DNA of 64,000 nucleotides, from assembly GCA_963752475.1 (NCBI GenBank), contig CAVVYR010000006.1, positions 224,001 to 288,000 of the forward strand, read 5' to 3'. Both the position numbers and the translations under genes were made by a program. Below, piece after piece: positions 1-64,000 of this stretch (positions within the stretch are counted from its first letter, which is position 1; each line of letters starts with the position of its first letter). Source of the DNA: an uncultured Chloroflexia bacterium. Lineage in GTDB: Bacteria > Chloroflexota > Limnocylindria > Limnocylindrales > CSP1-4. A model generated the notes under the pieces. That model saw only the letters and a list, made by a program, of their open reading frames with translations. It did not search any database and had not been told where the DNA came from.

Positions 1-3216
<3,216 letters not shown>

Positions 3217-3261
3217 ACCCAGCCGTGCGCCAGGAGCTGATCGGCTTGGGCAAGCGGCTCG

Positions 3262-4167
3262 TCAGTGACGAGCGACCTGCCCGACAGCGGTCAGGAACCG
3301 GCGGTAGCTGCCGATGGTTGGGTTGTTGGGCGTCAGGATCCAGCTGAGATCTCCGGCGCCCGTGCTGATGATGAGGTGGACCGGCGATGACTCGGCTTCG
3401 TCGGGACCCCAGTCCCAGTCCACCTCGGTGATGTTGCCCAGCGGGAGCCAGGTCTCCGAGCGGCCGTAGACCGACTGCCAGCGATAGGCATAGGGCTGGC
3501 CGCGGTCGATGACCCGCAGCTCACGTCCATCCGAGAGGTGGAGGGACTCCAGCAGCCGCTTGGCCACGAGGCCGAAGAGGAGGCGACGCAAGGGACTCTC
3601 CTCGAGGGCGCCCATGGCTGTGTCCGCCTGCGCAGCCACCGGCTGCATGCCCGAGCCGGCCGCCAGCTCGTCGCGTAGCAGCCGCTCGAAGTAGAAGCTC
3701 AGCTCCGTGGCTGAGACCGGCTCCAGCTCCACAGGTAGCGGATCGGCGCTGGGCAGATAGCGCTCGCGGATGATGTCCACGAGACGCCGCATGATGTCGC
3801 CGGACACGGTGTTGAAGGGCAGGTCGTAGTTCTCCGCCGCGACGCCCAGGTGGACGGTGCCGCGCAGCAGCTCCTCACGCATGGACAGGTGCCGCACGTC
3901 GCGGTAGCGGATCGTGCGCACCCGGACCTCGTGCTCGATCCGCTCGAGTACGACCATGTCCTCCTCGTAGAGGCTGACCATGTAGTCGTACAGGTCCATG
4001 CCCGGGTGCGCTTCACGGCGCGAGATCTTGCGCGGGATCTTGACCGCGAGCAAGGGTGCCTCGCTTCGGTCCAGGTGCGGCACGAAGAGTGGCGGGGGTG
4101 GGTCCTCGTCGCTGATCTCGACGACCCACGGTCCGAAACGATCGTACTCGGGATCACGCTTGTTCAT
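3262..4167 (-). CDS. Hypothetical protein (~301 aa), possibly two PH-like beta domains
   Basis: ATG 4167 overlaps metC stop (ATGA) with GGAGGG SD; GC-typical codon use; family not recognised. Confidence 0.75.
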   Translation of the reverse strand: MNKRDPEYDRFGPWVVEISDEDPPPPLFVPHLDRSEAPLLAVKIPRKISRREAHPGMDLYDYMVSLYEEDMVVLERIEHEVRVRTIRYRDVRHLSMREELLRGTVHLGVAAENYDLPFNTVSGDIMRRLVDIIRERYLPSADPLPVELEPVSATELSFYFERLLRDELAAGSGMQPVAAQADTAMGALEESPLRRLLFGLVAKRLLESLHLSDGRELRVIDRGQPYAYRWQSVYGRSETWLPLGNITEVDWDWGPDEAESSPVHLIISTGAGDLSWILTPNNPTIGSYRRFLTAVGQVARH

Positions 4168-5315
4168 AGTCCCTCCAAGGCGCTGGCCAAGTCGCCGATG
4201 AGGTCTTCCGGATCCTCCAAGCCTATGTGGAATCGTACCAGCCGCCCCTCGTCCGGCTGGTGGTGGAGCCCGCGACGAGCCTGGGGCACGGCCGGCAGGA
4301 CGAGGCTCTCGAAGCCGCCCCAGCTGGCGCCCAGGCCGAAGAGCTCGAGTGACTCGATGAACCTCGCGTAGGCCGTTTCGTCGCAGGCGCGCAGCTCGAT
4401 GGAGAAGAGACCCGGAGCACCGCTGAACTGCGCTCGCCACAAGCCGTGGTCGGGGTCCGAGGGGAGGGCCGGGTAGAGCACGCGCACGACCTCTGGCCGC
4501 GACTCGAGCCAACCGGCGACCTCGAGCGCATTGGACTGGTGGCGGTCGAGGCGCACGCTCAGGGTGCGCAGCCCGCGCAGGCCGAGCCAGCAGACATCAG
4601 GGGCCGCAGTCGAGCCGAAGTGCACGCACCACTCGCGTGTGGGCGCAAGGGCGTCATAGGTGCCGGTGGTGAGGCCCAGCATCACGTCGCTGTGGCCGCC
4701 GATGTACTTGGTTCCAGCGTGGATCGAGATGTCGATGCCGAGCGCGTGGGCGTCGAAGAAGCGGGGTGTGCCCCAAGTCGAGTCGCAGGCGAGGGGAGCG
4801 CCGACCCGGTGGGCGATCCGAGCCGCTCGTCCGACGTCGATCATGCGCATCGTGCCGGAGGTCGGGACCTCGATGAAGACGAGGCCCGTGTCGTCGGCGG
4901 CGAGGGCGTCGAGCTCCTCGATCGTCTCGAAGAACCGGAGGTCGACGCGGTCGGCCAGCTCCTGCTCGGCGAAGACCCGAGCGGGCTCGTAGACATCGCC
5001 CTGGATGAGCATGCGGCTGCCGGGCCTGGCATGGGCCGAGAGCGTGGCCGCGATGGCCGAGAGGCCCGAGGCGGTGGCGATGCACGACTCGGTGTTGCAC
5101 AGCTCGGCCATGGCCGTCTGCAGCTCGAACTGCGTGCTGGTGCCGTAGATACCGTAGCGCGGCGTCTCGAAGGGTACGTCGCCCCGGGCCTCGCGCAGCT
5201 GATCGAGCGAGTCGAAGAGGATGGTGCTGGCACGGGCCACGGGCGGGTTCACGGTGCGGTGTCCCTGTGCCGATTCGCGCCCGAGATGGGCGAGCTTGGT
5301 GTCGAACCGGGTCAT
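4164..5315 (-). CDS. metC: Cystathionine beta-lyase family PLP enzyme
   Basis: VNPPVARAST, SIHAGTKYIGGHSD (PLP Lys), GASWGGFESL; start overlaps ribokinase stop. Confidence 0.85.
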   Translation of the reverse strand: MTRFDTKLAHLGRESAQGHRTVNPPVARASTILFDSLDQLREARGDVPFETPRYGIYGTSTQFELQTAMAELCNTESCIATASGLSAIAATLSAHARPGSRMLIQGDVYEPARVFAEQELADRVDLRFFETIEELDALAADDTGLVFIEVPTSGTMRMIDVGRAARIAHRVGAPLACDSTWGTPRFFDAHALGIDISIHAGTKYIGGHSDVMLGLTTGTYDALAPTREWCVHFGSTAAPDVCWLGLRGLRTLSVRLDRHQSNALEVAGWLESRPEVVRVLYPALPSDPDHGLWRAQFSGAPGLFSIELRACDETAYARFIESLELFGLGASWGGFESLVLPAVPQARRGLHHQPDEGRLVRFHIGLEDPEDLIGDLASALEGL

Positions 5316-6274
5316 GTGCCCATCCTGACGGGCACCTCGAATCCATGCCATTCGTCGAGCGCTTCCACGAAGCCTCGCCCGCGGCAGATCCGCGACCCCG
5401 CCTCGCACGCCATGGCGGCCGCCTCGCGCGGCTCCCAGCCACGAGCCAGGGCGACGGCGAAGGCGGCATCGAAGGCGTCGCCGGCACCGACGGTGTCGAC
5501 CAGCTCGTCGACCGGAACGGTCGGCGCCGGGACCCATGCGGAAGGCTGGCCGGGACGTGCCAGCAGCACACCGGCTGGGCCGGCGGTGAGCGCGACGGCA
5601 TGTGCGCCTCGTCTCACGATCTCCTCGGCTAGTGCCTCCAAGTCGTCCGCGTCGGCACCGCCGCCGCCGGCCTTGGGATCGAAGCCCAGGCCCGCGAGGC
5701 CCGCGGCCTCCGACTCGTTGGGCGTGACCCAGTCGGCCAGGGGCAGGACCTGGGCACTCACCGACTGGGGCGGAGCCGGCGCTGGGTCGAGGATGGTGGT
5801 GATACCCGCTGCGCGAGCCAGCCGCAACGCTTCGAGGGCTGCTCCGTGGTCGATCTCGAGGCTGATGATGCAGACGTCGGCGGCAGCGATGAGGGGCGCG
5901 TGTGTGCGGACCTGCTCGGGCGTGAGGCGGGCGAGTGCGCCGGGCGCGATGGTGATGCGGTTCTCGCCGGCACGGTCGACCATGACCGCGCCGACCATGG
6001 TGGCCGCGTCAGGCTGGACGATGACCGCGCGGGTGTCGACGCCGTGGACTCGCAGTGGCCCGGTCACCAGCGGCTCGAAGACGTCCGTGCCGACGGCCGT
6101 GATGATGGCCGCCTCCGCCCCGAGTGCGACCGCGCCGATGGCCTGGTTGGAGGCCTTGCCGCCGTTGATGGTGCTGACATCGTCGGCGAAGGCGGTCTCG
6201 CCGGGACCGGCCGGGCGTTCCACATCGAAGACGATGCCGAGGCCGGCTCCACCGATGGTGACGATGAGGGTCAT
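5312..6274 (-). CDS. PfkB/ribokinase-family sugar kinase
   Basis: GGKASNQA, PNESEA, DTVGAGDAF motifs. Confidence 0.9.
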   Translation of the reverse strand: MTLIVTIGGAGLGIVFDVERPAGPGETAFADDVSTINGGKASNQAIGAVALGAEAAIITAVGTDVFEPLVTGPLRVHGVDTRAVIVQPDAATMVGAVMVDRAGENRITIAPGALARLTPEQVRTHAPLIAAADVCIISLEIDHGAALEALRLARAAGITTILDPAPAPPQSVSAQVLPLADWVTPNESEAAGLAGLGFDPKAGGGGADADDLEALAEEIVRRGAHAVALTAGPAGVLLARPGQPSAWVPAPTVPVDELVDTVGAGDAFDAAFAVALARGWEPREAAAMACEAGSRICRGRGFVEALDEWHGFEVPVRMGT

Positions 6275-6343
6275 GGATCCATCATCGAAGAAGTGAAGCC
6301 ACGACGAAGCGGCCGATAAGCGGTCATCGGCAGGCTCTTCGGC

Positions 6344-7078
6344 ATGGATGACCTGCGTGTCGGCGCCGCCTTTCGTGCCGTTCGTATCCGTCGGCGCTGG
6401 CGCCAGTCCGACGTTGCCGCCCGTGCCGGCCTCTCACAGTCCCTCGTGTCTCTCGTGGAACGCGGCCACCTCGATCGCGTCTCACTGAGTGTGCTCCGCA
6501 GGCTCGGCAGCGTCCTGGACATCCGGATCGACATCCTGCCTCGCTGGCGGGGTGGGGCCCTGGACCGCATGCTGGCGGCGGGACACTCACTGCTGGCAGA
6601 GGATGTGGCGGCCAGCTTCGCCCGCTATGGCGGATGGCTGCTTGCTCCCGAGGTCTCGTTCTCGATCTACGGCGAGCGTGGGGTCATCGACTTGCTGGCC
6701 TTCCATCCTGCGAGCGGTGCCCTGCTCGTGATCGAGCTCAAGACCACCATCGTCGATGTGAACGAGCTGGTCGGCACGATCGACCGCAAGACCAGGCTGG
6801 CCGCCCGCATCGCCGCCGATCGGGGATGGCAGGCACGCTCAGTGAGCCGGTGGGTCATCGTCTCCCGCGGTTCCACGAACAGCCGACGCATCGCGGCTCA
6901 CCGAGCGGTGCTCGGCGCCGCGTTCCCGGACGACGGTCGAGTGGTACGGAGTTGGCTCGGGTCACCGGGCCGCGCGCTCAGCGCCTTGTCTACCTGGTCA
7001 GTCACCACTGCGAGTGGTCGTAGGCGCACGTCGGGCGAGCGCGTACGGCTGGATCGGCGTGGTTCCGCGACTGGTTGA
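6344..7078 (+). CDS. XRE HTH protein with C-terminal PD-(D/E)xK-like domain
   Basis: N-terminal QSDVAARAGLSQSLVSLVERG HTH; C-terminal ID...VIELKT pattern. Confidence 0.75.
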   Translation: MDDLRVGAAFRAVRIRRRWRQSDVAARAGLSQSLVSLVERGHLDRVSLSVLRRLGSVLDIRIDILPRWRGGALDRMLAAGHSLLAEDVAASFARYGGWLLAPEVSFSIYGERGVIDLLAFHPASGALLVIELKTTIVDVNELVGTIDRKTRLAARIAADRGWQARSVSRWVIVSRGSTNSRRIAAHRAVLGAAFPDDGRVVRSWLGSPGRALSALSTWSVTTASGRRRTSGERVRLDRRGSATG

Positions 7079-7243
7079 GCGTGAGACCAGGCGCGACCCG
7101 GACCAACGGAGGCACTCGGAGGTCTTCCGGGTAGCGTCCGAGCGCCTACGACCACCCGGAGTCGTGGTTGAGATAGAAGCGGGGCGCAACGACGATCACG
7201 GGGTGTCGCAGCCCGGAGCACGTGCGTTCCGTACCATCTGGGC

Positions 7244-8482
7244 ATGAACGGGACGCCCACTGACGATCTTGCTCCGCGCCGGGACGAGATCGGCTTCCTT
7301 GCCGACGTCGCTCACCTGGTCGCATCTGCACGCACGTGGGAGGACCTCATGGGCACCGTCATCGACCGTGCCCGCGCCGCCGCCCGTGCGGATGTCTGCT
7401 CGCTCTATCTCACCGATCGCGACGGCAGTGGCCTGACGCTCGCGGCCACCAACGGGCTCGATCAGCACGCGGTTGGCGTGGCCCGCCTTGGGATGGGGCA
7501 GGGCATCACCGGCTTGGCGGCCCAGGCCCAGATCACCATCGTCAGCCCGGACGTCCATGATGACGAACGCTTCGCCTGGATCCGCGGCCTCGACGAGGAG
7601 CGCCTGACCTCGTTCTGCTCGGTGCCGCTGGTGTGGGAGGAGCAGGTGGTCGGGGTGCTCAACGTCCAGACCGCCGAGCATCGCGACTTCCGACCATCCG
7701 ACATCGGGTTCCTCGAGGCGCTCGCGGGTCTGCTCGCCGGCCTCGTCGAGAAGAGCCGGCTCCATGCCGAGGCCGAAGCCCAGCTCGAACAGCTCCGCGC
7801 CATCGACGAAGCGAGAGCCAACCTCGTGGCCGTCGTGACCCACGCGCTGCGGACACCGCTGGCCGTCGTGCGCGCCTACGTGGAGTTGCTCGGCGGCGCC
7901 GCCGCGGGCACCGGCGACGAGCAGGTCGTGAGCTGGGAGAGAGAGGCGCTGACACAGGTCGATCGTCTCGATGAGACCGTCGACAGCATCCTCGACAGCC
8001 TCCGTGTCATGCCCGATGCGCCGACCGAGCTGGTGCCCATCGACCTCGCAGCCGAGGTCAGCGCCGTCGTGAATGAACTGAAGCCGATGCTGCGAGGTCG
8101 CGAACTTCGCGTCTCCGTCCGTGACGAGCCGCTCGTGGCCCTGGCTTCGCCCGAGGAGCTCCACCGGCTCCTGGGCTACCTGCTCGAGAACGCTTCGAAG
8201 TACGCACCCGTTGGTGGTGCCATCGATATCTACGGCTGGCGCGACGGCGATGGTGCGTACGTCGCTGTCACCGACGACGGCCCGGGCATCCCCAAAGAGT
8301 GGCGCGAACGCATCTTCGAACCCTTCGTGCGCCTCGACGACTCTCCCCGCGGCTCCGGCATCGGCCTCTTCGCGGCACGCCGTCTGGGTCGGGCCATGGA
8401 AGGGGAGCTGACCGTCGAGCCGCGGAAGCCGTTCGGCTCGCAGTTCGTGCTGCGCCTCAAGTTCGTCGGTTCCGCCCGCTAG
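7244..8482 (+). CDS. Cytoplasmic GAF sensor histidine kinase
   Basis: GAF domain, H-box THALRTPL, N-box LENASKY, DDGPGIP, IFEPF, GSGIGL; no TM segment. Confidence 0.92.
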   Translation: MNGTPTDDLAPRRDEIGFLADVAHLVASARTWEDLMGTVIDRARAAARADVCSLYLTDRDGSGLTLAATNGLDQHAVGVARLGMGQGITGLAAQAQITIVSPDVHDDERFAWIRGLDEERLTSFCSVPLVWEEQVVGVLNVQTAEHRDFRPSDIGFLEALAGLLAGLVEKSRLHAEAEAQLEQLRAIDEARANLVAVVTHALRTPLAVVRAYVELLGGAAAGTGDEQVVSWEREALTQVDRLDETVDSILDSLRVMPDAPTELVPIDLAAEVSAVVNELKPMLRGRELRVSVRDEPLVALASPEELHRLLGYLLENASKYAPVGGAIDIYGWRDGDGAYVAVTDDGPGIPKEWRERIFEPFVRLDDSPRGSGIGLFAARRLGRAMEGELTVEPRKPFGSQFVLRLKFVGSAR

Positions 8483-8557
8483 GCGAGCAACGGCGGCCGG
8501 CGGCACTCGCCGCCCGGGTCGCCCGCGACCGGCAACGCTCGGCCACCCGAGCACAGC

Positions 8558-8593
8558 CGACGGCCCGCGAGTTGGGAGCCTCGCGGGCCGTCG
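8558..8593. terminator. 14-bp hairpin between convergent kinase and amt genes
   Basis: CGACGGCCCGCGAG-8 nt-CTCGCGGGCCGTCG perfect inverted repeat; no U-tract. Confidence 0.6.
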
Positions 8594-8685
8594 TACCGGA
8601 TCCGTGTCGGTCCACCGAGGCGGACTCGACGCGTGTGGTCTCGAGAGGAGCGGTCTCGATCCGACCGACACTCCCTGGTGTCGAT

Positions 8686-9978
8686 CTAGGCGGGCTCTGC
8701 CTCCGCCGCGGCGGCTGGAGCCTGTGGGGCGGCGGTCGCGGCGCTGGTGCCGTCGGCGGTGCCGGCCCACGGGACGTAGGCGGTCTCGCCGTGGACGGCC
8801 ACGTCCAGACCAGCTTCCTCTTCTGCCTGTGGAACGCGCAGGCCGATCACGATATCGATGACCTTGATGATGATGAAGGTCCCGATGGCCGCAAAGGCGA
8901 TGGTGAAGACGGTGGCCACGACCTGGATCACCAGCTGCTCGGCGTTGCCGTCGATCAGGCCGGAGACGCCACCGATGGCGGCGACGGCGAAGATGCCCGT
9001 GCCGACCGCGCCCCACATGCCGCCGACGCCGTGGACGGCGAAGACGTCGAGGGAGTCGTCGATCGAGAGGCGCTCGCGGAGGAGCGTGACGCCGAAGCAG
9101 GCCGCACCGGCGACGAGACCGAGGACCAGCGCCCCGCCGACCTCGACGAAGCCGGCCGCCGGAGTGATGGCGACCAGGCCGGCCACGGCACCAGCGGCCG
9201 CGCCCACGACGCTGACCTTGCGGTTGGCCAGATACGAGGCGCCGACCCAGGTCAGGGTTCCGGCAGCAGCGGAGACGGTGGTGACCATGAGGGCCTGAGC
9301 AGCCAGGCCGTTGGCGCCGAGGGCGGAGCCGGCGTTGAAGCCGAACCAGCCGAACCAGAGCAGGCCGGCGCCGAGGACGGTCATGGGCACGTCGTGCGGT
9401 TCGACATGGTGGCCGCGCATACGGCGACCCATGACCAGCGCGACGACGAGAGCGGAGACGCCGGAGGCGATATGGACGACGGTGCCGCCGGCGAAGTCAA
9501 GGGCACCGAGCTCGGCCAGGATGCCGCCACCCCAGACCATGTGGGCCAGCGGGGAGTAGATGAGCAGCGACCAGGCGATGGTGAAGACGACGAAGGCCGC
9601 GAAGCGCTTGCGCTCGGCGAAGGCGCCGCTGATGAGTGCCGGCGTGATGGCCGCGAACATCATCTGGAACGTGGCGAAGAGGACGAATGGGATGGTGCTG
9701 CCCTCGGCGGGCTCCATGCCCACGCCGCTGAAGAAGATGTACTGCAGCGGATCGCCGACGATGCCGGCTCCACCCAGCGAATCACCGAAGGCGAGGCTGA
9801 AGCCGACGACGACCCAGACCACCGTCACGATGGCGAGGCCGAAGAAGCTGTGCATGATGGTCGAAAGGACGTTGTTGGCGCGCACGAGTCCGCCGTAGAA
9901 CAACGCCAGGCCGGGCAGCATCAGCATCACCAATGCTGTCGACATCAGGATCCAAGCGGTATCGCCAGTGTCGATCAT
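8686..9978 (-). CDS. amtB: Ammonium transporter
   Basis: GLALFYGG, FQMMFA, DFAGGTVVH, WFGWFGFNAGS, DDSLDVFAVHG; SD AGGAGG before ATG 9978. Confidence 0.96.
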   Translation of the reverse strand: MIDTGDTAWILMSTALVMLMLPGLALFYGGLVRANNVLSTIMHSFFGLAIVTVVWVVVGFSLAFGDSLGGAGIVGDPLQYIFFSGVGMEPAEGSTIPFVLFATFQMMFAAITPALISGAFAERKRFAAFVVFTIAWSLLIYSPLAHMVWGGGILAELGALDFAGGTVVHIASGVSALVVALVMGRRMRGHHVEPHDVPMTVLGAGLLWFGWFGFNAGSALGANGLAAQALMVTTVSAAAGTLTWVGASYLANRKVSVVGAAAGAVAGLVAITPAAGFVEVGGALVLGLVAGAACFGVTLLRERLSIDDSLDVFAVHGVGGMWGAVGTGIFAVAAIGGVSGLIDGNAEQLVIQVVATVFTIAFAAIGTFIIIKVIDIVIGLRVPQAEEEAGLDVAVHGETAYVPWAGTADGTSAATAAPQAPAAAAEAEPA

Positions 9979-10043
9979 GAGTTCCCTCCTGCGATGGGTT
10001 TGCCCCTCTCTCCGCAGCGGACATCCGGGGTCCACCGCTCCAT
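9975..10043 (-). other. Candidate leaderless 22-aa uORF overlapping the amt start
   Basis: TACGGT -10 hexamer 7 nt before ATG; MERWTPDVRCGERGKPIAGGNS; its TGA overlaps amt ATG. Confidence 0.35.
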
Positions 10044-10181
10044 GTCGAGAACCGTAGGAAGGCTGGGCAGCGAAGTCAGCGACAGCGAGGTCGGGATGTA
10101 GTGGCTCGGGGGTGCATGTTCGGTTGCGGCCCGGTGTCAGCCACGCCGACCTGCGCGGCCCAAGGTTGCGGCCGAGGACGC

Positions 10182-10907
10182 TTAGGCGTCGAGGCGGTAA
10201 CCCACGCCTCGGACGGCCACGGGCACCGGTGCGCCGGCGTTGACCAGCTTCTCGCGCAGTCGGGCGAGGTGTGGCTTGAGCCAGAGCGGATCGGGGTCGG
10301 GCACGTCCGGCCAGCCCGCGGCCAGCAGTTCCTCGTGCGGCACGACCTCACCCAGTCGCTCGACCATCGCTTGCAGCAAGCGGAACTCGGTCACCGTGGT
10401 GGGCAGGGGCGTGCCCTGCCAGCGGATCTCGTGGCGGCGTCGATCGAGCTCATAGCCCGACGGGTCACCCTTGCCGCGGTCGCCGCGGTTGCCGGCCGCC
10501 CGGCGCGAGACGGCCCGGACGCGTGCCAGGAGCTCGTCGGCACGGAAGGGCTTGCGCACGTAGTCGTCGGCGCCAAGGTCGAGCAGCTCCACCGTGGCGC
10601 CCTGATCACGCTCTCCCGAGACCACGATGATGGGCGTGTCGCTCACGTCACGGATGCGGCGGCAGACGCTTGCACCGTCCATGCCCGGCATGGCCAGGTC
10701 GAGCAACACGAGGTCGGGCTCGTCGTCGCCGAAGCGGCGCAGCGCCTCCTCGCCGTCGTAGGCCGCGATGATCCGGTGACCGGCCTGACCCAGCAGCGCG
10801 CCGAGCGCACCGACCATGGCCGGCTCGTCATCGACCACGAGGATCTTGAGCGGCTCCGCCGCCGGTGTCTCGTGTGCGTTCCCCGGCTCGTCTCCGAGCG
10901 TCGTCAT
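10182..10907 (-). CDS. OmpR-family response regulator
   Basis: VVDDE, LLDLAMPG, YVRKPF receiver plus winged helix ending VRGVGYRL; ATG overlaps argR stop. Confidence 0.93.
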   Translation of the reverse strand: MTTLGDEPGNAHETPAAEPLKILVVDDEPAMVGALGALLGQAGHRIIAAYDGEEALRRFGDDEPDLVLLDLAMPGMDGASVCRRIRDVSDTPIIVVSGERDQGATVELLDLGADDYVRKPFRADELLARVRAVSRRAAGNRGDRGKGDPSGYELDRRRHEIRWQGTPLPTTVTEFRLLQAMVERLGEVVPHEELLAAGWPDVPDPDPLWLKPHLARLREKLVNAGAPVPVAVRGVGYRLDA

Positions 10908-11425
10908 CGTGTGGATCCCTTCATGTGCACGGCCGAGCGCAAGGCCTCGAACCGCTCGAGCCACGCCTCCAGTCGCTCCTCGTCCGCGAAGAGGACGAGG
11001 ATGGTGTTGTCGCCTGCGAGCGTGCCTTCCTGTTCGTCGAAGCTCGATTCGTCGATGGCCTGACCGATGGCGTTGGCTACCCCCGCCTCGGTCCCGAGCA
11101 GGAGCGTGAGCCCGGAACGGCCGATGTGGATCGGATAGTCCGCGAGCACGCGGCGCAGCCGCTCGTCGCTATCAGCCGACGGGATGGACGCCAGATCGGC
11201 GGGCCAAGCGTAGATGTGCTGCCCATCGTAAGCCACCTTCACGAGGCCCAGCTCCGTGATGTCCCGGCTCACGGTCGCCTGGGTCACATCGAACCCTCGG
11301 TCAGCGAGCAGGTCGACCAGCTGGTGTTGGCTGGAGACGGACTGCGCGGAGACGATCTCGCGCACGGTGTGCTGGCGCTCGCGCTTGAGGGCACGCGAAG
11401 ACATCGGTCGGGTGGTGGAGTCCAT
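10904..11425 (-). CDS. argR: Arginine repressor
   Basis: VTQATVSRDITELGLVKV and GTLAGDNTILV motifs. Confidence 0.95.
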   Translation of the reverse strand: MDSTTRPMSSRALKRERQHTVREIVSAQSVSSQHQLVDLLADRGFDVTQATVSRDITELGLVKVAYDGQHIYAWPADLASIPSADSDERLRRVLADYPIHIGRSGLTLLLGTEAGVANAIGQAIDESSFDEQEGTLAGDNTILVLFADEERLEAWLERFEALRSAVHMKGSTR

Positions 11426-11433
11426 CGCTGGTC

Positions 11434-11462
11434 AGTATACAGCTGCACCGTATCCATATGCA
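11434..11462. promoter_or_regulatory. ARG-box-like sites overlapping argR promoter
   Basis: AGTAT-ACAG-CTGCA and CGTAT-CCAT-ATGCA resemble TGCAT-N4-ATGCA; minus-strand TATACT -10 lies 8 nt before argR ATG. Confidence 0.6.
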
Positions 11463-11520
11463 GTCCTGAGCGTGCGTCGCATGAGTATCGCCGAGCAACA
11501 TGCATATATGAGTGCAGGGA

Positions 11521-11550
11521 TTGTACTTTCGACTCGGAGCCTGCTACAGT
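11521..11550 (+). promoter_or_regulatory. Sigma70-type promoter for the leader and thrC-like gene
   Basis: TTGTAC-18 nt-TACAGT with TGn extension, 8 nt before leader ATG. Confidence 0.65.
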
Positions 11551-11558
11551 CCGCCGCG

Positions 11559-11621
11559 ATGAAGCCTCACGGTACTCGCATGGCGATGCCCAAGGCCCCG
11601 CCGGGATGGGCGAGGGCCTGA
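11559..11621 (+). CDS. Candidate 20-aa attenuator leader peptide MKPHGTRMAMPKAPPGWARA (Met8, Met10)
   Basis: Directly after promoter; codons 12-17 complementary to terminator 5' arm; same layout as the dap leader. Confidence 0.7.
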   Translation: MKPHGTRMAMPKAPPGWARA

Positions 11622-11665
11622 GGGAGCGCGCCCGAAACCAGCGCTCACCATCAGGACGGATCCCC

Positions 11666-11710
11666 GGGGCCGCGACCAACGAAGCGAAGGTCGCGGCCTT
11701 CGTGATTCCT
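11666..11710 (+). terminator. Attenuator terminator before thrC-like gene
   Basis: GGCCGCGACC-11 nt-GGTCGCGGCC followed by TTCGTGATT (weak U-tract). Confidence 0.6.
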
Positions 11711-11763
11711 GAGCACGCCCCGGCTCCGGTGAGAGCCGGTCATGATCGAGAGGATCCATCCCC

Positions 11764-13116
11764 ATGACGCAGATCGCCATCCGCCCCGCTACCGAGACCA
11801 CCGACACCGCACCGGCCCCCATCGGGGGCAGCACGTCGACCACGACCGACCAGAGCTTCACTCCCGGCTACACCGGTCTGCGCTGTCGCGCCTGCGGTAC
11901 CGAGGCCGCTGACGGCCCGGTCTTCGTGTGCAGCCGATGCTTCGGTCCGCTCGAGCCGCAGTACGACCTCGACGGCATCCGACGGCGCCTCACCCGCGAG
12001 ATCATCGACGCTCGCGATCCCGATATCTGGCGCTGGGCGGAGCTGCTGCCGATCACCGAGCTCCCGACCACCGGCCTCCACGTGGGCCAGTCGCCGCTGA
12101 CCGATGCGCCCCGCCTCGCCGCGCGCATCGGCCTCGACAGGCTCTGGGTCAAGGACGACTCGCGCAACCCCTCGCTCTCGTTCAAGGACCGCCCGGTCTC
12201 GATCGCCGCGGCCCGGGCCAAGGCCTGGGGCTACCACACGCTCGCCTGTGCCTCGACGGGCAACCTCTCGGCCGCCGTGGCCGCGGCGGCTGCTGCTCAC
12301 GGACTGCGCTCGGTCGTCTTCATCCCCGCGGACCTGGAGCCGGCCAAGATCGCGCAGGCCCGCGCGCTCGGCGCCACCGTCGTTCGTGTCGACGGGCCCT
12401 ATGACGACGTCAACCGCCTGTGCCTGGAGCTGACCGACGAGCTCGAAGGATGGGCCGTCCTCAACGTCAACCTGCGCCCGTTCTACGCCGAGGGTTCCAA
12501 GACCATCGCCTTCGAGATCGCTCGGCAACTGGGCTGGCGAGCGCCTGATGCGCTGGTGGCGCCACTGGCCAGCGGGTCCATGTACACCAAGCTCGACCGC
12601 GGCTTCGCCGAGCTGACCGAGACGGGCCTGCTGCACGAGGCAGCGGTGCGCTTCTTCGGTGGCCAGGCCACCGGATGCGGCCCCATCGCCAGCGCCTTCG
12701 AGGCCGGTCAGGACGTCGTGCGCCCGGTCGAGAAGCCGGACACCATCGTGCGCTCGCTGGCCATCGGCTCCCCGGCTGACGGTGGCTACGCCATCAAGCA
12801 GGCTCGTGCGAGCGGCGCGGCCATCCTTGGCGTCGAAGACGAGGCCACCATCGACAGCATCCGCCTGTTGGCCGAGACCGAGGGCATCCTCACCGAGACC
12901 GCCGGCGGCGTGACCCTGGCCGCGCTGCGCCGAGCCATCGACGAGGGCCACATCCAGCGCCAAGAGGAGGCCGTGCTGGTCATCACCGGCAACGGCATCA
13001 AGACGCTCGATGTCCTTGCGAACGACGACGCCAACACGTTGCCCGAGCCCATCGCACCCAGCTTCGACGCCTTCGAGGAGTGGTGGCGGAACACGGCCGA
13101 GGAAGCGGCCGCTTGA
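11764..13116 (+). CDS. thrC: Threonine synthase-family PLP enzyme with N-terminal Zn ribbon; possibly O-phosphohomoserine sulfhydrylase
   Basis: CRAC...CSRC, NPSLSFKDR (PLP Lys), CASTGN, EGSKT, VITGNGIK. Confidence 0.85.
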   Translation: MTQIAIRPATETTDTAPAPIGGSTSTTTDQSFTPGYTGLRCRACGTEAADGPVFVCSRCFGPLEPQYDLDGIRRRLTREIIDARDPDIWRWAELLPITELPTTGLHVGQSPLTDAPRLAARIGLDRLWVKDDSRNPSLSFKDRPVSIAAARAKAWGYHTLACASTGNLSAAVAAAAAAHGLRSVVFIPADLEPAKIAQARALGATVVRVDGPYDDVNRLCLELTDELEGWAVLNVNLRPFYAEGSKTIAFEIARQLGWRAPDALVAPLASGSMYTKLDRGFAELTETGLLHEAAVRFFGGQATGCGPIASAFEAGQDVVRPVEKPDTIVRSLAIGSPADGGYAIKQARASGAAILGVEDEATIDSIRLLAETEGILTETAGGVTLAALRRAIDEGHIQRQEEAVLVITGNGIKTLDVLANDDANTLPEPIAPSFDAFEEWWRNTAEEAAA

Positions 13117-13159
13117 CTCCCGCCGGGGGCGGCGGCGCATCGGCGTCTCCCGAGCTGAC

Positions 13160-13188
13160 TTGACGTCGCCGCCCGACTCCGCGACACT
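13160..13188 (+). promoter_or_regulatory. Sigma70-type promoter of the dap operon leader
   Basis: TTGACG-17 nt-GACACT. Confidence 0.6.
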
Positions 13189-13198
13189 ACGCCGCGGA

Positions 13199-13261
13199 AT
13201 GACTCATCTGTATCTTCTCAAGCCGAAGCCCACGCGGCCCTGCCTGGAGGCAGTGGCCTAG
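13199..13261 (+). CDS. Candidate 20-aa attenuator leader peptide MTHLYLLKPKPTRPCLEAVA (Lys8, Lys10)
   Basis: Follows promoter, precedes lysine operon; codons 12-17 complementary to terminator 5' arm. Confidence 0.75.
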   Translation: MTHLYLLKPKPTRPCLEAVA

Positions 13262-13307
13262 ACGGCTTCGCTCGGGAAACCGACTCGGGGCCGCTAGGCC
13301 GGCTCCG

Positions 13308-13350
13308 AGGGCCGCAGACACCGACCAGGGTGACTGCGGTCTTTTTGTTT
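13308..13350 (+). terminator. Intrinsic attenuator terminator before dapB
   Basis: AGGGCCGCAG-A-CACC / GGTG-A-CTGCGGTCTT stem followed by TTTGTTT. Confidence 0.8.
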
Positions 13351-13417
13351 GGCTCGGAGCCAGCTCAGCCGTCTCGTCGGATCGATCACCCAGCCACGAC
13401 GAGGAACCACACCTACG

Positions 13418-14170
13418 ATGCGAGCACTCATCACCGGCAGCGGCAACATGGGCCGTGCCATCGCCAGCGGCCTCGAGGCGCGCGGTGACGACGTGGCGGC
13501 CACGGCCGGCCGCGAGACCGGCTATCCCGCGGCCGCGGAGATCGGCGCCGTCGATGTCGCCTTCGAGTTCAGCCATGACTCCACCCTGCTCGAGCACATC
13601 GACCTGGGGCTCGCCACGGGCTGTCGTGCCTTCGTCGTGGGCACCACCGGCTGGAGTGCCGCTGACGAGATCGGCCAGGCCTTCGCGGCTCGCCTCAGCG
13701 AGAACGGTGCCCGTGCCGTGGTGGCTCCGACGTATAGCCTCGCCGCGGTCCTCTTCGGCGACATCAGCGAGTACGCTGCCCGCCTCTTCGGCGGCTTCGG
13801 CGACTATGACCCCTATCTCTTCGAGCAGCATCGCGCGGCCAAGGCCGACCGACCCTCTGGCACCGCCCTCGCGGTGGCCAACCGCCTGGTCCCACACCTC
13901 AAGGCGAAGCGCGAGGCGCGCCTGGCCACCGACGCGGGCGCGCCCGATCCCGAGGTGTTGGAGATCGTGGCCCTGCGAGCCGGCAGCCACCCGGGCATGC
14001 ACACCGTCGGGTTCGACGGCCCGGGTGAATCGTTGCAGGTCAAGGTCGAAGCCCGAGACCGCTCGGCCTACGTGGCCGGGGCCATCCTCAGCGCCGACTT
14101 CCTCATCGAGCAGCCAGACCGCACCGGCATCACCGCCTTCACCGACCTGGTCCACGAACGGACCGCCTGA
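13418..14170 (+). CDS. dapB: 4-hydroxy-tetrahydrodipicolinate reductase
   Basis: GSGNMG, VVGTTG, EQHRAAKADRPSGTA. Confidence 0.9.
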   Translation: MRALITGSGNMGRAIASGLEARGDDVAATAGRETGYPAAAEIGAVDVAFEFSHDSTLLEHIDLGLATGCRAFVVGTTGWSAADEIGQAFAARLSENGARAVVAPTYSLAAVLFGDISEYAARLFGGFGDYDPYLFEQHRAAKADRPSGTALAVANRLVPHLKAKREARLATDAGAPDPEVLEIVALRAGSHPGMHTVGFDGPGESLQVKVEARDRSAYVAGAILSADFLIEQPDRTGITAFTDLVHERTA

Positions 14171-14205
14171 GCAAACGAAACGACATCACCGAAAGGGACG
14201 ATCCC

Positions 14206-15126
14206 ATGAGCAACCCCATCTTCAGCGGTGCCATCACCGCCCTCGTCACACCCATGAACGCCGACGGCTCGCTCGACGAGGAGACCCTCGTGGCCATGGT
14301 CGAGCGCCAGATCGACGCCGGCATCAACGGCCTCGTGCCGGTGGGCACGACCGGTGAGTCGCCGACGCTCTCGGCCGAGGAGGACCAGCGCGTCATCGAG
14401 CTGACCATCGAGACCGTGCGGCGCCGTGGCGTGGCCGAGACCACGCCCGTCATCGCCGGCACCGGCTCCAACGTGACCCAGCACGCCATCGAGTACACCG
14501 AAGCCGCCATGCGCCTCGGTGCCGATGCCGCACTGGTGGTCTCGCCCTACTACAACAAGCCCGACCAACGGATGCTCGAGGCCCACTACCGCACCGTGGC
14601 TGACGTGGGCCTGCCGGTGGTGGTCTACAACGTCCCCGGCCGCACTGGTGGCAACGTCGCTCCCGCCACCCTCATGCGCCTCGCCGAGCACGAGAACATC
14701 GTGGCTGTGAAGGAAGCCTCGGGCAACATGGAGCAGATCATGACCATCGTGCGTGATCGGCCCGACGGCTTCGCGGTCCTTTCCGGTGACGACAGCTGGA
14801 CCCTGCCGATCATGGGCGTGGGCGGCGATGGCGTCATCTCGGTGGCCTCCAACGAGGTGCCCCAGGTGATGGTCGAGCTCTGTGCCGCCGCGGCTCGTGG
14901 TGACATGCAGACCGCCTGGGATATCCACTACCGCTATCTGGAACTGATGCGGGTGAACTTCATCACCACCAGCCCGGCGCCGGTCAAGGCGGCCATGGCC
15001 GAGATGGGCCTCATCACCGACGCCCTGCGCATGCCCATGATGACCCTCGACGAGGCCAACCGGGCCCGCGTGCGCGAGGTCCTGGCCGACCTCGATCTGC
15101 TGCCAACGGCCGAGGCTGCTGCATGA
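14206..15126 (+). CDS. dapA: 4-hydroxy-tetrahydrodipicolinate synthase
   Basis: GTTGES, PYYNKP, YNVPGRT, AVKEA. Confidence 0.96.
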   Translation: MSNPIFSGAITALVTPMNADGSLDEETLVAMVERQIDAGINGLVPVGTTGESPTLSAEEDQRVIELTIETVRRRGVAETTPVIAGTGSNVTQHAIEYTEAAMRLGADAALVVSPYYNKPDQRMLEAHYRTVADVGLPVVVYNVPGRTGGNVAPATLMRLAEHENIVAVKEASGNMEQIMTIVRDRPDGFAVLSGDDSWTLPIMGVGGDGVISVASNEVPQVMVELCAAAARGDMQTAWDIHYRYLELMRVNFITTSPAPVKAAMAEMGLITDALRMPMMTLDEANRARVREVLADLDLLPTAEAAA

Positions 15127-16092
15127 TCGCCGACGCCACGTCCGAGCCGAACGATCCGCGGGGGCCGGCAGCCACCGACTCCCACGTGGCTGCCGCCTCG
15201 TCTGCCCTGGCCGCGCGCATCGCCGCCCTTGACGCGGCCTGGGCCGCAAGCCGCCGGCTCCCCGAGTGAGGACCTCATCGCCGAGGTCCGCGTGGTCGTG
15301 GAGGAGCTGGTGGCGGCGCTCGAGGCCGGCGAGGTCCGTGCGGCCACGCCTGACGCCGGCATCGATGGTGGCTGGCGCGTGGACCCCTGGGTCAAGACCG
15401 GCATCCTCATGGGCTTCCGCCTGCCCGGCATGACCGACCTGCGTGATGGACCGATCCTGGCCGCGCGCGACAAGGCCGCCTACGGGCTGCTCGATCTGCT
15501 CGATAGCGACGCCGCGAACGCGGCCTCGGCCGCCGGGGCTCCGTGGCGCGTGGTGCCGGGCGGCTCAGCCGTCCGCAGCGGCGTGCACCTGGAGCCCGGC
15601 GTGACCATCATGCCGCCGTCCTACGCCAACATCGGTGCCTGGGTCGGCCGCGGCACGATGATCGACTCCCACGTGCTCGTGGGCTCGTGCGCCCAGATCG
15701 GGGAGGACGTGCACCTCTCGGCTGCGGTCCAGATCGGCGGTGTGCTCGAACCCGCCGGCGCACGTCCGGTCATCGTCGAGGATGGTGCCTTCGTCGGCGG
15801 TCAGGCGGGCCTCTACGAGGGCGTCACCATCAGTCGTGGTGCCGTCATCGGCGCGGGCACGATCGTCACCGGCCAGAGCCGGGTCGTCGACCTCGTCCAC
15901 GGCCGCGAGCTGCGCGGGACGGCTGAAGCGCCGGTGGTGATCCCGCCCGACGCGGTCGTCGTTCCGGGCACGCGCCCGGCCGGCTCCGATCTCGCACGTG
16001 AGCAGGGCCTGTCGGTCTCGGTGCCGCTCATCGTCAAGTACCGAGATGCCGGCACGAACGCACGGGTGGCTCTGGAGGACGCGCTGCGGTGA
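15123..16092 (+). CDS. dapD: Tetrahydrodipicolinate N-succinyltransferase with apparent +1 frameshift near 15248
   Basis: WVKTGIL, VGSCAQIG, hexapeptide repeats; ATG 15123 coupled to dapA stop reads in a different frame from the gene body. Confidence 0.85.
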
Positions 16093-17357
16093 ACGCCGTT
16101 GCAGCGTCGATCGCGGTCGGGGCGACCGTCGCCGGCCTCGACCCCGCGGCGCTGACCGCGGAGTGGGGGAGCCCGCTCTTCGTCTACGACGCCGAGGTGC
16201 TGCGCTCACGGGCGGCCGCCCTGCAGGCTGCCCTGCCCCAGACGGCGGACGTGGCGTTCGCGTGCAAGGCCAACGGCTCGCCCGTGGTGCTGCGTACGCT
16301 GGCCCAGGCCGGGCTGGGCGTCGACGTCGCCTCCGGCGGTGAGCTGCGTGCAGCGCTGCGGGCCGGCTTCGATCCTGCCCACATCGTCTTCACGGGCCCG
16401 GGCAAGACCGATGCCGAGCTGGCCGAAGCACTCGATGCCGGTGTTGGAGCGCTGACGCTCGAGTCGCTCGAGGAGCTGGACGTCGTGGTCGGCTTCGCTG
16501 GGATCGCGAAGGCGGGCCAGGGCTTGATGCTGCGGCTGGCCACCGAAGGGGAGGCCGAAGGGCTGCCCATCATCAGCGCACCCGGCAACGTCAAGTTCGG
16601 GCTCACCGACGCCGAGGCCGAATCGGCCGTCGCCTCCATGCGCGAGGCTGGAGCGCTGGCGCCCGAGGGCCCCTTCGTGCTGCGTGGCTTCCACGCCTTC
16701 GGCGCCTCCAACGTTCGCGATGCCGCCGTGCTCGTCGAGGCTGCTGCCGACCTCGCCGCTCGCGCGGAGCCCATCGCCGCGCGTCATGGGATCGAGCTCG
16801 AGCTGCTCGACATGGGTGGCGGCCTCGGTATCCCCTATGCCCACGATGAGACGCCGCTCGACATCGCGGGACTCGGTGCGGGGCTGGCCGCGGAGATGCG
16901 CTCGTGGGCCGACCGCCCGGCCTTGCGTGAAGCCCGGTTGCTACTGGAGCCCGGCCGGTGGCTGGCCGGACCTGCCGGTGCCTACCTCTGCCGCGTCACG
17001 CGTACCAAGGAGCGTGGCGGTCGGGTCGTGGCCATCAGCGATGGCGGCATCCACCACCTGCTACGCCCGCGCCTGGTGGGCCAGGACCACCGCGTCGTGC
17101 CCGTCGGTGAGGCAGCCGCTCGTGAGGCGGACGTCGAGGTCGATCTCGTCGGGCCGCTCTGCACCGGTATCGACATCCTGGCCTCGGCCGTGCCCTCGCC
17201 GCGCCCCGCAGCAGGGGACCACTATGCCGTCCTCGATGCCGGCGCCTACGGCTACAGCGAGTCGATGCCGCTCTTCCTGGCGCACCCGACCCCGGCCGAG
17301 ATCGTCATCAGCGACGGCGCCGCCACTGTCTCCCGCGACCGCATCGAACCGGAGTGA
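16089..17357 (+). CDS. lysA: Diaminopimelate decarboxylase family
   Basis: FACKAN, DVASGGE, DMGGGLG, EPGR, GPLC, GAYG; last gene of dap operon. Confidence 0.88.
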   Translation: MNAVAASIAVGATVAGLDPAALTAEWGSPLFVYDAEVLRSRAAALQAALPQTADVAFACKANGSPVVLRTLAQAGLGVDVASGGELRAALRAGFDPAHIVFTGPGKTDAELAEALDAGVGALTLESLEELDVVVGFAGIAKAGQGLMLRLATEGEAEGLPIISAPGNVKFGLTDAEAESAVASMREAGALAPEGPFVLRGFHAFGASNVRDAAVLVEAAADLAARAEPIAARHGIELELLDMGGGLGIPYAHDETPLDIAGLGAGLAAEMRSWADRPALREARLLLEPGRWLAGPAGAYLCRVTRTKERGGRVVAISDGGIHHLLRPRLVGQDHRVVPVGEAAAREADVEVDLVGPLCTGIDILASAVPSPRPAAGDHYAVLDAGAYGYSESMPLFLAHPTPAEIVISDGAATVSRDRIEPE

Positions 17358-17398
17358 TGCGCGTACGCATGAGGACATGCGCTCACGCATGATACGCT
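17357..17398 (+). promoter_or_regulatory. vapBC promoter with alternating CATGCG/CGCATG operator array
   Basis: ATGCG-cgta-CGCATG-agga-CATGCG-ctca-CGCATG, then TACGCT -10 six nt before ATG. Confidence 0.6.
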
Positions 17399-17404
17399 GC
17401 GGCC

Positions 17405-17650
17405 ATGCCGAAGACCATCCAGATCCGAGACGTTGACGATGCCGTCTATGCCGGGCTGGCCAAGCGTGCGGCCGAGGCGGGTGTGACGGTGCCCGAGCTG
17501 CTGCGTCGCGAAGCAGCCCGCATCGCTTCGCGGCCGACATTGGATGAGTGGCTCGAGCGTACGAGGCGCCGCCCGTCGGGGATCACGCCCGAAGAGGTCG
17601 TGGCGGCGCTGGATGAGTCACGTGGGCCATGGCCCGATGCTGGTCGTTGA
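17405..17650 (+). CDS. RHH antitoxin (VapB/FitA-like)
   Basis: KTIQIRDVDD...LAKRAAEAG RHH pattern; overlaps PIN gene. Confidence 0.85.
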   Translation: MPKTIQIRDVDDAVYAGLAKRAAEAGVTVPELLRREAARIASRPTLDEWLERTRRRPSGITPEEVVAALDESRGPWPDAGR

Positions 17651-18035
17651 CGCGTCGTGTCTGTACGAGGTCGTGGCTGACGGCACCAAGGGCGAGGTGG
17701 CTCGAGCGCGGATGCGGTCGGACCCGGAACTCGCAGCGCCGCACCTCGTGGATGCCGAGGTCCTCGGAGTGATCCGGCGCGACCTGATGCTGGGCCGGAT
17801 CGACCCGACCACTGCCCACCAGGCTGTCGAGGATCTGCGCGACTGGCCCGGGGAGCGCTTCGATCATCGCGTATTGATGACGCGTGCATGGGGGTTGCGA
17901 GATCGCATTCGCACGTGGGACGCGTTCTATGTCGCGCTGGCCGAGGCGTTGGACGCAACGCTCCTGACGTTCGACCAGAGGCTAGCGCGTGCCGTGGACT
18001 CGCACTGCCACGTGGAGGTGCCTGGCGACTACTGA
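17637..18035 (+). CDS. vapC: PIN-domain toxin
   Basis: MLVVDAS, DAEV, DAFYVALAE, LLTFDQRL. Confidence 0.9.
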   Translation: MLVVDASCLYEVVADGTKGEVARARMRSDPELAAPHLVDAEVLGVIRRDLMLGRIDPTTAHQAVEDLRDWPGERFDHRVLMTRAWGLRDRIRTWDAFYVALAEALDATLLTFDQRLARAVDSHCHVEVPGDY

Positions 18036-19456
18036 GCCTCGCTGCTCGCCAGGCGCTCCATGGCGGCGTCGAGCTCGGCGTGGACACGGTCGGGGGCGGT
18101 CCCGCCGATGACGTCTGGCCGCGCCAGTGCGTTCTCGAGCTTGGCCGCCGTGCGTAGCTCTCCGGCGACCTCCGGATCCGAAGCGGCGCGCTGGGCCAGG
18201 GGATCGGCAGAGGAGGACAGGACCTCGGCGATGTCGCGATCCGACAGCTCGGTCAACTCCATCTTCGCGGCCTCCGCGCGCGCGACCAGCGAGCCCACGA
18301 TGTGATGGCCCTCGCGGAAGGGCACGCCCAGCTCCACGAGTGCGTCCGCGACGGCCGTGGCGGTGGTGTGGCCGGTGCTCGCCGCGGCCAGCATGCGGGC
18401 TTCATCGACGTGCAGCGTGGCCACCATGCCGGCCATCACGTCGAGCGATGACTCGAGCGTGGCCAGCGCGTCGACGAGGGGCGGCTTGTCCTCCTGCAGG
18501 TCGCGCTGATAGCCACCGGGGATGCCCTTGAGCATCGTGAGCACAGTGACCAGCTGGCCGCTGACGCGAGCGGTGCGGCCGCGGATGAGCTCGGCCGGGT
18601 CGGGGTTTCGCTTGTTGGGCATCATCGATGAGCCGGTGGACCAGGCGTCGTCGGGCCGGATGAAGCCGAAGTTGGGGTTGGTCCACCACACGATCTCCTC
18701 GGCCAGTCGCGAGAGGTGGGCCATGGTCAGGGCGGCGGCGCCGATGGTCTCGACGACCGGATCACGGTCGCCGACCGCGTCGATGGAGTTGTGCGTCACG
18801 CCCTCGAAGCCGAGTGACGCGGCCGTGGACTCACGGTCGAGCCGGAAGCCGGCGCCGGCCAGGGCCCCGGATCCCAGCGGCGAGAGCGAGGCCCGGCGGA
18901 GCGCGTCGGCGAAACGCCCGCGGTCACGCTCGAGCATCTCGACATAGGCCAGCAGGTGGTGGGCGAAGAGGACCGGTTGAGCCGGCTGCACGTGCGTGTG
19001 GCCCGGCATGATCGCGTCGCGATGGTCGTCAGCGAGCCCCACGAGCGCCCGCTCGAGCCCCACGATCGAGCCGTCGATGTCGCCGATCCGGCGGCGCAGG
19101 TAGAGCCGCAGGTCGGTCGCGACCTGGTCGTTGCGCGAGCGACCGGTGTGAAGCTTGCCCGCCACGGGCCCGATACGGCGGGTCAGCTCCATCTCCACGT
19201 TCATGTGGATGTCTTCGTGGGCCGGATCCCACTCGATGGCGCCGTCGCGCACATCGGCCTCGATGGCACGGAGGCCGTCGGCGATGGCCTGGGTCTCCTC
19301 TGGCGTCAGCAGGCCGGCCCGCTGCAGGCCCTCGACATGGGCGATCGAGCCGGCGATGTCTTCGTTCGCCAGCTCGACATCGACCTCGATGGAGCGCCCG
19401 AAGTCGGCCGCGTTCGCATCCGGTTCCGCTGCGAAGCGGCCACCCCAGGCCTTCAT
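18029..19456 (-). CDS. argH: Argininosuccinate lyase
   Basis: WGGRF, GRSRNDQ, GSSMMPNKRNPD. Confidence 0.96.
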   Translation of the reverse strand: MKAWGGRFAAEPDANAADFGRSIEVDVELANEDIAGSIAHVEGLQRAGLLTPEETQAIADGLRAIEADVRDGAIEWDPAHEDIHMNVEMELTRRIGPVAGKLHTGRSRNDQVATDLRLYLRRRIGDIDGSIVGLERALVGLADDHRDAIMPGHTHVQPAQPVLFAHHLLAYVEMLERDRGRFADALRRASLSPLGSGALAGAGFRLDRESTAASLGFEGVTHNSIDAVGDRDPVVETIGAAALTMAHLSRLAEEIVWWTNPNFGFIRPDDAWSTGSSMMPNKRNPDPAELIRGRTARVSGQLVTVLTMLKGIPGGYQRDLQEDKPPLVDALATLESSLDVMAGMVATLHVDEARMLAAASTGHTTATAVADALVELGVPFREGHHIVGSLVARAEAAKMELTELSDRDIAEVLSSSADPLAQRAASDPEVAGELRTAAKLENALARPDVIGGTAPDRVHAELDAAMERLASSEAQ

Positions 19457-19459
19457 CGG

Positions 19460-20716
19460 CTAGGCCTTGGCGTCGGCCAGCTCGACGGGGAGCTCGCCCA
19501 ACATCGGCTCGGTCCAGGTCCAGGCCAATTCGTGACGGGCGGCCTCGGTCCGCAGCGGCAGACCGAAGATCTTGATGAAGCCGACAGCAGCGGCATGGTC
19601 GTAGGCATCATCCGCATCGTACGTCGCGAGGGTGCGGTCATACAGCGAGTCGTCACTGCGGCGACCGACGACGTAGGCGTTGCCCTTCTCCAGGCGCATG
19701 CGCACCTGGCCGTTGACCACGCGCTGGCTCGAGCGCACGTACTCCCGCAGGTCGCGATGGAGGGCGCTGAACCAGATGCCGTCGTACGTGGCCTGGGCCG
19801 TCTCGTCGGCCACGAGCCGGTTGAAGCGCAGTTGCTCCTTGCTGAAGGTCAGGCCCTCGAGCGAGGCATGCGCGGTGTGCAGGATGGTGGCCGCGGGGGT
19901 CTCGTAGATCTCACGGCTCTTGATGCCCACCAGGCGGTCTTCGACGTGGTCGATGCGGCCGACGCCGTGCACCCCTCCGATGTCGTGCACGCGCTGCACC
20001 AGCTCGACCGGGCCGAGGGCCTCACCATCGAGCGAGACGGGCACACCACCCTCGAAGCCGATGGTCAGCTCGGTCGGGATGTCGGGAGCGTCACCCGGAG
20101 CGACGGTCCACTCGTAGGCGTCGGCCGGCGGCGTCGTCCACGGATCCTCGAGCACGCCGGTCTCACAGGAGCGGCCCCAGAGGTTGACATCGATGGAGTA
20201 CGGCGACTCCTTGGTGATGGGGATGTCGATGCCGCGCGCGATGGCGTAGTCGATCTCCTCGTCGCGCGAGAGGCCCATGCCCACGCGCATCGGGGCCACG
20301 ACCTCGAGGCTGGGATCCAATGCGTGAACGGCTACGTCGAAGCGGACCTGGTCGTTGCCCTTGCCGGTGCAGCCATGGGCCACCGCATCGCAGCGCTCGC
20401 GGTCGGCGACCTCGACGAGCAGTTGGGCGATGAGCGGGCGAGCGAGCGCCGTGGCCAGCGGGTACACGCCCTGGTAGAGCGCGTTCGCCTGCAGGCTGGG
20501 CCACACGAACTGGCGGATGAAACGGTCACGACCATCGATGACGTAGGCACGGCTGGCGCCAGCGGCCAGCGCGCGCTCGGCCACGCTCTCGCGCAGCGAC
20601 TCACCACCGAGGTCGACCGTCAGGGTCACGACCTCGGTGCCGTACTGCTCCTTGAGCCAGGCCACCGCGACCGATGTATCCAGCCCACCCGAATAGGCGA
20701 GCACGACCTTCTTCAC
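19460..20716 (-). CDS. argG: Argininosuccinate synthase
   Basis: GTG start with GGAGG SD; LAYSGGLDTS, HGCTGKGNDQVRF. Confidence 0.97.
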   Translation of the reverse strand: MKKVVLAYSGGLDTSVAVAWLKEQYGTEVVTLTVDLGGESLRESVAERALAAGASRAYVIDGRDRFIRQFVWPSLQANALYQGVYPLATALARPLIAQLLVEVADRERCDAVAHGCTGKGNDQVRFDVAVHALDPSLEVVAPMRVGMGLSRDEEIDYAIARGIDIPITKESPYSIDVNLWGRSCETGVLEDPWTTPPADAYEWTVAPGDAPDIPTELTIGFEGGVPVSLDGEALGPVELVQRVHDIGGVHGVGRIDHVEDRLVGIKSREIYETPAATILHTAHASLEGLTFSKEQLRFNRLVADETAQATYDGIWFSALHRDLREYVRSSQRVVNGQVRMRLEKGNAYVVGRRSDDSLYDRTLATYDADDAYDHAAAVGFIKIFGLPLRTEAARHELAWTWTEPMLGELPVELADAKA

Positions 20717-20744
20717 CTTGAACCTCCGAACCGGATCTGTTGGG

Positions 20745-20776
20745 CACGAAAGGCGCCCGACGCACGTCGGACGCCT
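20745..20776 (-). terminator. Terminator-like hairpin in argG 5' leader
   Basis: Minus strand AGGCGTCCGAC-GTGC-GTCGGGCGCCT then TTCGTG. Confidence 0.45.
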
Positions 20777-20818
20777 CTTGATGTGCGGATCACACAGCGC
20801 AGTCGCGGCTCCCTGTCC

Positions 20819-20862
20819 TGCATTAACATGCGCGTGCTTGTGCAGTATTGCATAGTCATACA
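20819..20862. promoter_or_regulatory. Two ARG boxes upstream of argG
   Basis: TGCAT-TAAC-ATGCG (20819-20832) and TGCAT-AGTC-ATACA (20849-20862) in an AT-rich patch. Confidence 0.75.
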
Positions 20863-21062
20863 GTTGCTGCAGAGGCTCGATGCGATACGTAGCCCACTCC
20901 GGAGGCAGTGCCATGTGGACGGTCATGGACTGGTGTGGCCTGCGGGTACGCGTGGGCCCGGTGCGTCGGTGCACAGTCCCAGATCCGACTAGCGGTATCG
21001 GGCCACTACCCGTACGAGTGGGCTGGCGCTTGACTGGTGCTCAAGCCCGGTACGGAGAGTCC

Positions 21063-23534
21063 ATGTCCATCCTTCACTCCGAGCGCGACAAGCCGAGAGT
21101 GGTCGAGCAGGAGCCACCGCGGTCGGTCCGCTGGCGCCTATGGGCCGCCATGCTCGCGCTGGCCCTCGTGCCCACGATGGCCGGCATCTACCTCACTACC
21201 GCGCAACTGGACGCACCCGATGCGGTGCTCGAGGCCGAGCGTGCACGCGAGACGTCCGAGGCCGGTGCCGATCTCGTGGCGCGCCAGTCGGCCATCGAGG
21301 CCCGACTCCTGGCGGCCGCGTCGGATCCGTCGATCGCCCGGCTCGGCGATGGGGTCAAGGGTGGGTCGGAGAAGCGGGCCGCGTCCGCGCTCGCGAGCTC
21401 GATCCGTGCCGATGACGGCAAGATCATCACCGGGGCCTGCCTGGTGCGTTCCAGCGACGGCAAGCGTGTCCCGCTCACGTCCGGCGAGGCCGGCCTCGAT
21501 GCCTGTGCCGACGACCGGTTGCGCCAGGCGGCCCTCGAGGCTCGCAGCGGCATGGTCGTGCGCTACCGCCCCGGCGGCGACGGCTCATCAGGCCTGATCG
21601 TCGCGACACCTACGCGCTCCGACGGGCGCTTCCGCGGTGTCATCTCGGCCGAGATCGACACGGCGGCCCTCTTCGACCGGGCCCGCTCGCTGGGCGACGG
21701 CGCGATCACTTCGATGCTCGTGGACATGGGAGCGTCAGAGGTCGTCTCGTCGACCGCGAGCACGGGTCCGGCCGATGGCGCCACCGCGGCCGCGCCGGGA
21801 TCCGTGGTGCCCTACCTCGCCGACATCGTGGCCCAGTCAGTGATGGCCGAGCGAGAGCTGAGGGCCATGGGCCTGGCGCCGACGGTCGTCCCGCTGTGGA
21901 GCAACGGCGACGGCTCGCGCATGGGCCTTGTCCAGCTGTGGCCCTACAGCGGCGGCGAGTGGCCGCTCGAGATCCGGCTGGCCCTGATGGCCATGCTGGC
22001 CGGTGCCATCGTCGGGGTCATCTTCGTGGTCCGCTACTTCCTCGATCCCTTCGAGGAGATGGCCGACTCGCGCGCCGAGTTGCAGGCGCTCTACAGCGAG
22101 GCTCGCCACGACGCCCTCGCGGACGGTCTTACCGGGCTGGGCAACCACCGTGCCTTCCAGGAGGAGCTGGGCCACCAGATCTCGACCTTCGAGGACCGCG
22201 GTACGCCCTTCAGCCTCGTGCTCATGGACCTCGACGACCTCAAGATCGTGAACGACCGCGACGGTCATGCCGCCGGCGACGACATGCTGGTCTCGATGGC
22301 CGAGACGATGCGTGAGCTCGCCCGTCGCGATGACCTCCTCTACCGCACCGGTGGCGACGAGTTCGCGATGATCCTGCCTGCCGCGAACATCGACGAGGCC
22401 GCCGCCGTGGCCGAGCGCATCCTGCACTTCTGCAAGCGCCCGCCCAGCGGTGGTCGAGCCAGTCCCTTCTCGTCGGGTGTCTCCGGCGTGCCCTACTTCT
22501 CGCGCCAGCGCGACATCGTCTACCGCCAGGCGGACGCTGCGCTCTACTGGGCCAAGCGTCACGGCCGTGGTTCGGTCGAGGTCTTCGAACCTGAGCGCGA
22601 CCAGCTCCCCGACGAGCTCACCGACGCCACCGCCAACGCCATCGCAGAGGTCGTGACCGGCAAGCTGCTGCGACCGGTGTTCCAGCCCATCGTCAACCTG
22701 CGCAACGGCCGCATCATCGGCTTCGAGGGTCTCATCCGGCCCGCTCCCGAAAGCCCCCTGACCGATACCGGCCGGCTCTTCGCCGCCGCCGCGGCCGCCG
22801 GTCGCACGGTCGAGCTCGACCTCGCCTGTATCGAGGCTGTGGTCGACGGCGCTCGCGCTATCGGCCCCGACCGACTGCTCACGCTCAACCTCTCGCCACG
22901 CACGCTGGAGGTCAAGGACTTCGACCCGGCGTGGCTGCTGTCCGGCCTGGTGCGCAACGGCATCAGCCCCTCGCGCGTGATCATCGAGCTCACCGAACGC
23001 GAAGAGGTCGACGACCTGGGTCGCCTGCAACAGGTGTTCAATCTGCTGCAGCAGTACGGGCTGCGCATCGCGGCCGACGACGTCGGTGCCGGCAACTCCG
23101 GCCTGCGGCTGTTGAGCCAGGTGCAGTTCGACATCGTCAAGATCGACCTGGCGCTGGTGCAGAGCGGCGTGCGCCGCATGGGTGCGCGGGCCGTGCTGCA
23201 GTCACTGCGGGACCTGGCGCTGAGCCAGAACGTGCGCATGATCGCCGAGGGTGTCGAGACTGCGAAGCAGCTGTCGGTCATCCGTGAGCTCGACATCGGC
23301 GCGGCCCAGGGCTTCCTGCTCGGACGCCCGGACGCCTCGGTGGACAAGACGTTCGTGGACGTGCGCCAGCTCGAAAGTGGCGTGGTCGTGCCGCGAGAGG
23401 CGCACCCGGTCATCGCTCCACCGCCCGCCGGCGCGGTCGATGCCGAGGAGATGGAGGCCATCGAGGACGAGCGGCGCTCGGTCTTCCTGCCTCCGGCGAA
23501 GCAGGTCTTCGAAACGAAGCTCGGTCCGGCCTAG
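21063..23534 (+). CDS. Membrane GGDEF-EAL protein
   Basis: Two TM segments flanking a sensor region; RRDD I-site, GGDEF; FEGLIR, DDVGAG, VKID, IAEGVE. Confidence 0.92.
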   Translation: MSILHSERDKPRVVEQEPPRSVRWRLWAAMLALALVPTMAGIYLTTAQLDAPDAVLEAERARETSEAGADLVARQSAIEARLLAAASDPSIARLGDGVKGGSEKRAASALASSIRADDGKIITGACLVRSSDGKRVPLTSGEAGLDACADDRLRQAALEARSGMVVRYRPGGDGSSGLIVATPTRSDGRFRGVISAEIDTAALFDRARSLGDGAITSMLVDMGASEVVSSTASTGPADGATAAAPGSVVPYLADIVAQSVMAERELRAMGLAPTVVPLWSNGDGSRMGLVQLWPYSGGEWPLEIRLALMAMLAGAIVGVIFVVRYFLDPFEEMADSRAELQALYSEARHDALADGLTGLGNHRAFQEELGHQISTFEDRGTPFSLVLMDLDDLKIVNDRDGHAAGDDMLVSMAETMRELARRDDLLYRTGGDEFAMILPAANIDEAAAVAERILHFCKRPPSGGRASPFSSGVSGVPYFSRQRDIVYRQADAALYWAKRHGRGSVEVFEPERDQLPDELTDATANAIAEVVTGKLLRPVFQPIVNLRNGRIIGFEGLIRPAPESPLTDTGRLFAAAAAAGRTVELDLACIEAVVDGARAIGPDRLLTLNLSPRTLEVKDFDPAWLLSGLVRNGISPSRVIIELTEREEVDDLGRLQQVFNLLQQYGLRIAADDVGAGNSGLRLLSQVQFDIVKIDLALVQSGVRRMGARAVLQSLRDLALSQNVRMIAEGVETAKQLSVIRELDIGAAQGFLLGRPDASVDKTFVDVRQLESGVVVPREAHPVIAPPPAGAVDAEEMEAIEDERRSVFLPPAKQVFETKLGPA

Positions 23535-24295
23535 AGGCGGAAGGCGGTGCCGGCGCCTTCGTGCAGTGCGCGATGCAGCGCGCCCAGGGTGCGCCCGTCG
23601 GCGATGACCGATCTTTCCGCGAGCGAGCTTGCACGCAGCGCGCGCAGGGCGGAGCCGACCTTGGGCACCATGCCGCCGGCGATGACGCCCTCGTCGATGA
23701 GGCGCGAGGCCTCGGCCGGCGTGAGCTCCGGGATGCGCTCGCCGTCGGCACCACGGACGCCGTCGGTGTCGGTCAGGAGCACGAGCTCCCCGCCGAGCGA
23801 GGCGCTGACCGCGGCCGCCGCATCGTCGGCGTTGACGTTGCAGATGCGGCCGTCCGGATCGAGGCCCATGGGCGTGACCACCGGCAGGTAGCCAGCGTCA
23901 AGGAGTGCGCGTAGGACCGAGGCATCCGCGACCGGCTCGCTGATGACGCGATCCAGCCCTTCGGCGCGAGGGCCGCGGATCATGCCGGCGTCGATGCCAC
24001 GCGCGCCCACGGCCTTGCCACCGAGCGCCAACAGCGCCTCGGTCAACTCGGCGTTGATGACGCCGCTGATGACTGCGAGGAAGACCTCCAGCGTGGCCTC
24101 GTCGGTGACGCGACGCCCCTGGTTCCACTGGCTTTCGACGCCCAGGCGCTCGAGCCACTCGGTCAGCCGCTTGCCGCCGCCGTGGACGACGACGACCGGA
24201 CGGGCGATGCGCTCTTCCACGACCTCGCGCAGCACGTCCTGTTGCTCGACGATGGTCGTGCCCCCGAGCTTGACCGTGACCGGCGTGACGCTCAC
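23531..24295 (-). CDS. argB: Acetylglutamate kinase
   Basis: VKLGG, VHGGG, NVNAD, GGMVPK. Confidence 0.93.
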   Translation of the reverse strand: MSVTPVTVKLGGTTIVEQQDVLREVVEERIARPVVVVHGGGKRLTEWLERLGVESQWNQGRRVTDEATLEVFLAVISGVINAELTEALLALGGKAVGARGIDAGMIRGPRAEGLDRVISEPVADASVLRALLDAGYLPVVTPMGLDPDGRICNVNADDAAAAVSASLGGELVLLTDTDGVRGADGERIPELTPAEASRLIDEGVIAGGMVPKVGSALRALRASSLAERSVIADGRTLGALHRALHEGAGTAFRL

Positions 24296-25644
24296 GTGGA
24301 GTACTCCGAGTTCTCGATGACGTACTCCTGCGTCAGGTCGCAGCCGAAGGCCTCGCCGAAGCCGGTGCCCACCCCAAGGTCGACGCGGATGGTGACCTCG
24401 CCGCTCTTCATCCGCTCCGACAGCGCAGTCTCGTCGTACTCGAGCGGGACGCCGGCGAAGACCGGCGTGCCCTCGATATCGATCTGCAGCGAGTCAGGAT
24501 CGAGTTCCACGGGCTGACCGGCGCGTGCCGCCGCAGCCTCGGTCGTGAGTCCGGCGGCCTCGAGCGTCGTGGCCGGGGCGACGATCGCGTTGCCCACGGC
24601 CATGGCGATGCGGCCCCAGTTGGGGTCGGCCCCGTGCACCGCCGCCTTGAGCAGGTCGCTCGAAACGACCGCTCGAGCCGCAGCACGCGCGGCGGCATCG
24701 TCGGCGCCACCGCTGACGGCGCAGGTGATGAGCGTGGCCGCACCCTCGCCGTCGGCTGCCTGCTGGCGTGCCAGCGAGCGGGCCACGGCCTCGACGGCCT
24801 GCTCGAGGGTGGCCAGGGCCTCGGGGTCCTCATCGACCGGCGAGGCACCGGCCGCGCCGGAGGCTACGAGCAGCACCGTGTCATTGGTGGACTGGTCGCC
24901 ATCGACGCTGGTCTGGTTCCAGGTACGCGCCACGATCGGCCGCAGCATGCGGCTGAGCGTCTCGGGCCGCGCGTCGGCATCGGTGAGCACGAAGCTGAGC
25001 ATCGTGGCCATGTCGGGATGGATCATGCCCACGCCCTTGGCCACGCCGCTGACCGTCACCGGCACCTTGCCCCCCTCGGCGGTCGACAGCTCGACGGTGA
25101 CGCTGGCGGCCTTGGCCACCGAGTCGGTCGTGCGCATGGCCTCGGCCACGTCAGCGAAGGCTTCGTCGTCGGTGCGGAAGGAGCCGCTGATCGAGGTCAG
25201 CGCGTTGGCCACGCGCTCGACGGGCAGGCGAGTGCCGATGAGCCCGGTGGACATGGCGATGACGCGCTCAGGCTGAGTGCCGACGTGCGTCGCGAGGGTA
25301 GCCGCGAGGCTGCGCTGGTCGGCCAGACCAGCCTCTCCGGTGGCGGCGTTGGCACAGCCGGAGGTGCACATCATGGCGTCGACCCAGCCATAGCGGCCCT
25401 CGCCCTCTGGTGCGGTGGCCTCGAGATGGGCCTTGTTCATCCGTACCGGTGCTGCCGGCAGCCGGTTCGTGGTGAACGTGGCAGCGATGGCAGCCGGCCC
25501 GTGCTGCACCAACACCACCGCGAGGTCCGGCGCGACCGAGTCCTTGATGCCGGCGGTCGTGCCGAGGGCTTCGAAGCCGCGTGGCAGCCGAGCGACCTGC
25601 TCGGTCTCGGGCAGATGGGAGGGGAGCGGATCGAGTGGCCTCAC
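24292..25644 (-). CDS. argJ: Ornithine acetyltransferase
   Basis: [35 protein letters not shown]; GTG overlaps argC stop. Confidence 0.94.
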
Positions 25645-26738
25645 GGGACGATGGGCAACTGCTCGAGCCCGACCCACTCGGGCAGGCCGAAGACGATGTT
25701 GAAGGCCTGCACGGCCTGACCAGCGGCACCCTTCACCAGGTTGTCCTCGACCGAGATGGTGGTGATGCGTCCGGTGCGCTCGTCGTAGCGCGCGAAGACC
25801 CGCACGAAGTTCGAGCCGCGAACGTGGCCGGTGGCCGGCGGAGCATCCACGACCTCCACGAAGTACTCGTCCTCGTAGGCCTCGCGGTAGATCTCGCCGA
25901 TCTCGTCGTTCGTGACCGCGCGTGTCGGCCGCACGTGGCCGGCGGCGAGGATGCCCCGGTTCATGGGCACGAGGTGCGGCTGGAAGCCGACGGTCTCCCA
26001 GCCTGGGTTCGCCCCAGGCGAGGCGCCGGCATCGCGGATCTCCTGCACCAGCTCGGCGGTGTGGCGGTGGCCGGCCACGCCGTAGGCACTGACCGAGTCG
26101 TTGACCTCCGAGTACATCAGGCCGGCCTTGACCGAGCGGCCGGCACCCGAGACGCCGCTCTTGGCGTCGACGACGACATCGCCGATGAGCCCGGCTCGCG
26201 CCAGCGGGTACAGACCCATCATCGAGGTCGTGGGGTAGCAGCCGGGCGAGGCCACGAGGCGGACGTCAGCACCCTCGAGGGCCTGCAGCTCCGCGCGGTG
26301 CTGCTCGGGCAGGCCATAGACCGAAGTGGCCAGCAACTCCGGGAAGGGGTGCGTGTAGTCGTACCAGCGCTCGTACTCGGCGGGGTCCTTGAGGCGGTAG
26401 TCCGAGCCGAGGTCGATGACCGCGATGCCACGCTCGATGAAGTCAGGAACCAAGGCCGCGGAGGCGCCATGCGGCAGGGCCATGAAGACCGCGTCCATCT
26501 CCGGCAGCGAGGTCTCGATGAAGTGCCCGGTGCGCCCCAGCTGCGGCTGGCTCTCGGCCAGGGGCTGGTGGTCGCGGTCGCGGCCCTGCAAGCCGGCGAT
26601 ACGGACGTGGGGATGGCGCTCGAGCAGACGCACGAGCTCGCCGCCGGCGATGCCGGCAGCGCCGATGATGCCGACGCGGATGGTGGCACTGCCACCGACC
26701 GCAGGGCTGGCGGTACTAGGGTTGCTGGTCTCGGTCAT
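25641..26738 (-). CDS. argC: N-acetyl-gamma-glutamyl-phosphate reductase
   Basis: [32 protein letters not shown]. Confidence 0.96.
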
Positions 26739-26801
26739 GGTCGTCTGACGATACAGGAGCCGTGCCGGGCCCCGCGGCTATGGCATAGTCGGGCGCAGCC
26801 C

Positions 26802-27530
26802 ATGAGTACCCACGACGACGGCTCGCACAGCGAGCTCCCCGACCTTTCGATCCCCAGCGCCGGATCCGTGCTCACCGCCATCGAGGTGCGCGCGACGGAC
26901 GATGCCGACCTGACCGAGCTGCTCGTGCGCCTGCGCGAGGCCGGCGCCGACGTCGTCACCATCAACTCCTTCCCGGCCACCAAGAAGGGCGAGGACGACG
27001 TCATCACGCGCGTCTTCGACATCGAGCTGCGCGACGTCGGGCCGGTCGAAGCGCTGGAGGTGGCCGAGACCGTTCCCGGGGTCACCAGCGCCGGAGCCCG
27101 ACCGACCCTCGGCCAGGTCTTCGGCAAGCGAGTCATCGTCGTCGGCGGCGGGGCCCAGGTGGCCCAGGTCGCGCTCGGCGCCGTCTCGGAGAGCGATCGC
27201 CACAACCTGCGCGGCGAGCGCATCTCGGTCGACACCATGGCCCTCGTGGGCGAGGACGAGATCGCCGCTGCCGTACGCGCCGTGGCCGACCTGCCCCGTG
27301 CCCACATCCTGGTGCTGGCGGGTTCGCTCATGGGTGGTGAGATCACCAAGGCCGTGCGCGAGCTGCGCCACCGCGGCATCCCGGTGGTGGCGTTGTCGAT
27401 GGCCGGCTCCGTCTCGGCCGAGGCCGACCTCGTGGTCAGCGACCCGGTGCAGGCCGGCACGATGGCAGTGATGGCCATCGCCGATACCGCCCGCTTCGAT
27501 CTCGACAAGCTGCGAGGCCGCCGCTACTAG
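26802..27530 (+). CDS. DUF5612-type ACT-domain protein
   Basis: [40 protein letters not shown]; family recognised from memory. Confidence 0.8.
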
Positions 27531-27596
27531 CCCGGCCCGCTCCGCCCCGTCGCGGGGCGCCGCACCGCGCCCGCCGGTGCCCGTATCCTTGCGCCC

Positions 27597-28884
27597 ATGA
27601 CCGACGACACCCGCACCATCCAGGAACGCTCGACCGCCACGCTCTCACCCATCCTCGGCCGCTACTACCAGCAGACCTGGGTGAAGGGCGAAGGCCACCG
27701 TCTCATCGACAGCGACGGGCGCGCCTATCTCGACTTCGCCAACGGCATCGCAGTGACCTCGCTGGGACACGCTCATCCCAGGGTCAATGCCGCCATCCAC
27801 GCGCAGGTCGACGAGCTTATCCATGTGTGCAACGGCCTGGGCCACCTCGATCCGGTCACGAGGCTTGCCGAGATGATCGTCGAAGAGCTGCCCGAGCCGC
27901 TCGACACGGTCTACTTCGGCAACAGCGGCACGGAGGTCGTGGATGGCGCCATGAAGATGGCGCGTCGGGCAACCGGTCGGACCCACATCATCGGTTTCGA
28001 AGGCGGCTTCCACGGGCGCACCTACGGCGCCACCAGCCTGACCAGCTCGAGCCTCAACTACCGCAGCGGCTACGATCCGCTCGTACCGGACGTCCACATC
28101 GCGCCCTTCCCCAATGCCTATCGGGATTTCGACGGTGACGAGGAGCGCGCCAGCGAGGTCTGCCTCGACCACCTCGAACGGCTCTTCCGTACGCAGATCC
28201 AGGCGGCGCGCACGGCCGCCTTCATCATCGAGCCGGTCCAGGGTGAGGGCGGCTACGTGCCCGCTCCGATCCCATTCCTGAAGGGACTCCGCGAGCTGGC
28301 CACCCGCCATGGCGTGTTGCTGATCATGGACGAGGTCCAGGCGGGCTACGGGCGCACCGGCAAGATGTGGGCCTTCGAGCACGCCGACATCGTGCCCGAC
28401 GTGGTGCTCGTGGCCAAGGCCATCGCCAACGGCATGCCTCTTGCCGCGCTGGTCTCGCCGCGAGAGCTGCAGGAGCGCTGGGGCCTGGGCGCTCACGGCT
28501 CGACCTACGGCGGCAACCCGGTCTCCTGTGCAGCCGGCATCGCCGTGCTCGAGGTCATTCGTGACGAGGGCCTCGTGGCCAACGCCGCCGCGCGTGGCGC
28601 TGAGCTGACCGCCGGCCTCAAGTCCCTCCAGGCCGAGGACGCCCGCATCGGCGACGTTCGCGGTCCGGGCCTGATGATCGGCGTCGAGATCGATCAAGGA
28701 TCCCGCGGCACCCGACGTCGCTCTCGGCAGCGCCCTGAGCAGCGCCTGTGCCGAGCGTGGCCTGCTGGTGCTCACCTGCGGTGCCGGCAACGTCGTGCGC
28801 TGGATCGCGCCACTCGACGTCGAGCGCTCCGAGATCGAGGAGGCTCTGGGCATCTTCCAGGAGGCGCTGCTCGCTACCAGCTAG
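27597..28884 (+). CDS. Class III aminotransferase (GabT/ArgD-like) with apparent frameshift near 28692
   Basis: FHGRT, EPVQGEGG, DEVQ, AKAIANG, STYGGNP; canonical C-terminus ERGLLVLTCG..NVVRWIAPL lies in the +1 frame ending TAG 28884. Confidence 0.85.
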
Positions 28885-28962
28885 ACCTTCCATCGAGCGC
28901 CGGCTCCGAGGGTGCCTTCCAGCGAGGATCGATGGCACAACGCTGGCTGACTCGATTGCGGA

Positions 28963-30000
28963 TCAGGTATTCGCCGACTTGGCCTCGTCCACGTGATGGG
29001 GTCGCCCGGTCTCGGCCAGGACGACCGCGAAGATGACCAACGCGCCACCGACGATCTGCAGCGGAGCCAGGCTCTCACCGAAGAGGATGACCGCCAGGGC
29101 CACGGTATAGACCGGCTCGACCGTGCTGATGAGCGAGGCTCTGGCTCCACCGACCCGCTTGACGCCCGCGTAGAACGTCTGGATGGCGATGGCCGTGGCC
29201 ACGAGGCCCAGGCCCAGCACGGCGGGCCAGACGCTGGCGGGCACCGCTGCCGGCGAGAGCGAGCCTCCGCTCGCGAGCAGGAGTACGGCGTAGACGGCCG
29301 CGGTCGCCGTGGTCATCAGAGCGGCCGCCGGGGAGGGGTCGGGAGCGTCATGCTCGGTGGACAGCTCAGCGTCGCCCGGCGGGATCTCCAGTCCGTCCAC
29401 GAAGCGTTCGCCGCCGGCCGGTCGCTCGCCCGCGAGTCGGGCCTGGAGGATGATCCAGGAGGCGTAGATGACGGGGTTGGCGAAGGCCAGCGCGAGGCCC
29501 CACAGCGGCGGTAGCTCGCCCTCCGGGATCCCGCCCACGGTCAGCGCGATCCCGGCGATCGATATGCCCAGCGCGATCCACGCACGACGCCCCTCGAGCC
29601 GCCGCAGGAGACGCGTGGCCATGACCGCGACCATCGCGGGGTAGAGGTACGCGATGATCGAGGCCAGCGAGATCGAGACCACCTGCAGTGAGGCGATGAA
29701 GGCGTAGCTGTTGCCGACGTAGAGCGTGCCCAGCAGGAGCAGCACCAGCACGCGACGCCGCGAGAGCGAGAAGAGCGAGCGCCGCCGCGGCGCGGAGAGC
29801 AGCAGGAAGCCCCAGCCGAAGAGCGCCGCCGTGGTGAAGCGCCAGAAGAGCACGGCCAGCGGCTCCATGCCCTCGTCGTAGAGCGGCTGCACGAACAGCG
29901 CGCCGGACCCGAAGGCGGCCGCCGAGACGAGCACCAGGATGACGCCTACGGCCTGTCCGCCGAGGGGCATGCGCTGGCTCGGATCGGGCTGGTCGGTCAC
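28963..30000 (-). CDS. DMT/EamA family transporter
   Basis: About 10 hydrophobic segments, ASLISTVEPV..ILFGESL; start 30000 (GTG) or 29970 (ATG). Confidence 0.88.
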   Translation of the reverse strand: MTDQPDPSQRMPLGGQAVGVILVLVSAAAFGSGALFVQPLYDEGMEPLAVLFWRFTTAALFGWGFLLLSAPRRRSLFSLSRRRVLVLLLLGTLYVGNSYAFIASLQVVSISLASIIAYLYPAMVAVMATRLLRRLEGRRAWIALGISIAGIALTVGGIPEGELPPLWGLALAFANPVIYASWIILQARLAGERPAGGERFVDGLEIPPGDAELSTEHDAPDPSPAAALMTTATAAVYAVLLLASGGSLSPAAVPASVWPAVLGLGLVATAIAIQTFYAGVKRVGGARASLISTVEPVYTVALAVILFGESLAPLQIVGGALVIFAVVLAETGRPHHVDEAKSANT

Positions 30001-30099
30001 TTCGTCGATGCTAGCGGGCCGTCGTCGCGGAGGTCCCGTCGTCGTCGTTGCACGACCGTCAAAGGACAGTCGCTCGCTGCGCGTTACACTCAGGAGAAC

Positions 30100-31964
30100 G
30101 TGACCACAGAGACAGACCAGCCACCCTCCCAGCCGATCCAGGAGCTCGAGCGTGTCACCATCCGTTTCGCGGGTGATTCGGGTGACGGCATGCAGCTCAC
30201 CGGTACGCAGTTCACCCGCACCGCCGCGGTCTACGGCAACGACATCGCGACGCTGCCGGACTTCCCGGCCGAGATCCGCGCCCCTGCCGGCTCCTTGCCC
30301 GGCGTGTCCGGCTTCCAGATCAGTTTCTCGTCCGCTGACATCCACACCCCCGGTGATCAGCCGGACGTGCTCGTGGCCATGAACCCGGCCGCGCTCAAGG
30401 CCAACGTCGGTGACGTCCCCGCGGGCGGTGCCATCGTGGTCAACGAGGATGCCTTCACGGCCCAGAACCTGAAGAAGGCCGCCTACGAGGAGAGCCCGCT
30501 CAAGGACGGTTCGCTCAACGACTACACGGTCTTCGAGATCCCCATCAGCAAGCTCAATGCGCTTGCGCTCGAGGGGTTGGACATGTCCGCCAAGCAGGTG
30601 GACCTGACCAAGAACTTCTTCGCGCTGGGCATCATGTTCTGGCTCTACGAGCGCTCCATGGAGCCCACGATCAACTGGATCGAGAAGAAGTTCGCCGGTC
30701 GGCCGATCATCGCCGAGGCCAACCTGCGGGCGCTCAAGGCCGGCTACGCCTTCGGTGAGACGACCGAGATCTTCCATACCCGTAACCGGGTCAAGCCGGC
30801 CAAGCTGCCGCCGGGCACGTATCGCAACATCACCGGCAACGAGGCTGCCGCGCTCGGGTTCGTGGCTGCCACCAAGCTGGCCAAGCGTGAGCTCTTCTAC
30901 GGCTCGTACCCCATCACCCCGGCCAGCGAGATCCTGCACCAGCTCTCGACCTACAAGCACTTCGGCGTGCGCACGTTCCAGGCCGAGGATGAGATCGCGG
31001 CCATCGGCTCGGCCATCGGGGCCGCCTTCGGTGGCGCGCTCGCGCTGACCGCCTCGTCGGGCCCGGGTATCGCACTCAAGGGTGAGGCCATGGGCCTCGC
31101 GGTCATGGTCGAACTGCCGCTGGTGGTGATCAATGTCCAGCGTGGCGGACCCTCGACCGGCCTGCCCACCAAGAACGAGCAATCGGACCTGCTGCAGGCG
31201 ATGTTCGGCCGCAACGGCGACGCGCCCATGCCCGTGGTAGCACCGGCCACGCCGGCCGAGTGCTTCGACATGGCCATCGAGGCCTCACGGCTGGCGCTCA
31301 AGTACATGACGCCGGTGGCCTACCTTTCGGACGCCTTGCTGGCCACCGGTTCGGAGCCGTGGCGCATCCCTGAGCCCTCTGACCTGCCCGACATCTCGGT
31401 GTCCAACCACACCGACCCCGACACCTTCCAGCCGTACGACCGCGACCCTGACACGCTGGCCCGTCCGTGGGCCGTGCCCGGTTCACCCGGCATGGAGCAC
31501 CGCATCGGCGGCCTCGAGAGCGCCGATGTCCTCGGTACCGTCAGCTACGACCCTGACAACCACCAGCGCATGACCGACCTGCGCGCACGCAAGGTCGCCG
31601 GCATCGCGGACGACATCCCGGACCTCGAGGTCTACGGTCCCGAGTCGGGTGACTTGCTGGTTCTGGGCTGGGGCTCGACGTACGGCTCCCTGCGCACCGC
31701 CGTCGAGCGGCTACAGCGAGCGGGTCATGCCGTAGCCCACGCCCAGTTGCGTCACCTCAACCCGTTCCCGCGCAACACCGGCGACGTGCTCGGCAGCTAC
31801 AAGCGCGTGCTCATCCCGGAGATCAACACCGGACAGCTGCGGCTGCTCATCCGCGGCCGCTATCTCGTCGACGCCGTGGGCCTCAACCGCGTGCGCGGCA
31901 AGCCCTTCCCGGTACCTGAGGTGATGCGGGCGGCCAAGCTGCTGCTCGACGAGGAGGAGGCCTG

Positions 31965-31965
<1 letters not shown>
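30100..31965 (+). CDS. korA: 2-oxoacid:ferredoxin oxidoreductase alpha subunit
   Basis: GDSGDGMQ, YPITPAS, QAEDE, QRGGPSTGLPT. Confidence 0.94.
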
Positions 31966-32999
<1,034 letters not shown>

Positions 33000-33007
33000 C
33001 CACAGGC

Positions 33008-33385
33008 GTGGTCGTCCTCGCCGACGACCTGATGTGGGGCACCCGCATCACCGAGGCCGTCCGGCGCGCCGGCGGAAGACCCGTCCAGCTGAGCTCCGAC
33101 GAGGAGCTGTCGGTGGCGCTGGAGGCCACCGCGCTGGAGGACCAGAGGACCATCCATGGCGCCATCGTCGATCTCGCTGCCCGGCGCTTCGATGGGGTCG
33201 CGGCCATCGAGCGGCTGAGGGCCGCGCGGCTGCCGGTCATCGCCGTGGCCGAGCACGACGATCAGCTCACGCGCAAGCGCGCCCTCCAGGCCGGCGCCAT
33301 GCGCGTCTTCTCCTATCGCAAGTTCTTCGAGGACGGCACCCGGCTGGTGGAGGGCTGGCTCGGGCCCGAACGATCACGGGGGTGA
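33008..33385 (+). CDS. Small receiver-like protein
   Basis: VLADD...AIVDL...ALQAGA pattern typical of a CheY-like fold. Confidence 0.65.
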   Translation: MVVLADDLMWGTRITEAVRRAGGRPVQLSSDEELSVALEATALEDQRTIHGAIVDLAARRFDGVAAIERLRAARLPVIAVAEHDDQLTRKRALQAGAMRVFSYRKFFEDGTRLVEGWLGPERSRG

Positions 33386-33389
33386 CGAC

Positions 33390-34535
33390 ATGACCGAGGG
33401 TATCGGCGCAGCCCGCCACGCCGAACGCCTGCTGCGGGCCCGCGCCGCCGTGACGGAGGCGGCCGCATCCGCCCTGCTCGTGGGAGTCGGGCCGGAGCTC
33501 GAGTGGCTCACCGGCTACGCCGCCCATGGCGGAGAGCGACTGAACCTGCTGGTCGTCCCGGCGCAGGGGGATTTGGTTTACGTCAGCCCGCGGCTGGAGG
33601 CGCCGGCCGCGCGGGCGGCCCCGGGCCTGGCTGACGGACGCGTGCGCATCGAGACCTGGGACGAGACCGACGATCCGTACCTGCTGGTGCCCGGGCTGGT
33701 CCCGCCCCGCGATCCGCTGCGCTTCCTCGTCTCGGATGGCCTCCGGGCCCAGTTCGTGCTGGGGCTGCAGGCGGTGCTGCCGGGGGCCGGTTGGGGGCTG
33801 GCCTCGTCGGTGCTGGCGCCGCTTCGGCGGGTCAAGGACGCGGAGGAGATCGAGCTCCTGCGTGCCGCCGCCCACGCTGCCGACCGTGCCATCGAGCGGG
33901 TCATCCGCGGGCCACTGGTCGGGCGCACCGAGGCCGACGTGGCCAAGGACGTGCGTGACGCGCTCGTCGACGAGGGCCACGATACGGCCGAGTTCTGGAT
34001 CGTGGCCTCTGGGCCCAACAGCGCCTCACCGCACCACGAGCCCAGCGACCGCGTCATCCGGGGAGGGGAGCCACTGCTGCTCGACATCGGCGGTCGACGT
34101 GCCGGCTACAACTCGGACATCACGCGCACCGTCTGGGTCGCGGACGACGACGAACCGGGCCCCGACGACACCTTCCGCCGCATCTACGAGCTGACCGCGG
34201 CCGGCCAGGCCGCGGCTCGAGAGGCCGTTCGTCCCGGTGTCAGCTTCGATGCTCTCGATGCCGCCGCCCGCACGGTCATCACCGGTGGCGGCTACGGCGA
34301 CCGCTTCATCCACCGCCTGGGCCATGGCATCGGCCTCGAGGTGCACGAGGAGCCCTACGTCGTCGAGGGCAACACCGAGATCGCCGTGGCCGGCAACACC
34401 TTCAGCTGTGAGCCGGGCATCTACCTGGAGGGTCGCTACGGCGTACGCATCGAGGACGCTGTGGTCTGCACCCTCGACGGTGGAGAGGCGCTCAACGAGG
34501 CCGCCCGCGAGCTGCTCATCGTCTCGGGTCGCTGA
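33390..34535 (+). CDS. Xaa-Pro peptidase (M24)
   Basis: SDITRT, HRLGHGIGLEVHEEP, EPGIY, RIED. Confidence 0.93.
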   Translation: MTEGIGAARHAERLLRARAAVTEAAASALLVGVGPELEWLTGYAAHGGERLNLLVVPAQGDLVYVSPRLEAPAARAAPGLADGRVRIETWDETDDPYLLVPGLVPPRDPLRFLVSDGLRAQFVLGLQAVLPGAGWGLASSVLAPLRRVKDAEEIELLRAAAHAADRAIERVIRGPLVGRTEADVAKDVRDALVDEGHDTAEFWIVASGPNSASPHHEPSDRVIRGGEPLLLDIGGRRAGYNSDITRTVWVADDDEPGPDDTFRRIYELTAAGQAAAREAVRPGVSFDALDAAARTVITGGGYGDRFIHRLGHGIGLEVHEEPYVVEGNTEIAVAGNTFSCEPGIYLEGRYGVRIEDAVVCTLDGGEALNEAARELLIVSGR

Positions 34536-34679
34536 CCGGGTTCACCCGTCTCCGGGTGTATCATCCGCCGACCGGCCGCCACCCCCGGCGACCGCTCTGA
34601 ACCTGATATCACAGACGGTGCCGGAATGGCACCGATCGCCAGCCGCAGGGACCGGTCAGGCGATGGAAAGACCCGCACC

Positions 34680-35000
34680 ATGGCTGACAAGAACGGCAGC
34701 CGCAACAACGGCTCCAACCAGGGCCAGGGCTGTACCCAGGCACAGCTCAGGCGCTTCATCAAGTCGCGCGCGTACATCCCCATGCACGAACTGCGCCGGC
34801 GCTTCGCCATCAACGGCGAGGCCGATGACGTGCGCGCGGTCGAGACCCGGGATGGTCGCTACTTCGCCGGGCTGCCGGACAGGGAGTGCGGCTACCTTGC
34901 GGATCTCGTGGACAAGGGTGAGGTGGGCCTCGAGCTCTGTCACGATCCCTGCGTGGACATGATCATCGGCGTCTACGCTATCCGCCCCGTCGGTCGCTAG
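34680..35000 (+). CDS. Hypothetical 106-aa protein with four Cys
   Basis: GC-typical codons; ends 13 nt before copA. Confidence 0.7.
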
Positions 35001-35013
35001 AGGAGCCTCGGAC

Positions 35014-37290
35014 GTGCCCGCGACGGCACCCGAGCCCATCGAGTTCTCGGTGGGCGTCGAAGGCATGACCTGTGCCTCCTGCGTCAACCGCGTGGAGCGC
35101 TTCCTCGTCAAGGCTGACGGTGTGGCGCGAGCCAGCGTCAACCTCGCCACCGAACGCGCGACCGTGGTCGTCGATCCGGCCGTGGCCGGGCGCGCCGAGA
35201 TCGAGGCCGCCATCGAGGCCGCCGGCTACGACGTGCGCCCGGAACGTGCTACCGAGACCGGCGCGCTGACCCTTGACGACGCCGATCCTGACGCTGACCT
35301 GCGCGCCCGCGAGCTGCGCGAGCTGGGGATCAGAGCTGTCGTTTCGATCGTGGTCTCACTGCTGATCATGGTCCTGATGCTGCGCCCGGAGATCCTGGGC
35401 CTGCCCATGTCGCAGCTGAACTGGCTGCTCCTGGTCCCGGCCACGTTCGTGCAGTTCTGGGCCGGCGGCGTGTTCATGCGCGCTGCCCTGCGCCAGGCAC
35501 GCCACAGGACGGTCTCGATGGACACGCTGGTGGCCCTTGGCACCATCGCGGCCTGGGGCTACAGCACGGTCGTGACCCTGGCCCCGTCGCTGGTGATCGA
35601 GGCGGGCATCGAGCCCGCGACCTACTTCGACTCCTCGACCATGATCATCGGTCTGATCCTCGCCGGTCGCTGGATGGAGGCGCGGGCCAAGGCCCGCGCC
35701 GGCGGGGCCGTGGCGGCCCTCGTCGGCCTCGGTGCCGACACCGCCCGGCGTATCAGCGGAGAGACCGAGACCGACGTGCCCATCGAAGACATCGTTCCCG
35801 GCGACCTCGTGCGGGTCAGGGCCGGCGAGAAGGTGCCGGTCGATGGCGTAGTCGTGAGCGGCAGCTCAAGCGTGGACGAATCGATGCTCACCGGCGAGCC
35901 GCTACCCGCCCTGCGCGAGGCCGGCGATGCGGTCATCGGCGCCACCATCAACGGCCACGGCGCACTCGTGGTGCGAGCGACGCACGTGGGGCGCGACGCG
36001 GTCCTGGGCCAGATCGTGCGCATGGTGCGTGACGCACAAGGGACCAAGGCGCCCATCCAGCGCGTGGCCGACCGCGTCATCGACTGGTTCGTGCCGCTGG
36101 TCATCGCCCTCGCGGCCCTGACCTTCGTGGCCTGGTGGGTGCTCGGGCCGGAGCCACGACTGACCCAAGCCCTCGTCTCGGCCATCAGCGTGCTCATCAT
36201 CGCCTGCCCCTGTGCCATGGGTCTGGCCACGCCTACCGCGGTCATGGTCGGGACCGGTCGAGCGGCCGATGCCGGCGTGCTCATCCGTGGCGGAGAGGCG
36301 CTCGAGGCCGCCGGCGATGTCGAGGTCGTGGTCTTCGACAAGACCGGTACGCTCACCGCCGGCCGCCCCAGCGTGGGCGCGGTGCGAGTCGCCGCGGGAC
36401 AGGATCCCGATCGGGTCCTGGCCCTGGCCGCCTCCGCCGAACGTGGCTCCGAGCACCCGTTGGCCCTGGCCATCGTGGCCGAGGCCGAGCGACAGGGCCT
36501 GACGGTGGCCGAGGCCGAGGCCTTCGACACGGTCACGGGCCGCGGCATCCGGGCCACCGTCGAGGGACACGAGCTGCTCGTGGGCAATGCTGCTTTCCTG
36601 CAGAAGGCCGGGGTGGGCGAATCCGACAGCCTGGCTGCGGTCGGCGATGCCCCCATGACCACCGTCTTCGTGGCCGTCGACGGCGCTATCGCGGGCGCGC
36701 TGGACATCACGGACCAGATCAAGGCCGGCGCCGTCGAGGTGGTCGCGGAACTGCGCGCCAACGGCATCGAGGTCCATCTGCTCAGTGGCGACACCGAGCG
36801 GGCTGCCCGGTCCGTGGCCGCAGCCGTCGGCATCGAGCACGTCACGTCCGAGGTGCTGCCGGGCGACAAGGCCGCGCACATCGAGCGGCTGCAGGCCGGC
36901 GGCAGGAGCGTGGCCATGGTCGGTGATGGCATCAACGACGCACCGGCTCTGGCCCAGGCAGATGTCGGCATCGCCATCGGCACTGGCACCGATGTGGCCC
37001 TCGAGGCCAGCGACATCACCCTCGTCGGTGGCGACCCGCGTCTCGTCGGCAGCGCCATCCGCACCTCTCGCGGCACCCTCCGGGTCATCCGTCAGAACCT
37101 GGGCTGGGCCTTCGGCTACAACGTCATCCTCATCCCCGTGGCCATGGGCCTGCTCTATCCGTTCTTCGGACTGCGGCTCGATCCCATCCTCGCGGCCGCG
37201 GCCATGGCCTTCAGCTCGGTCAGTGTCGTGCTCAACTCGCTACGCCTTCGGCGCCTGGACGTGACCGCGGAAAGCGCCGATCCTTGGTAG
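35014..37290 (+). CDS. copA: Cu(I)-type P1B ATPase
   Basis: [28 protein letters not shown] and MAFSS motifs. Confidence 0.95.
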
Positions 37291-37291
37291 G

Positions 37292-38950
37292 GTGCGGCCA
37301 GTGCTGAATGCGTCGCGGGCCGTGGTCCTGCTCCTCCTGCTCGTGCCCTTCGTCGTCGGTGGCTGCATCACCGTCGAGAACGACCTGTTGGCGACGCCAA
37401 CTCCGACGCCCGCGGCCCAGACGACAGCGCAAGGATCGCCCACGCCCGCGCCCGTCATCACGCCCACGCCGTTGCCCACGCCCGCACCCACGCCCGAGCC
37501 GGTCGAGGCCGAGGTCCTCACCTTCGTGCCCTACTGGCTGCTCGAGGACGCCGCCGAGGATCTCGACCCGTCGCTCGTGACCATCGCCGCCTTCCACAGC
37601 GTGGAGGCCTCGCAGGACGGCCGGCTCGTGAGCAAGAAGGCCAACGGTGATGTGCCCGGCGGGTGGACCGCGCTGCGCAGCGATGCCTTCGCCGACCTCA
37701 AGAAGGAACTGCAGCGCGAGGGTGTGAAGGTCGTACCGGTGGTGCAGCGAACGGCCTGGACGGACGGCGCCAGACAACGCTCCATCAACCTGCTGACCAA
37801 GAAGAAGAACCGCACCGCGCTCGTCAAGCGCATCGTCGAGTTCATCGGGGCCCGTGGCTTCGACGGCGTCAACCTCGATTTCGAACCGATCCCGGCCCGT
37901 GCCGCGGACGCCTACGTGACCTTCGTGCGCGAGCTGCGCGCGGCATTCGATGAGGTCGATCCCGAGTTGCACCTCAGCTTGGACGTCGTGCCCGGCCTGG
38001 AGAACTACGACCTCGCGGCCCTGACCGCCGATGACGCCGCCGACCTGGCCGTGATCATGGGCTATGGCTTCACCACCCGGAACTCGGCCGTGGCCGGTTC
38101 CACGGCACCGCTCAGCGGAGGTGCCATCGGCGACCTCTCGACCTCGGTGACCGCGGCGCTCGAGCAGACCGGCGACGGCGAGCGCCTCATGCTGGCGCTG
38201 CCCTGGTATGGCTACTCGTGGGCCACCCAGAGCGACGCACCCGGATCGAGGGTGCGCAGCGGCGAGGACGTGGGCAGCCCGGCCACCGCCGACTACGCCG
38301 GGGCGGTGGAGGGCGCGGCCAAGGGGGGCCGACGCTACGACGAGGAGCAGGCTTCGGCCTGGACGACCTACGCGGCCAAGGACTGCACTCGCTGCCCGGC
38401 GACCTGGCGACAGATCTGGTACGACGATCCGGACAGCTTCGCGACCAAGATCGGCTTCGCCATCGAGCAGGATCTTGCCGGGATCGGTGTCTGGGCGCCC
38501 GGCATGGATGGGGAGCACGAAGAGATGTGGTGGTCACTGCGCAACCAACTGCATCCGCTCGTCGACGACACGCCGCCGGCCGGTTCGCCGGCCTTCGACC
38601 CCGAGACCGTCCAGCAGGGTGACATCGACGGCCTTGACGTCATCCGTGGCAGCGCCTCACTGCGGCTGTTCGCGGCAGATGAGCCAGACGGCAGTGGTCT
38701 CGGCTTCGTCCGCATCGGGCTCGTCGGCGAGCTCGACGATGACGGCGCGCTCGTCACCGGCCGAACCTACCCCGCGGTCGATCGCATCGAGTTCCCGCTG
38801 GGGGATCAGGAGACCGGCGGCTCGGCCGAGGAAGGCCCGCGCTCGATCCACGTGCAGTGGCGCGACTTGGCAGGGAACTGGTCCACGCCCGTCGTGCTCG
38901 AGGCCCACGTCATCAAGCCCCTGACGACGGCCACCCCCGCCGACCTCTAG
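37292..38950 (+). CDS. GH18-family lipoprotein
   Basis: Lipobox-like VGGC, Pro/Thr linker, FDGVNLDFE, IMGYG, WYDD, GIGVW. Confidence 0.82.
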   Translation: MRPVLNASRAVVLLLLLVPFVVGGCITVENDLLATPTPTPAAQTTAQGSPTPAPVITPTPLPTPAPTPEPVEAEVLTFVPYWLLEDAAEDLDPSLVTIAAFHSVEASQDGRLVSKKANGDVPGGWTALRSDAFADLKKELQREGVKVVPVVQRTAWTDGARQRSINLLTKKKNRTALVKRIVEFIGARGFDGVNLDFEPIPARAADAYVTFVRELRAAFDEVDPELHLSLDVVPGLENYDLAALTADDAADLAVIMGYGFTTRNSAVAGSTAPLSGGAIGDLSTSVTAALEQTGDGERLMLALPWYGYSWATQSDAPGSRVRSGEDVGSPATADYAGAVEGAAKGGRRYDEEQASAWTTYAAKDCTRCPATWRQIWYDDPDSFATKIGFAIEQDLAGIGVWAPGMDGEHEEMWWSLRNQLHPLVDDTPPAGSPAFDPETVQQGDIDGLDVIRGSASLRLFAADEPDGSGLGFVRIGLVGELDDDGALVTGRTYPAVDRIEFPLGDQETGGSAEEGPRSIHVQWRDLAGNWSTPVVLEAHVIKPLTTATPADL

Positions 38951-38966
38951 TCGCGCGAGAACAGAC

Positions 38967-39761
38967 CTAGGCCGCCTCGCCCTCCTTCACCCGCAGCACG
39001 ATGAAGTGAGAGAGCCCGAACAGGTGCAGCGGCGTCTGCTCGGCGAAGTAGAGCGCGCGTCGCAGGAGCCCACCCAGTCGGGCGTGCCGGGCGCTGATGT
39101 TGTCGAAGCCGGGGTAGATGACCCGGTGGTGTACCAGGCGCACCGGCTGGCCCAGGAATAGTCGCTCGATGCCCTTCAAGGTGTAGGCCCGCACATGCGG
39201 TGCGAAGCGGTCGCGCAGTGGGTCGGGCAACCAGTTGATGAGCGGGATGTTGCCGAAGACGTAGCGTCCGCCGAAGTAGGCGCCGTGCGTCTCGAAGGGG
39301 TAGAGCCGGTTGGGCGCGAAGGCCACGATGATCCCGCCGGGCTTGGTCACGCGCACCATCTCCGCCGCCGTCCGGCGATCGTCGGCGACATGCTCGATGA
39401 CCTCGTTGCTGAAGACGAGGTCGAAGTGGTCGTCGGGGTAGGGCAGGTCCTCGCCGAAGGCGTGGACGATGTTGGGCAGTTCCTCGCTGGCCTCGGCCAC
39501 CCGCTCCGGCTCGACCTCGATGCCGTGGACGTCATCGGTGTACCGGCGGAAGCGGCGCACGTAGGTACCGATGCCGCAGCCCACGTCGAGCACCCGTGCA
39601 CCTTCGAGGTCGACGAAGTCACGCACCATCTCCAGGCGGCGGTCCTGACCGTAGCGCCAGGAGTAGCTCGGTCGCCCGCGCTCGATCGCGGTGGCCGAGG
39701 TCTGCTCGGGCTCGTCGGCAGGGGCCGCAGGCGCGGAGGGCAGGGGGGACTCGGTCGGCAT
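38967..39761 (-). CDS. Class I SAM-dependent methyltransferase
   Basis: VLDVGCGIG, FDLVFSNEVIEH, VTKPGG. Confidence 0.9.
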   Translation of the reverse strand: MPTESPLPSAPAAPADEPEQTSATAIERGRPSYSWRYGQDRRLEMVRDFVDLEGARVLDVGCGIGTYVRRFRRYTDDVHGIEVEPERVAEASEELPNIVHAFGEDLPYPDDHFDLVFSNEVIEHVADDRRTAAEMVRVTKPGGIIVAFAPNRLYPFETHGAYFGGRYVFGNIPLINWLPDPLRDRFAPHVRAYTLKGIERLFLGQPVRLVHHRVIYPGFDNISARHARLGGLLRRALYFAEQTPLHLFGLSHFIVLRVKEGEAA

Positions 39762-39830
39762 CTGCCCCACGGTACGGCACCTACGCGACCTCTGCCGACA
39801 GGTCCGGCTCCGCCCCGCTAGCATCGAGCC

Positions 39831-40313
39831 ATGGTCCGTTCCCGACCCGTCGGCGGCGACTTCCGGTATCGCCATCCCATCGAGATCCGCTACAACGACA
39901 CCGATGCCTTGGGCCACGTCAACAACGCGGTCTACTTCTCGTACTTCGAGATGGCGCGCAGTGGCTACTACCTCGAGGTCGTGGGCCATCCCTTCGGTAC
40001 CGGACCCGATGCGGACAGGCGCACGTTCGTCATCGCCGAGGCCCACATCGCCTACCGCGCCCCGGCGTTCTACGGCGAGCGGCTCTACTGCGCCACGAGG
40101 GTGGGTTGGGTCAGCCGCTCGGCCTTCAGCTTCGAGTATCTCCTCGAGCTGGAGGCGTCGGAACTGGGCCAGGCGCGCGTCGTGGCCGATGGCACGACCG
40201 TGCAGGTCTTCTACGACCTGGAGCGCGGTCGCCCGATGCGCACGCCGGCAGACCTGGTGGCATCGCTGGAGGCCTACGAGGGCCGCTCGTTCCCGTCACG
40301 CCCGAGCGACTGA
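39831..40313 (+). CDS. 4HBT/YbgC-family acyl-CoA thioesterase
   Basis: DTDALGHVNNAVYFSYFE. Confidence 0.92.
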   Translation: MVRSRPVGGDFRYRHPIEIRYNDTDALGHVNNAVYFSYFEMARSGYYLEVVGHPFGTGPDADRRTFVIAEAHIAYRAPAFYGERLYCATRVGWVSRSAFSFEYLLELEASELGQARVVADGTTVQVFYDLERGRPMRTPADLVASLEAYEGRSFPSRPSD

Positions 40314-40362
40314 CCCGTTGCCGAGGGAGCCCGTCGGGCCTCCCCGATAGGAGTGCGGGGCG

Positions 40363-41628
40363 CTACTCCTCGAAGCGCTTGAACACGGCCACCGCGTTCT
40401 GGCCGCCGAACCCGAAGCCGTTGACCATGGCCACGTCCACCTGTGCCTCGCGCGCCTGGTTGGGCACGTAGTCGAGGTCGCACTCGGGGTCGGGCGTGTG
40501 GTAGTTGATGGTGGGCGCGATGACGCCCTCACGGATGGCTCCGATGCCGATGGCGGCCGCCACCGCGCCGGCGCCACCGAGCAGGTGGCCGACCATCGAC
40601 TTGGGCGAGGACACGGCCAGCTTGTAGGCGTGATCGCCGAAGGCGCGCTTGATGGCCTTGGTCTCGGTCACGTCGTTCAGCGGCGTGCTCGTGCCGTGGG
40701 CCACGATGAAGTCGATCTCGTCGGCCGCGAGGTCCGCATCCTGGTAGGCCTTCGTCATGGCCCTGGCCGCACCCCGGCCGGTGGGCTCTGGGGCGGAGAT
40801 GTGGAAGGCATCCGCGGTCAGCGCCGCGCCCACGAGCTCAGCGTGGATGGTGGCGCCGCGCGCGAGCGCGTGTTCAGCGGTCTCGATGACCATGATCGCT
40901 CCACCCTCCCCGAAGAGGAAGCCGTCGCGCTCCTTGTCGAATGGCTTCGAGGCGCCCTGCGGGTCGTCGTTGTTCTTGGAGAGCGCGCCCATGTTGGAAA
41001 GGGCGGCGAAGCCCATCTTCAGCAAGGGAGCCTCGGTGCCTCCACCGACGACGACGTCGACCTCGCCACGCTCGATCATGCGCAGCGCGTCGAGGAAGGT
41101 GATGACCGAGCTGGCGCAGGCCGCGACCTGGGCCTGGACGGGACCGGTCAGCCCGTACTCCATCGAGAGCATGCAGGCGGCCATGGAACCCGAGAGCGCC
41201 GGGATGGCGAAGGGGCTGACGAAGCGCGGACCGCGAGTCTCGGTCGTGACGTGACCTTCGATGACCTCTTCGAGGCCGCCACCGCCGGTGTTGACGATGA
41301 CCGCCACTCGGTCGCGCTGTTCCGGCGTCCACTGGCTGAAGTCGAGCCCGGCGTCCGCCACGGCCTCCTTGCCTGCGGCCATGGCGAAGTGGATGAAGCG
41401 GCTCATCCGGCGCGCCATCTTGCGGTCCATGCCGGTCGAGGGGTCGAAGTCCTTGACCTCGGCCGCGATGCGCACGTCGAGGTCCGACGCATCGAACTGC
41501 GTGATGGGACCGCCACCGCTCTTTCCGGCCTTGGCGTTGGCCCAGAACGTGGGGTGGTCGTTGCCGATGGGCGTGACCGCGCCGAGCCCGGTGATGACGG
41601 CACGGCGACTGGGATCGATGGACGGCAC
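40363..41628 (-). CDS. fabF: Beta-ketoacyl-ACP synthase II
   Basis: AACAS, AHGTSTP, GHLLG, FGFGG (Cys-His-His triad). Confidence 0.92.
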   Translation of the reverse strand: MPSIDPSRRAVITGLGAVTPIGNDHPTFWANAKAGKSGGGPITQFDASDLDVRIAAEVKDFDPSTGMDRKMARRMSRFIHFAMAAGKEAVADAGLDFSQWTPEQRDRVAVIVNTGGGGLEEVIEGHVTTETRGPRFVSPFAIPALSGSMAACMLSMEYGLTGPVQAQVAACASSVITFLDALRMIERGEVDVVVGGGTEAPLLKMGFAALSNMGALSKNNDDPQGASKPFDKERDGFLFGEGGAIMVIETAEHALARGATIHAELVGAALTADAFHISAPEPTGRGAARAMTKAYQDADLAADEIDFIVAHGTSTPLNDVTETKAIKRAFGDHAYKLAVSSPKSMVGHLLGGAGAVAAAIGIGAIREGVIAPTINYHTPDPECDLDYVPNQAREAQVDVAMVNGFGFGGQNAVAVFKRFEE

Positions 41629-41707
41629 GGTGCGTTGGACTCCTGAACGGTTGCGGCTGAGAGGGATCGTAGCCGACGCCATCGTCGATCGCGCCGGCAT
41701 CCCGGGA

Positions 41708-42973
41708 TCAGTCGCCCGTGTAGTGCTTGAAGATGATGGCGCCGTTGTGGCCGCCCAGACCGATGTTGTCGCTCATGGCGTAGCGGACCGCCTGCTCACG
41801 GGAGTCACCAGCCACGACGTCGAGGTCGATCTCGGGATCGGGCTCGAGGTAGTTCTGCGTCGCGGGGATGACCTGGTGGTGCACCGAGAGGGCCGTGAAG
41901 ACGCCCTCGATGGCACCGGCCGCACCCATGAGATGGCCGGTCATCGACTTGGTGCCGCTGATGCCCACTTCCTGGTAGCGATCGGGGAAGACGGCCTTGA
42001 TGGCCTCGGCCTCGCGCAGGTCGCCGAGCGGGGTCGAGGTGCCATGCGGGTTGATCATGTCGATCTCATCGCGCGGCACGCCATGCCGCTCGATGGCCCA
42101 CTCCATGGCCCGACGGACGCCGTCGCCCTTGTCCACCGGCTGGATCAGGTCCCAGGCGTCGGCGGCGTTGCCATAGCCCACGACCTCGGCGTAGATCTTG
42201 GCCCCGCGCGCCTTCGCGTGCTCCAGGTCCTCGACCACCAGTGCGCCCGCGCCCTCGCCCAGCACGAAGCCGTCGCGGGTGCGGTCGAACGGGCGTGAGA
42301 TGTCGCCGAGCGGGCGGCCCTCACGGGGCGTGCCCATGCCGCGCATGTTGCTGAAGCCGACGTAGGCGACCTCATACAGCGGCGTCTCGGTGGAGCCACA
42401 GACGCCGGCGATGAAGTCGCCGCGCCGGATGGCCTCGGCGGCCTCGCCGATGTTGTGCGTGCCCGTCGAGCACGCAGTCACGATGGCCATATTGGGGCCC
42501 TTCGCGCCGAGCTCGATGGCGATCTGGCCCGAGGCGGTGTCGGGCAGCATGTTGGCGATGAAGAAGGGGCTGACGCCCTTGTTGCCCTTCTTGCCCAGGG
42601 TTTCGATGGCATCGGCCATGAGGCCGGGGCCACCGACGCCGGAGCCGAAGTAGACGCCGACCTCATCAGCGTTCTTCTCGTCGATCTCGAAGCCGGAGTC
42701 AGCCATGGCCTGCTTCGCGGCGGCTACGCCGAAGACGACGTTCTTGTCGGTGCGGCGGACGGCCTTGAAGTTCATCCACTCCTTGGGGTCGAAGTCGTTG
42801 ACCTCGCCAGCAGCGTGGCAGGGCGTGACCTCCGGGTCCCAGCGGGTGATGAGCTTGAGCCCGGAGACCCCGTTGACGAGGTTCTCCCAGGCGGTGACGA
42901 CGTTGGTACCGACGGGGCTGACGATGCCGAGGCCGGTGACCGCGACGCGGCGGTCGTAATCGGGACGACGCAT
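41708..42973 (-). CDS. fabF: Beta-ketoacyl-ACP synthase II paralog
   Basis: TACST, PHGTSTP, GHLMG (Cys-His-His triad). Confidence 0.9.
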   Translation of the reverse strand: MRRPDYDRRVAVTGLGIVSPVGTNVVTAWENLVNGVSGLKLITRWDPEVTPCHAAGEVNDFDPKEWMNFKAVRRTDKNVVFGVAAAKQAMADSGFEIDEKNADEVGVYFGSGVGGPGLMADAIETLGKKGNKGVSPFFIANMLPDTASGQIAIELGAKGPNMAIVTACSTGTHNIGEAAEAIRRGDFIAGVCGSTETPLYEVAYVGFSNMRGMGTPREGRPLGDISRPFDRTRDGFVLGEGAGALVVEDLEHAKARGAKIYAEVVGYGNAADAWDLIQPVDKGDGVRRAMEWAIERHGVPRDEIDMINPHGTSTPLGDLREAEAIKAVFPDRYQEVGISGTKSMTGHLMGAAGAIEGVFTALSVHHQVIPATQNYLEPDPEIDLDVVAGDSREQAVRYAMSDNIGLGGHNGAIIFKHYTGD

Positions 42974-42998
42974 GGGTTCTAGTGTCTCTCCTCTGAGG

Positions 42999-43937
42999 CT
43001 AGGCGGGCAGCTCGAGGCCGCTCGCGGTGGTGATGTCGTCGATGGCGACGGTGGTGGCGTCCCCGGCGATACGGCGGACGAGGCCGGTGAGGACCTTGCC
43101 CGGGCCGACCTCGACGAAGATCTCGGTGCCGGCGGCGACCATGGTCTCGACGGCGGTGATCCAGTCCACGCCACGGGTGAGGTGATCGATGAGCTCGTCG
43201 CGGCAGGCCTCGCCGTCGCTGAGCACGATGGCGTCAGCGTTGGCGAGGAGCGGGGCCGCGGGGGCCTTGAAGGTGACGTCGGCGAGGGCCTGACGCATGC
43301 CGTCGGCGGCGCCGGCCATGAGCGGGGAGTGGGCAGCGACGCTGACCGGCAGCATCAGCCCGCGGCGAGCGCCCAGGCCCTTGGCGGCGCCGGCCGCGGC
43401 CTCCACCGCGGCGCGCTCGCCGCTGATGACGATCTGGCCGGGTGAATTGCGGTTGGCCACGGTGATGATGCCCTCGGCCGCACCGATCGCGATGAGCTCG
43501 TCGCTCTTCTCCTCGGGCAGGCCGATGACCGCGGCCATGGCGCCGTCTCCGGCCGAGGCCTGCATCAGACGGCCGCGCTCGCGCACCAGGCGCACGGCGT
43601 CGGCCAATTCGATGACGCCGGCCGCGACCATAGCGCTGTACTGGCCCATGGAGTGGCCCGCGTGATAGCTGGGCGGACCGTACGCCGTGGTCGAGCCATC
43701 GAGCGTGGCTTCGAGGGCGCGTTGTGCCGCGATCGAAGCCGCCAGCAGCGCCGGCTGTGCGTTGACGGTCTGGTCGAGCTCCTCTGACGGGCCCTCCCAA
43801 GCCAGGTTGGAGATGGACTCCCCGAGGGCCTCGTCAGCCTCCTGCCAGACGGCCGCAGCCTCTGGCGAGACGTCGGCGAGGGCCTTGCCCATGCCGACCG
43901 ATTGAGAACCCTGTCCGGGATAGATGTAGGCAGGCAC
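42999..43937 (-). CDS. fabD: Malonyl-CoA:ACP transacylase
   Basis: PGQGSQ, GHSMG, AAHS, EVGPG. Confidence 0.94.
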   Translation of the reverse strand: MPAYIYPGQGSQSVGMGKALADVSPEAAAVWQEADEALGESISNLAWEGPSEELDQTVNAQPALLAASIAAQRALEATLDGSTTAYGPPSYHAGHSMGQYSAMVAAGVIELADAVRLVRERGRLMQASAGDGAMAAVIGLPEEKSDELIAIGAAEGIITVANRNSPGQIVISGERAAVEAAAGAAKGLGARRGLMLPVSVAAHSPLMAGAADGMRQALADVTFKAPAAPLLANADAIVLSDGEACRDELIDHLTRGVDWITAVETMVAAGTEIFVEVGPGKVLTGLVRRIAGDATTVAIDDITTASGLELPA

Positions 43938-44078
43938 CAGTCGATGCTCCCCTCGTATGTGCAAGGAATGCCGCGTCGCTCCCACGCGCAGCTCGGCGCG
44001 CTCACCCATGGGCACGCTCCTCGAACCGTAGCAGGACTGGGCCCACCACCCCACCGAATATATGCAACTATGCACAGG

Positions 44079-44597
44079 ATGGACGACCCGCTGCTTTCGC
44101 CCGTGATCAAGGCGGCTCGCGATGAGCTGCAGAACCCGCGCATCCTGTCCGATCGAATCGCCGTCGGTCGCGCGCTCTGGCGGGAACTCGTCATCGGCAT
44201 CGCCGAAGGCGTGGGCAAGCTCGACATCGGCTTCACCCAGCTGGCCGCGCTATACGCGGTGAGTGGACCGGAGATGCTGACGGTGGGCGACCTGGCCGAG
44301 CAGCTGGGTCGCTCTCCCTCGGCCACCAGCAGGCTCGTCGACGGTCTCGTGGAACGAGGCTACCTGGAGCGGACGGTCGAGGTAGCCGACCGACGCCAGC
44401 GCGTGCTGGGGCTGACCGATGAAGGTCAGGCAGTGGTCTCGTCGGTGGACCACGAACGGGCCGATCAGTTCCTGGCCGTCGTGCGACCGATGCCCATGGC
44501 CGAACGAGCGCTGGTGGCCATGGGCGTGGCCGCGCTGGCCAACCATGCGGTCACCCAGCGCGGTGGATTGCGTCGCGGCCGGAGCAGGCGAAGATGA
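44079..44597 (+). CDS. MarR-family regulator, divergent from fabD
   Basis: SRLVDGLVERGYLER..DRR..LT; TGCA-ACTA-TGCA palindrome just upstream. Confidence 0.88.
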   Translation: MDDPLLSPVIKAARDELQNPRILSDRIAVGRALWRELVIGIAEGVGKLDIGFTQLAALYAVSGPEMLTVGDLAEQLGRSPSATSRLVDGLVERGYLERTVEVADRRQRVLGLTDEGQAVVSSVDHERADQFLAVVRPMPMAERALVAMGVAALANHAVTQRGGLRRGRSRRR

Positions 44598-44698
44598 CCG
44601 CGCCCAGGCTCGGCTGCGTGTTCCACAGCGCCGTTGTACGCTGCCTCGCGAGAGGGATGAGATAGCGAATATCGAGACCGTGTAGGAGGGACACACGC

Positions 44699-45892
44699 GT
44701 GGTCGTCAAGTCAAGACTCCTGCTCGCCGTCGCATCCGCCCTGACGCTGGTGCTGACCGCGAGTGCTCCCATGTTCGGCGCGACCAGGGAGGCCAAGCCG
44801 GCCCCGTTGCGCTCGGGCAGCTTGGTGCGCCTGAAGGACATGGCCGCCAACGGCGTGTCGTCGAAGGGCCCCATCGTGGCCGTTGGCTACCAGGAGACCG
44901 GCAACCCCGGTCAGCTCTACCTCGCCTTCAGCTCCGACGGCGGCCAGGACTACCGTCGAAGCAACGGCAACCTGCGCCGCTACCCCATCGTGGGCATCCC
45001 CAAGTTCGGGATGTCCATCGATATCTGTGCCGGCCGCGTGTGGGCCGCCACCGCCTACCGCAGCTCCAGCGACAAGGCCAGCGACTCGGATGTGTTCCTC
45101 ACCAGCCGCACCGTCGGTGGCGGCGCCGCGCAGGCGCTCCTGACCAGCACCGCCGATGATCGCCGCGTGCGCGACGTGACCGTGGCCTGTGTCGGCGGTG
45201 ACCTCATCGCCATCGGCTGGCTGCAGAAGACGGGCAGGAAGCGCACGGCGCAGCTGCTGATCCGCAGCATCGAGCCGCTGGGGACCACGCCTTCGATCAA
45301 ACGGGTCTTCAACCTCGGCGCCGCCGAACTCGCGTCCGGGCTTGACGTCGCCGCCACGCCGAGTTCGGTGGCCGTCTCGTTCGTGCGCGATGGCGACCTG
45401 CGTATCAAGCGTTTCGAGGTCGGAGCGGACAACAGCATCTCCGGCTATCCGCTGAAGACGATCGCCTGGAACGACGTGCGATCCCCGCAGATGGCCGCAC
45501 GTGGCAAGCGCCTCGTGGTGGCCTACTCCGACGCGGGCAAGGTCCGGGCCAAGACCAGCCGCGACCTGGGTGAGACATTCAGCGGCCTGCGCACGCTGGC
45601 CAACACCGGTGGCGTCAAGAACCCGTCGGTGCCGTGGTCCATCGACGTCGTCGGTGACCGGCTCGTGGCCACGGTCGGTGCCTACAGCAAGGCCAAGGGC
45701 AAGGCCACCCCGGTGCGCATGACCTCGAGCAACTTCGGCGAGCGCTGGAGCAAGCGCAACTTCGGCAACGTCGGCGCTCGCATGGCCGCGTTCCTCAAGC
45801 GTCCCAACCAGCCTTCCAAGCTGCAGGAGGCCTGGCACAACAACGCGCCCAAGCGTTCCGCCGATACGCTCCGCGCACGCTACGAGCTCTAG
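44699..45892 (+). CDS. Secreted basic protein with Asp-box/BNR-like repeats
   Basis: Signal peptide; SSDGGQD, SRDLGETF, SSNFGERW. Confidence 0.75.
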   Translation: MVVKSRLLLAVASALTLVLTASAPMFGATREAKPAPLRSGSLVRLKDMAANGVSSKGPIVAVGYQETGNPGQLYLAFSSDGGQDYRRSNGNLRRYPIVGIPKFGMSIDICAGRVWAATAYRSSSDKASDSDVFLTSRTVGGGAAQALLTSTADDRRVRDVTVACVGGDLIAIGWLQKTGRKRTAQLLIRSIEPLGTTPSIKRVFNLGAAELASGLDVAATPSSVAVSFVRDGDLRIKRFEVGADNSISGYPLKTIAWNDVRSPQMAARGKRLVVAYSDAGKVRAKTSRDLGETFSGLRTLANTGGVKNPSVPWSIDVVGDRLVATVGAYSKAKGKATPVRMTSSNFGERWSKRNFGNVGARMAAFLKRPNQPSKLQEAWHNNAPKRSADTLRARYEL

Positions 45893-45933
45893 CGCGGCAA
45901 GCCGGCACGCGGTTTCATATCGAGGGAGAGGGA

Positions 45934-45963
45934 ACGAGCCCGGGTCACACGGCCCGGGCTCGT
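45934..45963 (+). terminator. Hairpin after secreted protein gene
   Basis: ACGAGCCCGGGTC-ACAC-GGCCCGGGCTCGT. Confidence 0.6.
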
Positions 45964-45965
45964 CC

Positions 45966-46229
45966 GATGTAGGCCCGGTAGGGGCAGTCAGCCGGAGGTG
46001 CAAGTCCTCCGGGGTGGCGGCGCGTGGTTGGCCGCCGTCGGCAGCTTGTGGACAGACGTCGTCTGGGTCGACATCAGTCACGCTCGTAGTCACCCGCACT
46101 CGCGGATGACCCCGGTTCGAACCGTCCGGTGGCCCACCCCTGGGCATGGTCCACCCAGAAAGGGCATACCGCGAATGGCTCCGGTGTCCCGGGCGGAGTC
46201 AGCGAGACGCCGACGTGGGCCTACCGTCG
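45966..46229 (+). ncRNA. Candidate structured RNA with group II intron-like 5' end
   Basis: Closing helix GTAGGCCC/GGGCCTAC, CCGGAGG-TGCAAGT-CCTCCGG stem and several further hairpins; no convincing ORF. Confidence 0.45.
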
Positions 46230-46372
46230 ACTCCGGCGACGCCTGGCTACAGGGATCGGCGGATTCGGCCGTTGACGTCGACTCCGGCGACGCCTGGCTA
46301 CAGGGATCGGCGGATCCGGCCGTTGACGTCGACTCCGGCGACGCCTGGCTACAGGGATCGGCGGAGTCGGTC
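46225..46372. repeat. 51-bp tandem repeat, about 3 copies, each a hairpin
   Basis: Identical 39-mer CGTCGACTCCGGCGACGCCTGGCTACAGGGATCGGCGGA at 46225, 46276 and 46327. Confidence 0.95.
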
Positions 46373-46458
46373 GAACAGCAGGTCTGCCGACCGCTTCGGC
46401 ACGGGCGACCACCGACCGCGCCGGGGTGCCCCCCGGCGCTCCCGCATGGCCAGCGCCT

Positions 46459-48162
46459 CTAGCGGCGAGGGTTGGTGACGGCACCCTCGCTGGCGGAGCT
46501 CACGAGCGCCGCGTACTTGGCCATGACGCCGGTCTCGTAGCGAGGTGCCGGCGCGCTCCAGCGAGCACGCCGCTCGGCCAGGGTGGCTTCGTCGACCTCC
46601 AGGTCCAGCGCGCGACGATCGACGTCGATGGTCACGGTGTCGCCCTCCTCCACGAGCGCGATGGGGCCGCCGATCGCGGCCTCGGGTGCCACGTGTCCGA
46701 TCATCAGGCCACGCGTGCCGCCGCTGAAGCGGCCGTCGGTAAGCAGAGCCACGTCGGCACCGAGGCCCTCGCCCACGATGGCGGCGGTGATGCCCAGCAT
46801 CTCCTGCATGCCGGGGCCGCCGACGGGGCCTTCGTAGCGCAGCACGACCACGTCGCCGGGGCGGATCTCCTGGTTGGTCACTGCCGCGTAGCACTCGCTC
46901 TCGGAGTCGAACACGCGAGCGGGGCCGCTGAAGCGGCGGGTCTCATGGCCGGCCAACTTGATGACGCAGCCGTCCGGCGCCAGCGTGCCCTTGAGGATGG
47001 CCAGGCCGCCGGTGGCCTTGATGGGATCGTCGATGGTGCGGAACACGTCCTGGCCGGGCGTCTCCTCGACCGCCGCCGCGATCTCCGCGAGCGACTGGCC
47101 GGTGACGGTCATCGAGGCCCCATGCATGAGGTCCTTCTTGAGCAACTCGCGGATGACGATGCCGACCCCGCCGGCGTCGTAGATGTCAGCGGCAGAGTAG
47201 CGACCGCCCGGGCGCAGGTCGCCGATGGTGGGCGTGCGCTCGGCGATCTCGTGGAAGTCGTCGACGCTGAAGTCGATCCCGAACTCGCGCGCGATGGCGA
47301 GCATGTGCAGGACCGCGTTGGTCGAGCCACCGGTAGCGGCCACGCCGGCCACGGCGTTGTCGATCGACTCGCGTGTCACGAGCGTGCTGGGCCGGACGTC
47401 GTTGCGCACGAGGTCCATGACCAGCTCACCGCAACGGCGCGCGGCCTGATCCTTGTTCTCGTCCTCCGCGGGCACGCCGTTGAGCCCGGCAGGGGAGAGC
47501 CCCATGAACTCGAGACACATGCTCATGGTGTTGGCCGTGAACTGGCCGCCGCAGGCGCCGGCGCCGGGGCAGGCAGCCTCCTCGATGGCATAGAGCTCCT
47601 CGAGCGTCAGCTTGCCCGCGGAGTAGGCGCCGACCGCTTCGTAGACGCTGACGATGTCTTGCGGCTCGCCCTTGTAGGTGCCTGGGTAGATGGTGCCGTT
47701 GTAGAGCACTACGGCCGGGATATCGAGGCGAGCCACGGCCATGGCCGCGCCGGGATTGGTCTTGTCACAGCCGGTGAGCACGACGAGCCCATCGAACAAG
47801 TGGCCGCGCGCGACCAGCTCGACCGAGTCGGCCACGACCTCGCGGCTGATGAGCGAGGCCTTCATGCCCTCGGTGCCCATGGCCACGCCGTCCGAGACGG
47901 CGATCGTGTTGAACTCCATGGGCGTGCCGCCCGCGGCCCGGATGCCCTCCTTCACGAACTCGGCCAGCCGACGCTGGTTGAGGTTGCAGGGCATCGTCTC
48001 GATCCACGTCGACGCCACGCCGATGATGGGCTTGGCCAGGTCATCGTCGGTGAAGCCCACGGCCTTGAGCATGGAGCGAGCACCGGCGCGATCGGGTCCG
48101 TCGGTCAGTTTGGCGGAATGGCGCTTGGCGGCGTCGCTCGGCCGGTCGTAGGGGGTGGGCAT
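46459..48162 (-). CDS. ilvD: Dihydroxy-acid dehydratase
   Basis: [35 protein letters not shown]. Confidence 0.96.
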
Positions 48163-48265
48163 GGTGGGCTGGCTCTCCGTTCGCGTCTCGGGTCTGTGCC
48201 CCGAGTGTATCGGCTGTCCGTGGGGCCGCGAGCGAGTTCTCTCCGCTCCGTCTAGCATCGGGCTC

Positions 48266-49771
48266 GTGCAGTCAGCCCGCCTGCTTGCCCTGCCCCTCGC
48301 CGCAGCGCTCCTGGGTTCGGTCTTCGCGACCGCGGAAGCCACCGAGCCTCCCGTGCCCACGCCGGCGGAACCGCGACCCATCGGTCGCTCGGGGTCGGAG
48401 ACAGCTCCCCACCAGCCAGACATCGTCGTCTTCTACCTCGACGACTTCTCGCCGCGCCCGCGCTCGCTGTGGGATGACCCCGAGCGCACGCCCAACCTCG
48501 CGCGTTTCGTCAACCGCGGCACGCGTTTTGCCAACGCCATCGTCTCGACACCGCTCTGCGGGCCATCACGCGCGGGACTGCTCACCGGACGCTACGGTCA
48601 CAACACGGGTGTCATCGGCAACGATGTCGGCCCCTATCGAGCGGACAACGACGTGGCCGAGAAGCTGGGCAAGGCCGGCTACCACACGGTCTATGTCGGC
48701 AAACACATCAACCGCCTGAAGGACGACCGCCCGACGCGGACACAGATGGACCGTCTGGCGACGTGGTGGGACGAGTTCGATGTCATGTGGGAGGACCAGG
48801 GCAAGTTCTACGACTGGACGCAGTACCGCAAGGACGAGGACAGCGTCTACTACGGCACCGATCCCGGGTCGCACTCGTCGCGCGTTGCGGCCGAACGCGC
48901 CATCGAGCACATCGAGAACATCCCTGACGATGAGCCGCTCTTCCTCTTCATCTCGCTCGTCGACGGGCACATCCCGATGACCCCGATGCAGCGACACGAG
49001 GACGATCCGTCATGCGTGGACACCGCGCCGTGGCAAGGGCCGGCCTTCAACGAGGAGGACGTCTCCGACAAGCCGTCGCATATCCAGGCGACGCCGCAGC
49101 TGTCCGTCGACAGCTATGACCTGGTCTCGCGCTGCGAGCAGTCGCTGACAGCCGACTGGGTCGTGGGCAAGGTCGTGCGTGCGCTGCGCAAGGCCGGCCG
49201 CCTCGACGACACGCTGCAGATCGTCACCGCCGACAACGGCTGGCTTATGGGCGATCACCGTATCGTGGGCAAGTCCTACCCCTACGCCACACCGGTACCC
49301 ACGTACGTGCGCTGGCCGGGCGTGCTCGACGGCAAGCGGCGCACGGTCGAGGAACCGGTCACGAACCTCGACTGGCTGCCCACGTTCTGCGACCTTGCCG
49401 GCTGTGGCGTGCCCAATGCCGACGGGCAGTCCATCCTGCCGCTCATCACCGGAGAGGCAGGTCGCCTCGACCGCCAATTCCTCTTCGTGGAGCTGCTCTA
49501 CGACAACGCACGCTACCCCGACGACCCGCGGGCACGACCTGCCTATACCGGGGTGGAGACCACGTTGGGCTACTCCGACACGCGCTGGGCGTTCACGCGC
49601 TACAGCAACGGTGATGCGGAGCTCTACAACCTCAGCGAGGACCCGCACCGGCTGGAGAACCTCTACGGCCAGGATGGCTACCGCAAGATCACGCGGCAGC
49701 TGCAGCGCTTCCACAAGTCGGTCAAGCAGGCCGACGACGTTGAGTGGCAGGAGACTCCGGTCTTCGACTGA
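48266..49771 (+). CDS. Secreted sulfatase
   Basis: Signal peptide; [11 protein letters not shown] formylglycine motif; ADNG. Confidence 0.9.
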
Positions 49772-49864
49772 CCGCTGCCGGACATGAGGACGCACGCCCC
49801 GCGATCGGGACGGGCGATGGGTGGCGCGTGGGCGCTCGCGGGTCTGGGCGGCCTTCTCGCGGTT

Positions 49865-50485
49865 CTAGGCGGCCTTGGGGTTGGTGTCCACGCGCGCGGG
49901 GTTGGCTGCTTCCCAGGCGTCGATCTGGTCGCTGCGGTCGAGGACCCAGCCGATCTCATCCTTGCCCTCGAGCAGCATCTGGCGCGCGAAGGGGTCGACC
50001 TCGAAGGCGAGATCCTGGTCGCCCGGAAGGTGTACCACCTGGGCCTCGAGGTCGACGGTGACCTCCGCCTCCGGCTGGGCCGCGAACTGGTCGAAGAGCT
50101 GGCGGTGCGTGTCTCCGTCGACGACGATCGGCAGCAGGCCGTTCTTGAGCGCGTTGCTGCTGAAGATGTCGGCGAAGCTGGTCGAGAGGATGGCTCGGAT
50201 GCCCCACGAGGTGAGCGCCCAGGGGGCGTGCTCACGCGACGAGCCGGACCCGAAGTTGTCACCCGCGAGCAGGACCTGGCGGCCCTGCATCTGGGGCAGG
50301 TTGATGACGAAGTCGGCCTTGGGCTGTCCGTCGGCGTCGTATCTCCAGTCGTAGAAGAGCGCGTCGGCCAGACCGGACTTCTCGGTCGTCTTGAGGAAGC
50401 GCGCGGGGATGATCTGGTCGGTGTCGACGTTCTCGGCCGGCAGCGGGATGAGCGCGCTGCTGAAGGTGGTGAACGGTTCGGCCAT
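49865..50485 (-). CDS. leuD: Isopropylmalate isomerase small subunit
   Basis: NVDTDQIIP, NFGSGSSREHA. Confidence 0.96.
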   Translation of the reverse strand: MAEPFTTFSSALIPLPAENVDTDQIIPARFLKTTEKSGLADALFYDWRYDADGQPKADFVINLPQMQGRQVLLAGDNFGSGSSREHAPWALTSWGIRAILSTSFADIFSSNALKNGLLPIVVDGDTHRQLFDQFAAQPEAEVTVDLEAQVVHLPGDQDLAFEVDPFARQMLLEGKDEIGWVLDRSDQIDAWEAANPARVDTNPKAA

Positions 50486-50487
50486 CT

Positions 50488-51936
50488 CTACTTCTCTCCG
50501 GCAGCTGCGGGGTTGTCGGCGACGAGCGGTCGGGGGTCGGTGACGACGCCGGTGAGCGCGCTCGCGGCGGCCGTCAGCGGCGAGGCCAGGAAGGTGCGTG
50601 CGCCCTTGCCCTGGCGACCCTCGAAGTTGCGGTTGCTGGTGCTGATGATGTACTCGCCGGCCTCGCCCTGATCTCCGTTCATGGCGATGCACATCGAGCA
50701 GCCGGCTTCGCGCCAGTCGGCGCCGGCCGCGCGGAAGACGTCGGCGATGCCCTCGGCCTCCGCCTGGGCCTTCACCTGCTGGCTGCCGGGCACGACCATC
50801 ACGCGGATGCCGTCAGCGACCTTGTTGCCCTTGAGCAGGGCCGCGGCCTGGCGCAGATCGCTGATGCGACCGTTGGTGCAGGAGCCGATGAAGACGGTAT
50901 CGACCTTGTGGCCCTTGAGCTCGACCCCGGGCTCCAGGTCCATGTAGTCGAGGGCCTTGCCGAGGGTGCGCGCCTCGGCCTCGCTGGCAGCGGCCTGCGG
51001 CACCGGGATGGGCATGTCGATGCCGATGCCCAGGCCGGGGTTGGTGCCCCACGTGACCATGGGCTCGAGCTGGTCGGCGTCGATGGTGATGGACTTGTCG
51101 AAGGCAGCGCCCTCGTCGGTCTTGAGCGTCCGCCAGTGCTCGACGGCACGATCCCAGGCCTCTCCGGAGGGAGCGTGCGGGCGACCCTTGACGTACTCGA
51201 AGGTGGTCTCGTCGGGCGCGATGAGGCCGGCGCGGGCGCCGCCCTCGATGGACATGTTGCAGATGGTCATGCGCTGCTCCATCGTCAGCGCCTCGATGGC
51301 CTCGCCGCGGTACTCGAAGACGTGGCCTGTGCCGCCACCGGTCCCGATGCGGCTGATGAGGTTGAGGATGATGTCCTTCGACGTGACGCCCGGCTTGAGC
51401 GAGCCGGTGACGTTGACCTCATAGGTCTTCAGTGGGCGCTGCAGCAGCGTCTGCGTGGCCAGCACCATCTCCACCTCGCTGGTGCCGATGCCGAAGGCCA
51501 GGGCTCCGAACGCGCCGTGGGTGGCGGTGTGCGAGTCACCACAGACGATGGTCATACCCGGCTGCGTCAGGCCCAGCTCCGGGCCGATGACGTGGACGAT
51601 GCCCTGACGGTCCGAGCCCAGCGCGTATAGCGGGATGCCGAACTCCTCGCAGTTGGCCGCCAGCTTGGCCAGCTGGAACGAGGCCTGCTGGTCGAGGATC
51701 GGCAGCGAGCGGTCGTGGGTGGGTGTCGAGTGGTCCGCGGTGGCGATGGTTCGCTCTGGATGGCGCACGCGAAGGCCGCGGCGTCGAAGACCTTCGAAGG
51801 CCTGCGGGCTGGTGACCTCGTGGATGAGCTGGAGGTCGATCCCGAGGACCGTGGGAGCTCCCGGCTCCTGGTGGACGACGTGGTCGTCCCAGATCTTCTG
51901 GACGAGTGTGCGCGGAGCGCCTGCGGTACTAGACAT
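50488..51936 (-). CDS. leuC: Isopropylmalate isomerase large subunit
   Basis: [34 protein letters not shown]. Confidence 0.97.
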
Positions 51937-52030
51937 GCGCCCGAGTGTAGCCGAGCGAGCAGAAGCGTCCGTGAACGAGTGTCGCTGAACGATGACACCG
52001 TCGGTCGATCGTTTCTGTGGACCCGCTGGC

Positions 52031-52141
52031 CCATGCTGGTCCTGTCACAGCGCGCCCCCGGGATCAGATCGCCCGAGGGGGCGGCACCAGCTGGTCCTGC
52101 CGCCGTGCGCCCTCCGGCATCAGATCGTCCGAGGGGCCGCT
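52031..52141. repeat. Two-copy degenerate ~55-bp tandem repeat with palindromic core
   Basis: GCTGGTCCTG...GCGCCC..CGG.ATCAGATCG.CCGAGGGG starts at 52035 and 52090. Confidence 0.75.
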
Positions 52142-52409
52142 CGAGCGGCTATCCCCGTGCGGCTGAACGCGACGACATCGACGGCGAGGTGCTCCATCTC
52201 AGCCTCCAGCAGGCTCGGTTCGTCAGCCGTAGTCCCCGCCGGGCTGAGATCGTGCACCTGGGGCCCCGGGCTGGTCGAGTCCAGCCAGCAGGGGATAGCC
52301 GAATCGGCAGGCAGCCAGCACTGACAGCATCACCTAGTGATCAGGGAGTACCCGTGAACGGACGGCGGCGGTGCGGGCGCTAGCAGGGGCAGCGTCGTGG
52401 AGGTCCGGT

Positions 52410-53417
52410 CTAGCGGTACAGGTCGGGCCGGGGCCCCACCGAGACGGCCTCGCGATGACCTGACTGGAGTGCTCGCACGAGCGCCTCCGCCACCACGGTC
52501 GCAGCGAAGCCGTCCCAGGCGCTGGCCGTGGGTCGACCGTCGCTCAGCGAGTCGACCCAGTTGCCGATCTCGGCGTCGTAGGCCCCGCGGAAGCGATCGA
52601 GCCAGTCGGGCGGGAAGCCCTGTTCGGGTGCGGAGTCGGCCGTCACGAGGTCGTGTCCACGGGGGCCCATGGCCACGTAGCCCTTGGTGCCCAGCACCTC
52701 GCAGCGCACGTCGTAGCCGTACCCGGCGTTGCTGAAGACCTCGATGTCGACGCGGGCGCCGCTGCGAGCCTCGAGCCGGACGAGGAGGGGATCGGCCAGC
52801 TGGTGCGTCACACTCGGTCGGTGGCGCGGCTTCTCGAGGGCCACGCTGACGATCTCCTCGGCCAACAGCCAGCGCGCGATGTCGATCTCGTGGATGACGG
52901 TATCGGTCAGCGTCTGGCGCGTCGTCAGCGTCTTCGGCACCGAGGGGTTGCGGTGGATGCAGTGGACGACCAGGGGCTTGCCCACCGTGCCTTCGTCGAC
53001 GGTGGCCTTGAGCCGGCCGTACTCGGGGTCGTAGCGGCGCATGAAGCCGACCGTGGTGAAGCGGCGATCGGCCTCCATCTCCGCCTGCAGCACGCGTTCG
53101 CAGCTGGGCACCGTGATGCCCAGCGGCTTCTCGGTCATGACGGGCTTGCCAGCGGCGATACAGCGGAGCACGAAGTCGACGTGCGTCTCGGTATTGGAGG
53201 CGATGATGACCGCGTCGACCTCAGGGTCTTCGATGAGGGCCTGGTCGTCGTCGGCGACGCGTGCGCCACAACGGTCCGCGACCGCGCGTGCGAGGGTGCG
53301 GTCGACGTCGTGGACGGCCACGAGGCGGGCCCTGTCGCCGAGTTTGCTGATGCGGGCGGCATGGTCCGCGCCCTGCTTACCGGTGCCGATGATGCCGATG
53401 CCGACCACTATCGTCAT
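52410..53417 (-). CDS. Gfo/Idh/MocA oxidoreductase (inositol dehydrogenase-like)
   Basis: IIGTG, EKP, GFMRRYD, IHEID, YGYDVRCEV. Confidence 0.9.
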   Translation of the reverse strand: MTIVVGIGIIGTGKQGADHAARISKLGDRARLVAVHDVDRTLARAVADRCGARVADDDQALIEDPEVDAVIIASNTETHVDFVLRCIAAGKPVMTEKPLGITVPSCERVLQAEMEADRRFTTVGFMRRYDPEYGRLKATVDEGTVGKPLVVHCIHRNPSVPKTLTTRQTLTDTVIHEIDIARWLLAEEIVSVALEKPRHRPSVTHQLADPLLVRLEARSGARVDIEVFSNAGYGYDVRCEVLGTKGYVAMGPRGHDLVTADSAPEQGFPPDWLDRFRGAYDAEIGNWVDSLSDGRPTASAWDGFAATVVAEALVRALQSGHREAVSVGPRPDLYR

Positions 53418-53577
53418 CCTCCTGGTTGAGTCTGGGTTGGGTGCCGGGCTGGCGGTGATAGAGCCATCGTGCCACGACCGGCACCCAGAGGTGCTGATGG
53501 TGGGTTCTTGACCGTTTCGCTATCGTGGCCGAACACCGCCTCGCTAGCGTGACCCCAGTCGTAGTCCGGAGAGGCCC

Positions 53578-54786
53578 GTGGTCCGATCCTTCCGATCATT
53601 CATCCTCGTCCTTCTATTGGCCTTGGTCCTGGTGCTGACCACCATCGGTAGCGCCGTGGCACGCGAGGCTATCGCGCTCGGCCTGTCCATCGACCCTGTC
53701 GACCACCGTGACCAGAACATGGTCCGGCTCGACCGGCTCATCGAGAATCGAGGGTTCAAGCCGGCCATCTGGACCACGTGGAGCAACTGGGGCTCTCGCG
53801 GCGAGAACGAGGAGTGCCTGCCCGACGTCGGCCGGTGCGCCTTCCCCAGCGAGACCGTGGCCGCGCTCTTCGAACGTGGGATCACGCCCTTCATCTGGTG
53901 GCAACCGGCAGCGCCCCCGGGCAAGGCGCGCGGCGACTTCGCTCGCTACGTGCACACGATCGAGGGGCGACATGACGACTACATCCGCGAGTGGGCCGCG
54001 GCCGCGGCCGCGCTGGACGGCGACATCCTCGTTCGCTACGCCCATGAGATGAACGGCAGGTGGTACCCATGGGGAATCACCCGCTTCGACAACTCGCCGG
54101 GGCGCTACGTCAGGGCGTGGCGACATATCTGGCGGATCTTCCAGGAGGAAGGCGCCACCAACGTCAAGTGGGTCTGGGCCCCGTCACGCGAGGGCTGCAA
54201 GGGCTGCGAGCCCAACTACGCCTACGAGTCCTTCTACCCCGGGAACCGATACGTCGACTACGTCGCGCTCAGCTCCTACAACCAGGCCAAGCGGCGATGG
54301 CGGACGATGGCTTCGCTGCTTGAGAAGCCCATGGCTCGCATGCGCCAGATGACGCGGTCCCCAGCCTTCCCCAATGGCAAGCCAGTGATCCTCGACGAGG
54401 TCGGAACGGTCCACATCGGCGGCAGCAAGGCCGCCTGGCTCAGGGATGGCTACAACGAGGTCTTCCGGCGCTGGCCCAGGGTCAAGGCCATCGTCTACTT
54501 CGACGTCAATATGACCAAGCGCAACAAGCGCCATCCCGACTGGCGGCTGAGGTACCCAGCCGACGGCTCGGCGATGGACGCCTACGCCAGTCTCGCAGCC
54601 ATGCCTCGCTTCAAGGGCAAGATCGGCAAGACCCCGAAGCAGTCGCCGCAGGAGCCACCACAGGAGCCACCGCAAGAGCTCCCCGAGGAGTCCCAGCCAG
54701 GGCTCTCGGAGGAGCCACCGCAAGAGCTCCCCGAGGAGTCCCGGTCAGGACTGATGGAGGTGATCCCAGAGGACGAGCCCTCGTGA
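53578..54786 (+). CDS. Secreted GH26 glycoside hydrolase with acidic Pro/Glu repeat tail
   Basis: RYAHEMNGRWYPW, YPGNRYVD, ILDEVG; EPPQELPEES twice at C-terminus. Confidence 0.85.
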   Translation: MVRSFRSFILVLLLALVLVLTTIGSAVAREAIALGLSIDPVDHRDQNMVRLDRLIENRGFKPAIWTTWSNWGSRGENEECLPDVGRCAFPSETVAALFERGITPFIWWQPAAPPGKARGDFARYVHTIEGRHDDYIREWAAAAAALDGDILVRYAHEMNGRWYPWGITRFDNSPGRYVRAWRHIWRIFQEEGATNVKWVWAPSREGCKGCEPNYAYESFYPGNRYVDYVALSSYNQAKRRWRTMASLLEKPMARMRQMTRSPAFPNGKPVILDEVGTVHIGGSKAAWLRDGYNEVFRRWPRVKAIVYFDVNMTKRNKRHPDWRLRYPADGSAMDAYASLAAMPRFKGKIGKTPKQSPQEPPQEPPQELPEESQPGLSEEPPQELPEESRSGLMEVIPEDEPS

Positions 54787-54867
54787 CGTGGGCGTACCGA
54801 CCGCTCCCGACCCCACCAGACCGACCCGGACCATCCTCGCGACCGCGAGCAGGACCAACGGGCCCGG

Positions 54868-54897
54868 TGGACACGTCACCGCGGAACCGTGTAGAGT
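54868..54897 (+). promoter_or_regulatory. Probable promoter of ilv leader
   Basis: TGGACA-18 nt-TAGAGT. Confidence 0.55.
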
Positions 54898-54935
54898 CCG
54901 CGACACGTCTCTACAGGAAGGAGCCTTCTCCACAG

Positions 54936-55121
54936 ATGGGCCAGACCGACCGGCAGCGCAACTACGCCGCTCTCGCGATCCGCGAAGACGGTACGCGTGT
55001 GCCCGTCAACCTGCCCCAGCCTGTAGAGGTATCCATTCTTGGCAAGCTTGAGGACGTAGTCCTTGAGCTTATCGGCCTTATTACCGGCTCCCGGTGGGAG
55101 CCTGGGGACAGGCGGAGATAG
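54936..55121 (+). CDS. 61-aa Ile/Leu/Val attenuator leader peptide
   Basis: SD AGGAAGGAG; 12 of 20 consecutive codons are I/L/V, with CTT x5, GTA x3, ATT x2. Confidence 0.82.
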   Translation: MGQTDRQRNYAALAIREDGTRVPVNLPQPVEVSILGKLEDVVLELIGLITGSRWEPGDRRR

Positions 55122-55156
55122 CGCCGCGCGGCGCGAAGGACGTCGAAATCACCCAG

Positions 55157-55190
55157 GACCCTCGCCGGGAACGGCGAGGGTCTTTGTTGT
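55157..55190 (+). terminator. Attenuator terminator before ilvB
   Basis: GACCCTCGCCG-GGAA-CGGCGAGGGTC-TTTGTTGT. Confidence 0.88.
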
Positions 55191-55262
55191 GTCAGGACGT
55201 GATCACCCAGGACGACATCGACGAGCAGAAGCGAGCACCGAGCAAAGGGAAGGGCAGCACCC

Positions 55263-57146
55263 ATGACCACCGAGAAGATGCAGGACAGCGCGGCGACGCC
55301 GCAGGCTGGAGCGCGACCGCAGCGCGGGCGACACCTGCCCAAGTCCTCCGAGACGGAGGCCATCGAACGCGCGCGCGCCGACATGCTCCAGCAGGGCCGA
55401 ATCGGCGAGCGTGATCGCATCGGTGCCGACGCGCTCTGCGAGGCCCTCATCCACCAGGGTGTCGATGTCCTGTTCGGCTACCCCGGGGGCGTGATCCTGC
55501 CGCTCTACGACGTCTGGGCCGACTACCCCGAGCTTCGCACCATCCTCGTCCGCCACGAGCAGGGAGCCGCACATGCTGCCGACGGCTACGCTCGCGCCAG
55601 CGGTCGCGTCGGTGTCTGTCTTGGTACCTCAGGTCCGGGTGCCACCAACCTGGTCACCGGTATCGCCACAGCCCAGCTCGACTCGGTGCCGATGGTCGCG
55701 CTCACGGGCAACGTCCCCGGCGCGCTGCTGGGCAAGGACGCCTTCCAGGAGATCGACATCAGCGGCATCACGCTGCCGATGACCAAGCACAACTACCTCG
55801 TGCGCAACGCCGACGACATCCCGCGCGTCATCGCCGAGGCCTTCCACATCGCTCGCACCGGGCGCCCTGGCCCGGTCCACGTCGACTTCACCAAGGACGC
55901 GCTCACGGCTGAGACGCAGGCCCAGAACCCGACCGAGCTGAACCTGCCCGGCTTCAAGCCGCGGGTCGAGGGCCACCCCCGCCAGGTCAAGCTCGCGGCC
56001 AAGGCCATCGCCGAGGCCAAGCGACCGGTCATCCTCGCCGGCCACGGCGTCCTCATCGCCGACGCCACCGAGGAGCTCAGGACGTTCGCGCACAAGGCGC
56101 AGATCCCCGTCACCTGGACGCTCCTGGGAGTCGGCGACATCCCCGAGGACGATCCGCTGGCCTACGGTTACATGGGCATGCATGGCTGGAAGCACGTCAA
56201 CAAGGCCATCCAGTCGTCCGACCTGCTCATCGCCCTGGGCATGCGCTTCGACGACCGCGTCACCGGCTCGGTCAGCACCTACGCGCCCAACGCCCAGATC
56301 GTCCATGTCGACATCGACCCCAGCGAGATCGGCAAGAACGTGGCCGTCGACATCCCCATCGTGGGTGACGTCGGCAACGTCCTGCGCTCATTCATCAAGG
56401 CCGTCCCCGAGGTCGACCCGGCCACGCGCGAGGAGTACTTCGCCGAGCTGGCCCAGTGGCGCGAGGACTCGCAGTCCATCTCCTGGCACGGCTCGGGCGG
56501 ATGGAAGGAGGGTCTGCTCACGGCCGATCACGTGATGCAGCGCCTGGGCGAGTTGACCGATCACGACGCCACCGTCGTGTCCGACGTGGGCCAGCACCAG
56601 ATGTGGCTGGCTCGCTATTACGGCTTCAAGCGCCCCGACAGCCACCTTAGCTCCGGCGGCCTGGGCACGATGGGCTTCGGCCTGCCCGCGGCCATGGGTG
56701 CCGCGCTCGGTCGGCCGGACAAGGAGACCTGGGCGGTCGTAGGCGACGGCGGTTTCCAGATGACCATCCAGGAGCTGCTGACCACGGTGGTCGACGACAT
56801 CCCCGTGAAGATCTGCCTCATGGACAACAAGAAGCTGGGCATGATCCGCCAGTGGCAGGAGATCGTCTATGGCGGCAACTACCACTCCAGCGACCTGCCC
56901 GCCCCGCAGTGGGACAAGCTGGCCGAGGCTTACGGCATGCCCACCTTCAAGGCCAGCTCGCCCGAGCAGGTCGATGAAGCCATCCGCGGAGCCCAGGCCC
57001 ACGACGGGCCGGCGCTGGTGTGGATGGAGATCGAGCAGACCCAGAACGTGATGCCGATGATGCCCGCCGGCAAGGGCCTCTCAGACCTCCTCGAGGGCTA
57101 CGGCGCCACCGGCAAGCCAGCCGAGGAAGAGGAAGAGGGCAAGTAG
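55263..57146 (+). CDS. ilvB: Acetolactate synthase large subunit
   Basis: FGYPGG, RHEQ, TSGPGATN, RFDDR, GDGGFQM, GMIRQWQ. Confidence 0.96.
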   Translation: MTTEKMQDSAATPQAGARPQRGRHLPKSSETEAIERARADMLQQGRIGERDRIGADALCEALIHQGVDVLFGYPGGVILPLYDVWADYPELRTILVRHEQGAAHAADGYARASGRVGVCLGTSGPGATNLVTGIATAQLDSVPMVALTGNVPGALLGKDAFQEIDISGITLPMTKHNYLVRNADDIPRVIAEAFHIARTGRPGPVHVDFTKDALTAETQAQNPTELNLPGFKPRVEGHPRQVKLAAKAIAEAKRPVILAGHGVLIADATEELRTFAHKAQIPVTWTLLGVGDIPEDDPLAYGYMGMHGWKHVNKAIQSSDLLIALGMRFDDRVTGSVSTYAPNAQIVHVDIDPSEIGKNVAVDIPIVGDVGNVLRSFIKAVPEVDPATREEYFAELAQWREDSQSISWHGSGGWKEGLLTADHVMQRLGELTDHDATVVSDVGQHQMWLARYYGFKRPDSHLSSGGLGTMGFGLPAAMGAALGRPDKETWAVVGDGGFQMTIQELLTTVVDDIPVKICLMDNKKLGMIRQWQEIVYGGNYHSSDLPAPQWDKLAEAYGMPTFKASSPEQVDEAIRGAQAHDGPALVWMEIEQTQNVMPMMPAGKGLSDLLEGYGATGKPAEEEEEGK

Positions 57147-57148
57147 CC

Positions 57149-57784
57149 ATGGCCATGAACGATCCCATCTCCGCACCGGTCAAGAACGCGGCCAAGGCTC
57201 GCCAGGTCCCAGGTACGGGCAACGAGCTCCACCGCCACGTGCTGGTGGTGCTGGTCAACAACCAGCCCGGCGTCCTCAACCGCGTCAGCAGCATGGTCCG
57301 CAGTCGCAACTTCAACATCGAGTCGCTGGCCGTGGGCCATACCGAGCGACCCGATATCAGCCGCATGACCGTCACGCTCCGGGGCGACGACTTCGCCGTC
57401 GAGCAGATGGGCAAGCAGCTCTATCGCCTGATCGATGTGCTCAAGGTGCAGGACCTGCCCGAGTCGGGCGTGGTCGAGCACGAGCTGGCGCTCATCAAGG
57501 TGCGTGCCACCGAGTCCAAGCGCAGCGAGATCCTGCGCATCATCGAGCTCTACAAGGGCCGCGTCCTCGACGTCGGTCCCGAAACCGTCATCATCGAACA
57601 CAGCGGCACCGAGCAGGAGATCGACTCGCTCGTGGCGCTGCTCGGCGGCTTCGGCATCAAGGAGATGGTGCGCACCGGCACCATCGCCCTCGGCCGTGGC
57701 TCCGGTGCCATCGACCTTGACGCCATCCTTCGTGCCGGCCCCGAGCCGGCCGTCGTGCCCACACGCGAAGCCGCCACCGAGTAG
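57149..57784 (+). CDS. ilvN: Acetolactate synthase small subunit
   Basis: NQPGVLNR, FNIESL, ELALIKV, EMVRTG. Confidence 0.95.
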   Translation: MAMNDPISAPVKNAAKARQVPGTGNELHRHVLVVLVNNQPGVLNRVSSMVRSRNFNIESLAVGHTERPDISRMTVTLRGDDFAVEQMGKQLYRLIDVLKVQDLPESGVVEHELALIKVRATESKRSEILRIIELYKGRVLDVGPETVIIEHSGTEQEIDSLVALLGGFGIKEMVRTGTIALGRGSGAIDLDAILRAGPEPAVVPTREAATE

Positions 57785-57799
57785 GAGGGAAACCCGAAC

Positions 57800-58869
<1,070 letters not shown>

Positions 58870-58873
<4 letters not shown>

Positions 58874-60483
58874 TGACAGCGGACGTACCAGTACGGATCT
58901 TCGATACCACCCTGCGTGACGGGGAGCAGGCGCCGGGCGCCGGACTCACCGTCAGCGAGAAGGTGGAGGTCGCGCGCCAGCTGGCCAAGCTGAACGTGGA
59001 CGTCATCGAGGCCGGCTTCCCGGCCGCATCGCCCGGCGACTTCGAGGCTGTCAACACCATCGCCCGGGAGACCAAGGGCATCGCTGTCGCCGGCCTCGCC
59101 CGCTGCAAGGACGGCGATCCCCAGCGGGGCGTGGAAGCGCTGCTGCCGGCCGAGAAGCCGCACCTGCACCTCTTCATCGCGACCAGCGACATCCACCTCA
59201 AGCACAAGCTGAGGATCTCCCGCGAGGAGGCCCTGAAGGCCGCCGTCGAATGGGTCAGCTACGCACGCAAGCGCCTGGGTCCCGACGCCGAGATCGAGTT
59301 CAGCGCCGAGGACGCCAGCCGGACCGAGCACGAGTACCTCTTCAAGGTCTACGAGGCCGTCGTGGACGCCGGTGCGACCACCGTCAACATCCCTGACACC
59401 GTGGGCTACGCCATCCCCTCCGAGTTCGGTGACCTCACTTCGCAGGTCGTCGAGCGCGTCGGCTCCGGCGCCGTCGTCTCGGTCCACTGCCACAACGACC
59501 TGGGCCTGGCCACGGCCAACACCCTGGCCGCGGTGCAGGCCGGTGCCCGCCAGGTGGAGGTCACCATCAACGGCCTCGGCGAGCGTGCCGGCAACGCCTC
59601 GCTCGAAGAGGTGGTCATGGCCCTGCGCACCCGCCCCACCGAGTTCCAGGTGGCGGGCCATGGCATCAACACCGAGCACATCAGCAACGCCAGCCGGCTG
59701 GTCAGCCACCTGACCGGCTTCTCGGTCCAGCCCAACAAGGCCATCGTCGGCCGCAACGCCTTCGCGCATGAGTCGGGCATCCACCAGGACGGCGTGCTCA
59801 AGAACGCGCTGACCTACGAGATCATGACCCCGCAGTCGGTGGGTCTCTCCGGCTCCCGCCTGTCGGTGGGCAAGCTGTCCGGCCGCCGCGGCCTCCAGGG
59901 CAAGCTGGCCGAGCTGGGCTACGAGGTCGACGGCGAGGCGCTCGACGTCATCTACCGCCAGGCCATCGCCCTCGCCGACACCAAGAAGGAAGTCACCGAC
60001 GCTGACCTCAGCGCGCTCGTCGAGGCCCAGGCCTCGGGCTCCGGCACGGCCGAGGAGGAGGCATCGGGTTCGCCCGTGCAGTTGGTGGACTGGTCCATCA
60101 GCTCGGGCAAGGGCGGAGTCGCCAAGGGCGCGGTCTCCCTTCTCGTGAACGGCCGGGCCGTGGAGGCCATGGCTGAGGGCAACGGCCCGGTCAACGCGCT
60201 CTTCGTGGCCGTGGACAAGGCCGTCGAGCCGGTCATCGGTTGGCACCCCGCGCTGGCCGAGTACGAGATCCGCGCGGTCTCGGAAGGCGAGGATGCCCAG
60301 GGCGCCGTGATGGTTCGCGCCCGTCGCTCGGTCGAGCCCGAGGAGACGGCCGAGACCGTCAACGGTCACGGTCTTTCGACCAACATCATCGAAGCCTCGC
60401 TGGAGGCCTACCTGGCCGGGCTGGAGAGGCTCATCGGCCGCGAGCCGGCGTCGACCGAAGCCAAGAAGGAGACACTCGTTTGA
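58870..60483 (+). CDS. leuA: 2-isopropylmalate synthase
   Basis: [31 protein letters not shown]. Confidence 0.95.
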
Positions 60484-61607
60484 GCCAGGAAGGCACGCCC
60501 ACGTACAACGTCGTCAAGATCCCCGGCGACGGCATCGGACCGGAGATCGTCGACGCCTCGCTGACCGTCCTCGACGCCACGGCCGAGAAGTTCGGCTTCG
60601 ACATCAAGTGGACGGAGGTGCTCGCCGGCGGCATCGCCATCGACGCCTACGGCGAGGCCGTGCGCGACGAGGATCTCGACGTGATGCTCAAGAGCGACGC
60701 CGTCTTCCTGGGTGCGGTCGGCGGCCCCAAGTGGGACGACCCCGCAGCCGCGGTCCGCCCCGAGCAGGGCCTGCTCAAGATCCGCAAGACATTGGGACTC
60801 TACGCCAACCTGCGCCCGGTCTCGGTGGAGCCGTCCTTGAAGGAGTCCTCGCCGCTGCGTGCGGACCTCATCGAGGGCGTGGACATGATGATCGTGCGCG
60901 AGCTCACCGGCGGCATCTACTTCGGCAAGCGCGAGGAGATGTTCGACGGCCCCAACGGCCGCGAGGCCTACGACACGATGTCCTACACCGAGCCGGAGGT
61001 GCGGCGCATCGTCGACCTCGCCTTCGGGCTCGCCCAGCAACGCCGCAAGAAGCTGACCAGCGTGGACAAGGCCAACGTCCTCGCCAACAGCCGCCTGTGG
61101 CACGCGGTCGTCGAGGAGATCGCACCCAGCTACCCGGACGTCGAGTTGGAGCACCGCCTCGTCGACTCCACGGCCATGTCGCTCATCACCAAGCCGGCCT
61201 CGTTCGACGTCATCGTCACCGGCAACATGTTCGGCGACATCCTCAGCGACGAGGCCTCGGTCCTCGCCGGCTCCCTGGGCATGCTGCCCAGCGCCTCGGT
61301 CGGTGAGCTCGAGACCGCTCACGGCCGCATCGGCATGTACGAGCCCATCCACGGCTCGAGCCCGGCCAAGACCGGCCTCGACATCGCCAACCCCACCGCC
61401 ACCATCCTGTCGGCAGCGATGATGCTGCGCTGGTCCCTGGGCCAGGCCGCGGCCGCCGACGCCATCGAGACCGCTGTCCGCGCCACGCTCGACAGCGGGA
61501 CTCGCACGAAGGACCTCATGGGGTCCAACGGCGAGGCCCGCGGTTGGGTCAGCGTCGGCACCGCCGCCTTCGGCGAGGCCGTGGCAGCGCAGCTCAAGTC
61601 CGCCTAG
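60480..61607 (+). CDS. leuB: 3-isopropylmalate dehydrogenase
   Basis: TTG overlaps leuA stop; GDGIGPE, DKANV, NMFGDILSD, EPIHGS. Confidence 0.95.
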   Translation: MSQEGTPTYNVVKIPGDGIGPEIVDASLTVLDATAEKFGFDIKWTEVLAGGIAIDAYGEAVRDEDLDVMLKSDAVFLGAVGGPKWDDPAAAVRPEQGLLKIRKTLGLYANLRPVSVEPSLKESSPLRADLIEGVDMMIVRELTGGIYFGKREEMFDGPNGREAYDTMSYTEPEVRRIVDLAFGLAQQRRKKLTSVDKANVLANSRLWHAVVEEIAPSYPDVELEHRLVDSTAMSLITKPASFDVIVTGNMFGDILSDEASVLAGSLGMLPSASVGELETAHGRIGMYEPIHGSSPAKTGLDIANPTATILSAAMMLRWSLGQAAAADAIETAVRATLDSGTRTKDLMGSNGEARGWVSVGTAAFGEAVAAQLKSA

Positions 61608-61637
61608 CCAGCCAGCCGAGACCACGGGGAGAGCAAC

Positions 61638-63278
<1,641 letters not shown>

Positions 63279-63281
63279 GCC

Positions 63282-63782
63282 ATGAGCGAGCAGAACCTCA
63301 AGCCAGGGAACGTGGTCAACGTTCCCGAGCGGCTGACTATCACGCGCGGGCAGCTGGTGTATGTCGGCTGGACGCTGACGCTGTTGGCCTACGTCGTGGT
63401 GCTCAACCTGTGGGTCGAGTTCAACGACAAGGTCGTCATCGACTCCTTCGTGCTCTCGATCGCCGTGGCCGTGGTGCTGCTCGCGCTGCTGGTCGTCATC
63501 CTCGGGCTCGAGCATCGCGTGAAGGAGTGGTTCGCCCTGCGTGAGGGCACGGTCTACCGCGTGCTCGGTACGGCCTCGACGCTGCTCATCCTCTTCCTCA
63601 GCAAGTTCGTCATCCTCGAGGTCGTGGACATCATCTTCGGCGAGCACGTGGAACTGGGCAGCTTCGTGGACGTGCTGCTGCTCGTGCTCCTGCTCATCGT
63701 GGCGCAGAGGGTCATGGTCCTGGTGTGGGACAAGCTCGGTGACCGCGGAAGTGCCGCCAACGAGGGCATGCTCAGCGAGTAG
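63282..63782 (+). CDS. Hypothetical membrane protein (about 4 TM)
   Basis: Four hydrophobic segments. Confidence 0.75.
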   Translation: MSEQNLKPGNVVNVPERLTITRGQLVYVGWTLTLLAYVVVLNLWVEFNDKVVIDSFVLSIAVAVVLLALLVVILGLEHRVKEWFALREGTVYRVLGTASTLLILFLSKFVILEVVDIIFGEHVELGSFVDVLLLVLLLIVAQRVMVLVWDKLGDRGSAANEGMLSE

Positions 63783-63820
63783 GCCCATCCCTCGCAGGGG
63801 CCGGACGCTAGGCTTGGGCG

Positions 63821-64000
63821 ATGAGCTCTGACACGCCGCTGCGAGTGGCCTATGCCGGTGCGCCCGGCTCGTTCGCCGAAGACGCGGTGCTGGCCGCGTT
63901 TCCCGCGGCGGAGGCCGTGCCGGTGCCGATGTTCGGTGACGTCACCAAGGCCGTCGAGGCGGGCCAGGTCGCGGCCGGCGTGCTACCCATCGAGAACGTG
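63821..64000 (+). CDS. pheA: Prephenate dehydratase, 3' end outside window
   Basis: VAYAGAPGSFAEDA...GVLPIEN. Confidence 0.85.
   Translation, partial: MSSDTPLRVAYAGAPGSFAEDAVLAAFPAAEAVPVPMFGDVTKAVEAGQVAAGVLPIENV

Follow-up and report, generated by a model that had tools for sequence, protein, structure and literature searches.

What do two 20-codon open reading frames with paired methionine or lysine codons do ahead of two amino acid biosynthesis loci in an uncultured Chloroflexota bacterium of the Limnocylindria type? The organism belongs to the Chloroflexota and not to the actinobacteria. Both frames lie in the 64,000-nt stretch of DNA that was analysed, here called the window, and all coordinates below are positions in it unless another contig is named. 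Leader-peptide attenuation is a textbook mechanism established for a handful of amino acids, mostly in Proteobacteria and a few Gram-positive bacteria. Lysine and methionine genes are typically portrayed as being under riboswitches, T-boxes or repressors. A first-pass annotation of the window nevertheless proposed that the two frames belong to one attenuator scaffold that was duplicated and re-specified by changing two codons. Judging from the conservation, covariation and folding analyses described here, both elements are most probably ribosome-mediated leader-peptide transcription attenuators carried on leaderless or nearly leaderless transcripts.

Both frames are present where the annotation had placed them, on the plus strand like all other features discussed below, and each consists of 20 codons plus a stop codon. 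Leader ORF 1 runs from ATG at 11559 to TGA at 11621 and would encode the peptide MKPHGTRMAMPKAPPGWARA, in which ATG codons at 11580-11582 and 11586-11588 give Met-Ala-Met with the methionines at codons 8 and 10. Leader ORF 2 (ATG 13199 to TAG 13261) would encode MTHLYLLKPKPTRPCLEAVA, and AAG codons at 13220-13222 and 13226-13228 give Lys-Pro-Lys at the same positions. In a gap-free 20-codon alignment, the two peptides carry M/M or K/K at positions 8 and 10 and share P11, P14, A18 and A20, as the annotation had pointed out. It had also described -10 hexamers 8-10 nt before the starts, which agrees with the promoter-like regions found here. Upstream of leader 1 (11521-11550), TTGTAC (11521-11526) is followed by an 18-nt spacer, TACAGT (11545-11550) and, after 8 nt, the ATG; upstream of leader 2 (13160-13188), TTGACG (13160-13165) is followed by 17 nt, GACACT (13183-13188) and, after 10 nt, the ATG. 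The TTGnnn and TAnnnT elements of leader 1 and the CAnnnT-type hexamer of leader 2 are kept across the respective orthologous alignments, and a purine-rich Shine–Dalgarno (SD) sequence is absent at either leader, again as described. Two further details of that description, a CGCCGCG word between hexamer and start and a GAAAC apical loop, were recovered in both window copies but vary among relatives. A consensus promoter and terminator scan called none in the leader region, a result of little weight for GC-rich, non-canonical sites.

RNA folds of leader 1 predict a hairpin, P1 (11593-11619), formed by the 3' half of the ORF up to the stop codon, with 92.9% of cells paired in alignment A1. The 5' arm of P1 (11594-11600), which corresponds to ORF codons 12-15, is complementary to the start of the terminator 5' arm (11665-11671) and represents an alternative partner for it. 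The predicted antiterminator 3' strand (11650-11671) has two partners, the stop-codon region and 11594-11606, and it shares the first four nucleotides of the terminator stem; its helices show 93.4% and 97.3% pairing in A1. The terminator itself (11668-11709) comprises a stem of 11668-11677 with 11689-11698 followed by the tail TTCGTGATTCC, a weak and poor U-tract. The stem is nearly invariant, with 100% of cells paired in A1. On its own strand, leader 1 has no upstream gene.

Leader 2, which starts 83 nt 3' of the stop codon of a thrC-like gene, shows a similar layout. Region 1 (13234-13241) and hairpin P1 (13236-13258) together span 13234-13258 in the RNA folds, and P1 is 93.5% paired in alignment A2. 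Region 1 again coincides with ORF codons 12-15 and is complementary to the start of the terminator 5' arm (13308-13315), so that the annotated pairing of 3'-half ORF codons with the terminator arm holds in both leaders, at codons 12-15; the stop codons, said to sit in a hairpin, likewise fall within predicted helices in both. In folds of truncated transcripts, the antiterminator 3' strand (13284-13315) pairs through CUAGGCC (13294-13300) with the stop-codon region, and through CUCCG with 13245-13249, and region 1 is bound by 13308-13315; the segment 13284-13308 folds as a hairpin of its own when the terminator state is adopted. The antiterminator helices show 99.0% and 96.5% pairing in A2, and seven pairs have changed on both sides, compared with 2.9 in shuffles (1/500). 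The predicted intrinsic terminator (13308-13351) has a stem at about 13308-13343, followed by TCTTTTTGTTT, and 97.6% of its cells are paired, with compensatory changes.

The genes behind the leaders fit the codons within them. Leader 1 precedes a thrC-family PLP enzyme (11764-13116) with an N-terminal Cys-rich extension and a match to PALP and TIGR00260 at 247 bits. A second thrC with a better score lies elsewhere in the genome (C6:571192-572157), marking the leader-1 gene as an extra paralog. At 22 of the 40 loci tested, homologs of this gene carry a SAM riboswitch directly upstream (SAM-I at 20/40, SAM-II at 2/40); none was detected upstream of the gene in the window or in its closest relatives. 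Since the homologs carry SAM riboswitches in the same position, the gene looks MetM-like, and a methionine-pathway sensor is to be expected where leader 1 lies. The product is a probable MetM-like homocysteine synthase. In the literature, MetM is described as a MetO-thiocarboxylate-dependent homocysteine synthase that uses O-phosphohomoserine (PMC13759103, PMC12172450), and a SAM riboswitch is placed upstream of metM in Streptomyces (PMC12172450). Leader 2 precedes a lysine operon (13419-17357) composed of a divergent dapB (13419-14170), dapA (14206-15126), dapD (15229-16092) and lysA (16089-17357). No Pfam or NCBIfam model matched the dapB-like protein of the window; a homolog from the taxonomic family matched DapB_C at 79.7 bits. 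The metA-metY locus of the genome has neither an Rfam riboswitch nor a match to the covariance model introduced below.

The two leaders can be aligned end to end with 72 of 140 positions identical (51%), and the global alignment (z = 7.6) was not equalled in score by any of 500 dinucleotide shuffles. By this measure they are homologous, old paralogs. The duplicated scaffold proposed in the annotation thus stands as far as homology is concerned; at 51% identity, however, the copies are more than two codon changes apart. Both regions are well conserved within the genus, leader 1 in 21 and leader 2 in 23 of the 24 other genomes. The ORFs and codons 8 and 10 are kept at the orthologous loci, in line with what the annotation would predict. 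The leader 1 ORF is kept in all 22 genus loci, with M-x-M in 21 and a length of 20 amino acids in 20; one locus reads I-S-M and one has a premature stop. For leader 2, 23 of 24 loci retain the ORF together with K-x-K, the remaining one being broken by a 1-nt insertion. All 23 intact ORFs carry K-x-K, 19 of them are 20 amino acids long, and the middle codon varies between P, R, K and S. Leader codons 2-7 vary freely among these loci, and the identity of the sensor codons is under strict purifying selection while adjacent codons change. A different constraint acts further downstream: 3' of the sensor codons, the two window leaders use different reading frames for the peptide over an RNA that is conserved, and compensatory changes in P1 alter the encoded residues, which points to constraint on the RNA.

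Outside the genus, a covariance model built from both window leaders (R1) found the many additional copies that a duplicated scaffold would lead one to look for, matching 95 of the 151 genomes of the taxonomic family and 37 of its 49 genera, a tally that takes in one unpublished genome, G120. Within the host genome R1 recovered only the two window copies (150 of 8541 first-look candidates scored), and a heuristic scan for 16-30-codon leaders with hairpin and terminator, combined with word searches, yielded no third member. The candidates inspected from the heuristic scan were rejected, as they lie in or against coding sequence. The length of 20 codons, the sensor positions 8 and 10, the CGCCGCG word and the GAAAC loop are genus-level details only. 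Family-wide, the peptides comprise 18-26 codons and the sensor begins at position 7-11; 86 of 101 leaders have a [TC]AnnnT hexamer whose end lies 6-11 nt upstream of the start codon, compared with 10.8% in shuffles. The covarying stems anticipated in the annotation are seen in the terminator, which has seven pairs with two-sided changes family-wide against 2.8 in shuffles (0/500) and is followed by a T-rich tail. Across 100 distinct sequences, helix H1, formed by codons 12-15 with the terminator arm, has 96.6% of its cells paired, and at one pair 17 of these sequences have switched from C-G to U-A. When truncated leaders of 34 Lys-class and 43 Met-class members were folded with RNAalifold, H1 was predicted in both classes and, for the Met class, the whole antiterminator with covarying pairs.

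The sensor codons follow the pathway of the downstream gene throughout the 103 R1 matches examined, a set outside which some 45 further listed places lie. The annotation had expected this agreement specifically for codons 8 and 10; the sensor codons do fit the pathway, but their position at 8 and 10 is confined to the genus. All 43 examined leaders before dapB are Lys-rich, with K-x-K, KKK or KxKxK, the latter two forms being common; an automatic rule scored 39 of them as K-x-K, and the other four are Lys-rich. Similarly, M-x-M is found in all 43 examined leaders before metY, 39 of which were scored by the automatic rule, the other four having M-x-M in another listed frame or being cut by a contig end. 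M-x-M also occurs before OsmC (4) and a MetM-like gene (1), and leaders with Cys codons, for which both TGT and TGC are used, precede cysE (2), rhodanese (2), sulfite reductase (1) and a solute-binding protein (1). Among the 103 matches there is no K-x-K before metY and no M-x-M before dapB. Further, the sensor is reinforced in relatives by versions such as KKK, KxKxK and a run of five Met codons. In a tree, the Lys class forms a single group; because of this, and because related genomes are not independent, the codon-pathway match stems from few independent events. In the sister family (f3), where dap loci were sought for a comparison with lysine riboswitches, the divergent DapB was found in 0 of 31 genomes and dapA exceeded its cut-off in 1 of 21.

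These observations can be combined into a working model, whose transcription start, ORF translation, kinetic folding order and starvation response are inferred. The transcript would begin at or just before the ATG of the short ORF, which a ribosome would then translate. The antiterminator, a long helix, would take its 5' strand from the final nine sense codons, the stop codon and some 10 nt downstream of it; the innermost part of that strand, codons 12-15, would pair with the first nucleotides of the terminator 5' arm. When charged tRNA is plentiful, the ribosome should reach the stop codon and cover this 5' strand during synthesis of the 3' strand; the antiterminator would be blocked, the terminator would form and transcription would end. 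If Met-tRNA (leader 1) or Lys-tRNA (leader 2) runs short, stalling would instead hold the ribosome at codons 8 and 10, immediately 5' of this strand, so that the antiterminator could form before the 3' arm of the terminator is made, permitting readthrough into the MetM-like gene or into dapB-dapA-dapD-lysA.

Folding of truncated transcripts is consistent with this order of events. When transcripts were cut before the terminator 3' arm and the 5' end was masked, mimicking a ribosome at codon 8 in the case of leader 1, the antiterminator was the minimum-energy fold in 7/7 orthologs of leader 1; truncated leader 2 transcripts, likewise masked to represent a stalled ribosome, gave the same outcome in 11/11 orthologs, and region 1 pairs with the terminator arm in both sets. 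Full-length leaders favour the terminator over the antiterminator state by 4-14 kcal/mol at every ribosome position modelled. As the terminator is always favoured at equilibrium, the switch must be kinetic and lies beyond demonstration by folding. Equilibrium folding with masked footprints was discarded as a readout, since the terminator probability failed to separate the states, and the truncated-transcript folds were used in its place. In the folding model, a wider ribosome footprint at codon 10 covers part of region 1, and H1 is lost. Further, GC-rich and partly palindromic words (GGCC, CCGG) permit several alternative pairings, and H1, P1 and the leader 1 terminator carry little covariation because they are almost invariant.

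RNA traces from the locus come from assembled contigs of three RNA libraries, in which starts, ends and levels are not readable and uncovered parts are uninformative. Two 151-nt contigs of library X19 are identical to 11654-11804 and 11786-11936, spanning the leader 1 terminator and the 5' part of the gene, and one 151-nt contig of library X20 lies on 13211-13361. At depths of 2-4 and with possible DNA carry-over, these contigs are at most a hint that the leader region is transcribed.

Four other explanations were weighed against attenuation. One would treat 13308-13351 as a plain terminator of the thrC-like gene, 83 nt downstream of whose stop codon the element begins, and the ORF at 13199 as a chance frame in the 3' UTR. 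Little credence is left for it, given that the element stands before dapB at 43 examined loci in many genera, has promoter-like hexamers of its own and is homologous to leader 1, which has no same-strand gene before it. A ligand- or protein-binding switch, either a riboswitch of a new type or a repressor site, with an incidental short ORF, would account for the nucleotide-level conservation of the 3' two-thirds of the leaders, where helices constrain more than the peptide does, and would be in keeping with the SAM riboswitches that control the same gene in other lineages. However, almost the same core precedes Lys, Met and Cys genes and it is the codon triplet that tracks the pathway, with Cys sensors using TGT as well as TGC. 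In 86 of 101 leaders an in-frame start codon follows a -10-like hexamer at a distance of 6-11 nt, and the frame stays open through the freely varying N-terminal stretch, both of which speak for a translated ORF. Rfam gave no family match at E <= 1 in window positions 10000-15000, with Trp_leader, His_leader, SAM, Lysine and T-box included. A binding switch is thus considered very unlikely.

The remaining two explanations accept that the ORF is translated. In one, amino-acid-specific transcription termination would play no part; control would come from a nascent peptide that stalls the ribosome or would act on translation, by masking of a ribosome-binding site as in the polycysteine short ORFs of mycobacteria. 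APPG in leader 1 and WRPxR-type motifs in many relatives are suggestive of arrest peptides, and in the minimum-energy fold GGATCC before the leader 1 terminator pairs with a GGATCC that overlaps the downstream SD. Further, the closest experimentally studied leaderless attenuators of this kind act on translation (10.1101/834739). The arrest-peptide idea was rejected since the RNA is kept and the frame is not, the post-sensor peptides of the two window leaders being read in different frames and compensatory changes altering peptide residues; against translational masking stands the covarying hairpin with a T-rich tail between ORF and gene throughout the family. Altogether, control by a nascent peptide or by masking is improbable. 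In the other, the elements would report general translation capacity or transcription-translation coupling and not specifically Met-tRNA or Lys-tRNA. The window copies indeed have only two sensor codons, fewer than classical his or leu leaders, and in the model anything that slows the ribosome ahead of codon 11 would have the same effect. Yet a general reporter would hardly call for strict purifying selection on two codons amid variable neighbours, for sensor codons that fit the pathway in the 103 examined matches or for the KKK, KxKxK and five-Met versions of relatives, and we regard it as highly doubtful.

With attenuation as the preferred reading, it appears, from the comparison of leaders and genes, that a single homologous scaffold acquired its Lys, Met and Cys specificities through changes of a codon triplet, in a poorly studied, uncultured phylum. 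It is likely that one ancestral leaderless scaffold was copied and recoded within a Chloroflexota family for at least three amino acids, namely Lys (dapB operons), Met (metY, MetM-like and OsmC-metY) and Cys (cysE, sulfite reductase and rhodanese), that it replaces at metM the SAM riboswitches of other phyla and that it represents a ribosome-read, naturally programmable counterpart of a T-box specifier swap. These elements would then be among the first Lys and Met leader-peptide attenuators; a full-text literature search found no leader-peptide attenuation in Chloroflexi and, among the matches listed, no Lys- or Met-codon attenuators of these genes. If true, the family offers a natural example of how the amino acid specificity of a sensor evolves through recoding, and a small building block, about 150 nt in size, with a specificity that could perhaps be chosen freely. 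Regulons could be annotated from leader codons in metagenomes, and pathway roles could be inferred in the same way, for example for the MetM-like thrC paralog or for beta-carbonic-anhydrase-like genes.

The proposed attenuators can be placed among several known systems. Leader 1 occupies the position of the SAM riboswitch before metM and presumably serves the same purpose, repression when methionine is sufficient; the riboswitch binds SAM directly, whereas the window and its closest relatives carry a Met-codon leader instead. The mycobacterial polycysteine leaderless short ORFs sense an amino acid via ribosome pausing and form a multi-locus 'ribulon', according to the preprint (Canestrari et al., bioRxiv 10.1101/834739). 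The window elements would resemble them in being leaderless short ORFs with one logic at several loci, and differ in having an intrinsic terminator with a T-tract, Met and Lys sensors (Cys in relatives), members that are homologous in sequence and a host from the Chloroflexota. Like T-box leaders, the scaffold would be re-aimed by a codon-sized word and read out as terminator versus antiterminator; unlike them, it matches no T-box model, and the codon would be read by a ribosome translating an ORF and not by direct tRNA binding.

In the enterobacterial trp, his, leu, thr, ilv and pheA attenuators, the position of the ribosome decides the fold; the terminator is the thermodynamically preferred structure, over which the antiterminator prevails kinetically. 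The window elements share with these a short ORF containing codons of its own pathway and a mutually exclusive antiterminator and terminator. Unlike the enterobacterial leaders, they lack an SD, place the start codon next to a -10-like hexamer, belong to no Rfam leader family and would sense Lys or Met (Cys in relatives) through only two or three codons spaced X-n-X. Further, it is the 3' half of the ORF itself, together with the stop codon, that would provide the 5' strand of the antiterminator here, and one homologous scaffold would serve several amino acids.

Two short open reading frames (ORFs) of 20 codons each were confirmed exactly as the first-pass annotation had described them, both on the forward strand: leader ORF 1 from the ATG at 11559 to the TGA at 11621 (MKPHGTRMAMPKAPPGWARA) and leader ORF 2 from the ATG at 13199 to the TAG at 13261 (MTHLYLLKPKPTRPCLEAVA). 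Each repeats its putative sensor codon at positions 8 and 10, Met-x-Met in leader 1 and Lys-x-Lys in leader 2. The -10-like hexamers TACAGT (11545-11550) and GACACT (13183-13188) precede the ORFs by 8 and 10 nt, respectively, a TTGnnn word lies 17–18 nt upstream of each hexamer, and a Shine–Dalgarno sequence is absent ahead of both ORFs, as had been noted. The gene order is argR, leader 1, a thrC-family PLP enzyme gene, leader 2, a divergent dapB, dapA, dapD and lysA. The arginine repressor gene argR (10904-11425, reverse strand) diverges from leader 1, with 133 nt between its start and the leader 1 ATG. The thrC-family gene (11764-13116, forward strand) follows leader 1, and the lysine operon (forward strand), which begins with dapB at 13419-14170 and ends at 17357, follows leader 2. 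The first gene of this operon has no Pfam or NCBIfam match at E ≤ 0.001; a 257-aa homologue from the same taxonomic family matches DapB_C at 79.7 bits, and the gene is a highly diverged dapB, one that automated annotation may overlook. No Rfam family matched positions 10000-15000 at E ≤ 1. The host belongs to the Chloroflexota (Limnocylindria type) and is not the actinobacterium that the G+C content would lead one to expect.

Aligned with their orthologues, the two leaders are collinear over their whole length, and the joint alignment puts their starts, sensor codons, first hairpin, stop region, terminator arms and T-tails in register. None of 500 dinucleotide shuffles reached their global alignment score, which is 7.6 SD higher than the shuffles, and the leaders are homologous. 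The proposal that one scaffold was duplicated and re-specified by two codon changes is supported as to homology and recoding, but the leaders are old paralogues, identical at 72 of 140 aligned positions. Of 24 further genomes from the genus, 23 have the leader 2 region and 21 the leader 1 region; neither region occurs among 16 genomes of a small-genome sister family. The leader 1 ORF is kept at all 22 loci compared (20 residues in 20, one premature stop) with M-x-M in 21, the exception being I-S-M. The leader 2 ORF is kept at 23 of 24 loci, one frame being broken by a 1-nt insertion; all 23 intact ORFs carry K-x-K, with P, R, K or S as the middle codon, and 19 have 20 residues. The conservation of ORFs and sensor codons on which the earlier reading turned is thus borne out. 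Codons 2-7 vary freely, the nucleotides 3′ of the sensor codons are strongly conserved, and paired substitutions in the first hairpin change the encoded residues. Selection acts on the open frame, the two codons and the RNA structure, not on the peptide. Three genus loci (L020, L042, L043) hold damaged or deviant leaders: the leader 2 with the insertion comes from a MAG that is 60% complete, and the leader 1 copies have a premature TAG after codon 11 in one case and I-S-M in the other. Errors in assembly could explain them, as could a natural loss of control.

Each leader can be folded into two states. The terminator state comprises a first hairpin, P1, which the 3′ half of the ORF forms as far as the stop codon, followed by one or two more hairpins and the terminator. 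In the antiterminator state, ORF codons 12-15 (region 1; the span first noted was 12-17) pair with the first 7-8 nt of the terminator 5′ side to form helix H1, namely 11594-11600 with 11665-11671 in leader 1 and 13234-13241 with 13308-13315 in leader 2. Further, the P1 loop side and stop-codon region pair with the sequence directly upstream of the terminator (GGCCUAG with CUAGGCC in leader 2, UGA and UCAGG being the leader 1 equivalent), and the pairings add up to one long helix that excludes the terminator. When transcripts were cut before the terminator 3′ arm and their 5′ end masked as if a ribosome had stalled at the first sensor codon, the antiterminator was the minimum-energy fold in 7/7 leader 1 and 11/11 leader 2 orthologues. 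The anticipated covariation was found in part: family-wide, the terminator has 7 pairs with two-sided changes versus 2.8 in shuffles (0/500), and the key antiterminator helix, 96.6% paired, has one H1 pair changing from C-G to U-A in 17 sequences, but in the genus alignments the helices of both states are 93–100% paired with little variation. RNAalifold, applied to 34 Lys-class and 43 Met-class truncated leaders, predicted the key helix in both classes and, in the Met class, the entire antiterminator with covarying pairs. In full-length leaders the terminator state is 4–14 kcal/mol more stable at every modelled ribosome position, and on this model the antiterminator could win only by forming first. 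In classical attenuators, the antiterminator likewise wins only by earlier formation.

We propose that a ribosome at the stop codon would cover the antiterminator 5′ strand (approximately leader nt 46-75) during synthesis of the 3′ strand, so that the terminator would form. If the ribosome instead stalled at its Met or Lys codons, it would end just upstream of region 1 and leave the 5′ strand free, the antiterminator would form, and the operon would be transcribed. The model agrees with the unvarying distance from the sensor codons to region 1. Among the assembled contigs of three RNA libraries, one metatranscriptome yielded two 151-nt contigs identical to 11654-11804 and 11786-11936, which join the leader 1 terminator to the gene behind it, and another library yielded one contig over 13211-13361. 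These contigs have a depth of 2-4, may derive from DNA carry-over and leave transcript ends unreadable, and the support for transcription is thin.

A covariance model built from both leaders (R1), the scan that the first-pass annotation had proposed, matched only leaders 1 and 2 in the host genome (150 of 8541 first-look candidates scored). Within the family it matched 95 of 151 genomes, representing 37 of 49 genera, and a single genome had at most four matches; this tally includes an unpublished genome, G120, which is absent from the other analyses. A class-wide draw gave matches in 31/44 genomes of the host family and 3/50 of one other family, and none in three further families (49, 6 and 1 genomes). 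We examined 103 leaders from the approximately 150 listed R1 places, naming the downstream genes by Pfam and then by tblastn against those references, which left three unmatched, including a sulfite reductase leader later named by Pfam. All 43 dapB leaders are Lys-rich, 39 being K-x-K by an automatic rule and the other four KRK, KPK, SKK and TKK; KKK and KxKxK are frequent. The 43 leaders of metY-type PLP enzymes comprise 39 with M-x-M by the rule, three in which a different listed frame shows it and one truncated at a contig end. M-x-M also precedes four OsmC-like genes, two of which have metY 3′ of them by tblastn, and one MetM-like gene. Cys codons precede cysE (two C-x-C), rhodanese (two, Cys-rich) and sulfite reductase (CVCMC); a solute-binding protein gene has MCRC, four beta-carbonic-anhydrase-like genes have mixed Met/Cys, and the remaining two leaders have no reference match or no ORF. 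The expected match of codons to downstream pathway was thus found in further copies, and the comparison supports the reading of a shared attenuator scaffold.

Lys sensors are AAG 101 times and AAA three times, and for Cys both TGT and TGC occur. Of 45 leaders with M-x-M, 36 have Cys as the middle residue, its codon mostly TGT, which is unexpected for such a GC-rich genome; metY may also respond to Cys, or the residue may have a structural role. In 86 of 101 leaders, versus 10.8% in shuffles, an upstream [TC]AnnnT hexamer ends 6-11 nt from the start, a spacing that fits leaderless or nearly leaderless transcripts. The 20-codon length and sensor positions 8 and 10 hold for both window leaders but are genus-level details: family-wide, peptides have 18-26 codons and the first sensor codon falls at positions 7-11, at a constant distance from the hairpin. 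The GAAAC loop and CGCCGCG, first noted in both leaders, likewise belong to the genus level and are variable among relatives.

Several side observations were made. The beta-carbonic-anhydrase-family genes behind Cys/Met-type leaders (L239, L244, L174, L205; one inside a metY cluster) may encode proteins whose substrate is a sulfur compound rather than CO2. The genome G197, from a different family of the class, carries one Met-type and one Lys-type leader back to back, on opposite strands and some 330 nt from each other (L252, 2594-3253). Each is preceded by TTGACA, 7 nt and TACGGT, a spacer of unusual shortness, and the -10 element looks TGn-extended; L253-L255 share the arrangement. In the host genome, metY directly follows a putative metA-like gene, so named from a short peptide motif (C8:194882-199156, L267), and upstream of the pair neither an R1-family leader nor an Rfam riboswitch was detected. 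In the sister family f3, divergent DapB was found in 0/31 genomes and dapA exceeded the cut-off in only 1/21; this family may make lysine by another route or rely on uptake.

The leader tree, computed from the model alignment minus the sensor columns, is weakly resolved because it has only 144 columns. A branch with support 89 sets all 41 Lys leaders apart from the rest, the six MetM-type leaders group as a clade (98), and leaders of Cys-pathway genes are dispersed, one lying within the metY class (96). The tree implies a minimum of five class changes for the four clearly labelled classes and eight for all five groups. The classes are old, and few independent events therefore stand behind the codon–pathway match; the scaffold was nevertheless recoded more than once.

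The gene behind leader 1 is a paralogue, since another thrC in the genome outscores it on the thrC model (321.6 vs 248.3 bits). At 40 homologous loci from Actinomycetota, Thermoleophilia, Gemmatimonadota and more distant Chloroflexota, SAM-I riboswitches lie directly upstream in 20 and SAM-II in 2, and its closest relatives (at least 64% identity) have no SAM riboswitch upstream. The Streptomyces thrC-like homocysteine synthase MetM is listed in PMC13759103, and PMC12172450 places a SAM riboswitch upstream of it. Given these riboswitches and the MetM precedent, the window gene is very probably a methionine-pathway enzyme, and the Met-codon leader occupies the position of the SAM sensor in other lineages. 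The riboswitches at 22/40 loci (loci listed for SAM-I/SAM-II: L063-L066, L069, L070-L087, L099, L121, L127) would mark the whole orthologous group, usually annotated as threonine synthase, as methionine-pathway enzymes.

Searches of full texts, supplements aside, returned nothing combining Chloroflexi, leader peptides and transcription attenuation, and the full-text search listings, on the same scope, described no Lys- or Met-codon attenuators of these genes. As far as found, novelty lies in which amino acids are sensed, in the sharing of one recodable scaffold, in the leader's apparent substitution for a SAM riboswitch and in the phylum, Chloroflexota. Mechanistically the type is already known: the trp and his attenuators follow the same logic, and none of the known leader families in Rfam matches the window leaders. 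The nearest experimental system is the mycobacterial polycysteine leaderless small ORFs, which, according to 10.1101/834739, regulate at the level of translation and have been described for Cys. The T-box specifier is likewise a case of one scaffold recoded, but in the window leaders the codon would be read inside an ORF.

What the first reader, a model, noticed from the sequence alone, without database searches (positions are those of the whole stretch)
11521..11710. Methionine-codon attenuator before a threonine-synthase-like gene
Seen: promoter TTGTAC-18-TACAGT and a leader with ATG GCG ATG at codons 8-10 and only one Thr codon. GGCCCCG-CC-GGGAT (11594-11607) pairs with ATCCC-CGGGGCC (11660-11671), which overlaps the terminator 5' arm. 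The middle hairpin CCTGA-GG-GAGCGC...GCGCTC-ACCA-TCAGG contains the stop codon. Inference: sensing of elongator Met-tRNA by attenuation, in place of a SAM riboswitch. Caveat: the U-tract is weak.
Basis: partly seen in the sequence, partly recalled or inferred. Interest (0 to 1): 0.85.

Follow-up and report, generated by a model that had tools for sequence, protein, structure and literature searches.

The report
Methionine-codon leader attenuator, with lysine twin
A tiny upstream reading frame with two methionine codons, followed by a switchable RNA terminator, most likely tunes a methionine-synthesis gene to the supply of charged Met-tRNA, and near-copies carrying lysine or cysteine codons sit before lysine and sulfur genes.

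Summary
Window 11559-11621 is a 20-codon ORF (MKPHGTRMAMPKAPPGWARA*) starting 8 nt after a conserved TGn-TACAGT -10 box. It is followed by hairpin H1, a hairpin holding the stop codon, a 12-bp antiterminator pairing, and a terminator.

The organism is a Limnocylindria (Chloroflexota) MAG. Among 43 distinct Met-type leaders, the second ATG is kept in 43 and the first in 41. Codons 2-7 vary freely without indels.

The downstream ThrC-family gene is an extra paralog. Its orthologs elsewhere carry a SAM-I riboswitch (42 of 51 loci scanned) and a ThiS-family neighbour (8 of 9 tested), which is the metM-metO pattern.

The decisive evidence is a paralogous leader at window 13199-13261. It has the same scaffold but AAG-CCG-AAG at codons 8-10, and it precedes dapB-dapA. 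Relatives carry M-C-M leaders before metY-type genes and Cys-codon leaders before sulfur-assimilation genes.

How the ribosome selects between the two RNA states is inferred. Equilibrium folding gave the expected direction in 14 of 32 sequences, and not in the window's own.

Verdict: a new variant of leader-peptide transcription attenuation.

The parts
11521..11526 (+). -35-like hexamer TTGTAC of the leader promoter
   Evidence: Sequence. TTGCC/TTGCA-type hexamers sit at the same place in most of the 22 orthologous leaders. Not called by the consensus scan.
11542..11550 (+). Extended -10 element TGC-TACAGT, ending 8 nt before the leader ATG
   Evidence: Sequence. A TAnnnT/CAnnnT box lies 6-9 nt before the start codon across the alignment. 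No Shine-Dalgarno sequence lies in between. That the mRNA is leaderless or nearly so is inferred; no start site has been measured.
11559..11621 (+). Leader ORF, 20 codons plus UGA: MKPHGTRMAMPKAPPGWARA*
   Evidence: The frame, start and length are kept in 22 of 22 genus loci. Codons 2-7 use 7-12 different codons each with no indel or stop.
11580..11588 (+). Regulatory codons ATG GCG ATG (Met8, Ala9, Met10)
   Evidence: Of 34 distinct leaders of this length class, codon 10 is ATG in 34 and codon 8 in 32. Of all 43 distinct Met-type leaders, the figures are 43 and 41.
11594..11618 (+). Hairpin H1. The 5' arm plus loop is GGCCCCGCCGGGAU (segment A); the 3' arm is GGGCGAGGGCC (segment B). The stop codon follows at once.
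   Evidence: RNAalifold consensus. 331 of 369 cells are paired across 43 family members.
11617..11655 (+). Middle hairpin H2, CCUGA..GAGCGC / GCGCUC..UCAGG, which holds the stop codon
   Evidence: The stop codon covaries with its partner, UGA:UCA versus UAG:CUA.
11660..11671 (+). Segment E1, AUCCCCGGGGCC: the 3' strand of the antiterminator. It pairs with 11594-11607 and overlaps the terminator by GGCC.
   Evidence: This pairing is the minimum-free-energy structure of the transcript before the terminator 3' arm exists in 36 of 40 sequences when the RNA 5' of A is masked. Compensatory C-G to U-A change between Met and Lys leaders. Loop-side cognate pairing beats non-cognate, p = 0.0005.
11668..11709 (+). 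Terminator: GGCCGCGACC, an 11-nt loop, GGUCGCGGCC, then the tail UUCGUGAUUCC
   Evidence: 401 of 414 cells are paired, with G-C/A-U covariation at two positions. Family members in other genomes have clear U-tracts.
11685..11702 (+). Alternative hairpin CGAAGG / CCUUCG, built from the terminator loop and tail. It is predicted when the antiterminator forms.
   Evidence: Seen in the minimum-free-energy structures of several orthologs under the stall mask. It would explain the near-invariant CGAAGG and CCUUCGUG. Inference.
11764..13116 (+). Regulated gene: a ThrC-family PLP enzyme with an N-terminal Cys4 ribbon, MetM-like
   Evidence: PF00291, and TIGR00260 at 247 bits. The canonical hom-thrC operon lies elsewhere in the genome. 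Orthologs have SAM-I upstream and a ThiS-family gene downstream.
13160..13188 (+). Promoter of the paralogous Lys leader: TTGACG, 17 nt, GACACT, then 10 nt to the ATG
   Evidence: Sequence. The same layout occurs in 12 other loci.
13199..13261 (+). Lys-type leader ORF MTHLYLLKPKPTRPCLEAVA*, with AAG CCG AAG at codons 8-10 (13220-13228)
   Evidence: R1 24.6 bits; R2 98 bits. AAG-NNN-AAG in 13 of 13 Lys-type leaders.
13236..13352 (+). Lys-leader switch. H1' is 13236-13258. UAG 13259-13261 pairs with CUA in 13294-13300. E1' is 13301-13313. The terminator is 13310-13341, followed by UUUUUGUUU.
   Evidence: (antiterminator is the minimum-free-energy structure before the 3' arm exists).
13418..15126 (+). 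dapB-like gene (13418-14170) and dapA (14206-15126), downstream of the Lys leader
   Evidence: TIGR00674 dapA scores 325 bits, above its cut-off. TIGR00036 dapB scores 94 bits, below its cut-off of 122. The dapB start at 13418 is taken from the alignment with relatives.

Best explanation
This is a ribosome-mediated transcription attenuator that senses charged elongator Met-tRNA.

Proposed sequence of events:
1. Transcription starts at or within a few bases of the leader ATG. This is inferred, and would make the mRNA leaderless.
2. A ribosome translates the 20-codon leader.
3. If Met-tRNA is scarce, the ribosome stalls with Met8 or Met10 in the A site and parks just 5' of segment A (11594-).
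4. Segment A plus the H1 loop can then pair with E1 (11660-11671). Together with the extended middle helix this forms one long antiterminator, which holds the basal GGCC of the terminator. RNA polymerase reads through into the MetM-like gene.
5. If Met-tRNA is plentiful, the ribosome runs on through A and B to the stop codon, which is itself part of the middle helix. The full antiterminator cannot assemble, the terminator forms, and transcription ends near 11705.

The element belongs to a family of paralogous leaders in Limnocylindrales. Specificity is set by the identity of two or three codons: Met, Lys or Cys. In this lineage the element stands where relatives have a SAM-I riboswitch.

What is shown: the anatomy, the conservation, the match between codon and pathway, and the covariation.

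What is inferred: the start site, stalling, the direction of regulation, and how ribosome position selects the fold.
For: 1. ORF signature.
- The start codon sits at a fixed distance from the -10 box.
- Codons 2-7 are highly variable (7-12 codons per position) with no indel or stop.
- Codon 10 is ATG in 34 of 34 leaders and codon 8 in 32 of 34. The figures are 43 of 43 and 41 of 43 over all Met-type leaders.
- More distant leaders (orthologous protein 62-69% identical) keep ATG GCG ATG although the downstream RNA sequence differs.

2. Codon-pathway matching on one scaffold.
- K-x-K, K-K-K or K-S-K-S-K before dapB: 13 loci plus L119, L124, L126, L128.
- M-C-M or M-M-S-M before homocysteine-synthase-type genes: L118, L120, L123, L128.
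- C-P-C, C-L-C or C-V-C-M-C before a sulfurtransferase-like gene, a hexapeptide transferase and a sulfite/nitrite reductase.

3. The regulated gene is methionine-related.
- SAM-I lies upstream of orthologs in 42 of 51 loci.
- A ThiS-family gene lies directly downstream in 8 of 9 tested.
- The canonical thrC is elsewhere in the genome.
- This matches the metM/metO description in passages of bioRxiv 10.1101/2024.10.14.618325 and PMC12172450.

4. The switch.
- Before the terminator 3' arm exists, the antiterminator is the minimum-free-energy structure in 18 of 22 sequences when free and 21 of 22 when masked to a codon-8 stall. It is so in 36 of 40 when everything 5' of A is masked.
- The full-length minimum-free-energy structure has the terminator.
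- Compensatory changes occur in P1, in the stop-codon helix and in the terminator.
- Loop-side cognate pairing is better than non-cognate: -12.0 versus -9.5 kcal/mol, permutation p = 0.0005, 11 representatives.

5. Geometry. The GGCCC of segment A starts 5-7 nt after the second regulatory codon in all family members. That places it at the edge of a ribosome stalled there.
Against: 1. There is no experimental or start-site evidence. The RNA-library contigs laid on the region cannot show transcript ends.

2. There are only two Met codons, and the first is lost in 2 of 43 leaders.

3. Equilibrium folding does not reproduce the switch for the window's own sequence. Terminator probability is about 1.0 in every ribosome state. 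Across 32 sequences the stall mask lowered it relative to the stop-codon mask in 14, raised it in 2, and made no difference in 16. The script stopped before the last 8 sequences.

4. With a ribosome placed at the stop codon, the A:E1 core is still the minimum-free-energy partner in 16 of 40 sequences. With a +16 footprint, a stall at codon 10 masks part of A. With a +13 footprint it masks 2 nt of A in the genus.

5. The U-tract is weak, and the consensus scan called neither a promoter nor a terminator.

6. The Ala codon GCG and the flanking bases are conserved at synonymous sites. This hints at an additional RNA-level constraint.

7. One lineage (L014/L060) and a Dehalococcoidia locus (L077) end the ORF right after MAMR. 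The stop-codon position is therefore not universal.
Confidence: 0.8

Rival explanations
1. Translation-level attenuation. [quoted passage not shown] The hairpin called the terminator would then be a structural element or only a partial terminator.
For: - The window's U-tract is poor, and the terminator scan was negative.
- GGAUCC in E1 (11659-11664) is self-complementary with the GGAUCC in the gene's Shine-Dalgarno region GAGAGGAUCC. That Shine-Dalgarno context is conserved in about half of the genus.
- The closest experimentally studied leaderless sORF attenuators act on translation (abstract of bioRxiv 10.1101/834739).
Against: - Many family members have canonical hairpin-plus-U-tract terminators: the Lys leaders have UUUUUGUUU, L020 has UUUUGUUGUUUU, and the M-C-M leaders have UUUUUGGUU.
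- The Shine-Dalgarno sequence lies about 45 nt beyond the terminator and differs between subgroups, while the switch is kept.
- The antiterminator overlaps the base of the terminator stem, not the Shine-Dalgarno sequence.
Confidence: 0.1
2. A metabolite-binding riboswitch, or a protein- or tRNA-binding leader RNA. The ORF would be incidental, and the conserved AUGGCGAUG would be an RNA motif.
For: - Sequence conservation of H1, E1, the terminator stem and the tail is unusually high for an attenuator.
- Synonymous positions around the Met codons are conserved.
- In L017 the change ATG to ATC keeps a possible GCAU/AUGC mini-stem.
Against: - No Rfam family matches, even at E = 10.
- Paralogs change AUG to AAG or UGY exactly in step with the pathway regulated.
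- The number and spacing of these codons vary (KKK, KSKSK, CVCMC) while the frame is kept.
- Start codon, frame and stop are conserved while codons 2-7 drift.
- No T-box features were found.
Confidence: 0.05
3. An arrest peptide. The nascent peptide (R-M-A-M-P) would stall the ribosome in response to free Met or SAM, as TnaC does with tryptophan, rather than stalling for lack of Met-tRNA.
For: - The motif R/x-M-A-M-P/R is conserved, with Pro after the second Met in 28 of 34 leaders.
- The K-P-K-P motif in the Lys leaders also contains Pro.
Against: - The residues N-terminal to the motif, which would lie in the exit tunnel, are not conserved.
- Family members swap the key residues for Lys or Cys and vary their number.
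- Ligand-induced stalling would, with this geometry, raise expression when Met is abundant. That is the wrong sign for a biosynthetic gene (inference).
Confidence: 0.03

Closest known systems
Classical leader-peptide transcription attenuators (trpL, hisL, leuL, thrL, ilvL, pheL). The principle is recalled from established knowledge and is also summarised in passages of PMC8079986.
   Same: - A short ORF upstream of a biosynthetic gene, with codons for the pathway's end product.
- Mutually exclusive antiterminator and terminator helices.
- The stop codon is placed so that an unstalled ribosome disturbs the antiterminator.
   Different: - The amino acids sensed are Met, Lys and Cys. I found no tested Met or Lys attenuator in the searches.
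- There are only two regulatory codons, separated by one codon.
- The mRNA appears to be leaderless.
- The antiterminator uses the 5' arm and loop of the first hairpin, pairing 1 with 3, rather than the classical 2:3 pairing.
- The host phylum is Chloroflexota.
Polycysteine leaderless short ORFs of mycobacteria (Canestrari et al., bioRxiv 10.1101/834739). Abstract and outline read.
   Same: - Leaderless sensory sORFs.
- Several loci share one amino-acid signal, the 'ribulon' idea.
- Ribosome pausing at cognate codons controls the downstream operon.
   Different: - According to the abstract, the mycobacterial sORFs act by unmasking the ribosome-binding site. Here a terminator/antiterminator pair is conserved.
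- Those are runs of Cys codons. Here two or three codons sit on a conserved scaffold that is re-used for three amino acids.
- The phylum is different.
Predicted metL leader peptide before metNIQ in Streptomyces lividans TK24 (PMC8079986). Passages read.
   Same: - A leaderless sORF containing Met (and Cys) codons upstream of a methionine-related operon.
- It was proposed as a Met-dependent attenuator.
   Different: - That prediction rests on one genome's RNA-seq.
- It has no clear terminator, by the authors' own words.
- It precedes a transporter and has no sequence similarity to this scaffold.
- It was not tested functionally in the passages read.
SAM-I riboswitch (RF00162) upstream of metM-type genes
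   Same: It occupies the same position before the orthologous gene in 42 of 51 other loci. It presumably gives the same physiological output, namely repression when methionine or SAM is plentiful.
   Different: - It senses SAM directly, without translation.
- The window has no match to it.
- Two Dehalococcoidia loci have the aptamer and a Met-rich sORF in tandem.

Membership tests
Leader-peptide transcription attenuator | A short translatable ORF lies between the promoter and the regulated gene and is conserved as an ORF. | tested here: met
   The 20-codon ORF keeps its start, frame and length in 22 of 22 genus loci. Codons 2-7 vary without indels or stops.
Leader-peptide transcription attenuator | The regulatory codons correspond to the end product of the regulated pathway. 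| tested here: met
   - Met codons before a gene that is SAM-riboswitch-controlled in relatives.
- Paralogs carry Lys codons before dapB and Cys codons before sulfur genes.
Leader-peptide transcription attenuator | There are mutually exclusive antiterminator and terminator structures. | tested here: met
   A:E1 shares GGCC with the terminator arm. It is the minimum-free-energy structure before the 3' arm exists in 36 of 40 sequences. There is covariation in both helices.
Leader-peptide transcription attenuator | An intrinsic terminator with a U-tract. | tested here: inconclusive
   A 10-bp GC stem is present, but the tail UUCGUGAUU has 4 U in 8 and the scan was negative. Paralogs and orthologs have good U-tracts.
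Leader-peptide transcription attenuator | Ribosome position decides the fold, and read-through rises on starvation. | not testable with these tools
   Mask-and-fold calculations were only partly in the expected direction: 14 of 32, and not for the window's sequence.
Leaderless sensory sORF (mycobacterial Cys type) | The transcript begins at the start codon. | not testable with these tools
   The -10 box ends 8 nt before the ATG and there is no Shine-Dalgarno sequence. The RNA contigs cannot show 5' ends.
Leaderless sensory sORF (mycobacterial Cys type) | The mechanism is sequestration of the downstream ribosome-binding site. | tested here: inconclusive
   A possible GGAUCC:GGAUCC pairing with the Shine-Dalgarno region exists in part of the genus only. 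The conserved switch targets a terminator instead.
SAM-I riboswitch (RF00162) | A match to the covariance model. | tested here: not met
   No match at E up to 10 in 11300-11900. 0 of 9 leader-bearing loci have it.
T-box leader | A match to an Rfam model (T-box leaders are among Rfam's families). | tested here: not met
   No Rfam match of any family at E up to 10, apart from two chance-level hits to eukaryotic families.
MetM (MetO-thiocarboxylate-dependent homocysteine synthase) for the regulated gene | A ThrC-family PLP enzyme distinct from the housekeeping threonine synthase. | tested here: met
   PF00291 and TIGR00260 match. It is 37% identical to the thrC in the hom-thrC-ask operon of the same genome.
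MetM (MetO-thiocarboxylate-dependent homocysteine synthase) for the regulated gene | Methionine-type regulation and an adjacent sulfur-carrier gene (metO). | tested here: inconclusive
   Orthologs have SAM-I in 42 of 51 loci and a ThiS-family gene downstream in 8 of 9. In this window no ThiS gene is adjacent. Two ThiS-family genes lie elsewhere in the genome.
MetM (MetO-thiocarboxylate-dependent homocysteine synthase) for the regulated gene | Sequence relationship to the characterised Streptomyces albulus enzyme, and enzymatic activity. | not tested
The PDB holds only threonine synthases as relatives.

The most novel reading that the evidence does not exclude
Limnocylindrales use one modular, 'codon-programmable' attenuator scaffold. 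It consists of a leaderless ORF of about 20 codons, two or three sensor codons placed 5-7 nt before a hairpin, and a 1:3-type antiterminator with the stop codon built into a helix.

Duplication and codon swapping would have retargeted this scaffold to Met-tRNA, Lys-tRNA and Cys-tRNA. It would have displaced the ancestral SAM-I riboswitch before metM. The Dehalococcoidia loci, with a SAM-I aptamer followed by a Met-rich sORF, would be either dual sensors or evolutionary intermediates.

If so, swapping ATG8/ATG10 for AAG should convert a methionine sensor into a lysine sensor.
Probability: 0.6. Interest if true: 0.85.

Novelty: new variant of a known kind. Interest (0 to 1): 0.72.

Why it matters
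Methionine and lysine pathways are textbook cases of riboswitch or repressor control. A tested leader-peptide attenuator for either did not turn up in the literature searches run here. The nearest is an untested metL prediction in Streptomyces.

This locus offers three things:
- A natural replacement of a SAM-sensing riboswitch by a Met-tRNA-sensing ribosome device before the same gene.
- A set of paralogs that differ essentially in two codons. This amounts to a natural specificity-swap experiment and a template for engineered amino-acid sensors.
- Evidence that leaderless sensory sORFs, so far studied in Actinobacteria, also organise amino-acid regulons in Chloroflexota.

It also helps annotation. 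The regulated 'threonine synthase' is most likely a methionine-pathway enzyme.

Tried and rejected
- **Consensus promoter and terminator scan of 11300-11900.** Nothing was called. The elements are weak by E. coli rules.
- **Rfam at E up to 10.** Only two chance-level hits, both to eukaryotic families.
- **Other copies in the genome.**
  - R1 found only the Met leader.
  - nhmmer with the Met profile, and later with a family profile, found only the Met and Lys leaders. The weak extra hits lie inside coding regions.
  - R2 found the same two.
- **Generic scans of the genome for more members.** A promoter-plus-sORF regex gave 290 candidates, 102 of them with X-n-X. A terminator-plus-long-range-pairing screen flagged 179 of 502 terminators. 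Both were far too unspecific and were dropped. The second also shows that 'the terminator arm pairs far upstream in the minimum-free-energy structure' is on its own a weak criterion.
- **Cognate versus non-cognate A:E1 energies with the GGCCCC core included.** Not discriminating. Only the loop-side segments were informative.
- **The classical 2:3 antiterminator (B with the terminator arm).** Nine of 10 pairs in some sequences but not conserved. This was checked by eye output and rejected.
- **Ribosome-mask folding.** It does not settle the mechanism. The script crashed after 32 of 40 sequences.
- **Public runs.**
  - All runs are stored as contigs.
  - Two RNA-library contigs of run X18, identical to the window, cover 11654-11936 and so bridge the terminator into the gene. 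DNA carry-over cannot be excluded.
  - No transcript ends can be read.
  - The parts without cover say nothing.
- **Earlier notes of this scan.** Nothing for this genome.
- **PDB sequence search.** Only threonine synthases were found.
- **Supplementary files of the papers.** Not opened. Table 4 of PMC8079986 was seen only as text passages.
Full report
**1. What is there.**
- The window region 11500-11770 holds a weak promoter: TTGTAC 11521-11526, 18 nt, TGC-TACAGT 11542-11550.
- The promoter is followed after 8 nt by an ATG that opens a 20-codon ORF, MKPHGTRMAMPKAPPGWARA*, at 11559-11621.
- ATG GCG ATG occupies codons 8-10.
- Next comes hairpin H1 (11594-11618).
- The stop codon follows directly after H1 and lies inside a second hairpin (11617-11655).
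- The segment AUCCCCGGGGCC (11660-11671) is complementary to the 5' arm and loop of H1.
- The last element is a 10-bp GC hairpin (11668-11698) with the tail UUCGUGAUUCC.
- The region folds better than 199 of 200 shuffles (z = -2.96).
- Rfam has no match.
- The consensus scan calls neither a promoter nor a terminator.
- Upstream, on the minus strand, is argR. Downstream are a ThrC-family PLP enzyme (11764-13116), a dapB-like gene and dapA.

**2. Organism and conservation.**
- Record titles of the closest relatives name Limnocylindria / Limnocylindrales MAGs of Chloroflexota, not Actinobacteria.
- In 22 of 22 usable orthologous loci of the same genus, the leader is present and aligns without difficulty.
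- The pattern of conservation is informative. The -10 box, the start codon and the frame are fixed.
- Codons 2-7 use 7-12 different codons each, with no indel or stop.
- Codon 10 is ATG in 34 of 34 distinct leaders of this length class, and codon 8 in 32 of 34.
- H1, E1 and the terminator are nearly invariant, while the middle hairpin varies in sequence and length but stays a hairpin.
- A covariance model built from these 22 sequences (R1) finds the element upstream of the ortholog in 29 of 80 loci from public genomes.
- These include leaders from more distant relatives (protein 62-69% identical). They keep ATG GCG ATG, sometimes one codon further along, while much of the downstream RNA sequence differs.
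- Over all 43 distinct Met-type leaders, the second ATG is present in 43 and the first in 41. The exceptions are L017 with ATC and L050 with TTG.

**3. What the regulated gene is.**
- NCBIfam would name it threonine synthase (TIGR00260, 247 bits).
- However, the genome has a canonical thrC (321 bits) in a hom-thrC-...-aspartate kinase cluster, plus a third paralog.
- Orthologs of the leader-controlled copy in other Chloroflexota, Actinomycetota, Acidobacteriota and other phyla have a SAM-I riboswitch directly upstream: 14 of 20, 20 of 20, and 8 of 11 loci.
- None of the 9 leader-bearing loci scanned has one.
- In 8 of 9 tested riboswitch-bearing loci, the next gene encodes a ThiS-family protein of about 90 aa. 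In the ninth it is a GHMP kinase.
- This is the metM-metO arrangement, as described in passages of the GapMind preprint (bioRxiv 10.1101/2024.10.14.618325, Appendix 4). PMC12172450 also states that Streptomyces albulus metM has an upstream SAM riboswitch.
- In this window no ThiS gene is adjacent. Two lie elsewhere in the genome.
- The gene is therefore best called MetM-like. Its activity is untested.

**4. The decisive comparison.**
- R1 also gave weaker hits downstream of the gene in 12 loci and in the window at 13194-13357.
- This is a paralogous leader. Its layout is TTGACG-17-GACACT, then 10 nt, then ATG at 13199.
- Its peptide is MTHLYLLKPKPTRPCLEAVA*, again 20 codons, with AAG CCG AAG where the first leader has ATG GCG ATG.
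- It has the same H1 shape, a stop codon directly after H1, an E1 segment, and a terminator with UUUUUGUUU.
- It precedes dapB-dapA. All 13 Lys-type leaders have AAG at both positions.

**5. A wider family.**
- An order-wide search found R1 hits in 33 of 151 genomes. In the family of the window's genus the count was 32 of 108; in the small-genome sister family it was 0 of 42.
- A family model (R2) found 2-4 members per genome in five genomes.
- Inspection of these gave the following:
  - M-C-M or M-M-S-M leaders before homocysteine-synthase/MetY-type genes: L118, L120, L123, L128.
  - M-C-M before an OsmC-related gene and a SCO4226-like gene: L117, and L054 on the minus strand.
  - K-P-K, K-A-K, K-K-K and K-S-K-S-K before dapB: L119, L124, L126, L128.
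  - C-P-C, C-L-C and C-V-C-M-C before a 3-mercaptopyruvate-sulfurtransferase-like gene (score below cut-off), a hexapeptide-repeat transferase, and a sulfite/nitrite-reductase gene: L122, L129, L125.
- Codon identity, number and spacing change with the pathway, while the frame and scaffold persist. That is the signature of ribosome-mediated sensing, and it argues strongly against a ligand-binding RNA.

**6. Structure and covariation.** On the model-based alignment, less six spurious rows (43 rows):
- The terminator is paired in 401 of 414 cells, with G-C/A-U exchanges at two positions.
- H1 is paired in 331 of 369 cells.
- The antiterminator core is paired in 255 of 294 cells, with a C-G (29) to U-A (13) exchange between Met and Lys leaders.
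- The helix containing the stop codon shows UGA:UCA against UAG:CUA.
- The loop-side part of the antiterminator differs between subfamilies (GGGAUC/GAUCCC, UGGAG/CUCCG, CGGAGCGA/UCGUCUCCG and others).
- For that loop-side part, cognate pairs are more stable than non-cognate pairs: -12.0 versus -9.5 kcal/mol, permutation p = 0.0005, with 11 representatives that are not independent.
- These exchanges are few independent events, mostly between paralog groups.

**7. Mechanism: what the calculations do and do not show.**
- Before the terminator 3' arm is made, the minimum-free-energy structure is the long antiterminator. That structure is A:E1 enclosing the extended middle helix.
- This holds in 18 of 22 genus sequences without a mask and in 21 of 22 with a codon-8 stall mask.
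- It holds in 36 of 40 family members when everything 5' of A is masked, and in 27 of 40 when free.
- With the full transcript, the terminator is the minimum-free-energy structure.
- GGCCC of segment A begins 5-7 nt after the second sensor codon in every member. That is the edge of a ribosome stalled there.
- I therefore propose the following. A stalled ribosome parks just before A and lets the antiterminator form. A ribosome that passes covers A, B and the stop-codon helix, so only the terminator can form.
- The evidence for the second half is weak.
  - With a ribosome placed at the stop codon, A:E1 remains the minimum-free-energy partner in 16 of 40 sequences.
  - Equilibrium terminator probability is lower under the stall mask than under the stop mask in 14 of 32 sequences, higher in 2, and unchanged in 16. 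The unchanged group includes the window's own sequence (incomplete run).
  - The outcome also depends on the assumed footprint.
- The decision is probably kinetic and cannot be settled here.

**8. Rivals.**
- A translation-level mechanism, as in the mycobacterial Cys sORFs (abstract), is possible as an addition. The conserved terminators with good U-tracts in paralogs speak for transcription termination.
- A riboswitch, a T-box-like element or an arrest peptide are each unlikely, for the reasons given in the respective fields.

**9. Literature.**
- Searches of the held library were run for leader peptide + attenuation + methionine codons / methionine biosynthesis.
- They were also run for leader peptide + lysine codons + attenuation + dapA, and for Chloroflexi + leader peptide + transcription attenuation (no paper).
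- They returned no tested Met or Lys leader-peptide attenuator.
- The nearest items are the predicted leaderless metL before metNIQ in S. lividans (PMC8079986, passages) and the Cys sORFs of mycobacteria.
- Subscription-only papers and supplements were not searched.

**10. Verdict.** The element is one member of a previously undescribed family of Met/Lys/Cys leader attenuators in Limnocylindrales. It is a new variant of a known regulatory principle. The details of the mechanism remain open.

Noticed in passing
window 13160-13352: A paralogous leader sits before dapB-dapA. It has Lys codons (AAG CCG AAG) at codons 8-10, the same scaffold, and a strong U-tract terminator.
   Followed up: yes
L117, L118, L120, L123, L128 (Met/Cys-Met type); L122, L125, L129 (Cys type); L119, L124, L126, L128 (Lys type): Further family members occur in related genera.
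- M-C-M or M-M-S-M before metY-type genes, and also before an OsmC-related gene.
- C-P-C, C-L-C or C-V-C-M-C before sulfurtransferase-like, hexapeptide-transferase and sulfite/nitrite-reductase genes.
- K-A-K, K-K-K or K-S-K-S-K before dapB.

The metY-type ORF in L118 stops after 177 codons.
   Followed up: partly
L077 about 2257-2421 and L113 2229-2451: Two Dehalococcoidia MAG loci have a SAM-I aptamer before the ortholog. It is followed by an sORF ending ...HRMAMR* (L077) or ...QMSMPMVMR* (L113), then UAG and a hairpin. A GGAAGG sequence lies 5-8 nt before the sORF start. This may be a tandem SAM plus Met-tRNA sensor, or an evolutionary intermediate.
   Followed up: partly
L054 2044-2200, minus strand: An M-C-M leader is transcribed divergently from the M-A-M leader of the same locus. 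It precedes a SCO4226-like (PF14026) gene whose link to methionine is unclear.
   Followed up: partly
window 11435-11516: Between argR and the leader promoter lie conserved AT-rich palindrome-like motifs, in an otherwise GC-rich region. They are GAGTATACAG and ATGCA...TATGCAG near the argR start, and CATGCATATATG just upstream of the -35 hexamer. They recur in most of the 22 orthologous loci. They may be ArgR operators, which would put the Met leader promoter next to an Arg-box.
   Followed up: no
G000:C18:21433-21523, minus strand (L034): The only SAM-I riboswitch hit in this genome scores 46.2 bits against a cut-off of 44.4. It precedes an ORF of about 330 codons that I did not annotate. The assembly is rated 5.8% contaminated, so the contig may be foreign.
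   Followed up: partly
L127 (G055:C1:197300-197465) and L130 (G074:C12:25923-26100): Two weak R2 hits resemble each other but not the leader family. Both have a GGGAGAUCUG.GCCCA motif and a ...GAGCCGUGGGCCAGAUCGGGCCCCCGGCUUUUUUGAUGCC terminator. This is probably a different conserved leader RNA.
   Followed up: no
G000:C6:17498-19000 (L116 3498-5000): A third ThrC-family paralog (NF006050, 554 bits) lies next to a LacI-family regulator. Its role is unknown.
   Followed up: no

Follow-up and report, generated by a model that had tools for sequence, protein, structure and literature searches.

A candidate lysine leader-peptide attenuator ahead of dapB-dapA-dapD-lysA in uncultured Chloroflexota

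The dapB-dapA-dapD-lysA operon in the window (i.e. the whole 64-kb stretch of DNA analyzed here) is preceded by what is very probably a ribosome-mediated leader-peptide transcription attenuator, which would read the supply of charged lysyl-tRNA. Computation establishes a conserved ORF held in its frame, conserved Lys codons, paralogues in which these codons are re-coded, three covarying helices, and the mutual exclusivity of two folds. In our view the decisive evidence is that the re-coding tracks the downstream pathway, which supports an attenuator acting through the Lys codons of a leader peptide.

Leader ORF and alternative folds upstream of dapB

Promoter-like boxes stand just upstream of a 20-codon ORF (Table 1). 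The putative -10 box ends 10 nt 5' of the ATG, so that the 5' UTR would be very short or absent, and a Shine-Dalgarno sequence is absent ahead of the ORF. The boxes keep their position among relatives. Of 106 leaders, 69 have the pattern TTGnnn-N16-18-nAnnnT, which in 57 of these 69 stops 9-10 nt short of the ATG. A consensus promoter/terminator scan of 12900-13600 returned 0 sites, with neither a promoter nor a terminator called; the scanner misses the element because the -10 box agrees with TATAAT at only three of six positions and two bulged A's break up the terminator stem. The upstream thrC-like gene ends at 13116, and the putative promoter sits between that gene and the leader. Small shares of the stretch occur in five RNA runs, four of which were placed on it, as contigs mostly from relatives. 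Such contigs carry no start, end or strand information, and those that cross both terminators argue neither way.

The predicted leader peptide is MTHLYLLKPKPTRPCLEAVA. In 106 of 123 leaders, an ATG-initiated ORF occupies the regulatory frame, compared to 4 and 5 for the other two frames, and loci retrieved by exact motif have an ATG ORF of 20-22 codons in 36 of 38 distinct leaders. The stop codon always falls at or past the 3' arm of hairpin H1, 13-19 codons from the first regulatory codon. We infer that the leader ORF is translated in the cell. The original prediction had placed here both the promoter TTGACG-17-GACACT and a leader with AAG CCG AAG as codons 8-10, and inspection of the sequence confirmed the two.

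The arms of every RNA element described are complementary, as checked by script. The leader (13190-13352) folds at -82.7 kcal/mol, with z = -3.61, and none of 200 shuffled sequences folds as well. For the free leader, the lowest predicted energy belongs to the terminator form rather than to the long-range pairing. That pairing joins GCGGCCCT (13234-41) to AGGGCCGC (13308-15) and GGAG (13246-49) to CTCC (13303-06); AGGGCCGC shares six bases (13310-15) with the terminator 5' arm. The middle hairpin also contains a helix of CGGC (13263-66) with GCCG (13290-93) and an apex, TCGG-GAAA-CCGA. Three elements anticipated from the sequence were thus recovered by the script: the pairing of 13234-49 with 13303-15 in overlap with the terminator 5' arm, the middle hairpin at 13255-13300, and the terminator with its T-tract, whose lower stem is moreover kept with compensatory changes. 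The terminator follows the leader ORF and precedes the first structural gene; its T-tract is weak in some relatives (e.g. leaders L014 and L078). Where CTCGGAGCC stands, 3' of the T-tract, other genera have CCTCCG (by eye).

In the mechanism that we propose, the promoter at 13160-88 would start the transcript almost directly at the 20-codon ORF, and the leader RNA could adopt two mutually exclusive folds. The OFF fold would comprise three local hairpins: P1 (A:D plus H1), F:H, and the terminator (13310-41) with its T-tract (13342-50). The ON fold would be one long hairpin, in which 13234-41, 13246-49 and 13255-61 pair with 13308-15, 13303-06 and 13294-13300, respectively, and it would sequester six of the eight bases in the lower 5' arm of the terminator. 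When Lys-tRNA is ample, the ribosome would reach the stop codon, at the base of H1, and mask the ON fold's 5' strand before leaving; the local hairpins and the terminator would form, and transcription would end near 13346-50. When Lys-tRNA is scarce, the ribosome would pause at codons 8-10, its leading edge at about 13230-38; there it would occupy A and break the P1 clamp, most of 13234-41 staying free. The balance would then shift to the ON fold, and RNA polymerase would read into dapB-dapA-dapD-lysA. Ribosome stalling at the Lys codons and the position of the short transcript's 3' end are predictions drawn from the sequence. For the switching path, that is, which ribosome position gives which fold, we consider the case evenly balanced.

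Table 1. Features of the leader, the downstream operon and the Met-type copy (window coordinates)
Feature	Position	Strand	Details
Met-type leader copy within the 64-kb window	11559..11707		Upstream of thrC-like gene 11764-13116
Promoter-like boxes	13160..13188	+	-35 TTGACG 13160-65, 17-nt spacer, -10 GACACT 13183-88 (sequence)
Leader ORF	13199..13261	+	20 codons, ATG 13199-13201, stop TAG 13259-13261
Regulatory codons AAG CCG AAG (Lys8, Pro9, Lys10)	13220..13228	+	Sequence and relatives
P1, anti-antiterminator hairpin	13224..13270	+	Minimum-energy fold
P1 lower helix A:D	CGAAGCC 13224-30 with GGCTTCG 13264-70	+	
P1 upper hairpin H1	13236-44 with 13249-58	+	Loop TGGA
Antiterminator 5' strand	13234..13249	+	GCGGCCCT 13234-41 and GGAG 13246-49
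Middle hairpin, read-through fold	13255..13300	+	GGCCTAG 13255-61 with CTAGGCC 13294-13300
F:H hairpin, terminating fold	13284..13309	+	CTCGGGGCC 13284-92 with GGCTCCGAG 13301-09
Antiterminator 3' strand	13303..13315	+	CTCC 13303-06, G, AGGGCCGC 13308-15
Intrinsic terminator (predicted)	13310..13350	+	GGCCGCAG-A-CACC 13310-22 / GGTG-A-CTGCGGTC 13329-41, T-tract TTTTTGTTT 13342-50
Conserved CTCGGAGCC	13353..13361	+	3' of T-tract, complementary to 13301-09
dapB, 4-hydroxy-tetrahydrodipicolinate reductase	13418..14170	+	Pfam DapB_C 4.7e-21, DapB_N 3.7e-5; first gene after attenuator
dapA	14206..15126	+	Pfam DHDPS 5.2e-89; TIGR00674 325 bits (cut-off 206)
dapD, tetrahydrodipicolinate N-succinyltransferase	15229..16092	+	NF008808 250 bits (cut-off 204); Pfam THDPS_N_2, Hexapep
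lysA-like diaminopimelate decarboxylase	16089..17357	+	Pfam Orn_Arg_deC_N 1.2e-38; TIGR01048 263 bits, under cut-off 297.9

Regulatory codons and the pathway downstream

The leader stretch is kept in 23 of the 24 other genomes of the genus (BLAST), and 35 further MAG loci carry the exact motif. Model R1 detected the leader in 29 of 44 genomes of the family and in 4 of 50 genomes of a second family, and the covariance model R2 found it in 108 of 150 sampled family genomes. In other genomes, it precedes dapB amid differing surroundings. Judging from these matches, the element is a recurrent one in Limnocylindria-like Chloroflexota. Some weak R2 matches lie inside long ORFs and look false; they comprise L057 and L102-L106 in the source genome, and L170-L172 and L174 outside the class, L173 being ambiguous. 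Three matches with R1 E values above 1e-5 (L097, L098, and L095, which precedes an L10-like gene) are probably false and were excluded, and we also dropped L092, a duplicate of L091, and a reverse-strand match in L113.

Altogether 124 leaders were sorted, 66 of them Lys-type and 58 Met-type. In the Lys-type leaders, the first regulatory position is Lys in 64 of 66 (AAG in 63, AAA in 1) and the third in 65 of 66. The middle codon is Lys in 22 of the 66 and otherwise specifies P, S, R, A, E, Q or T, and extra Lys codons are inserted in two leaders. The Lys codons are thus near-invariant, and the rest of the peptide varies freely, with non-synonymous changes. Their placement is similarly constrained: the last regulatory codon lies 6 nt upstream of CGGYC in 62/66 Lys-type and 56/58 Met-type leaders. 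One point against lysine sensing is that the Lys codons number only two and that Lys is a common amino acid.

The Met-type paralogues carry ATG-TGY-ATG (Met-Cys-Met) at the place of Lys-x-Lys, on an RNA scaffold that is otherwise alike. No cross-over was seen between codon type and downstream pathway, and no third amino-acid type occurs among the 124 leaders. Lys-type leaders precede DapB at 64 loci and DapA at one, the remaining locus being too short; Met-type leaders precede MetY-like genes at 53 loci and ThrC-like genes at 3, with no gene found in 2. The downstream genes had Pfam support at seven of eight loci checked. Both types follow one hairpin plan and have the CGG CCC core; they also agree in how the regulatory codons are spaced, in the overlap between antiterminator and terminator, and in the promoter spacing. 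They differ in the codons themselves (ATG-TGY-ATG versus AAG-NNN-AAG) and in what follows, since metY-like or thrC-like genes lie downstream of the Met-type copies.

Covariation and ribosome-masked folding

The patterns of sequence change support the first hairpin, the terminator and the antiterminator pairing 13234-41:13308-15, with the caveat that the sequences compared are kin and hence the counts overstate independence. For the OFF fold, 19 pairs changed on both sides, compared to 7.9 in shuffles, and 0 of 500 shuffles reached 19. For the ON fold overall, the corresponding numbers are 8 and 4.4 (1/500). H1 is paired in 88% (63 sequences), with four pairs changed on both sides; F:H is paired in 96.3%, also with four such pairs. 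The lower stem of the terminator is paired in 99.2%, and 28 of 63 sequences have G-C in place of the A-U pair. The antiterminator helix is paired in 98.4% (63 sequences) with three pairs changed on both sides, and this covariation rests on few events: two of the pairs changed in one sequence each, and the third in a handful. G13234, at a third codon position, does not vary, and H1 fails to account for this. Helix A:D, the ribosome-sensitive clamp in the model, is paired only 55-71% column-wise. Partners in the middle hairpin differ between clades yet remain complementary (by eye); column counts are weak here because the region aligns poorly between genera.

We then considered equilibrium folding with ribosome masks, scored on the four base pairs adjoining the T-tract, as the terminator core forms under every mask and so is unusable as a read-out. 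According to the original prediction, stalling frees the antiterminator, while full translation covers it. This remains plausible, and for the leader in the window the predicted pair probability of the terminator drops from 0.97 to ∼0.36 with a mask ending at 13233-35. Across relatives the switch is not robustly predicted, the terminator base falling below 50% at some ribosome position in only 24 of 63. With a mask on the last Lys codon, ending 11-14 nt past its first base, the terminator is below 50% in 0-1 of 63. The base is already below 50% in 5/63 when the leader is free, and in 10/63 with the ribosome on the stop codon. A decoy pairing, 13234-41:13285-92, seen in the window's own sequence with the ribosome at the stop codon, was dropped; its complementarity is lost in other genera (by eye).

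Alternative readings and related systems

A 'timer' variant would be the same device with a different switching path, and we think it unlikely; its probability is included in that of the attenuator as a whole. Because the competitor (13249-58) is located 3' of the antiterminator strand (13234-41), read-through would need a late ribosome. A ribosome delayed at the Lys codons would sit late on 13249-61 as 13308-15 emerges, giving the read-through fold, and a fast ribosome would already be gone, allowing H1 to re-form and transcription to terminate. Such a timer fits the equilibrium model, in which a ribosome on the last Lys codon covers part of 13234-41 and the full terminator persists in 62-63 of 63. 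It also fits the stop codon's invariable location at or after the H1 3' arm, and the 10 of 63 relatives in which a ribosome at the stop codon disfavors the terminator. However, the terminator is retained with the ribosome at that position in 53 of 63, the timer depends on rates of release and transcription, and with slow release it predicts read-through under plentiful lysine.

The remaining explanations do away with lysine sensing by the ribosome. It is highly improbable that the leader RNA binds a metabolite or protein (as a riboswitch or a TRAP/PyrR-like target) and that the ORF is incidental. Such a role could account for the very high nucleotide conservation across 13229-13341, including a CGG CCC TGC ... 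GAG GCA stretch that lacks synonymous changes within the genus. But overlapping helices explain high conservation of this region, no Rfam family matches, the ORF frame is kept in 106 leaders versus 4-5 for the alternatives, and across the 124 leaders a fixed three-codon window goes from Lys to Met/Cys exactly with the downstream pathway. Slimmer still is the chance of a nascent-peptide arrest element that answers a drug or general translation stress rather than lysine. K-x-K at a fixed place would suit it, as would the N terminus MTH..., which resembles resistance leader peptides; yet the genes downstream serve lysine biosynthesis, not resistance, the paralogues have M-C-M there before methionine genes, and the remaining peptide varies freely. 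Least probable of all is the absence of regulation, with hairpin and T-tract simply terminating the upstream thrC-like gene and with ORF and alternative pairings due to chance. A scan found no further terminator-like site from the thrC-like stop (13116) to 13310, and one RNA-library contig from a relative spans the thrC-like 3' end through the leader. Arguing against this are the conserved putative promoter between gene and leader, the occurrence of the leader before dapB in other surroundings elsewhere, and the conservation of ORF and helices, with covariation. The Lys-codon attenuator remains the reading that we prefer.

Known RNA regulators were sought with all 4227 Rfam families, and none matched at gathering score anywhere in the 64-kb window. 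At E <= 10, the region 13050-13480 gave only three unrelated chance matches (E > 2). The lysine riboswitch model (RF00168) had no match in the whole genome (88.8% complete) at E <= 0.01, and it was detected in four control genomes. T-box and Rfam leader-peptide families (Trp, His, Leu, Thr and others) likewise had no match at the leader. A lysine riboswitch or T-box, which would have undone the proposal, is thus disfavored by the scan.

Classical leader-peptide attenuators are known from the enterobacterial trp, his, leu, thr, ilv and pheA operons. The Chloroflexota leader resembles them in that its short ORF contains codons for the amino acid made by the operon, an intrinsic terminator precedes the structural genes, and the terminator 5' arm can instead enter an alternative pairing; in those operons the position of the ribosome decides between the folds, as we propose here. 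In contrast to them, it concerns lysine, has just 2-3 regulatory codons, no Shine-Dalgarno sequence and a 5' UTR that would be very short or absent; the first hairpin supplies its 5' arm as the antiterminator strand, and read-through would involve one long hairpin rather than a 2:3 stem. Nor does it match the Rfam leader families in sequence or structure. The lysine riboswitch (L-box) similarly places lysine-dependent control in the leader of lysine genes, often via a terminator, but it binds lysine directly and needs no ORF.

In mycobacteria, polycysteine leaderless short ORFs reportedly attenuate cysteine genes. They too have little or no 5' UTR and codons reporting an amino acid, but differ in amino acid, lineage and RNA. 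The lysine (alpha-aminoadipate pathway) cluster of Thermus thermophilus is reportedly under leader-peptide attenuation, again by Lys codons in a short leader peptide ahead of lysine biosynthesis genes. That case belongs to another phylum and to the alpha-aminoadipate pathway, whereas the pathway here is that of diaminopimelate. Given this, the earlier remark that no well-characterized Lys leader-peptide attenuator is known was probably too strong, and the Chloroflexota leader would join an existing kind of switch. Among the articles searched, none described a Lys leader-peptide attenuator of the present kind or from Chloroflexota. For Sinorhizobium, one article suggests a short ORF with Thr/Lys codons as a possible leader peptide (PMC10117765).

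Implications for lysine and methionine control in Chloroflexota

Bacterial control of lysine genes is usually ascribed to the L-box riboswitch or to protein regulators. In the present case, the lysine sensor appears to be the ribosome, in a poorly known class of uncultured Chloroflexota. Most likely, this is a familiar type of switch applied to an unusual amino acid. The element is absent from Rfam and is therefore currently overlooked by genome annotation.

A more far-reaching reading, tentative and on balance somewhat improbable, is that one leaderless scaffold has been copied and re-coded inside a single Chloroflexota class, with non-classical logic and with a codon window that labels gene function. 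If so, the swap of Lys-x-Lys for Met-Cys-Met would suffice to shift control from the lysine operon to methionine genes. What would make the logic non-classical is the location of the antiterminator strand, 5' of the strand it competes with, together with a read-through fold consisting of a single long hairpin. The Met-type copy at 11559-11707 would then mark the thrC-like gene (11764-13116) as a MetM-like homocysteine synthase, which would belong to the O-phosphohomoserine route to methionine.

Lys-x-Lys before dapB and Met-Cys-Met before metY amount to a natural codon-swap experiment carried out by evolution. They offer a compact scaffold for asking how few codons suffice and how switches change specificity. 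Regulatory codons could also aid gene annotation in uncultured lineages, as for the thrC-like gene under the Met-type leader.

The leader before dapB

The original prediction, read from the sequence alone, placed a lysine leader-peptide attenuator at 13160-13350, before dapB-dapA-dapD-lysA. Direct reading, together with a script that checked every proposed arm pair for complementarity, recovered its promoter, its leader ORF with AAG CCG AAG, both pairings and its terminator at the predicted positions (see table). Positions 13310-15 are common to AGGGCCGC and the 5' arm of the terminator. The leader fold beats 200 of 200 shuffles (z = -3.61); no promoter or terminator was called at the leader by a simple consensus scanner. 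dapB is followed by dapA, dapD and a lysA-like gene, after which lies a PIN-domain ORF (17544-18035; Pfam PIN, 1.6e-11).

Features of the two leaders and their adjacent genes
Feature	Position	Detail	Basis
Met-type promoter boxes	11521-26; 11545-50	-35 TTGTAC; -10 TACAGT	
Met-type leader ORF	11559-11621	MKPHGTRMAMPKAPPGWARA, ATG to TGA; Met codons 8 (11580-82) and 10 (11586-88)	
Met-type terminator	11668-77 with 11689-98; 11699-11707	GGCCGCGACC with GGTCGCGGCC, then TTCGTGATT	
thrC-like gene	11764-13116	upstream of Lys leader	
Lys-type promoter-like boxes	13160-65; 13183-88	TTGACG, 17-nt spacer, GACACT	found by direct reading
Lys-type leader ORF	13199 to 13259-61	MTHLYLLKPKPTRPCLEAVA, ATG to TAG	found by direct reading
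Sensing codons	13220-28	AAG CCG AAG, codons 8-10	found by direct reading
Long-range pairing	13234-41 and 13246-49; 13303-06 and 13308-15	GCGGCCCT and GGAG with CTCC and AGGGCCGC	complementarity found by script
Middle hairpin	13255-61 with 13294-13300	GGCCTAG with CTAGGCC around TCGG-GAAA-CCGA	complementarity found by script
Lys-type terminator	13310-41; 13342-50	GGCCGCAG-A-CACC / GGTG-A-CTGCGGTC, then TTTTTGTTT	found by direct reading and script
dapB	13418-14170	downstream of leader	DapB_C match, 4.7e-21

Of 38 distinct close relatives, 36 carry an ATG-started ORF 20-22 codons long in which codons 8 and 10 encode Lys; one of the remaining two has no in-frame start, and the other is cut by a contig end. 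Across 123 distinct leaders, an ATG-started ORF occupies the regulatory frame in 106, compared to 4 and 5 for the other two frames. Conservation does not extend to the peptide: codons 2-7 and the final ones vary non-synonymously, and the codon in the loop of H1, the upper hairpin of the first stem-loop, is Leu, Arg or Pro. Such variation around the sensing codons is what one expects of a leader peptide in which only those codons matter.

The promoter pattern TTGnnn-N16-18-nAnnnT occurs 5' of the ATG in 69 of 106 leaders, ending 9-10 nt before it in 57 of the 69, and the ORFs lack a Shine-Dalgarno sequence. Together, this spacing and this absence suggest that the predicted 5' UTR is very short or absent. 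Small shares of the stretch were present in five RNA-library runs; the four examined were contigs, mostly from relatives, and uninformative on transcript ends.

Within the genus, 23 of 24 other genomes retain the leader stretch; a small-genome sister family has it in none of 16. An exact two-motif pattern retrieved 35 loci, from MAGs titled Candidatus Limnocylindrales, Chloroflexota or Chloroflexia. A covariance model built from 36 sequences (R1) matched 29/44 genomes of the family, 4/50 of a second family in the class, and 0/6 and 0/49 of two further families. A broader model (R2) matched 108 of 150 family genomes, a count that includes unpublished G239, and 42 of 49 genera. In a phylum-wide draw, R2 matches outside the class were weak only and, on reading, lay inside long ORFs. 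One weak R1 match (L095, G065:C61:2500-6800; E = 4e-5), before a gene with a ribosomal protein L10-like start, probably marks an unrelated structured leader; all counts exclude it.

Lys-type and Met-type leaders

Weaker model matches share the same scaffold and carry Met-Cys-Met in the three-codon window. We classed 124 leaders by this window, with the first downstream gene assigned by tblastn. The set combines the 63 sequences of one alignment (A3) with 61 matches from a second (A4), namely 60 from the lower-scoring of ~194 R2 matches and the Met-type copy in the window, L101. In Lys-type leaders (n = 66), Lys occupies the first sensing position in 64 (AAG 63, AAA 1) and the third in 65; the middle codon specifies Lys in 22 of them and Pro, Ser, Arg, Ala, Glu, Gln or Thr in the rest. 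Extra Lys codons are inserted in two close relatives (KKSK, KKSKK). In Met-type leaders (n = 58; loci L088-L166), the middle codon is Cys in 45 (TGT 39, TGC 6) and less often Gln, Ala, Phe, Arg or Tyr. The last sensing codon lies 6 nt 5' of CGGYC in 62/66 Lys-type and 56/58 Met-type leaders.

Lys-type leaders are followed by DapB in 64 cases and DapA in 1, with one locus too short; Met-type leaders are followed by a MetY-like gene in 53, a ThrC-like gene in 3 and no gene found in 2; because the genomes are kin, these counts are no statistical test. Among the 124, neither type precedes genes of the other pathway. Pfam identified Cys_Met_Meta_PP (metY-like) genes after Met-type copies at 7 of 8 loci checked. 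This match of type to pathway is predicted by a codon-reading switch, not by a ligand-binding RNA, and is the strongest evidence. The Rfam scan returned no family at gathering score across the whole window, and only three chance matches at E <= 10 in 13050-13480. The lysine riboswitch, which the original prediction proposed excluding by an Rfam scan, was matched neither in the window nor in the whole genome (88.8% complete); the same model found matches in four control genomes.

The Met-type copy in the window (11521-11707; R2 match, E = 6.6e-8) lies just before the thrC-like gene, which stands alone between the two leaders. M-A-M leaders precede a ThrC-like gene in 3 of 4 cases (L101, L154, L165); the fourth, L147, is in a 786-base locus. 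Two more ThrC paralogues (37% and 34% identity) are encoded in the genome. Two papers describe Streptomyces MetM as a homocysteine synthase acting on O-phosphohomoserine, and a cyanobacterial ThrC with 51.6% identity to MetM, metM there having an upstream SAM riboswitch (PMC12172450, PMC13759103). Given this precedent and the Met-type leader, the product of the thrC-like gene may be MetM-like rather than a threonine synthase. Before metY, the Cys-rich middle codon raises the prospect that the switch may read both sulfur amino acids.

Alternative folds and switching

The long pairing of the original prediction is complementary as claimed but does not appear in the minimum-energy fold, which is the terminator form with three local hairpins. 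On A3, this terminating fold is 85% paired, with 19 pairs changed on both sides versus 7.9 in shuffles (0/500 reach the observed value; slid controls are far lower), although A3 was fitted to the terminating fold and its counts are biased towards it. H1 is 88% paired and F:H, the hairpin at 13284-92 with 13301-09, 96%, each with 4 compensated pairs; the lower stem of the terminator is 99% paired, and 28 sequences have G-C in place of its A-U pair. For the antiterminator helix (13234-41:13308-15), A3 gives 98.4% pairing with three compensated pairs, few in number. Among the changes visible by eye, L020 has A-U for G-C, L081 has U-A for C-G, and at the closing U-A pair the Met-type copies have C-G and L099 has G-C. 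G13234 occupies the third position of a variable codon yet is itself invariant; the antiterminator helix uses it and H1 does not.

The terminating and read-through folds are mutually exclusive because 13234-58 pairs either locally, in the first hairpin (P1), or with 13294-13315, and because 13234-39 and the terminator 3' arm compete for 13310-15. A ribosome waiting at the last sensing codon would have its front edge at ~13230-38, on the lower helix of P1 (A:D) and the foot of the antiterminator strand. We folded the RNA under a ribosome mask and predicted the probability of the four terminator pairs adjoining the T-tract. For the dapB leader in the window, this value was 0.97 in free RNA, ~0.5 with the mask ending at 13225-27, ~0.36 at 13233-35, and 0.97 again at 13238 or later and with the ribosome on the stop codon. 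Masking, a check proposed with the original prediction, gave mixed results across relatives, where only 24 of 63 had any position below 0.5 and 39 had none. We accordingly regard the identity of the device as well supported and only infer how a ribosome stall would lead to read-through. Alternatively, a timing variant may operate, in which a delayed ribosome would cover 13249-61 while 13234-41 captures 13308-15.

Two further elements lie past the terminator. CTCGGAGCC (13353-61), immediately 3' of the T-tract, is kept and, by eye, complementary to 13301-09; the CCTCCG that other genera have at this position is the complement of both the dapB Shine-Dalgarno sequence and the 13301-09 equivalent in those genera. 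Since this element is transcribed only past the termination decision, it may affect how the read-through mRNA is translated or how stable it is. A hairpin of TCTCGTCG (13372-79) with CGACGAGG (13397-13404) overlaps part of the dapB Shine-Dalgarno GAGGA (13401-05), and relatives carry a different complementary pair at this site, GGTCCC with GGGACC (by eye). It may provide a second, translational layer of control before dapB.

Relation to known attenuators

The device before dapB would work like the classical trp, his, leu and thr attenuators. None of their Rfam models matches the leader here, which is predicted to sense lysine with just 2-3 codons, lacks a Shine-Dalgarno sequence and uses the 5' arm of its first hairpin as the antiterminator strand. 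Tsubouchi et al. in 2005 reportedly described a lysine leader-peptide attenuator in the alpha-aminoadipate cluster of Thermus thermophilus. Our literature search, with supplementary files outside its scope, returned no such element for Chloroflexota or for a diaminopimelate operon. In Sinorhizobium, a short ORF with Thr/Lys codons is proposed as a possible leader peptide (PMC10117765). The lysine attenuator before dapB is a further case of known leader-peptide attenuation, and its prediction as a real, conserved member of a small re-coded family is well supported.
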